Of a stretch of DNA of 36,593 bases, positions 1 to 36,593 are shown piece by piece. The notes under the pieces were generated by a model, which was given only the letters and a program-made list of their open reading frames with translations, was not told where the DNA came from and did not search any database. Source of the stretch: Promethearchaeota archaeon (lineage in GTDB: Archaea; Asgardarchaeota; Lokiarchaeia; Sigyniarchaeales; SOKP01). The DNA is taken from the NCBI GenBank assembly GCA_016930515.1, contig JAFGGO010000190.1, positions 1 to 36,593 on the forward strand. The letters run 5' to 3'. The translations under genes and the position numbers were made by a program. Position 1 is the stretch's first letter. The number at the start of each line of letters is the position of its first letter.

Positions 1-378
1 AGTGTCTGAAATAAATCTTATTATGAAATAAGTAAATTGTTCATGTTTTAATTGTTTTGAGAAAAGTTTTCGATCCCATAAAATTATAAGAATAAAAATT
101 GCTTGAATCAGGAAAGATATTCAACAGTTTTATTCTTTTTCGTCCTATAAAGGATTTATGGTGCAAAAAATTTGGAAAAAGCATAAATCTTAAATTTTAT
201 CCCCGTTTTAAACTATTGTTTTATCTCAAGATTAAAATATTCTTTAAATTATTTACACAATAATATCAATTTACATAAAACCCTTTTTTGAATGTTCTGT
301 TGCAGTAACACATTTAATAACTTTTAAACAAAAATATTATTTGAGTATTTAACTCGAAATTAATCAAGTAAAGGAAGC

Positions 379-1905
379 ATGCCAATGCCAGGCAAAAAGC
401 TCTCGCAGGATCAGGCCGATATATTAGATCATAAGGTCTATAAGCTCTCAGAAGAGCAAATTCAATTACTTGATAATATTGAAGCACAAGTCTGGTACAT
501 TATTAAACCTGATATCTGTGGTTTCGTTAATAAAGCTCGAGCAGACTTTTTTGGTAAAGATAAGGCTTATTTTCAAGGGAGAATGCTTCAAGATTATCTT
601 AACAATGAGGAGTCTGAAATAGCTATAGCAGAAAACAAGAATGTATTTCATTCGAAACAAAAAATATTTACTGAAAGCCACATAAGAAACAAAGACGGGG
701 AATTACGATTTCTATCAGTAATTAAAATGCCTAAACTCGATTCTGAAGGAAATGTTGAATACATCATCTGTTTGGGGCAAGATATTACAAATCAAAAACT
801 TAAAATCGTACCACAACTAAAAGATAGCGACAAAAATGCAAGAATTATACTAAATGCAATACAAGACGAAATAGTTCTTATCGATCTTGAAGGAATTATT
901 GTTGATGCAAATCAAAAAGCTGTCATGCTCTCGGGCAAATCTCTGCATAAATTAGTAGGTTCAAAAATGATTGAAATATTACCCTCTAAAATTATTGAAT
1001 GTATTAATCTCCAAAAAAGAGAATTAATCAACAATAAAAAATCAATAATATTTGAAATAGAAAGAGAGGGAAGCAGTTTTGATGTTTGCATGCATCCCAT
1101 CATTGAGATGGATGGTACAATCCTGAACATCCTTATTTCTTTTCACGATATCACGATTAGAAAACTAAGTGAAAAGCTATTAATTGACTCAAAAAATAGC
1201 TACGCCCTTGCTCTTGAGCAAGCTAATTTCTACAAAGATCTTTTCATCCACGATGTGTTTAACATATTTAATGTCATTAATATGGGTGCAGAATTATTAA
1301 GGAATCAAGAATCTCCTTTAGACGAAACAGTGGATCTCATCAAAAAAGCAATTACACGGGGTACCAAATTAATTGAAAATATTCAAAAATTATCAAATTT
1401 AGATCAAGAAAAGATTACAATTATTAAAATAGATCTTAAGAGCGTTCTACAAGATGTATGTCAATTTATATTAAATAGTTTTCGAGATAGATCCCTAAAA
1501 ATCCAGATCAACGCTTCTACTCAAGATTACTCCGTTAAAGCAAACAATCTATTGTACGATGTTTTTGAAAATATACTAATAAACGCCATTAAGCACAACA
1601 TTAAAGAAGAAATAGAAATTACCATTGAAATTTCAAAAATTGTTGATTTAAACAAGAATTTTGTCAAATTGGAATTCAAGGACAATGGATTTGGGATATC
1701 TGACGATCAAAAAAAGATTATCTTTTCTAAAGTTAACAATAAAGAAAACACGAGTGGTATGGGCATTGGATTATCATTAGTAAAAAAGATTGTAGATAAT
1801 TATGGTGGAAAAATATGGGTTGAAGATAGGATCAAAGGAAACCGTTCCCAAGGATGTAATTTTATTTTAATGATTCCAGAATTTTCTCAATCTAAAAATT
1901 TTTAA
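379..1905 (+). CDS. PAS-domain sensor histidine kinase (2 PAS + HisKA + HATPase), cytoplasmic
   Basis: PAS-like segments (VNKARADFFG; IVLIDLEGIIVDAN), H-box HDVFNIF, N-box FENILINAIKH, G1 DNGFGI, G2 GMGIGLSLVKKIV; no transmembrane helix. Confidence 0.9.
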   Translation: MPMPGKKLSQDQADILDHKVYKLSEEQIQLLDNIEAQVWYIIKPDICGFVNKARADFFGKDKAYFQGRMLQDYLNNEESEIAIAENKNVFHSKQKIFTESHIRNKDGELRFLSVIKMPKLDSEGNVEYIICLGQDITNQKLKIVPQLKDSDKNARIILNAIQDEIVLIDLEGIIVDANQKAVMLSGKSLHKLVGSKMIEILPSKIIECINLQKRELINNKKSIIFEIEREGSSFDVCMHPIIEMDGTILNILISFHDITIRKLSEKLLIDSKNSYALALEQANFYKDLFIHDVFNIFNVINMGAELLRNQESPLDETVDLIKKAITRGTKLIENIQKLSNLDQEKITIIKIDLKSVLQDVCQFILNSFRDRSLKIQINASTQDYSVKANNLLYDVFENILINAIKHNIKEEIEITIEISKIVDLNKNFVKLEFKDNGFGISDDQKKIIFSKVNNKENTSGMGIGLSLVKKIVDNYGGKIWVEDRIKGNRSQGCNFILMIPEFSQSKNF

Positions 1906-1930
1906 AAACTTAAAACAATTAAAATTAACG

Positions 1931-2245
1931 ATGGTAGAAAATACGAGTTCAAGTGGAATTAGGCGAGATTTAAATTGTTATTTGAAAATTATTGATACTT
2001 TTCAAAAATACAAACATCTTCCAATAGATTTCCCTCAAATCAAGAGTAAAGCAATAATCAAACTTATTAATACATCAGAATGTAAAAACGATAGAAATTT
2101 CGTTAAAAACGCTTTATTGCTTGTATTATCGTTATACGATAAAAAACCTATGGATATATATAATACACGAGGATATAAGTTGGAAGATTGTACCAATGAC
2201 CAAAAAAAAGACATTCTTTTAAAACTCCAAAAAGAACTTCCCTGA
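1931..2245 (+). CDS. hypothetical protein (104 aa)
   Basis: ATG ORF 25 bp after the kinase on the same strand, filling the gap; no recognisable motif. Confidence 0.6.
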   Translation: MVENTSSSGIRRDLNCYLKIIDTFQKYKHLPIDFPQIKSKAIIKLINTSECKNDRNFVKNALLLVLSLYDKKPMDIYNTRGYKLEDCTNDQKKDILLKLQKELP

Positions 2246-2360
2246 ATATTCTACTATAATACACATGTAATACTTATTTTTTTAAATGCTAATATATCTT
2301 TTTTCAGTGTAGAATTAGATTAATTCTAAAGTTGCAATTTATTTTCACGAGTGAAAAAAT

Positions 2361-3110
2361 GTGAATATCGAAAATACTCGTCCACAATCGTCTATAATTG
2401 ATGGAAGTGTTAATCCCTCTCAAAACGATTCATACATAGAAAATATTTCAAACGCCTTAGTATCGTTTTTAAGCCTTTCAAAACAAGTTCAGAGACCCGA
2501 TATACGTCCTTCAAAAATGTGTTGGGAAAGATCATCTTCTTTAAATCCAAAAATTGATATTTCCATAGAAGAGGATAATCAATCCGAATTAAGTAAAGAA
2601 GACGAAAATAAAATTGAAATAAGATTTAAATCCCTGAGAGAATATATAGAAGAAACAGCCCCATACAAATGGAACTTGGCACTCAAGCAAGAATCGCTTA
2701 AAGCTTGGATTGAAGACCTTAAAAAAGATTTAGGAATTGCTTTAAGTTTTAATATCGAAGTAATTTATGATCAAGAAAAAGCATCAACTTATCTAAAAAT
2801 TAACGATTCGAAAATTAGACTATACGAATTTAGAGATTGGGTATCCTTACTTAATGATTATCGCAAGGATTTAAACTGGGAAGAAATTGACAATAACAAA
2901 CTTGTAAAAGTTAAAGGAGTAGACGATATTAAATATATCGAAGCTCTTTTAATCAATGCTGTAAATGGCAATCAAAATTCTCAACTCTACGAATTTTTAT
3001 GGTTAGCTTATAAGACTTCAGAGGAATTCACTTTATTTCGAAACAAGGAAAATAATAAGATTCGTGCTTTTTTAAAGCAAGGAGATTTCTATAGCTCGTT
3101 ATTAATTTAA
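2361..3110 (+). CDS. hypothetical protein (249 aa, GTG start uncertain)
   Basis: Long ORF in AT-rich DNA with a Ser/Asn/Pro-rich N-terminus and an apparently globular C-terminus; stop overlaps the stop of the convergent gene by 4 bp. Confidence 0.65.
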   Translation: MNIENTRPQSSIIDGSVNPSQNDSYIENISNALVSFLSLSKQVQRPDIRPSKMCWERSSSLNPKIDISIEEDNQSELSKEDENKIEIRFKSLREYIEETAPYKWNLALKQESLKAWIEDLKKDLGIALSFNIEVIYDQEKASTYLKINDSKIRLYEFRDWVSLLNDYRKDLNWEEIDNNKLVKVKGVDDIKYIEALLINAVNGNQNSQLYEFLWLAYKTSEEFTLFRNKENNKIRAFLKQGDFYSSLLI

Positions 3111-3829
3111 TCATTTAAATTAAAAAGGAAACAATTCGCTTTTTCGCATTTATCGTTTTTATTGGAAAAAACACAGGTCTTAGGCTTATAATTCAAGTTT
3201 ATATTAAAATGTTCCCTTAAGAATTCCAAAGATTCCATGATTGAAATCCTTACTGACCTCTTGCAACAATGCTCCAGATTATCTGCTATTTTTGAGAGGG
3301 ATCTCGAAGTCATTAAATTCGCAAGGGATCTTGGTTGATTTCTTGCTGGTGTAGCGCCCGTAAATATGCTTATGGCAATTCCCGATCCCATTCCCGCACC
3401 ACAAGAACCGTAAAATCCACACCACCCTCCAGGAATTTTTGAAGCCCTTCTAATCGCTTCCAGCAGGTCGTCATTGGTGATATAAGAACCGTCTGGTTTT
3501 TTGATAGAATTGTTTTTTAACGAAGTCAAGATTGCTAAAGGTGCAAGCACGTGGTGCTCGGGTCCATAAACCTTAAATTTGTCGTGTTTCATGATTTCAT
3601 CCGCAATTTCGAACGGATCCTTAAGATCGGTCGTAGTACAGAACGATTGAATGATCGATATGGGATCTCTTGAATGACATTTATCGCAAATATAATGCCC
3701 GGATGGACACCAAGTATCCGTGGAAAACTCTTCCGAACAATAATAACATTGCATATTTTGAACATAGCCTATTTTAGTTGAATATACTAAATCATTACCA
3801 CAAATTTCACACTTATCTTTTTTATCCAT
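3107..3829 (-). CDS. DUF5714-like cysteine-rich metal-binding protein
   Basis: CxxC..CxxC..CPxGHYICDxCH, GPEHH, PGGxCGFYGxCGA, CCKR and terminal CxFSxxNxxC pattern. Confidence 0.75.
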   Translation of the reverse strand: MDKKDKCEICGNDLVYSTKIGYVQNMQCYYCSEEFSTDTWCPSGHYICDKCHSRDPISIIQSFCTTTDLKDPFEIADEIMKHDKFKVYGPEHHVLAPLAILTSLKNNSIKKPDGSYITNDDLLEAIRRASKIPGGWCGFYGSCGAGMGSGIAISIFTGATPARNQPRSLANLMTSRSLSKIADNLEHCCKRSVRISIMESLEFLREHFNINLNYKPKTCVFSNKNDKCEKANCFLFNLND

Positions 3830-3847
3830 ATTTGAAGCAACTAGAAA

Positions 3848-4693
3848 TTAAATATCAATAAATGATCTTTTTCTATTAGTAAAATGAGCGAGTTGGGTGA
3901 ACCCAATTTTTTTAATGATTTGTATCATTTTTTCGAACTCCCAGCCAACTTCTTCAGGCGCGTGAGCGTCAGAACCCAATAATATCGGAATGTCGAGGTC
4001 GTACATTATTTCTAAAATCTCATTACTCGGGTATTGCTCTTTTACGGCTTTTCGAAAGCCCGATGTATTAACTTCCATCGTTAAATCGTTTTTCTTTATT
4101 AAGTCCAATGTCTGGGACGCTTGTTCTATAAACTCAGCTTTCTTTACTGGCAATTTATTAAATTTTTTTGGAAGGTCAAAATGAGACACTATATCAAATT
4201 CGAATTCTTTTGATGATATCATTTTTTGATTGTGTTGATAAAACTGTGCATAGATATCGTCTATATCAATTTTTTCAAAAACTTCGATGAACCGTTCATC
4301 ATCCATCGGCCATAATCCGTTCTCCAAGGAAAGTATGTGTACCGAACCGTGAATATAATCCAATTCGGAAAGGAGTGGACTTAAATGGGAGTTAAGCACA
4401 GCAACTTGGGATTCAATAAATTCGATTTCAAATCCAATTTTAATATTAATATTTTTCTGGTATTTGTCTCTCAAGTTTTTAGTAGTTGCAAGATATAAAT
4501 CAAGCTCATCTAATCTCATTGAATATTCTTCGTAAGGAACATTTTCAATACCATTATAAAACTCATAAGGAAAATGGTCGTTAAACCCTATTGTGGTTAA
4601 TCCTTTTTTTATGGCTTGCCTTGCGTAGTCTTCGAGAGTACCAACCGCGTGATGGCAGAGTTCGTTATGGGTGTGCCAATCTTCAAGTATCAT
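3848..4693 (-). CDS. histidinol-phosphatase, HisJ/PHP family
   Basis: PHP motifs DWHTHNELCHHA, GFNDH, GSVH, SHFDL, EVNTSG, GSDAHAP. Confidence 0.88.
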   Translation of the reverse strand: MILEDWHTHNELCHHAVGTLEDYARQAIKKGLTTIGFNDHFPYEFYNGIENVPYEEYSMRLDELDLYLATTKNLRDKYQKNINIKIGFEIEFIESQVAVLNSHLSPLLSELDYIHGSVHILSLENGLWPMDDERFIEVFEKIDIDDIYAQFYQHNQKMISSKEFEFDIVSHFDLPKKFNKLPVKKAEFIEQASQTLDLIKKNDLTMEVNTSGFRKAVKEQYPSNEILEIMYDLDIPILLGSDAHAPEEVGWEFEKMIQIIKKIGFTQLAHFTNRKRSFIDI

Positions 4694-4744
4694 CTCAGAT
4701 ACTGAAATGCTAGACTAAAGTTAAAAGTTATTAAAAATTTTAGT

Positions 4745-6253
4745 CTATTTTTTCGAACATTCTTCAAATAATTTTAACAATAAATTCCAAATTTTATCCA
4801 CACTCTTTATATTAAGCTGTTCATCTGGAGAATGAGCACCTATAATGTTAGGTCCTAGGGAAATCATATCAATTTCCGGAAATTGTTTCTTCAATATTCC
4901 ACATTCCAAACCACCGTGGATAGTAGAAATTTTAACATCTTGACTGAATATTTTTTTATAAGTTTTCACTGCAATGGCAAGCAATTTTGAGCGATAATCA
5001 GGTTCCCATCCGGGATATTCACTATAATAAGTAATATTGAATTTTAAACCAGAATTTTCGAATGATTTACGAATATTTTGCGTGATATTCTCTTTTGAAT
5101 GCTCTTCCAAGCTTCTCTGACTTGTTACGATTTGAATTTTACCATCCCTCGCTTTAATTGAAGCTAAATTTGTGGATGTATGAACTGAAGAATTATCGTT
5201 ATCAAGCCAAGATTGAGGTCCATCTGGTATAAATTCTAATAATTGAATAATTGAAAGAAATGTTGTTTTTGGAAGCAAATATTTTTCAAGAACATCAATT
5301 TGGTTGACTTTTATCTCTAAGCGTGGTTCTTTACTTAATAACTTAGAAGTAAAGTTATTTGATAATTCGCTTGTTAATTTTGAAAATTCCTTTAAATCTT
5401 TATTATTAACAAAAAGGAGCGACTTTGCCTCTCTCGGAATGGCGTTAGATCGATTACCCCCATTAATCGAAACAATTCTAACATCCAAATGTATTAATTT
5501 TGATAAAAACCTTGAAATTAATTTTATAGCGTTAATTCGTCCTTTATTAATATCCTCTCCCGAATGACCTCCGATTAATCCTGAAACGAATATTTCGTAA
5601 GATGTATTGTTATTTAAAAATATTTCATCAATTAATTCCGATTTCTCATATTCTAAAGTCGCAGAAGTATTAATCCCACCAGCACAACCGATGATATATT
5701 TATTGTCGCTTTCAGAATCCAAGTTGATTAAATAATCCGCCTTTAACATCGATTTATCAATTTCTAAGGCTCCAATGAGTCCTGTCTCTTCGTTTACGGT
5801 AAATAATAAAGATAATGATAAATTTTTAATTTTTACCACTCCCTCGTATATCAACTTCATAATTGACAAGCTGTATGCGATTCCTACCCCATTATCCGCA
5901 CCTAATGTAGTCCCTTCGGCTTTAATCCATTGTTCTCTTTCGTCTTCAACATAAATTATTGAAATTGGATCCTTGGAAAAGTCGTGCGATGAATTTTCGT
6001 TTTTCTCGCACACCATGTCAAGATGTGATTGCAAGACCAGTTTTTTAATATCTCCTTGAGGATGTTGCTTATTTATGTCAACCAATAAATTACCAACATT
6101 ATCGATTCTATGGGGGAAATTAAATTTTTTTGCTTCGCTTATTATGAATTCTCTTATTCCTTTTTCGTTTCCAGAACAACGAGGAATTGTACAAATTTTT
6201 TCGAAGTATATCCAAAAAATTTCAGGATTTCTTAAATACTCATTCTTTCTCAT
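4745..6253 (-). CDS. pepD: aminoacyl-histidine dipeptidase (peptidase M20C)
   Basis: QSHLDMVCEK, GTTLGADNG, EETGLIGA, NLDSE, GGHSG, HGGLECG, AHSPDE. Confidence 0.92.
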   Translation of the reverse strand: MRKNEYLRNPEIFWIYFEKICTIPRCSGNEKGIREFIISEAKKFNFPHRIDNVGNLLVDINKQHPQGDIKKLVLQSHLDMVCEKNENSSHDFSKDPISIIYVEDEREQWIKAEGTTLGADNGVGIAYSLSIMKLIYEGVVKIKNLSLSLLFTVNEETGLIGALEIDKSMLKADYLINLDSESDNKYIIGCAGGINTSATLEYEKSELIDEIFLNNNTSYEIFVSGLIGGHSGEDINKGRINAIKLISRFLSKLIHLDVRIVSINGGNRSNAIPREAKSLLFVNNKDLKEFSKLTSELSNNFTSKLLSKEPRLEIKVNQIDVLEKYLLPKTTFLSIIQLLEFIPDGPQSWLDNDNSSVHTSTNLASIKARDGKIQIVTSQRSLEEHSKENITQNIRKSFENSGLKFNITYYSEYPGWEPDYRSKLLAIAVKTYKKIFSQDVKISTIHGGLECGILKKQFPEIDMISLGPNIIGAHSPDEQLNIKSVDKIWNLLLKLFEECSKK

Positions 6254-6351
6254 AATATTAATTCTTAAATTCTTTATTACGATTTATTGGAACTAAATAA
6301 TAATAATTCTTTGTTTTAAATAAACCTGTGAATATTTTATAAAACATTTTT

Positions 6352-7017
6352 TTAAGGAATGTTTGAATCCTTATAATCCCTTATGTAGCGTTTTACCTCC
6401 TTCGCAGGCTGAATAATGCCAAAATGACCTTCACATAATATGTCCGCTTTTAGATCTAAAAGTTTTTGCATTGAATTTTGATAATCATATAAATTCGAGC
6501 CAAATTCGCTATTAAACGGACCGTGAATGTCTTGACCAAACAATACTTTCGTGGAATCAACAATAATTAATACCGAAATTGACCCTGGTGTATGTCCAGG
6601 GGTATGAATACATTCAAATTCGACTGAACCAAATCGAAGAACTTCTTTGTCCTTTTTAAATTTAGCTTCTAATTTCACGGGTTCGTATTTAATATCGTAC
6701 CAAGAGGCTGCTGTTTTAGAATCGAATCCCTTTTCCTCTATAAATTCTGCATCGAGATCGTGAGCGTAAAACTTCAAGTTTTTATTAAATCCGAGTAAAT
6801 CGTGGCAGGCGGCGATGTGATCAATATGACAATGTGTAATGATGCAATGTTTTATGTTCGAAGGATCAAGTCCAATCTTTTTTAAATTCCTACTAATCAT
6901 TCCCGAATCCATTCCCGCATCAATCAACACGAGACCATCGTTACTTTTTGTATTTACGAGAAAAACCGAACACCCACTATCACACACATGATAGATATTC
7001 TTAATTACTTCTTTCAT
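6352..7017 (-). CDS. MBL-fold metallo-hydrolase
   Basis: THCHIDH (HxHxDH), TPGHTPGS, GQD, CEGH. Confidence 0.9.
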   Translation of the reverse strand: MKEVIKNIYHVCDSGCSVFLVNTKSNDGLVLIDAGMDSGMISRNLKKIGLDPSNIKHCIITHCHIDHIAACHDLLGFNKNLKFYAHDLDAEFIEEKGFDSKTAASWYDIKYEPVKLEAKFKKDKEVLRFGSVEFECIHTPGHTPGSISVLIIVDSTKVLFGQDIHGPFNSEFGSNLYDYQNSMQKLLDLKADILCEGHFGIIQPAKEVKRYIRDYKDSNIP

Positions 7018-7306
7018 GACTATCTCGAATGATTCTTGGTTTAAAATTATTTATATATAAAATATAATCAGGATAATGGACTAATTACAAAAAACATTTC
7101 AATTCAATTATCAAAGACCAATTAATTCAAAAGAAGCAAAATGTTGAAAAAAATGAAATTTATATCGGATTAAAGAAAATAATTACTCTCAAGATAATAG
7201 AAATTTTGTAGAATACACCAATTTATTTTTGATATATAGTTGGAACTTAAGGAAAACAATAATAAGGATTAAAATTTCGATTTAATTTTTATTTATAATT
7301 TGAAAA

Positions 7307-8145
7307 TTATAAACCAAGCATTTTTTCAATGATATCTTTTTTGAGATATAAAAATTTATAGAGCAAGATTGAGAAGAGAACTGTAAACCCCGAAGCGAAA
7401 AGAACATCCGATAAATAGTGTGCTCCATATATGACGCGTGTTATTGCTATAAATATCCCCCAAGCAAGGATCAATATTGACACACTAATCTTTAATAATT
7501 TTTTCCAATCGGCTTCTTTAACTATTATTAAGAGCGGTAAAAAAATAAATGCCATTGTTGTATGTCCGCTCGGAAAGCTCGTATGCTCAATGCTAGGACC
7601 GTTTGGTAAATACCAAGGAGTAAAAGCGGTATCACCTAATTTTAATACATCATAAAATCTCACTCTACCCCATATTATTTTAATCGTATTAGCAAGGATG
7701 AGAGTGTTGAATAGGGCCAGGCATCCAATTATCAGCGCAATGACAAAGTATTTCCTCCAATCCTTATTAAAAGTAAAAATCGCAAATATTATAGGTGGAA
7801 TAGCAATTATGCATCCTGCTATAAACATTTTCAAGTTATCTAAAAAAATTCCTGAGAAGCAGAATATAGTACCTATTAAAACTGCTACTAAAAATCCAAT
7901 TTTCTGTTTTTTGATTTCTTTTAAATGTCCAGAAACCAAAATAGATGTAGCAATTGCAATCAACCCGTAACCAATAAGATCACCCCAAAATTCCCCAAAT
8001 TCCCCGAGAGGAGAGTTTATATCGGCAATGGACTTTGAAACGCTAGATCAATATAAGCAAAAATTATTGCTAATACAACCCAAGGAAATAAAACAATTAA
8101 GATAAGATGATATAAGGAAATTTTTTTTTTCATTTTGTTCTTCAT
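7307..8145 (-). pseudogene. PAP2-family membrane phosphatase split by a 1-nt frameshift near 8017-8047 (pseudogene or sequencing error)
   Basis: C-terminal ORF 7307-7963 has K..WGRVRF, SFPSGH and TRVIYGAHYLSD. An upstream frame from ATG 8145 reads MKNKMKKKISLYHLILIVLFPWVVLAIIFAYIDLA, and after a -1 shift continues SKSIADINSPLGEFGEFWGDLIGYGLIAIA into that ORF. Confidence 0.8.
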
Positions 8146-8277
8146 TCAAAATCAATATTAAATCAAGACTTTTCTTTATTTAGTACTTTTTATCATATAA
8201 ATCTTTATAAGAAAGTAAAACTATTTTCTTATCGAAAGAGGAACATTTTTTCTATCATTTCAAGGGAAATTGCGATT

Positions 8278-9771
8278 ATGAATTATGGTGAATTGCCAGA
8301 TCAATTAAACGACATACTCAACTTCATGCTTGAATCGACCGAAGATCTAATCGCTATTATAGATCAAGATCTCAACTATCAATGGATAAACGAGGATAAT
8401 TTTGAAGAAATCTTGGGATATACGAATAATGAAGTGATTGGAACTTACGCACCAGACATGATTCATCCAGACGACAGGAATTATGTTTTCGACATGTTTA
8501 AGAACATTAACCAAACCAGTACAAAAGAAGTACAATTAGAGTTAAGAATAATGCATAAAAATGGGTTTTTTAAATGGTTCGATTCAAAAAGCTTGAATTA
8601 TCTTGATTCACACGAAAAACCTAAAATATTTGTAATTTTTCGAGACTTGACGGAAAAAAAAAAACTCGAAAAAAAACTAAAATCAACCGCCGATAAATTT
8701 TTAAATTTATTGAACAATTCTAGCGATATTGTAATCGTAATAAACGAAAATAACAAGATCGAGACAATTCATAGCGGATTGTTTAAAGATCCTCTGAACT
8801 ATTTAGAACAGGAAATGATAGGAAGGAATTGGCTAGATTTTATACATCCAAAAGAACAAGAAAAGCTATTAAATAAATTTAAAAAAGGATTTCATAAAAA
8901 TTTTTATGAAGTTCAAGTGTTAAACAAGAGAGGAGAATTTGTGGATTTAGACATTAGAGGGGCATCGTTTAAAGACGAAAACAACAAAAGAAAAACCTTA
9001 ATAGTCGCTAGAGATATATCGAAACGAAAACAAGTTGAAAAGTTACTCATATCGTCAAAAGAGAAACGTGATCTTTCTTACGATAAGATGTTATTTTACA
9101 AGGATTTGCTTTCTCACGATATTAACAATATTTTACAGAGTATCCTTACCATTACCGAACTCATCCTGCTCATGGAAGAAAAACATGAAAAATCCAACGA
9201 AATACAAGAATATTTGGAAAATATAAAACTTCAAGTCCAGCGTGGAGCGCGACTTGTTTCAAATCTCAAAATCTTATCCGATATAGAAGAAACCACCCCC
9301 TTATTAAGAAAAACAGAAGTAATACATGTTTTAGAAAAATCAATTAAATCTGCAAATAAAATATATGGTAATAGTCTAAAAATTCAGATTGAAACCGAAG
9401 AGCCTCAATATTATATTTTCGCAAATGAATTATTAGAAATCGTTTTTGAGAACATCATTAAGAACGCTATTGAACATAATGATAACGAAAAAATTGAATT
9501 GAACATTAGAGCTTCAATCGAACAGATAGAAAATCGTAATTTTTTAATCATGGAATTCCAGGATAATGGAACGGGTATTGACGATTCAATTAAGAAGGAA
9601 ATTTTTAGCAGGAACACGAGAAAACAAAAAAACGAAAAGTTCATTGGTTTAGGACTCACTCTAGTAAAAAAAATAATGGACACCTATAAAGGAACCATTA
9701 GAGTAAAAGACCTCAAAAAAGGAAACAAAACGATTGGAAGTAATTTTATTTTATTAATTCCTTTAATATAA
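8278..9771 (+). CDS. PAS-domain sensor histidine kinase (2 PAS/PAC + HisKA + HATPase)
   Basis: IHPDD and IHPKE PAS signatures, RDLTE/RDISKRK PAC ends, H-box HDINNILQ, FENIIKNAIEH, DNGTGI, GLGLTLVKKI. Confidence 0.92.
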   Translation: MNYGELPDQLNDILNFMLESTEDLIAIIDQDLNYQWINEDNFEEILGYTNNEVIGTYAPDMIHPDDRNYVFDMFKNINQTSTKEVQLELRIMHKNGFFKWFDSKSLNYLDSHEKPKIFVIFRDLTEKKKLEKKLKSTADKFLNLLNNSSDIVIVINENNKIETIHSGLFKDPLNYLEQEMIGRNWLDFIHPKEQEKLLNKFKKGFHKNFYEVQVLNKRGEFVDLDIRGASFKDENNKRKTLIVARDISKRKQVEKLLISSKEKRDLSYDKMLFYKDLLSHDINNILQSILTITELILLMEEKHEKSNEIQEYLENIKLQVQRGARLVSNLKILSDIEETTPLLRKTEVIHVLEKSIKSANKIYGNSLKIQIETEEPQYYIFANELLEIVFENIIKNAIEHNDNEKIELNIRASIEQIENRNFLIMEFQDNGTGIDDSIKKEIFSRNTRKQKNEKFIGLGLTLVKKIMDTYKGTIRVKDLKKGNKTIGSNFILLIPLI

Positions 9772-9782
9772 ATAACAAAGTA

Positions 9783-10517
9783 TCAAAAATATTTTTTTAA
9801 ATACGCCATCATTACATCTGGATAATTCGTATAGATTGCTTCTATAAATTCGTCCTTATATCTCCATCTTAATAATTTTTTCATGCGATTCTTGGAATTT
9901 ACGCCCCAAACATAACATTTTAACCCATTATCGATGATTTGGGTCATGTTGCTGTCTATATTCGTCCTTTCAGCTTTTAAATTAATAGCGTGAATTTGAT
10001 TTTCTAAGATTACATTAAAATCTAGGGTTTCAGGTTTTATAAGAGGGATGTTATGGGGAAGCGTGTGAACTAGTTTAATATCATTATTATATTCTCTTAA
10101 TTTCGCTAAAATATTAATTCTAGTATCTGTAATTTCGATACTATCAAGAAGCTCATGTATTATAGCCAAATTAATCAATTCCATACCAACTATATGATCT
10201 CCGATATCAAAACTATATCTAATCTTAGAATTACCTTCTTTAAATTTATTAAAAACACTTTCCAACAGGGGAATTCTTCTATCGTCTTCAAAATCTAACA
10301 TATTTAATTGCTGTATAGTTAACTCCGAAATATCGTAAATATTTGAATTTTTTTCGAATGTCCCATCATGAATACAAACAAGTTGGTTATCTTTCGTGAG
10401 ATGTAGATCTGTTTCGATACCCGCCCCCATTGAGACAGCTCTTTCGAAAGATTTAATGGTATTTTCTATTTCATAACCCATTGCTCCCCTATGACCAAAA
10501 ATATACGGTTTTTCCAT
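9783..10517 (-). CDS. glycerophosphodiester phosphodiesterase family protein
   Basis: GHRGA..ENT..SF, IETDLHLTKD..VCIHD, terminal IYTNYPD. Confidence 0.9.
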   Translation of the reverse strand: MEKPYIFGHRGAMGYEIENTIKSFERAVSMGAGIETDLHLTKDNQLVCIHDGTFEKNSNIYDISELTIQQLNMLDFEDDRRIPLLESVFNKFKEGNSKIRYSFDIGDHIVGMELINLAIIHELLDSIEITDTRINILAKLREYNNDIKLVHTLPHNIPLIKPETLDFNVILENQIHAINLKAERTNIDSNMTQIIDNGLKCYVWGVNSKNRMKKLLRWRYKDEFIEAIYTNYPDVMMAYLKKYF

Positions 10518-10642
10518 TTTTCTATATTTAAATTTCCTTATGGCAATAAAAATGATAGTTTTTAAAGAATTTTAAATTATTCATATTACTTTATCTCATT
10601 TTAAAGGGAATTTTATCTAACAATCACAAGGTATTTTTATTA

Positions 10643-11470
10643 ATGAATGAAAACGACGAGAGAACTAGCTTTAAAACGAAACTAAACGAATATGCAAAGA
10701 ATTTATTCAAATTTTCTCATTACAGCACGAAAACAAAACTCTATATCATATTGTTTTTGTTCTTAGTAGTCCTTTCTTTAGGTTTGCTATTTTATATGAT
10801 ATTTTTTGATCCAACTATCTTATATAGAATAGTCGTTGAATTTTTTGTGAATCCAATATATCTTTCTGGATTTCTTGGAATATTTCTTTTTATTGGTATT
10901 ATGGCAATACAAGGATTGATTGTACCTTTACCCTCAGAAGTAGTGTTATTCATGACGGGTTTGATATGGGGGTGGGCAATTGGAGGATTCATGGGAATAA
11001 TTGGCTCGATGGCTGCTGGATCTTTGTGTTTTTACATTAGTAGAAAGGGAGGAAGACCATTAGTAGAAAAATTAATTGGAGAGAAAGGAATAGATGTAAT
11101 TGACGAATATATAAGAAAACACGAGATTAAAGCGGTAATTCTCCTAAGATTTATCCCTTTTGTTCCTTTTGATGTTGTTTCTTACGTGTCTGGATTGGTT
11201 GATATAGATTTTAAACGATATTCCTTAGGAACATTCATTGGGTCTATTTTTCGAGCATTTTTTTACTCGATATTAGGATCGATTTTATTGAGTGGTTTGA
11301 ATTTACCAGTAATTTTTGCTGAACTTCCTATCGAGACTATTGATGCACAATCAAATATGTTCAATTTTATACTATTCCTCGTGTTCGCAGTTTTCGCTAT
11401 AATGTTCTTGGCTTATTACTTATTAACCAAAAGAATTAACAAAAAGGAAAAAGAATTAAAAGAATTTTAA
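10643..11470 (+). CDS. TVP38/TMEM64 (DedA/VTT-domain) membrane protein
   Basis: PLPSEV, G..WG...G, RKGGR, LRFIPFVPFDVVSYVSG, Y.LGTFIG; several hydrophobic helices. Confidence 0.88.
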   Translation: MNENDERTSFKTKLNEYAKNLFKFSHYSTKTKLYIILFLFLVVLSLGLLFYMIFFDPTILYRIVVEFFVNPIYLSGFLGIFLFIGIMAIQGLIVPLPSEVVLFMTGLIWGWAIGGFMGIIGSMAAGSLCFYISRKGGRPLVEKLIGEKGIDVIDEYIRKHEIKAVILLRFIPFVPFDVVSYVSGLVDIDFKRYSLGTFIGSIFRAFFYSILGSILLSGLNLPVIFAELPIETIDAQSNMFNFILFLVFAVFAIMFLAYYLLTKRINKKEKELKEF

Positions 11471-11515
11471 ATTATGAATTTTATCATTAGATTAAAGGGA
11501 TTAAATGTTCTTCAT

Positions 11516-12388
11516 TTATTCATTAACTTTTCTTCCCCTTAGCCACGCATCCATAACGAAAGAACTGAAAAGTCGGATGTGATTCTCGTCTTTCGTGTGA
11601 AACGCGAGGAAATTATCGTCTTTATTTCCAATTATCGCTAATAATAATTCTTCTCCGTCGCAATTTATTGAGAAGCGGTCTTCGCCAGAATAATTACGCA
11701 AGGAGATATTGTCAAGACTTAAGAATTCCTCAACTAAATTTGCTTGATCTTCGTCGCTAGGAACGATAAAGCATGATATTTTTAAATTAACAAAATTTCT
11801 TACCTCGTAAAGATGCAAAACTTGCAAATCATCGATTTTTGGTACACAAATCATGACATTATGTTTTGCGTTATTTAGTATTTCTCTCATTTTATCGAGA
11901 ATATCGTTTTTAGAAATTTCAACTTGAGTAAAATCAATGATTTTAGGAACTTTCGCTTCTAATTGTGCTTTTTTTAAAGATTCGTTTTCTAATTCTAACT
12001 TTTCTAACTCTCTATCGGCCTTTCCAAGCTCTTCGTTGAGAATGTTGATTTCCTTGTTTAAGTTTGTTATTTCCGAATTAATACGATTTATTTGGTCTTG
12101 AAGGGTATTTTTATCTTTAAGAACGCTTTCGAGTTCCTTTTCTTTTTCAGATACTATGTGTTCGCTAATAGACGCAGTAGATGTTAATTTTTGAAGTTGT
12201 TCTTCTTTTTGAGAGATGGTTTTTTCCATCGTTTCTATATTACCATCTTTAATTTTTAGTGAACCCTCAAGGGTTTTGATTTGATCGTCCTTTAATGTTA
12301 AGGATTCTTTTAAAGTTTGGATGCTATTTTCAAGAGTTTTAATCAAAGCGTCCTTGGTCGCGAGTTGTTTTTTGAATTCTTCTTCCAT
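11516..12388 (-). CDS. coiled-coil protein with a C-terminal alpha/beta (TrmB-effector/PLD-like) domain
   Basis: About 140 aa of heptad repeats (KDALIKTLENS / KDDQIKTLEGS / KDGNIETMEKT) followed by MREILNNAKHNVMICVP...DGEELLLA, which resembles TrmB C-terminal domains. Confidence 0.6.
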   Translation of the reverse strand: MEEEFKKQLATKDALIKTLENSIQTLKESLTLKDDQIKTLEGSLKIKDGNIETMEKTISQKEEQLQKLTSTASISEHIVSEKEKELESVLKDKNTLQDQINRINSEITNLNKEINILNEELGKADRELEKLELENESLKKAQLEAKVPKIIDFTQVEISKNDILDKMREILNNAKHNVMICVPKIDDLQVLHLYEVRNFVNLKISCFIVPSDEDQANLVEEFLSLDNISLRNYSGEDRFSINCDGEELLLAIIGNKDDNFLAFHTKDENHIRLFSSFVMDAWLRGRKVNE

Positions 12389-12480
12389 AAATTATCACAA
12401 TAATGTAAGTTTTTATAACGAATTAAACACCTTAGAATAAATATTAGTTTATTTCATTATAAATTTAATTTTACTAAAAA

Positions 12481-12939
12481 TTAGATTGTAATAGTCTCTA
12501 ATTTTCCACTTGCGTTTAGCTTAATTAACTCGTTTTTCCCTTGATAGTTATCGGGAAGATTTATATTTGAATCAACGATACAATAAGAAAGCTTGCAATG
12601 TTTTCCGAGAAGAACCTTGTCAAGAAGAATTGTATTAGAAAGTTCACAAAAAGCACCAAGCTCGCTCATTCCCCCAATAACTACATTTGGTCCGAGCAAG
12701 GCTGTATCTCCAATTTTTACGCCAGGTGTTAATATTACAGGCTCAATAAAAGTTGGAAAGTCTCCGATATAACCCTTAATTTTAAGGCCTCTGAGTGTTT
12801 CGTTATTATTTTTTAGTATTTCTTTCAATCTATCAGGTGAATCTTCTCCTGAGTTTATGTGATTTACCTCTGATTTGATTATTTCAAGAGCTTCTGTTAT
12901 ATTTCCATTAGAGAGGGCAGAACTTATTTTATCTTTCAT
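12481..12939 (-). CDS. hexapeptide-repeat (left-handed beta-helix) protein resembling the C-terminal domain of sugar-phosphate nucleotidyltransferases
   Basis: FIEPVILTPGVKIGDTALLGPNVVIGG...LSNTILLDKVLLGKHCKLSYCIV; no nucleotidyltransferase GGxGxRL motif. Confidence 0.7.
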   Translation of the reverse strand: MKDKISSALSNGNITEALEIIKSEVNHINSGEDSPDRLKEILKNNNETLRGLKIKGYIGDFPTFIEPVILTPGVKIGDTALLGPNVVIGGMSELGAFCELSNTILLDKVLLGKHCKLSYCIVDSNINLPDNYQGKNELIKLNASGKLETITI

Positions 12940-13051
12940 TTTATTTTTCTCGAACTTAAAAAATTTTTAGAAGTTTTTAAAGAGAAATGTATTATTCTTC
13001 AAAATATTTTTGATTTCTTAATTTAACATTTAAAAATAAAATTTTTATTGT

Positions 13052-14305
13052 TCATTCAATAATAATTCTCGTGATTTTATCTATTATCTTAAGGGCTCCA
13101 AAATAAGATTCTGAGAAGTTATTCCCTTTAAATAACACACTACATATTGGTGATCCTTTAGTTACGATCATTTCTGGATCAGGTTTATCGAATACGTGAT
13201 CCAAGCCGTTAATTTTATTTATTATCGTTTTGTTAATACTTTTCGGTGAAAAAAAAATAAATTTCGTTGCAAAACATGATGATTTAACTTTTTCTAATTT
13301 CTTCTTTACAGTTTCCCATCCTCCATTTTCAAAACACCTCAAATGGAGATCTACCAAGTTTATTCCCAAAACACATTCAGAGGCGCTTAAAGATCCGGGT
13401 ATTCTTGGATTAATTTCCATCAATAATGGTTGATTGCCGTTCTGTAATACAAAATCGAATCCATTTATTCCCATTAGAGAATATTTTTTACATAAATCAA
13501 TTGCTATCTTTTCAATTTTGACGGTTTGATTTGGAAATAAAGAGCAAGGAACGATATTTCCACAGTACATGAATTCTTGAGGAGAATTTAAAAATTTTTC
13601 TCCAATTATTTGTCGATTAACTGTTAAAACCTTGGCTTCAATACCATTTGAAATGGTTGTACAACTAATAGGTTTCCCCTCGATATACTGTTGAATAATC
13701 CATTGATTCTGATTAAAATCTTCGGTTTTGAGAAGTTTTAATCTATAGTGCAAGGCCGTTTTATTGGGTATTTTATAGATGCTCATTCCTCCCGAACCTT
13801 GTTTCCTTTTTAAAACAACTGGAAAAAAAAATGATTTTGGATCTTTCAGGAAATCTTCTAGAGTTTGGGTTAAGGGCACTTGAATCTGATTTTCTTTCAG
13901 ATAATCATATATCCGCTCAATATCACGAGCTTTCATTATTGTGTCGTTTGAATTATTGGCATAAATTGCTTGATATTCATTTTGTTCTATATAATCCACT
14001 ATTTTCTGTCTTTCTTCGATATCATCATCTAAACCACTGCCAATAACGATATATTTAATATTTTCGTGTTTTTTCAAGAGTTCAATTGAAAGACCCGCTA
14101 ATAGCTTGTGATAAACAATTTTAGCACATTCGTAGTCAGAATTTATTTCTTTAATAATGATTTTGTAATCAATCACATGAGGAAATAAATCTAAATCTCC
14201 AAAAAAATCGACTGTGCATACATCATACCCAGATTTATGTAAAGATTTAACAATCGGACGAGAATTGAATCCTATTATTAAAACGCTATTTTCCTTTCCC
14301 TTCAT
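13052..14305 (-). CDS. ATP-grasp domain protein (archaeal COG2232-like)
   Basis: N-terminal IIGFNSRP..VDFFGDLD, VVLKRKQGSGG, IIQQYIEG, YCGNIVP, GINGFDF, MEINPR; likely start is ATG 14305 (MKGKENSV). Confidence 0.85.
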   Translation of the reverse strand: MKGKENSVLIIGFNSRPIVKSLHKSGYDVCTVDFFGDLDLFPHVIDYKIIIKEINSDYECAKIVYHKLLAGLSIELLKKHENIKYIVIGSGLDDDIEERQKIVDYIEQNEYQAIYANNSNDTIMKARDIERIYDYLKENQIQVPLTQTLEDFLKDPKSFFFPVVLKRKQGSGGMSIYKIPNKTALHYRLKLLKTEDFNQNQWIIQQYIEGKPISCTTISNGIEAKVLTVNRQIIGEKFLNSPQEFMYCGNIVPCSLFPNQTVKIEKIAIDLCKKYSLMGINGFDFVLQNGNQPLLMEINPRIPGSLSASECVLGINLVDLHLRCFENGGWETVKKKLEKVKSSCFATKFIFFSPKSINKTIINKINGLDHVFDKPDPEMIVTKGSPICSVLFKGNNFSESYFGALKIIDKITRIIIE

Positions 14306-14373
14306 TATTAAGTAAAACCTTAGATTGTTTAAAGAAATTTTCTTGGGTTTTTTTAACAATATTCAAAAAAAAA

Positions 14374-14640
14374 TCAGATACATATTTTGCTATAATATTT
14401 GCCGCTTCTTTGCATATATCGTGACTTTATTTCTTCGTAGGTTTCCCGCATTGGCTTATCGGAACGATCGTGCCCTCTCTGATACCATAATAAACAGGAA
14501 AAGGATTCTGATAAAATCGGAATAAAAAATTTAAAATTTTTGTGATTTAAATCATATCCATGATTTAAAACCAAAAATGGACTGCTTCCCTCAATTTCGT
14601 ACCAAATATGCGTTCCATCTGATAATTTTATAAATGGCAT
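14374..14640 (-). pseudogene. truncated alpha/beta-hydrolase remnant
   Basis: MPFIKLSDGTHIWYEIEG..LVLNHG and a degraded DxRGHGxS motif (WYQRGHDRSDKP); ends at 88 aa, before any GxSxG nucleophile elbow. Confidence 0.7.
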
Positions 14641-14748
14641 TTTAATTAAATCCTAATCAATTCTAATAATTAATTATTTTTGTTGCTTAATCAAATATAG
14701 TTAATTTAAATATTCAATATTAAATAATGTTGAAATATATATCTTCTT

Positions 14749-15639
14749 ATGAGCATAATTTCTCGCAAGTTACAAAAAATCAATAAGTCGTATTTCGTGA
14801 GCTTGCCTAAAACTTGGATAAAAAACCTTAATTTAGACAAGAACTCCATCATCGACATGCTCGTATGCGACGACGGTTCGATTAAAATTTCTCCTAAATT
14901 TGAAAAACAAGAACAAGCGCTTGACGAAATAATCCTCCAGTCAAGCAGGTATGTGGCAAGAGACATCGTAAAATATTGCCTTTCGGGAGTGGAAAAAATT
15001 ATTATTGTATCGAAAGAAGATTTTCAAGGAGAAATATGTAAGGATATTCTTTGGTTCGTGAATCACCTTCCAAATGCCGAAATCATTGAAAGAGATAAAA
15101 GAAGAATAATTGTGAGTAATTTTGGCTATAAACGAATTCCAACAAGAAAAATAATTCAAAGACTACTTTATCTAATCTGTGAAATATTTGAAAACATCCA
15201 AAAAGAGCAACCTACTGAATTGAAAAACAATTTTGACAGCGTGAGGCGACTTTATTTCGTATTAGTAACTCATATACGGACATATCTAAGGACTGGATTA
15301 TATGTATCAGAGGATAGAACATTTACACCGTTAGAAGCAATGGATTATAGAATGTTTTGCGAGAAAATAGAACGAATTGGATTAATACTACGCGATTTTA
15401 TATATATAAAAGGAGAATACAATGGATTTTTCGCTAAGGTTGAAGAGTTTTTTACAGAAGTAATGGATGCGTTCTTAAAGAAAAATTACCAAAAGGCTTG
15501 TGAAGCTTGGTTCAAAAGAGATGATTTAGTTCAACAAGCCCAAGAACTTTCTGAAGGCATGAATTGCGAAAAAAAAGTAAAATTAAACCAACTTTTAACA
15601 ATAATTGAATATTGTAAAGATATGGCAGATCTTATCTGA
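14749..15639 (+). CDS. AbrB/SpoVT-domain PhoU-like regulator (archaeal phosphate uptake regulator family)
   Basis: RKLQKINKSYFVSLPKTW...DGSIKISP AbrB domain, then a helical PhoU-like region (RRLYF, EKIERIG, IEYCKDMADL). Confidence 0.85.
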   Translation: MSIISRKLQKINKSYFVSLPKTWIKNLNLDKNSIIDMLVCDDGSIKISPKFEKQEQALDEIILQSSRYVARDIVKYCLSGVEKIIIVSKEDFQGEICKDILWFVNHLPNAEIIERDKRRIIVSNFGYKRIPTRKIIQRLLYLICEIFENIQKEQPTELKNNFDSVRRLYFVLVTHIRTYLRTGLYVSEDRTFTPLEAMDYRMFCEKIERIGLILRDFIYIKGEYNGFFAKVEEFFTEVMDAFLKKNYQKACEAWFKRDDLVQQAQELSEGMNCEKKVKLNQLLTIIEYCKDMADLI

Positions 15640-15654
15640 AATTACTAAAAAAGG

Positions 15655-17859
15655 TTATAATATTTTTTTAAGGTTCAATATTAAAGAAGATGGATTGTAT
15701 TTGTCAAATTGATATATCTCAGCTTTAGCAAAATCTTTTAAATTCTTCTTGATGAGATCGGCAGAATATGTGTGAACCCCTAAGGCTTGAGTTGCATAAG
15801 ATTTTTTTGGCTCAAGTACAACGGTGTGTATTTTCTGTTTGGCAAGTTTTTTGGACCAATCTTTTAATTCTTCGACAATAAGTAGGTAATCAGATTCGAC
15901 TTGCGCAACTAATTCGGGATATTTTACCGAAATATTCGCACCACAATCAGAGCAGATAAATATTACAGGAATGACATTCCTATTCTTTAATCGTTCTACT
16001 TTTATTAGTTCCGTGCACTTTTTGAGAGCAGAAGCCATAGGCGTGTATGATTTACCTTCTAAATTCTTTAACTTAGTTGCAGCATTTTTAAAATATACGG
16101 TAGGTTTTTGTAATACGATTGAATCTTTTCCCCTAAAAACGATAAGAGAAATTTTATCCTTTTTTCGATATCCTTCTTTTTGAAGAGATAAAATGACATC
16201 AGTCATTTGTTTTATGACGTAATACATAGAGGCTGAGCTATCTAGGACGAAAAAAAGAGCTAATGGGGCTCGATATTCATATATTTTATCCATGATATCG
16301 TGCTTATCGAAGCGAATGGGGTATTTTATTTCGGAATGGTTGTAGACAATGTTTTCCAAATATTTTCTAATAGTTGCATCCAATGCAATGCTTTTCGGGT
16401 GGTTAATAGGTTTTCTAAATGACACGTACCTCCCTTTCAGAGAAGAAGCCATCTTAATGCGCCTTCCTATGCCTCGACCACCGTAATTTGAAATTCTCTT
16501 GTCTTTTCGAATGTTGTCTAATATAGAAACCATTTTTTTTTCCATCTTATAAATAAATGGAACGATTTGAGCCTCGTTCCAGTAAAGATCAGTGATATTT
16601 TCTTCAAAGGGTAGATTTTTTACCTTCCATCCACCAGCAGGAGTTGATTTTTGCTTTTTTTCAGGTTCTTTAAGTGGAGGAGGTAATTTCTGTTCCTTAG
16701 TTTCTGGAATGTCCAATTTCTTGGGATCGACCTGTTGTCGCTTGAATTCCTCGTATTGCTTGTCCGAGTGACGCAAGGGCCCTTCCGTTTCTGGATTGGG
16801 CTTGTAAATATCTTCGTTTTCATAGACTTCCTTGATCTTTCCAAACACTTCTGCGATTTTGGTTTCTATTTCTTTGGGCGTTAATTCATAGTGGAGAGAT
16901 TGGATGCGGTGTTCAAAAACGAGATCCATCGCCACATTAATATCTTCCTCAGCAATCGAGATTCTATTATTGAGTGCTGCGTGGGCTCGTGCACACCTAA
17001 TAAATGTAATATCTGCTCTTTGAGAAAATACCCCCAATTCATTTACTATTTTAGAAACCATTTCGTAGACAGCGTGGGGAATAACAACTTTCTTGAGAAT
17101 TTCTCGGGCTTTGGCAATTTTCTGACGGAGTTCTTCCTGCTTGTTATTAAATTTTTGTATGAAATTCTTCGGTTCATCGTTAAATTCTATAACTCTTTTA
17201 GTAATTTCTGCCCGGAGATTAGAATCGTCTGGAGCCTCAATTCTCACTTCCAATCCTAGCCTGTCAGCAATTTGTGGTCGAAGTTCTCCTTCTTCGGGGT
17301 TCATGGAACCTACTAGTACGAACCTCGATGGATGGCTGACAGATATACCTTCTCTTTCAATGATATTAATTCCCGATGCTGAAGCATCCAATAAAACATC
17401 TACTATATGATCTTGAAGCAAGTTAATCTCGTCCACATATAATATCCCTCGATTTGCCTTGGCAAGTAAACCAGGATGCAAGCTCTTTATACCTTCCGAG
17501 AGTACTTTATCGATAGAAAGCGATCCACAAACCATGTCCTCAGTGACGCCAAGGGGAAGGTTCACGATTTTCATTTCTTTTAATTCAGTTTCAAGTTTGC
17601 CTTTAGAAATCGTTTCCCTGCATTTTTCACATAAATCATTGACATCGGAATTAGGATCGCACGAAAACTCGCAATTTTTCGAAACAGTTATCTTTGGCAT
17701 GACTTCTACGAGCGACCTGACTGCTGTAGATTTACCCGTTCCCTGGTGGCCAGTTAAAAGCACGCCTCCGATTTGGGGGTCGATAACATTCAAGATTAAC
17801 CCCATTTTCATCTTGTTCTGTCCCAAAATTGCAGTGAATGGAAAATTAATTTTTTTCAT
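15655..17859 (-). CDS. magnesium/cobalt chelatase-type AAA+ ATPase fused to a vWA domain (ChlI/ChlD-like)
   Basis: FPFTAILGQ, Walker A GHQGTGKS, PGLLAKANRGILYVDEINLL, MNPEEGELRPQ; Pro/Lys/Glu-rich linker; vWA MIDAS VLDSSASM and TPMASAL. Confidence 0.9.
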   Translation of the reverse strand: MKKINFPFTAILGQNKMKMGLILNVIDPQIGGVLLTGHQGTGKSTAVRSLVEVMPKITVSKNCEFSCDPNSDVNDLCEKCRETISKGKLETELKEMKIVNLPLGVTEDMVCGSLSIDKVLSEGIKSLHPGLLAKANRGILYVDEINLLQDHIVDVLLDASASGINIIEREGISVSHPSRFVLVGSMNPEEGELRPQIADRLGLEVRIEAPDDSNLRAEITKRVIEFNDEPKNFIQKFNNKQEELRQKIAKAREILKKVVIPHAVYEMVSKIVNELGVFSQRADITFIRCARAHAALNNRISIAEEDINVAMDLVFEHRIQSLHYELTPKEIETKIAEVFGKIKEVYENEDIYKPNPETEGPLRHSDKQYEEFKRQQVDPKKLDIPETKEQKLPPPLKEPEKKQKSTPAGGWKVKNLPFEENITDLYWNEAQIVPFIYKMEKKMVSILDNIRKDKRISNYGGRGIGRRIKMASSLKGRYVSFRKPINHPKSIALDATIRKYLENIVYNHSEIKYPIRFDKHDIMDKIYEYRAPLALFFVLDSSASMYYVIKQMTDVILSLQKEGYRKKDKISLIVFRGKDSIVLQKPTVYFKNAATKLKNLEGKSYTPMASALKKCTELIKVERLKNRNVIPVIFICSDCGANISVKYPELVAQVESDYLLIVEELKDWSKKLAKQKIHTVVLEPKKSYATQALGVHTYSADLIKKNLKDFAKAEIYQFDKYNPSSLILNLKKIL

Positions 17860-18112
17860 TATGATAATTCAGCTTGATTCTATTGTATAATAATAGAAAA
17901 AACAGAATTTCACTTAAAATTTCTCTTTTCTGAATTATTTTTAATTTTAAACTAATTTGATAGATAAAAAAGAAAATCATTATGAATCTCTTAAACATAA
18001 ACAATGTCTTTAAAGACAAAATTCTTACATACAAGACAAAAAGCTTTCAAGTTTATTTAATAAATCAATTACATTTCTCTTCAATTGAAAATAGAACATT
18101 ATTTTCTGATGA

Positions 18113-19480
18113 GTGTCTGTGAAAGGGAAAAAAATATTAATATTGAATATAATATCAATTTCTTTTTTAATAAGCTTGATTTTTAGTATAAATTTTTTAA
18201 TATCCTTAAATAGAATTACTCACAACAATATATCTATCAATTCAAATATCGTTAACGAGGAATCTTGGACGAAAGTCTTGGATGTTAATGGAAAAGCGAT
18301 TTCGATAGCGAATGATACGGAAAATAATATTTATATTCTCTATTATTTACATTCAGGGGGATATTTTTTAGAAAAGTATAATTCTTCGGGACACGCTATC
18401 TTTTCAAAAGAGTTAGGATATCCTGCGATCGATATTTCTGTGGATATTTCTAACAATCTCTATATATTAGCATTTTCTTTTCTCATAAAGCTTGATGATA
18501 TGGGCACTCAATTATGGAATAAAACTCTAGATTTTGAATCAAATGGATTAGATATGGTTTTTGATACGCTAAATAACATTTACATATTAGGATACTCCTT
18601 TATAATAAAGTTTGACAACAATGGAAATCATTTATGGAATATATCAATACCGAGAGCATCGTATGGTTTAGATTATAAGGGAAACATAATAACGCTTGAT
18701 TCTTCGGATAACATCATTATCTCGAGTATAAGTGATTATGACTATTCAATGATATCAAAATATGATATATCTGGAATTCAACAATGGACATTTAATTTTT
18801 CTAAAGGAGCTATAAGTGATTTAGCATTGGATAAAAAAGATAATATTATCGTTGTCTCCAATCAGATCGTGATCAAGTACGACAATAAATGCAATCAACT
18901 CTGGAACTATAGCATAGAAGGTGGTTATTCTAGCATGTTTAATTATGAGTCTACATCCTTGAGCATTGATTCATCGGAAAATGTGTATGTTGCTACTAAT
19001 TTAAAAATCGATAATAGAGATCCTGATATTTTATTTGGATACTTTCTTCAAGGAATAACATCATATGAATTTGGAATTTTTTTGTATAAGTTCAATAATA
19101 CGGGAGGATTATCGTGGAATTGGAGAATTACGGGATGTTATTATTCCTGGAATAACGAAATGATACTTGATTCTGAAGATAATTTATATATCTATGGAGG
19201 GAAATTACCCAATGAGATGATTATATACAAAAATCCGATAGAATTTAACGGAAATTGCGTTCATCAGACATATTTATCGCTCTTGTTTGTATGTCCATTT
19301 ATAACATTATTGATCGGTGTTTCAATACATTTTTATAAAAATCATAAAATCAAAAAAGCTAAAACAGAAAATTACATAATTAATCTCAAGAAACGAAAAC
19401 CAGATTTGAACGTAAAAAAATATTTAGAAAAGAGGCGCGATTTACAACATCATTTGAGGGTCTTTAAGCGAGATTTATAA
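18113..19480 (+). CDS. membrane-anchored beta-propeller (SBBP-like repeat) surface protein
   Basis: N-terminal hydrophobic helix, about 7 repeats of D(S/T)xxNIYI..IKYDxxGxxLWN, C-terminal TM helix and basic tail. Confidence 0.75.
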   Translation: MSVKGKKILILNIISISFLISLIFSINFLISLNRITHNNISINSNIVNEESWTKVLDVNGKAISIANDTENNIYILYYLHSGGYFLEKYNSSGHAIFSKELGYPAIDISVDISNNLYILAFSFLIKLDDMGTQLWNKTLDFESNGLDMVFDTLNNIYILGYSFIIKFDNNGNHLWNISIPRASYGLDYKGNIITLDSSDNIIISSISDYDYSMISKYDISGIQQWTFNFSKGAISDLALDKKDNIIVVSNQIVIKYDNKCNQLWNYSIEGGYSSMFNYESTSLSIDSSENVYVATNLKIDNRDPDILFGYFLQGITSYEFGIFLYKFNNTGGLSWNWRITGCYYSWNNEMILDSEDNLYIYGGKLPNEMIIYKNPIEFNGNCVHQTYLSLLFVCPFITLLIGVSIHFYKNHKIKKAKTENYIINLKKRKPDLNVKKYLEKRRDLQHHLRVFKRDL

Positions 19481-19496
19481 AATTACATCACGAAGA

Positions 19497-20465
19497 TCAG
19501 AATTTCTTGGCAATCTCGTTTAGGGTTGAATCCAACTTGCCAACCGTGGTTTCCCAGCGATTTATAATTTCGTCAATTCTTGGAATCATGGATTCTCGCT
19601 CCTTGAATTCAAGATAATCCTTGAATTCCTTTATGTTTTCTAGCTTTTCTGTAGTATCTGTCACGTATTTATAGATATCTCTTTTCTGTGCCTCGAGGAC
19701 TTCGTGAACTCTTGCTTGTTCTCCTTTTCTTACTAATGTTTGGAGATATTCGTCAAGACCTTGTAATTGTGCAGTTAATTTATTTATCATGTTCTCAACG
19801 GTAGATTCGTATGTCTCAACCACATTTTCTTTGGGCAAGTTCATAGTAACATCAACGACGAATTTTTGCATTTGCACGAGCATTTCTTCGAGGCTGTCGA
19901 AACCTTGTATTTCAAAATCGATCTCGGAATAGGATGCTTGGATGCCTTTTTCTACATCGTCGAGTCGATATATTTTAAAACCAGGGTCGTTCTTAAGCTT
20001 GATGTCGGGGTCTCCTTTCTTGTCAGCGGGTTCAATCTGGCGAGTGAGGCGTAGGGGATTAAAAACTAAGGATATCGCTAAGGGATTGTTCGTTTGATAG
20101 CTAAGGGTTGTCCTGATATCTATGTGGCTCATCATTATTTTAAAACCCGGATGCGTATGCCACCAACCGATCGTAAACTCGGGAGGGTCCCTGCAGATGG
20201 CCTCGTCATCTATAAGTGCTAGGCTGAGATAATCCTCGTCCGTCCACTTATATTGATCGATTACTGCGTCCTTGTCTAATTCTTGGTGCATGATGGGGTA
20301 AGCTTCTGTTACAATTACCTTCGCTTTATTGCCTTTTCCCTCGTTCCGTCCAATAAATATCCCGCTGACTTCTAACCAATCGTCCCGTGGTATCTTGGCG
20401 TTGGCAAATCTCACGGCGGCCGCAACAATGGTCTTATACACCTTTTTAGGAATGATGACTGACAT
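19497..20465 (-). CDS. JAB1/MPN (JAMM) metalloprotease, Rpn11/CSN5-like, with a helical C-terminal tail
   Basis: EVSGIFIG, EAYPI, GWWHTHPGFKIMMSHID (intact E..HxHx7Sx2D), LVFNP, GFKIYRL; about 130 aa amphipathic helical tail. Confidence 0.88.
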   Translation of the reverse strand: MSVIIPKKVYKTIVAAAVRFANAKIPRDDWLEVSGIFIGRNEGKGNKAKVIVTEAYPIMHQELDKDAVIDQYKWTDEDYLSLALIDDEAICRDPPEFTIGWWHTHPGFKIMMSHIDIRTTLSYQTNNPLAISLVFNPLRLTRQIEPADKKGDPDIKLKNDPGFKIYRLDDVEKGIQASYSEIDFEIQGFDSLEEMLVQMQKFVVDVTMNLPKENVVETYESTVENMINKLTAQLQGLDEYLQTLVRKGEQARVHEVLEAQKRDIYKYVTDTTEKLENIKEFKDYLEFKERESMIPRIDEIINRWETTVGKLDSTLNEIAKKF

Positions 20466-20991
20466 GTTTCGATCACATTTTAGTTTTAATCATAATAATG
20501 GTTTCAATATTTAATGTTTTCCAAAAGGAAACATTAATGATTCCCAGCGATTCGTCGTAATACATAGGATAATTAGTTGAAGTGTTAAAATGATTTATAT
20601 ATTCTCTTGATATTATCCGTAATTCAATAATTGGAAAAATATCAGCTTGATCTCTAAAAGAAATAACTCTATATTGGTCAATACCCGTGCTTAAAAACTA
20701 TAATTCACAACTTCCACTAGTTTAATTATCAAAATTTGTCTATATCCTTGGACACCCACTGCTTCTAATATAATGTATTGATAAACATAAAAATCCAACT
20801 TAAATCCTTTTTTTTACATAACTTATAAAAATAAGAAGTGAGCATTTATTAGGTATTTATACTAATAATTGTTTATATTTGATTATTAGAAGAATTTTGT
20901 TAAATTTATAAAATCCGAATCCTATTAAAATAGTAATAATTAATGATAAAAAACCTAGAAAAAAAACTAATTCAAAGGAGTAAAAACAATC

Positions 20992-21666
20992 ATGGCCGAA
21001 AAAGGGTTTGAACCGCTAACAAGCCAATTAGGAATAGCTGGAACGTCGTATAGAATCCAACTAGGTTTGATAAACGAGAAATGGGCATCTCGAATCTTGA
21101 AAGGACGAGATATAATTGACTCTTACATCTTTAAAGAAGAAGACACGGTGAGTGGGCTTCCAAATTCTAACCTCATAGTGGGTTGGGTACTCCGAACCGT
21201 GGCAATTCCAAACATTAATCCCCATCAAATCATGAAAACTACCCAAGCTTTAGTAAAACAAGCAATACAAAAGAAAGAAGAGAGGAAAATGGTACCAACC
21301 GTCTCTGAATCGAGAGAAATTGAATTAGAAAAAGTACCCGAAAACGAACTTAAAAGGCCTACAACAAAGGGATGGGTAAAAGAAGAAGGATCATCAGGAA
21401 TTCAAGATAGTGAAGAAGCAAAGAGAAGAGCCTTCCAAGAAAGAGTTAAAGCAATTAAAGAAGAAAGCGCGCCTCAATCAACGGGTTCTACTGTAAAAAC
21501 AACAAGAACCCTACCCTCCATTCCTTCTGGAGGAGGAGATGCATCTATAACTACACAGGTTCAAAAAACCATATCGACAGCTGGAACGGTATTTTGTCCC
21601 TCTTGTGGTAAGGATATTGATTGGAAATTTTGCCCATATTGTGGAAAACCATTACCTCACGAGTGA
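20992..21666 (+). CDS. hypothetical protein with a C-terminal zinc ribbon
   Basis: Globular N-terminus, charged and Ser/Thr-rich linker, FCPSCGKDIDWKFCPYCGKPL; GGAG ribosome-binding motif at 20977-20980. Confidence 0.8.
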   Translation: MAEKGFEPLTSQLGIAGTSYRIQLGLINEKWASRILKGRDIIDSYIFKEEDTVSGLPNSNLIVGWVLRTVAIPNINPHQIMKTTQALVKQAIQKKEERKMVPTVSESREIELEKVPENELKRPTTKGWVKEEGSSGIQDSEEAKRRAFQERVKAIKEESAPQSTGSTVKTTRTLPSIPSGGGDASITTQVQKTISTAGTVFCPSCGKDIDWKFCPYCGKPLPHE

Positions 21667-21848
21667 TAATATTTTTAATATATTACATTGAATTATTTAA
21701 TTCGGATGCTAATAGTTGGAAATTCACTCATAAAAAAATCAAACATGACCACGAAACATTCATTATAAAAATATCCAATTATAAATAAGGACATTGCATA
21801 GTTGAAAAGCAATTATTTAATTTTTCAAAAAAATCTAAATGTGATTAC

Positions 21849-23555
21849 ATGAAAGACAAGTCCATCGTAATAATAAAACCAGAAGCATATTATAAGATGC
21901 TCGTTCACGTTCTACGATTTGGCTCAAAAACGCGTGAAAAAAGCCAATATAAGGAAGTGATGGGAATGCTCATGGGATACCTTGAAGGAGAAGGAGAAAT
22001 TAAAGATGTAATAATTGAAGACGCTGTACCCGTTTCTCATGGTGGTTCTATTGAAGTCCAATTTGCACCTCAAGATTATATTACTTTTGCAGCCATAGAC
22101 GAAAAGTTTGCTGAAAAAAATTGGTTTACCGTTGGATGGTACCACTCTCATCCTAACCTGAAAGTGTTTTTCAGTGGAACGGACATTAAAAATCAGATGG
22201 GTTGGCAGACTCCAAATCCTAGTGCTATAGGAATCGTGTTTGATCACTATTACTTAGAAACTGACCCTGAATTTAGAAGAAAATACGGTTTAAAACCATT
22301 AAACGAAGGTGAAATAGACTATGGGTTTAGAACATTCAGGCTCGACGATCCTTCAAAACCCAGTACAAACTATCACGAAGTGAAATCTATCGTTGAATTT
22401 CCCGATAACATACATTATTACTTAAAAATTAAAAAGCTCATTGAATGCATTCACGCAAACGAACCCCCAATTCTCGAATTAAACGAGACACCAGATATAT
22501 TCGGAAATGTCTATATTCCATTTGCGAACCAATTTATGTCAGATAGGCCTGAATTAGAAACGAGTTCCATCCTCACGGCTTTTAAGGATGGCGTTTATAA
22601 TCTTTTAGAATCTTCGTTAGAACCCCTGATCTCTTTTTTCAACAAGTTTAGTCAAGAAACTGTTTTGAAAATTGTTGAGAGTAACTTAAAAACTCGTGAA
22701 ACGCTTGTTTCACTAAAAGATATCTTGAGTAAGAAGATGTCTTTAATTCAAAATAATTTCAAATTTTCCTTGTCAAATCTTCTAGATCAATTAGATCTAT
22801 ACTTTTACGATAGGTTTGAAGGTTTTGATAAAGATAAAGAAATGATAAAAGAATCATTGGAAACCTTGAGGGAAACCATATCAGAACGAGTTAAACAAGT
22901 TATTAAAGATATCTCTGAAACACATTATTCGTCTATTTTATCGTCCTTAGATAACAACATAACAATAATTAGTCAATCAAACGAAAACAGCAAAAATAGT
23001 TACGATATGATAGAGAAATCAAAAAATCAATTATCTACCCTTTCACAATTTTTTGATTCAAGCTTAAAATCAATTTCTCAGAATGCAAGCACAATCCAAG
23101 TTCAATCAATAGATACTATAAAAAATAAAATCAACTCTTTAACAAGCTCTCTAACTTCTATTAAATCTCTCTTAGGTAACATCTCAGAAGTGCAAAACCT
23201 ATTTTCAACAGAAATAATTACAAAAATTCATGACTTGCAAGCTAGATTAACTGAACATGAAGATAAGAATAATCTCGAACAACCTGGATCCCCAACAACA
23301 AAGACACCGTTAACCGAAGGAAGTGTTTTAGAGCCTAATACGAGCGAATTATTAGAAAAATTAAGAAGATCTGAAGAAAAAAATAATGAATTGGAAAGAG
23401 CTTTAAATAAAGAACAAGATTCATACAAAAAAACAAGAGAAGAATTAAAAAATCTAACGATAGAAAATCAAAACCTCAATAATAAGCTTGAAAAAAGGGA
23501 AGAAATTTCAAGTGGACCTAGTAAAAAAGAAAAAAAAAAGAAAAAAAATAAATAA
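21849..23555 (+). CDS. JAB1/MPN (JAMM) metalloprotease, Rpn11/CSN5-like, with a long coiled-coil and a polybasic C-terminus
   Basis: EVMGMLMG, GWYHSHPNLKVFFSGTDIKNQ (intact JAMM), IGIVFD, FRTFRL; more than 300 aa of helical heptad pattern; ends KKEKKKKKNK. Confidence 0.9.
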   Translation: MKDKSIVIIKPEAYYKMLVHVLRFGSKTREKSQYKEVMGMLMGYLEGEGEIKDVIIEDAVPVSHGGSIEVQFAPQDYITFAAIDEKFAEKNWFTVGWYHSHPNLKVFFSGTDIKNQMGWQTPNPSAIGIVFDHYYLETDPEFRRKYGLKPLNEGEIDYGFRTFRLDDPSKPSTNYHEVKSIVEFPDNIHYYLKIKKLIECIHANEPPILELNETPDIFGNVYIPFANQFMSDRPELETSSILTAFKDGVYNLLESSLEPLISFFNKFSQETVLKIVESNLKTRETLVSLKDILSKKMSLIQNNFKFSLSNLLDQLDLYFYDRFEGFDKDKEMIKESLETLRETISERVKQVIKDISETHYSSILSSLDNNITIISQSNENSKNSYDMIEKSKNQLSTLSQFFDSSLKSISQNASTIQVQSIDTIKNKINSLTSSLTSIKSLLGNISEVQNLFSTEIITKIHDLQARLTEHEDKNNLEQPGSPTTKTPLTEGSVLEPNTSELLEKLRRSEEKNNELERALNKEQDSYKKTREELKNLTIENQNLNNKLEKREEISSGPSKKEKKKKKNK

Positions 23556-23572
23556 CCAATATAACCATTATC

Positions 23573-24889
23573 ATGCCGACTAAGATTCAAATAGGTATTA
23601 AAAAAGAAGCGTTCAGGAACATGATAACGCATGTTCTCAAATACGCAAGTCACTCTCTCGAGCAGAAGGCGGAAGTGATTGGTATCTGCATGGGAAAGAA
23701 AGACGCACGATTAGAAATAATAAACGCAATACCTTTAACTCACGGAATTGATATTGACATCGCAAATCAAAAGGAAATACTTGATGTGTTTGCTACCACG
23801 GAGGAGCAATATCAGAAAAAGAATTTATTCGTAGTAGGGTGGTATTGTTCCAATCCTAACGCAGGTTTGGAATACGCAGATAAGCATGTGAAAAATCATA
23901 TGTTTTTCAAAAGAACATTTAACAATGATTGTGTGAGTATTATTTTTGACCATGCCCAAATGGTACAAAATCAGAATTTGGGCTTTAAAGCGTTCATAAT
24001 AGATGATTCAGGTGTGAATCAAGTTGAAATCGATCTTGAAATTCCAAAAACTTTCGATTTTTTTAATTGGGTAAAAAAATTCGTTGAAGATTCCCAAAAG
24101 AAAGCCCCGATATTAATCAAGGAGATTAGTGAAGTTACTAATTTAGCACCAAACGATCTCCAAGAAATACCATTACCTCAAGATTATTTTATAGAAGATT
24201 CAGTTAAAGACGAATATGCTCGATTAGAACCCATTTCAGACGGTTTTACTAAAGGTGCGTCAAATTTTTCCGAAATTTTTATGGGACAATTTCTATCACA
24301 ATTAAGCAATTGGTCCCGACAATTTGAGAAAGGAGCAAGAGAAGGACCAATTATAATCCAACAAACCATCGAACAGATGAAAGACGCCTTGTCTCTTAGC
24401 ATGGGAAAGATTGAAAGGTGGTTTTCTAAAGTATTGGAGGAGAAAATTAAAATATTCGAAGAAAGCATGACTAATTACATTGAAGAGCGAATTATTTCTC
24501 AAAATCAGGTAGCTGAACTTGCTTCAAGTACTATAAAAGATGTAATCACTCAAATTAAAGAAACAATTAGAAATAATCTCCAAGAATTATTCAAAAATAT
24601 TAATGATAAATCGACCAATTTAGCTTCACAAATAGAGTATAATATTCAAAATGTTACCGATATAGACAAGAATTTAACTGTTGTTGCAAACGAATTAGAA
24701 AAAATTGTTGATGAGACCACCGTCGTATCTGGACAAATTAATAAAAGTTTCAATTTAATAACTGAAACACTAACTTCAAACTTATCAAATAGTATTGACA
24801 AGCTCAATGAAGAATTATCTTCTATTCAAAAGTTAACTGATGATATTAACCAGAAATTCTCGAATTTAAGAAAAGACTTGGATATCTAA
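23573..24889 (+). CDS. catalytically inactive MPN (MPN-minus) protein with a long helical/coiled-coil tail
   Basis: EAFRNMITHVLKY, EVIGICMG, AIPLTHG, GWYCSNP (both Zn-binding His lost, Ser/Asp replaced), SIIFDH, GFKAF; collinear with the upstream MPN gene, 17-bp gap. Confidence 0.82.
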   Translation: MPTKIQIGIKKEAFRNMITHVLKYASHSLEQKAEVIGICMGKKDARLEIINAIPLTHGIDIDIANQKEILDVFATTEEQYQKKNLFVVGWYCSNPNAGLEYADKHVKNHMFFKRTFNNDCVSIIFDHAQMVQNQNLGFKAFIIDDSGVNQVEIDLEIPKTFDFFNWVKKFVEDSQKKAPILIKEISEVTNLAPNDLQEIPLPQDYFIEDSVKDEYARLEPISDGFTKGASNFSEIFMGQFLSQLSNWSRQFEKGAREGPIIIQQTIEQMKDALSLSMGKIERWFSKVLEEKIKIFEESMTNYIEERIISQNQVAELASSTIKDVITQIKETIRNNLQELFKNINDKSTNLASQIEYNIQNVTDIDKNLTVVANELEKIVDETTVVSGQINKSFNLITETLTSNLSNSIDKLNEELSSIQKLTDDINQKFSNLRKDLDI

Positions 24890-25005
24890 AAAACTAAAGG
24901 CACAACAAATATTTTGGATTAAATAACCATTTTGATCGAAAAATATTCTATTTTCTATTTTTCATGAAAGATAATCTTTAATATTTCTTTTACTTATTTT
25001 CAATA

Positions 25006-25773
25006 ATGGTTAATGCTGAATTCGTTTTCAGGGCTTTTATCGGGATGTTATTTGAATCATTCGTTCTTTTAATAGCGCTCTTATTATGCATTCTTTGCCT
25101 TCAAAAATATTTTCAAAAGAAGCATAAACTTACGCTTTATTTATTGGTTATCTTCATAGCTTTGACTTGTGCCGTGCTATTTTCTTGGATATCAAAAATA
25201 CTCGTCATCACAATAGGATTAGAGTATAGTCACGTTCCTGATTTTGAACCAGTTGAAAATAATCTTTATTATTGGTTTCTGTTGAGGATAACGGATTTTA
25301 GAATTAGTTTTATCTTCATGACGATAGCAATATATTTTACTTATGTCCTCAAGGTAAATTTATACGAAGATGGATATAATTCAAAAATGAGAATTTTCAT
25401 AATTATATTTTCCATTCTTACGGCGACATTCTCTTTTTTCGTTTACATCAGGGGCGTTATTGAAATCGATGCCGTGGCGTTTTTTCTGATCTTCTTTTTG
25501 CTTTTATTAGTTTATTTACCTTTTTCCTTAAAATCTTATAGAGCTTATAAAAACACCGAAGAGCATGAATTCAAGAAAGGATTTTTAGCCTTAGCGATTA
25601 TGGGGATTGCTTTCATTTCTATTTTTTTAAATTTTTTTATAGATCGAATTCTAGTAATGATTCCAGGTTTAGAGTTGGGCTTTTCAACTTTTTACTATTT
25701 AGCTTGGATTAGCGCTATCATTGGTCTTTTAAGCGCTTATTTTGGATTTGTAAAACCTCGATCAACCGCATAA
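25006..25773 (+). CDS. seven-transmembrane hypothetical membrane protein
   Basis: Seven hydrophobic stretches separated by short loops; no soluble output domain. Confidence 0.75.
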   Translation: MVNAEFVFRAFIGMLFESFVLLIALLLCILCLQKYFQKKHKLTLYLLVIFIALTCAVLFSWISKILVITIGLEYSHVPDFEPVENNLYYWFLLRITDFRISFIFMTIAIYFTYVLKVNLYEDGYNSKMRIFIIIFSILTATFSFFVYIRGVIEIDAVAFFLIFFLLLLVYLPFSLKSYRAYKNTEEHEFKKGFLALAIMGIAFISIFLNFFIDRILVMIPGLELGFSTFYYLAWISAIIGLLSAYFGFVKPRSTA

Positions 25774-26044
25774 TTCAAAATATCCTTTTTTTTAATTAAT
25801 TATAATTCTCCGCAAAATATTTTTTATATTACTCGATTTTAAACTTATCGCACAAAAGTAATCGTCCTTAATTTTGTCGGACGGATATATATAATATATA
25901 TTTTTTACGCTTATTCATTTATTATTAATTTAATAATATTTAATTATCGTCGGTTTGAAACCTAAGAATATTTTCAATAAAAAACGCAGATTTTTAAATA
26001 TTGACGATTAATTATAATTTATTTAATTTAATTTTTGGTTTAAT

Positions 26045-26359
26045 ATGACCATGAGTTCTGGGATCGCAAAAAAGGTAAAATTGGACACGATTGATAAAAA
26101 AGCAGCTCTGGAAAAATCTCCTTTAATAAACCAAGAAATTCCAGATCCAATCTTAAATTTGACCTTAAAACTGAAAAATATGTTGGTCCAAGAACGTAAC
26201 GCTAAAGGAATAGGAACTGCAAAAGAGCAATATTTAGAAATCGTTAACAGCATACACGATGTGCTAAATAAAGAAACTTGTTTAAGCAAGGAACAAAAGC
26301 TTAATTATTGCAATATTGAGAGATACTTTATGAAATTGTATTTATTAAAATTCTCTTAA
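26045..26359 (+). CDS. hypothetical protein (104 aa, helical)
   Basis: ATG ORF after an AT-rich promoter-like region, convergent with the GTPase-like gene. Confidence 0.55.
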   Translation: MTMSSGIAKKVKLDTIDKKAALEKSPLINQEIPDPILNLTLKLKNMLVQERNAKGIGTAKEQYLEIVNSIHDVLNKETCLSKEQKLNYCNIERYFMKLYLLKFS

Positions 26360-26382
26360 TAGAGTTCATCCCACATAACAAC

Positions 26383-26904
26383 TCAAGCACTCGGAATATA
26401 AATATTTGAATCAATTATTCTACGAGCTAGTTCCAATACTGCATCGTTAACCTTGCAGTCGTCAGCTTCAGAAATCTTAATTAAAATTCCACCTTCGCGT
26501 TCTACTTGTTCTTCTATTTGAACCAAATCGAGATTTGCCGTGCTTTCGTTTTCTATTAAAACTAAAACATAAGGAACCTCCATTTTTGTCGTTATGCGAA
26601 TGTCGTTGACCTGTTTTCGAACAATCTCGTAGGAACGATTGTCGTTGATCAGGCCAAATATTCCCATTGCACCCTTGTACAATGAACTGAGAAAGAATTT
26701 AAAACTCGGTTTCGAGCAAACGTCCCAAAATGCCATTGTCACAACTTCACCGCTTTTTGTTTCAATATTTTTCACGAAAACATTAACACCAAGATTTAAG
26801 CGGTAATTATTCTCGAAATGACAGCCAATGAGTCCTTGTACCACGGCATTATTTTCACTAAACCCCGTGTTAATGAAAATAATCTTTAACTTGAAAGATT
26901 GCAT
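26383..26904 (-). CDS. degenerate Rab/Ras-like small GTPase (pseudo-GTPase)
   Basis: Rab-like scaffold FKLKII...F.NNYRLNLGVNVFVKNI...GEVVTMAFWDV...F.FFLSSLYKGAMG...VPYVLV...ISEAD..KVNDAV.ELARRI, but G1, G2, G3 and G4 are all degenerate. Confidence 0.75.
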   Translation of the reverse strand: MQSFKLKIIFINTGFSENNAVVQGLIGCHFENNYRLNLGVNVFVKNIETKSGEVVTMAFWDVCSKPSFKFFLSSLYKGAMGIFGLINDNRSYEIVRKQVNDIRITTKMEVPYVLVLIENESTANLDLVQIEEQVEREGGILIKISEADDCKVNDAVLELARRIIDSNIYIPSA

Positions 26905-27095
26905 TCAAATGCGTTTGGTTAATGATTTTCAATAAAAATTTATCTTATATAATATATTTAGCATAGAAGATATTTAAACTATTTATCGCGCGACAAATAG
27001 GATTTCTCATTTTTGTCAAAAAAACAAATATCTTATTTATACATAAAATAAATAAAAAAAGATTTTTATCCTAAAAAATTAAATATAGCTAGAAA

Positions 27096-27827
27096 TTATT
27101 CCAGTTTCGTTAATAATATTCCTGACGAGAGAAACCAAAAAATCAAGCTGATAATGCTCATCCATTCCATGAAGCGATAATAGTTAAGTGAAGGATCAAG
27201 ACTTTCAGTAGTCATGAAGTTTACATTTCCTTCAAAAATTGAAATTAAAATTGCTATTAAAAATAACGAGAAAAATAGGATTACAGGAACGCCTAAAACG
27301 GATTGTAATATCCATTTTTTATCATTTCTTTTTGTTAAAGCTAAAAGGCTTATTGAAAAGACCATAAATTCACAGGAAACAAAGAAAATACCAGCAAATA
27401 ACACATGAAGCAGTGAAAAATCGTGTAAATTAAAGATGGTTAAAAAAAGCCCTCCAATACTCGTTAAAATCATTAGAACGAGGGGGATCAAAAAAAAGTT
27501 TTTTTCTCTTTTTTCATTTTCTTTAACCATTATTCTCACAACATCCAACACAAAAGGAATGGAAAATATTATTGTTAATATCATACATACTGTGAAGACA
27601 TATTGGGCACCATTTCTTGCTCCTCCCAAGTTGCTAATCCAATGAGTTATCATGATATTAGGAGTGTTAATAGGTTCTGTGATTATAAAAACGATCGAAC
27701 TAACTACAAGCATAAATGCTTGAACGAAACCACATAAAATTCCAAAATAAGCTCCTTTATATCTATTAAAAAATTTACTTAATTTCTCTCTTTCGAGTAT
27801 TTTAAATACTTTTTTTGTACTCATCAT
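27096..27827 (-). CDS. DUF998 / Frag1-DRAM-Sfk1-like multi-pass membrane protein
   Basis: About 6 TM helices with WISNLG, LHVLFAGIFF and MEW motifs typical of this superfamily. Confidence 0.65.
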   Translation of the reverse strand: MMSTKKVFKILEREKLSKFFNRYKGAYFGILCGFVQAFMLVVSSIVFIITEPINTPNIMITHWISNLGGARNGAQYVFTVCMILTIIFSIPFVLDVVRIMVKENEKREKNFFLIPLVLMILTSIGGLFLTIFNLHDFSLLHVLFAGIFFVSCEFMVFSISLLALTKRNDKKWILQSVLGVPVILFFSLFLIAILISIFEGNVNFMTTESLDPSLNYYRFMEWMSIISLIFWFLSSGILLTKLE

Positions 27828-27850
27828 AATATTACCCTATTGAAAGATCA

Positions 27851-27870
27851 CGAGTAAGTAGTCTTACTTG
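27851..27870. promoter_or_regulatory. imperfect inverted repeat, candidate operator upstream of the 27096-27827 gene
   Basis: CGAGTAAG-TAGT-CTTACTTG (7 of 8 arm positions complementary), 24-43 bp upstream of the ATG. Confidence 0.35.
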
Positions 27871-27912
27871 ATTAAAAAATTGTTCTAATTTTTTATTGAA
27901 TTCTATCACATT

Positions 27913-29157
27913 TTACAAGGTTTTTTGAAAAACTGCGTGTTTTCTTACTGTACTGCAATGTGGAAAAATTGATTTCACAGCGTTTGAATTATTAGACCAG
28001 ATTGAAGTTCCTTCAAAATAGTTAACACCATATATACGACATGTAAGTTGACCTAAATTATTAAGAGCAGAAAATAGACCTTTTCCCCGATATTTCCTTC
28101 GAATAATTGCCGTGTCTATGTTTACCCGCGTAAATTCATTTTCAAGCCAAATCTGATACATGTCTGGAATTCCCAATAACACCCCAGCAATTTCTCCTGA
28201 ATTTTTATCAATTGCAATGGGTGCTAACGGCGAAATCTCCTTGAGATTGCATGTTTCCCAAGCTTCCTTAAACAAATCATTCTCAGAACAATGCTCACAT
28301 TCGATAGTGTCCTTTACTCTTCTTACAAATGGTTTTATTTTCAATTGAATGGTCATGATCTCGTCAAATCTTTCCTTTCCACCAGAAGAATCTGGTAAAA
28401 TCGAATAAAATGAATCTTCAGCCAGCTCTAATATTTCTTGCTTTTTGTCTTTTAGTTGGTTGAAAGTAAGATATTCAAACCGAAAATTTTTATCTATATT
28501 TTTTCCCGAAACCCAAGTGTTTGCATTAACTTTCATGCAGGAATATATTGATTCGGGAAAATACCCTAGAATGTTTAAATCATTCTTTAAATGAGAGCGT
28601 GGATTTCCAAATGGAACACCATATAACATTTGTTTCGAAAAACCTTGAATTTGAATACCGATACCCCCAATCCCCTTGGGATAATTGATATTACCACGTA
28701 TTCTTCGAACCTTGTATTTCTTGGCGAATTGTTCACATTTTTTAAGCAATTCGTCGCAGGTTAAACGATCACGAGCAATTAGCCAACCAAAAGTAGCAGA
28801 TTTTCTGCCATAACTCCTATAATAGGGATCGATTTGGCAAGTGACAAACCCCGATGGTTCATCATCGATGAACGCAATAAATACTTTTATCTTGAATCCA
28901 TCCTGAGAAAATTTTCTTTTAAAATATTTTAATAATTCGAAGATAATTTTTGGTTTGAGTTTTTTGTTTGGTACTTGAAGTAAATCGTTTAAAACGATTT
29001 TAATGGTTCTTAATGACCGGGTGCTGGAAATTTTGATCACATTTGCTATTCCTAATGATTGCATTTTTTTAAACAAAGGGAGTTTTTGAATAGATTTTTT
29101 AATTCTTTTTAAAGAAAAAATTATCCTTTTTTGTATGATATAATCTTTAACATTCAT
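27913..29157 (-). CDS. GNAT-fold acyltransferase (YghO-like, tandem GNAT)
   Basis: ATFGW, RRIRGNIN, AGVLLGIPD, acetyl-CoA motif IRRKYRGKGL, IWSNN; true start may be downstream. Confidence 0.7.
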   Translation of the reverse strand: MNVKDYIIQKRIIFSLKRIKKSIQKLPLFKKMQSLGIANVIKISSTRSLRTIKIVLNDLLQVPNKKLKPKIIFELLKYFKRKFSQDGFKIKVFIAFIDDEPSGFVTCQIDPYYRSYGRKSATFGWLIARDRLTCDELLKKCEQFAKKYKVRRIRGNINYPKGIGGIGIQIQGFSKQMLYGVPFGNPRSHLKNDLNILGYFPESIYSCMKVNANTWVSGKNIDKNFRFEYLTFNQLKDKKQEILELAEDSFYSILPDSSGGKERFDEIMTIQLKIKPFVRRVKDTIECEHCSENDLFKEAWETCNLKEISPLAPIAIDKNSGEIAGVLLGIPDMYQIWLENEFTRVNIDTAIIRRKYRGKGLFSALNNLGQLTCRIYGVNYFEGTSIWSNNSNAVKSIFPHCSTVRKHAVFQKTL

Positions 29158-29207
29158 ATCTGAAGGTAGATTTCTTTTGATGGAATAATAATAATTAATC
29201 TTAATTC

Positions 29208-29759
29208 ATGCCAGTTGTCCAGATTAACTTCAACGACATAGTTTTTGATGCTGAAGTACATTCTTTTTGCAAAAACGATAAATATACATGCCCCAATTTT
29301 GGAACATCGTGGTCTTGTCCCCCAGCTGCGGAAATACTTGAAAAAAAAATAGCTACTTACGATCAATACTTTTTAATCTATGTAAAGATTGATGTTAATG
29401 AATTTAGACGAGAAAATTCTAATATAGAACCAGACAAAAACGATGATCTTTATCAAAAACGATTAAACTACTTGATAAACGAACGAGCAAATCAAGAAAT
29501 TTCCCTTTTTCTCCATATGCTTAAAGTAAAAAACGAGAATATCTTTGTTCTATGGCCAGAAAAATGCAGGATTTGCGAAAAAGCATCTCAAGAATGCACT
29601 TATCGAACCAATCAGCCATGTAAAAATCCAAAAAATAGACATTACTCAATGACGGGTGCAGGAGTGAATACAGACAGCACTGTGAAGAAATTAAATATTA
29701 ACTTGGAATGGCCACCTGAGAAATATTCATATCGTTTTGGATTGGTTTGTGTTAAATAA
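29208..29759 (+). CDS. DUF2284-like metal-binding protein
   Basis: CPNFGTSWSCPP, CRICE...C...PCKNP...YSMTGAGVN, YRFGLV. Confidence 0.8.
   Translation: MPVVQINFNDIVFDAEVHSFCKNDKYTCPNFGTSWSCPPAAEILEKKIATYDQYFLIYVKIDVNEFRRENSNIEPDKNDDLYQKRLNYLINERANQEISLFLHMLKVKNENIFVLWPEKCRICEKASQECTYRTNQPCKNPKNRHYSMTGAGVNTDSTVKKLNINLEWPPEKYSYRFGLVCVK

Positions 29760-36593: not shown

Follow-up and report, generated by a model that had tools for sequence, protein, structure and literature searches.

[quoted passage not shown] In these last pairs an MPN+ subunit is joined to an MPN- subunit in a dimer centred on helix 1, and the C-terminal helices of both are gathered into a coiled-coil bundle (PMC4579573). 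The MPN+/MPN- organization exemplified by Rpn11-Rpn8, CSN5-CSN6 and eIF3h-eIF3f has been described as not known in archaea (PMC6043591). The JAMM1 proteins and desampylases of prokaryotes are stand-alone domains of ~130 aa, and the CsRpn11 of Caldiarchaeum and the JAMMs of the Asgard ubiquitin operons (e.g., G000:C26:1475-2281) are short proteins encoded in or beside Ub-E1-E2 operons.

Here, we analyze a stretch of 36,593 nucleotides (the window) from a Lokiarchaeia genome of the order Sigyniarchaeales, in which three MPN genes (A, B and C) are clustered with a zinc-ribbon gene (Z). The locus consists of two things joined together: a B-C pair, plus A with its divergent neighbor Z. The best overall explanation, to which we assign a probability of roughly 60%, is that B and C form a stalked pair of one active and one dead MPN protein, that A is a separate JAMM isopeptidase and that Z is an adaptor-like protein. 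In the literature searched we found no description of a Lokiarchaeia family of the B/C type. If B-C is such a dimer, it would represent an independent replay of the process by which an MPN duplicate turns into a pseudo-enzyme, and it would bear on the question of whether dependence on the dimer precedes the loss of catalysis.

Organization of the Locus

An ORF check confirmed the coordinates that a first-pass annotation had given for the three MPN genes and the zinc-ribbon gene (table 1), and all three proteins are recognized as MPN by the Pfam JAB profile PF01398 (42.5, 53.1 and 36.4 bits for A, B and C; cut-off 22.5 bits). The motifs quoted in that annotation were also found, in the order A, B, C: EVSG/EVMG/EVIG, GWWHTHP/GWYHSHP/GWYCSNP and FKIY/FRTF/FKAF. 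The divergent gap between A and Z exists, but its true size is that listed in table 1 and not 525 bp; in relatives it is usually 130-250 nt. A scan of this gap that covered promoters and terminators of the bacterial type, and not archaeal promoters, returned only chance-level matches. Transmembrane segments were found in none of A, B, C or Z.

Table 1. Positions of the genes and features discussed, numbered along the window
Feature	Positions	Strand	Size or residues	Remarks
AAA+-VWA gene	15655-17859	-		ChlI/ChlD-like
Beta-propeller gene	18113-19480	+		between AAA+-VWA gene and A
Gene A	19497-20465	-	322 aa	JAMM-intact MPN+; candidate protease
A three-helix bundle	19500-19829	-	residues 213-322	model with pLDDT 93.8, pTM 0.89
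A JAMM motif	20118-20159	-		H-T-H-x7-S-x2-D
A/Z divergent intergenic region	20466-20991		526 nt	AT-rich
Gene Z	20992-21666	+	224 aa	Zn-ribbon gene
Gene B	21849-23555	+	568 aa	JAMM-intact MPN+; candidate protease
B JAMM motif	22143-22184	+		H-S-H-x7-S-x2-D
B stalk	22566-23168	+	residues 240-440	hydrophobic period 3.68, then 3.57-3.60
Gene C	23573-24889	+	438 aa	MPN- in window genome
C degenerate JAMM	23846-23887	+		C-S-N-x7-A-x2-H
C stalk	24197-24883	+	residues 209-437	hendecad period 3.68, then 3.58-3.59

The Tandem Pair of B and C

The catalytic residues of B (E36, H99, H101, S109 and D112) are intact in 28/28 orthologs. In the C protein of the window Glu34 is retained and all three zinc ligands are altered, C92-S-N94 ... 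A102 ... H105 standing in place of H-x-H ... S ... D. The MPN- state is not family-wide, since the active site is fully intact in 53 of the 120 C orthologs (44%) and broken in more than 20 different patterns in the rest; hence "pseudo-enzyme" does not describe the family as a whole, and the transition would have been caught midway. These natural intact and dead variants of C make the role of the MPN- partner directly testable.

In the window C starts 17 nt past the stop of B. Across families f1, f2 and f3 nearly every locus has the two genes spaced by -8 to +17 nt, and this includes loci whose A and Z genes are found at another place. B and C are sister paralogs in the MPN tree (support 99*), within an expansion confined to the Lokiarchaeia, and no full-length B or C was found among 118 Asgard genomes outside the order. 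As judged from its sequence, B-C appears to be a tandem-duplicated MPN pair specific to one Lokiarchaeia order, the only one in which it was found. Some C homologues (P0049, P0113) carry the NCBI label "Hodarchaeota", which we treat as a mislabel; the matching genomes G021 and G024 belong, according to GTDB, to the window's own family. The module is also found repeated as a unit: a second tandem pair of an active and a degenerate gene is present in G039 and G177, and a short tandem pair with both members dead occurs in 4/61 genomes, plus G014.

One could alternatively regard B and C as independent homodimeric paralogs, C being a redundant copy under relaxed selection that has no partner role. 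The long branches of C in the MPN tree and the many independent losses of its active site are in keeping with this idea, as are a dimer surface common to the whole family and the two long paralogs of family f4, which are unlinked. We nonetheless think it improbable: of the 41 f1 genomes nearly all have kept a full-length C ORF adjacent to B, as is the case in f2/f3 too, its stalk length and noncatalytic residues are invariant, and B and C have been lost together in genera g14, g20 and g21.

The Stalks

Long helical tails had been attributed to all three MPN proteins. This holds for C, whose structure model has one continuous helix (residues 209-437), and by homology for B, in which the MPN domain is followed by the post-MPN helix H4, a linker, a hendecad stalk of ~200 aa and a variable C-terminal extension; it does not hold for A, which ends in a compact three-helix bundle. 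The stalk of B measures 201 aa in 26/28 orthologs and residues 215-438 of C cover 222-224 aa in 28/28 aligned orthologs, so that stalk lengths are nearly invariant at identities to the window proteins of only ~40% (B) and 20-40% (C). Their periodicity is that of an 11/3 hendecad (3.68) and not the canonical heptad (period 3.5), with a power of 105-128 at 3.68 versus 1-8 at 3.5; it is the proximal stalk that peaks at 3.68, whereas the distal stalk peaks at 3.57-3.60. Both stalks carry a net negative charge, averaging -7 and -9, and show no charge complementarity.

An 11-residue repeat with a period of 3.68 is also what one would expect if these tails were amphipathic helices of the apolipoprotein or perilipin kind, lying on membranes or lipid droplets instead of forming a protein stalk. 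There are weak Pfam apolipoprotein matches, and profile matches to ApoA-IV and ApoA-I (E 1e-7 to 1e-5). The same profile, however, matches designed coiled coils, NDC80, chemoreceptors and ZorA, which makes the match a generic one; moreover, the tails are acidic and constant in length, and the model zips those of B and C together in register. A lipid-binding role consequently seems highly unlikely to us.

A Predicted B-C Complex

The complex predicted for B(1-470) and C has an ipSAE of 0.61, compared with 0.00 for the best of three controls. In a calibration this mark was reached by 58/80 solved complexes and by 2/110 mismatched pairs, counts that are only approximate here because our own alignments were used. 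The runs share at least 55% of their contacts, with a partner pLDDT of at least 65. Stalk positions predicted to be in contact show higher conservation than the other stalk positions (B, 0.58 vs. 0.38; C, 0.47 vs. 0.36), but at the head interface the residues of B show no excess of conservation over the remainder (0.66 vs. 0.68). The score may owe something to the likeness of the model to solved MPN dimers, and close cousins also pass the prediction, which therefore does not separate a B-C heterodimer from homodimers. Caldiarchaeum CsRpn11 (6fju) is the best PDB sequence match for both B and C, and the elements that form the parallel H1/H4 dimer in its crystals are those of the head interface predicted for B-C; CsRpn11 is a homodimer in the crystal and monomeric in solution (PMC6043591).

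Taken together, the tandem coupling, the asymmetric loss of the active site, the invariant stalk lengths and the predicted complex with its controls make it likely that B and C constitute a hetero-oligomeric MPN assembly analogous to the eukaryotic MPN+/MPN- pairs. In such a dimer helix 1 and the post-MPN helix would bring the two proteins together head to head, and their tails would go on to form a parallel coiled-coil stalk with hendecad repeats and of constant length, ~200-230 residues or some 30-35 nm at 0.15 nm per residue. B would be the zinc isopeptidase half and would remove a ubiquitin-like tag, while C may have been retained as a structural or allosteric partner whose active site many lineages are losing independently of one another. 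The stalk could serve as a spacer and as a docking or oligomerization element.

The modelled B-C pair resembles BRCC36-Abraxas in combining an MPN+ and an MPN- protein through a helix-1 dimer and a C-terminal coiled coil. It differs in that each BRCC36-Abraxas tail is a two-helix hairpin whereas those of B and C are single hendecad helices of 200-230 aa, and in that C is a recent sister paralog of B, with its active site still intact in many orthologs.

Relation to Other MPN Proteins

The nearest outgroup of the Lokiarchaeia expansion in the MPN tree is the JAMM family of the C26-type ubiquitin operons, and the sequences suggest that B and C derive from such Asgard ubiquitin-operon JAMMs; A, B and C differ from these in being unlinked to Ub genes and long-tailed. 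With HvJAMM1 and PfJAMM1 (Prok-JAB) the JAMM zinc motif and fold are held in common (Z 14 to 5ld9), and the NCBIfam desampylase cut-off is missed by far (24 vs. 130 bits).

It had also been proposed that the locus could be a precursor of the lid, CSN or BRISC core. In its strongest form this would have B-C descend directly from the ancestral MPN+/MPN- heterodimer behind Rpn11-Rpn8, CSN5-CSN6 and BRCC36-Abraxas. The structure models resemble Rpn11, BRCC36 and CSN5 most closely in fold, a wider Asgard clade holding A/B/C-type proteins is sister to Rpn11+CSN5 with a weak support of 82, and an AU test on 147 columns tolerates a single clade of eukaryotes+B+C (p=0.15). The same test marginally rejects eukaryotes+B without C (p=0.037), and in the free tree A, B and C lie apart from the eukaryotic Rpn11/CSN5, the eukaryotic rows being Rpn11- and CSN5-like sequences recognized by motif, without Rpn8, CSN6, Abraxas or BRCC36. 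The sisterhood of B and C inside a Loki-only expansion and their confinement to the order are hard to reconcile with such descent, as are the scores against yeast Rpn11 (4ocl_B), which are 30, 29 and 18 bits for A, B and C, compared with the 53 bits reached by a ubiquitin-operon JAMM and the 70 bits of a short JAMM from Asgard archaea.

The C-terminal helices of the Rpn11/Rpn8/CSN5 type gave no Pfam matches (PF13012, PF23594, PF18323), no MitMem_reg, RPN11_C or CSN5_C tail being present, and PDB profile matches stop at about position 158 of 492. A PF01399 search of the genome, which is 94% complete, did not reveal a set of six PCI-domain subunits; its sole find was an unlinked ORF of 793 aa with partial winged-helix repeats, and Bacillus and Methanocaldococcus controls also matched. 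Within the window and the flanks examined, the locus showed no linkage to genes of the proteasome. We consider direct descent very improbable and the precursor proposal unlikely; B-C is probably not an ancestor of the eukaryotic complexes and has probably converged on BRCC36-Abraxas and Rpn11-Rpn8.

Gene A and the AAA+-VWA Gene

The catalytic residues of A (E32, H103, H105, S113 and D116) are kept in 36/38 orthologs, with Thr replacing Ser in the other 2, and the protein carries a conserved Ins-2-like insert. Its top Foldseek matches are 5cw4/6gvw; BRCC36_C (PF18110) matched neither A, B and C nor the 38 A orthologs. The bundle has a spectrin/BAG/syntaxin-Habc-like shape, a generic helical match that implies no homology. 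A is single-copy and near-universal in the order (54/61 genomes) and forms its own clade in the MPN tree. Judging by these sequence features, it is probably a JAMM isopeptidase separate from B-C, and its three-helix bundle may be a docking element.

The first-pass annotation had overlooked the ChlI/ChlD-like AAA+-VWA gene, which supplies the only VWA domain at the locus. In relatives it usually lies directly downstream of A, whereas in the window it is two ORF-lengths away. Its identification as a cobaltochelatase subunit was rejected; cobN is patchy and adjoined by a ChlI/D paralog of its own (contig C3).

A and this orphan ATPase might together form a module that removes a tag and unfolds or remodels its bearer, in the manner of Rpn11+Rpt+Rpn10 or Cdc48-Npl4, an idea compatible with the B-C pair. 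The ATPase gene is present in 60/61 genomes of the order, a distribution similar to that of A and not to that of cobN (23/61), and it follows A directly and co-oriented in most f1 loci and in the f2 genome G177, although in five other f2 genomes it is 12-41 kb away. However, the next gene, encoding an ATP-grasp protein, is equally syntenic, so that inertia would explain the adjacency; a propeller gene intervenes in the window; and similar ATPases occur in further Asgard families that yielded no A/B-type protein. An apparent A-AAA+ fusion in G002 (a 1006-aa ORF) was discarded as the artefact of an assembly gap of Ns. The module is thus a doubtful, if still conceivable, proposition.

Gene Z and the Unity of the Locus

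Z begins with a domain of ~95 aa (a beta-meander plus helices) that occurs across Asgard lineages and has no match in Pfam, PDB or the ESM Atlas; by these sequence comparisons it is an undescribed Asgard-wide domain of no known family. A charged linker with conserved short motifs leads to a C-terminal CxxC-x8-CxxC (C4) zinc ribbon (residues 199-221), which is exchanged for a coiled coil in some f2 genomes. Z may be an adaptor-like protein of the Asgard lineages at large, with a divergent promoter in common with A.

According to the first-pass annotation, A, B, C and Z are subunits of one isopeptidase complex bundled by their helical tails. Synteny does bear this out in part: the order A|Z-B-C recurs in ~23/35 f1 loci, so that the clustering is not due to chance, and the divergent A|Z arrangement is found in several f2 genomes as well. 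Some genomes have a further two dead MPN genes between Z and B, and the H1/H4 surface is common to all the paralogs. But unrelated flanking genes are just as syntenic, the ATP-grasp gene being present in 29/35 loci and one of the roadblock-like kind in 21/35, and the four genes are part of a generally conserved block. Three single-contig genomes (G032, G038 and G179) and five drafts have A but no B/C, the tail of A is a closed bundle unlike the stalks, and in genus g8 Z-B-C sits 11-19 kb from A. The homologues of Z in Asgard lineages outside the order have no MPN neighbor within ~5 kb, which argues against Z as a member. A four-part complex is therefore unlikely; the unit that finds support is B-C, and A and Z look like separate units. 

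A still larger assembly can be envisaged, in which the block in its entirety (AAA+-VWA <- A | Z -> B -> C, with two short, dead MPNs between Z and B in certain genomes) would encode a ubiquitin-processing machine specific to the Lokiarchaeia. We hold this to be quite unlikely; were it true, a VWA-bearing AAA+ motor, a zinc-ribbon adaptor and active and dead MPNs on a 30-nm stalk would amount to an independent reinvention of the principle on which the 19S regulatory particle or BRISC works.

The Ubiquitin System

As the first-pass annotation had noted, the window contains no gene for ubiquitin, E1 or E2, and neither do the flanks listed; such genes are present elsewhere in the genome together with JAMM genes of their own (contigs C26, C187 and C57). 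No gene for a substrate is linked to the locus. The best candidate for the B/C substrate is a conserved stand-alone ubiquitin ending in Gly-Gly (G000:C57:194-445), whose sequence identity amounts to 67-75% in 5/5 test genomes, the ones lacking a C26-type operon among them. Further candidate tags in the genome are the C187 ubiquitin, a precursor with Gly-Gly-Tyr, the C26 Ubls and SAMP/MoaD proteins. That JAMM-E2-E1-Ubl operon was rejected as an obligatory source of the substrate of B/C or A, since their occurrence is uncoupled in both directions: B/C are present and the operon is missing in g8, the reverse is true of G179, G036 and G178, and G032 and G038 have A but lack the operon. Lokiarchaeia possess 4-10 MPN paralogs that have no linkage with the ubiquitin operons of these archaea, a number that would imply a more elaborate de-ubiquitination than simple precursor maturation.

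The A-Z-B-C locus and its catalytic motifs

The window is the entire contig C68 of a 4.0-Mb host genome (190 contigs, 94% complete). The first-pass annotation had placed here three genes for MPN/JAB proteins (A, B and C) and a zinc-ribbon gene (Z), and their open reading frames, Pfam JAB matches and C-terminal ribbon were all confirmed. The resulting A-Z-B-C locus is a real and conserved feature of the Lokiarchaeia; no published description of it was found in the literature searched and it is apparently unpublished.

Coordinates of the locus, its neighbors, and related features (window positions unless a contig or locus is named)
Feature	Position	Strand	Description
A	19497-20465	-	ORF; passes Pfam JAB; complete E...H-x-H-x7-S-x2-D
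Z	20992-21666	+	ORF; zinc ribbon at C-terminus
Z N-terminal domain	20992-21276		first 95 residues
B	21849-23555	+	ORF; passes Pfam JAB; complete E...H-x-H-x7-S-x2-D
C	23573-24889	+	ORF; passes Pfam JAB; degenerate JAMM site
AAA+-VWA gene	15655-17859		ChlI/ChlD-like; after A in most relatives
Beta-propeller gene	18113-19480		membrane-anchored; between A and AAA+-VWA gene; not seen there in relatives
Ras-like GTPase	26383-26904		degenerate
Frag1/DRAM-family protein	27096-27827		membrane protein
Arf/Roc-type GTPase-containing gene	L052:3208-5463; L053:6216-8459		family f4; 750 aa; after A and co-oriented, replacing AAA+-VWA gene
Insert in A ortholog	L047:9563-9593 (G024)		also L166 (G182), L167 (G184), L168 (G185)
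PCI-like protein	G000:C67 (L060:370-2751)		793 aa; N-terminal Cys-rich fingers, tandem PCI-like winged-helix repeats
Ubls	G000:C26:4446-4808 and 6607-6972 (L146)		acidic N-termini; end in single Gly + two residues
Third Ubl domain copy	C26:5768-6616		fused to membrane protein
Loki MPN+ paralogs	G000:C185:3528-5042; C32:30402-31652		conserved; unlinked to A-Z-B-C locus; one with TPR/SNAP-like repeats, one with helical tail
Putative JAB-ATPase protein	L110:3780-5867 (G048)		other Asgard family

The full zinc-protease (JAMM) motif is present in 36 of 38 A orthologs (Thr replaces Ser in the other two) and in all 28 B sequences, but in only 53 of 120 C sequences. In the window's C, the Glu is kept and His, His, and Asp have become Cys, Asn, and His. 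The broken sites fall into more than 20 different patterns, which argues for repeated independent decay of the site in a gene otherwise retained whole.

Within the JAMM motif of A orthologs from four genomes of one genus there is a candidate archaeal mRNA intron: an insert of 28-31 nt, containing stops or a frameshift, lies directly 3' of the H-x-H-P-G-F codons and is predicted to fold as a hairpin with bulge-helix-bulge-like pairing on its flanks. The window copy of A has no such insert.

Gene order and distribution

The window's family was compared at 35 A-centred loci: 30 have Z divergent from A, about 23 show the complete A|Z-B-C order, and several of the rest are cut off by the end of a contig. 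Other unrelated genes of the same block are retained at similar frequency (among them the AAA+-VWA gene, an ATP-grasp gene in 29/35, and a roadblock-like gene in 21/35), so that inheritance of gene order accounts for most of the four-gene synteny within the family. The B-C spacing is -8 to +17 nt in nearly every case, and this adjacency outlasts rearrangement: in genus g8, Z-B-C lies 11-19 kb from A, and in families f2 and f3, B-C stands without A or Z. Of the linkage from which a single four-protein assembly had been proposed, it is the B-C part that persists; A and Z are probably separate units.

The AAA+-VWA gene, missed in the first-pass annotation, is found in 60 of the 61 genomes of the order (63-80% identity across the family). 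Since cobN occurs in only 23 of them, with its own ChlI/D paralog beside it, this gene is an orphan ATPase independent of cobN. Its distribution resembles that of A; a functional link is doubtful, because the next gene is equally conserved and inherited gene order also explains the adjacency. In genus g17, the genes after A encode a nucleoside-kinase-like protein, a MoxR-like AAA protein, and a VWA protein.

A is present in 54 of the 61 genomes. B/C matches extend over 40 of 41 genomes of the window's family, family f3, and four genera of f2. The same scan found no B/C in genera g14, g20, and g21, including three single-contig genomes that keep A (G032, G038, G179). In 118 Asgard genomes outside the order no full-length B was found, the B profile matching just short proteins (213-306 aa) of the ubiquitin-operon type. 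The MPN pair module itself recurs as a unit: a second tandem active and degenerate pair with shorter tails exists in G039 and G177, and in five genomes (G009, G014, G037, G039, G177) two dead MPNs lacking tails stand in tandem, directly before B-C in G014 and G039.

The N-terminal domain of Z, without a match in Pfam, PDB, or Atlas, is undescribed. Seven other Asgard families carry one copy of it, joined to other domains at the C-terminus (L126-L145); in the 17 of these loci that were read, there was no MPN gene within ~5 kb. In several lineages its C-terminal partner is, judged by eye, probably 4VR-like; in family f5 it is itself C-terminal, and in Lokiarchaeia a Zn ribbon or coiled coil follows it.

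Predicted architecture of the B-C pair

Long helical tails had been attributed to all three MPN proteins. This holds for B and C, but in A the AlphaFold model (38-row alignment; pLDDT 93.8, pTM 0.89) places after the MPN domain a closed three-helix bundle (213-322), whose likeness to spectrin, BAG, and syntaxin bundles is generic (Z score about 10-11) and whose sole ESM Atlas match is an unnamed Promethearchaeota cluster (TM 0.92). In the model of C, the MPN domain leads into helix H4, and a flexible linker connects this to one continuous helix of ~230 residues; the first 450 residues of B are homologous to C. The proximal stalks of both have a hydrophobic period of 3.68 (hendecad) rather than 3.5, and the stalks are net acidic, nearly indel-free, and of fixed length: 26 of 28 B orthologs have 201 aa, and all 28 C orthologs have 222-224 aa.

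B(1-470) and C scored above controls in complex prediction (ipSAE 0.61; best control 0.00), a score that does not separate heterodimer from homodimer. Of 80 solved complexes, 58 reach this ipSAE mark, as do 2 of 110 mismatched pairs, rough counts because our own alignments were used; runs share at least 55% of contacts, with partner pLDDT of at least 65. Helix 1 (11-29) and the segment that follows the MPN domain (182-207 in B, 155-181 in C) are predicted to cross between the heads, beyond which the stalks run parallel and in register. Within the stalk, positions in contact show higher conservation than the remainder; the head contacts of B show no such excess. The pass may stem from likeness to solved MPN dimers, since H1/H4 forms the CsRpn11 crystal interface (PMC6043591) and helix 1 with a coiled-coil bundle that of BRCC36-KIAA0157 (PMC4579573). 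The best-supported core of the locus is probably an MPN pair of enzyme (B) and pseudo-enzyme (C) carried on a hendecad stalk of fixed length, which would work like BRCC36-Abraxas but belongs to neither BRISC nor the PCI complexes.

Ancestry of the long MPN proteins

The MPN tree (107 rows, 147 columns) contained Rpn11- and CSN5-like eukaryotic rows, identified by motif, and no Rpn8, CSN6, Abraxas, or BRCC36. It makes B and C sisters (support 99), except for three C rows on long branches, and sets A in a clade by itself (97). All long Loki MPNs cluster together (93), then with the Asgard-wide ubiquitin-operon JAMMs (95). A precursor of the eukaryotic complexes had been suggested, but the eukaryotic rows form a separate clade (100) only weakly joined (82) to this group; AU tests marginally rejected eukaryotes with B without C (p=0.037) and did not reject eukaryotes with B and C (p=0.15). 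Comparison with one yeast Rpn11 chain gives 30 bits for A, 29 for B, and 18 for C, but 53 for the ubiquitin-operon JAMM and 70 for a short JAMM from Asgard archaea. Neither a PCI set nor eukaryotic MPN tail domains were found. We read the long Loki MPNs as a lineage-specific expansion that probably converged on the eukaryotic design, tree resolution being low. The PCI-like protein on C67 is the genome's only PF01399 match.

Ubiquitin genes and a candidate substrate

The genome encodes seven JAB proteins: A, B, C, two in ubiquitin operons, one MPN-TPR, and one MPN with a shorter helical tail. The operons are JAMM-E2-E1-Ubl on C26 and JAMM-E1-E2 opposite Ub on C187. The C26 type was rejected as an obligatory partner of B/C or A, with neither of which it co-occurs. 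The best candidate tag would be a stand-alone 83-aa ubiquitin on C57, which ends in Gly-Gly, plus or minus one extra residue, and is 67-75% identical in 5/5 test genomes, regardless of B/C or operon status.

The two C26 Ubls, in the same operon as E1, E2, and JAMM, resemble the Ufm1-like precursor pattern. In the other Asgard family, the JAB domain of the G048 protein appears, by eye, to be joined to a type II/IV secretion-type ATPase.
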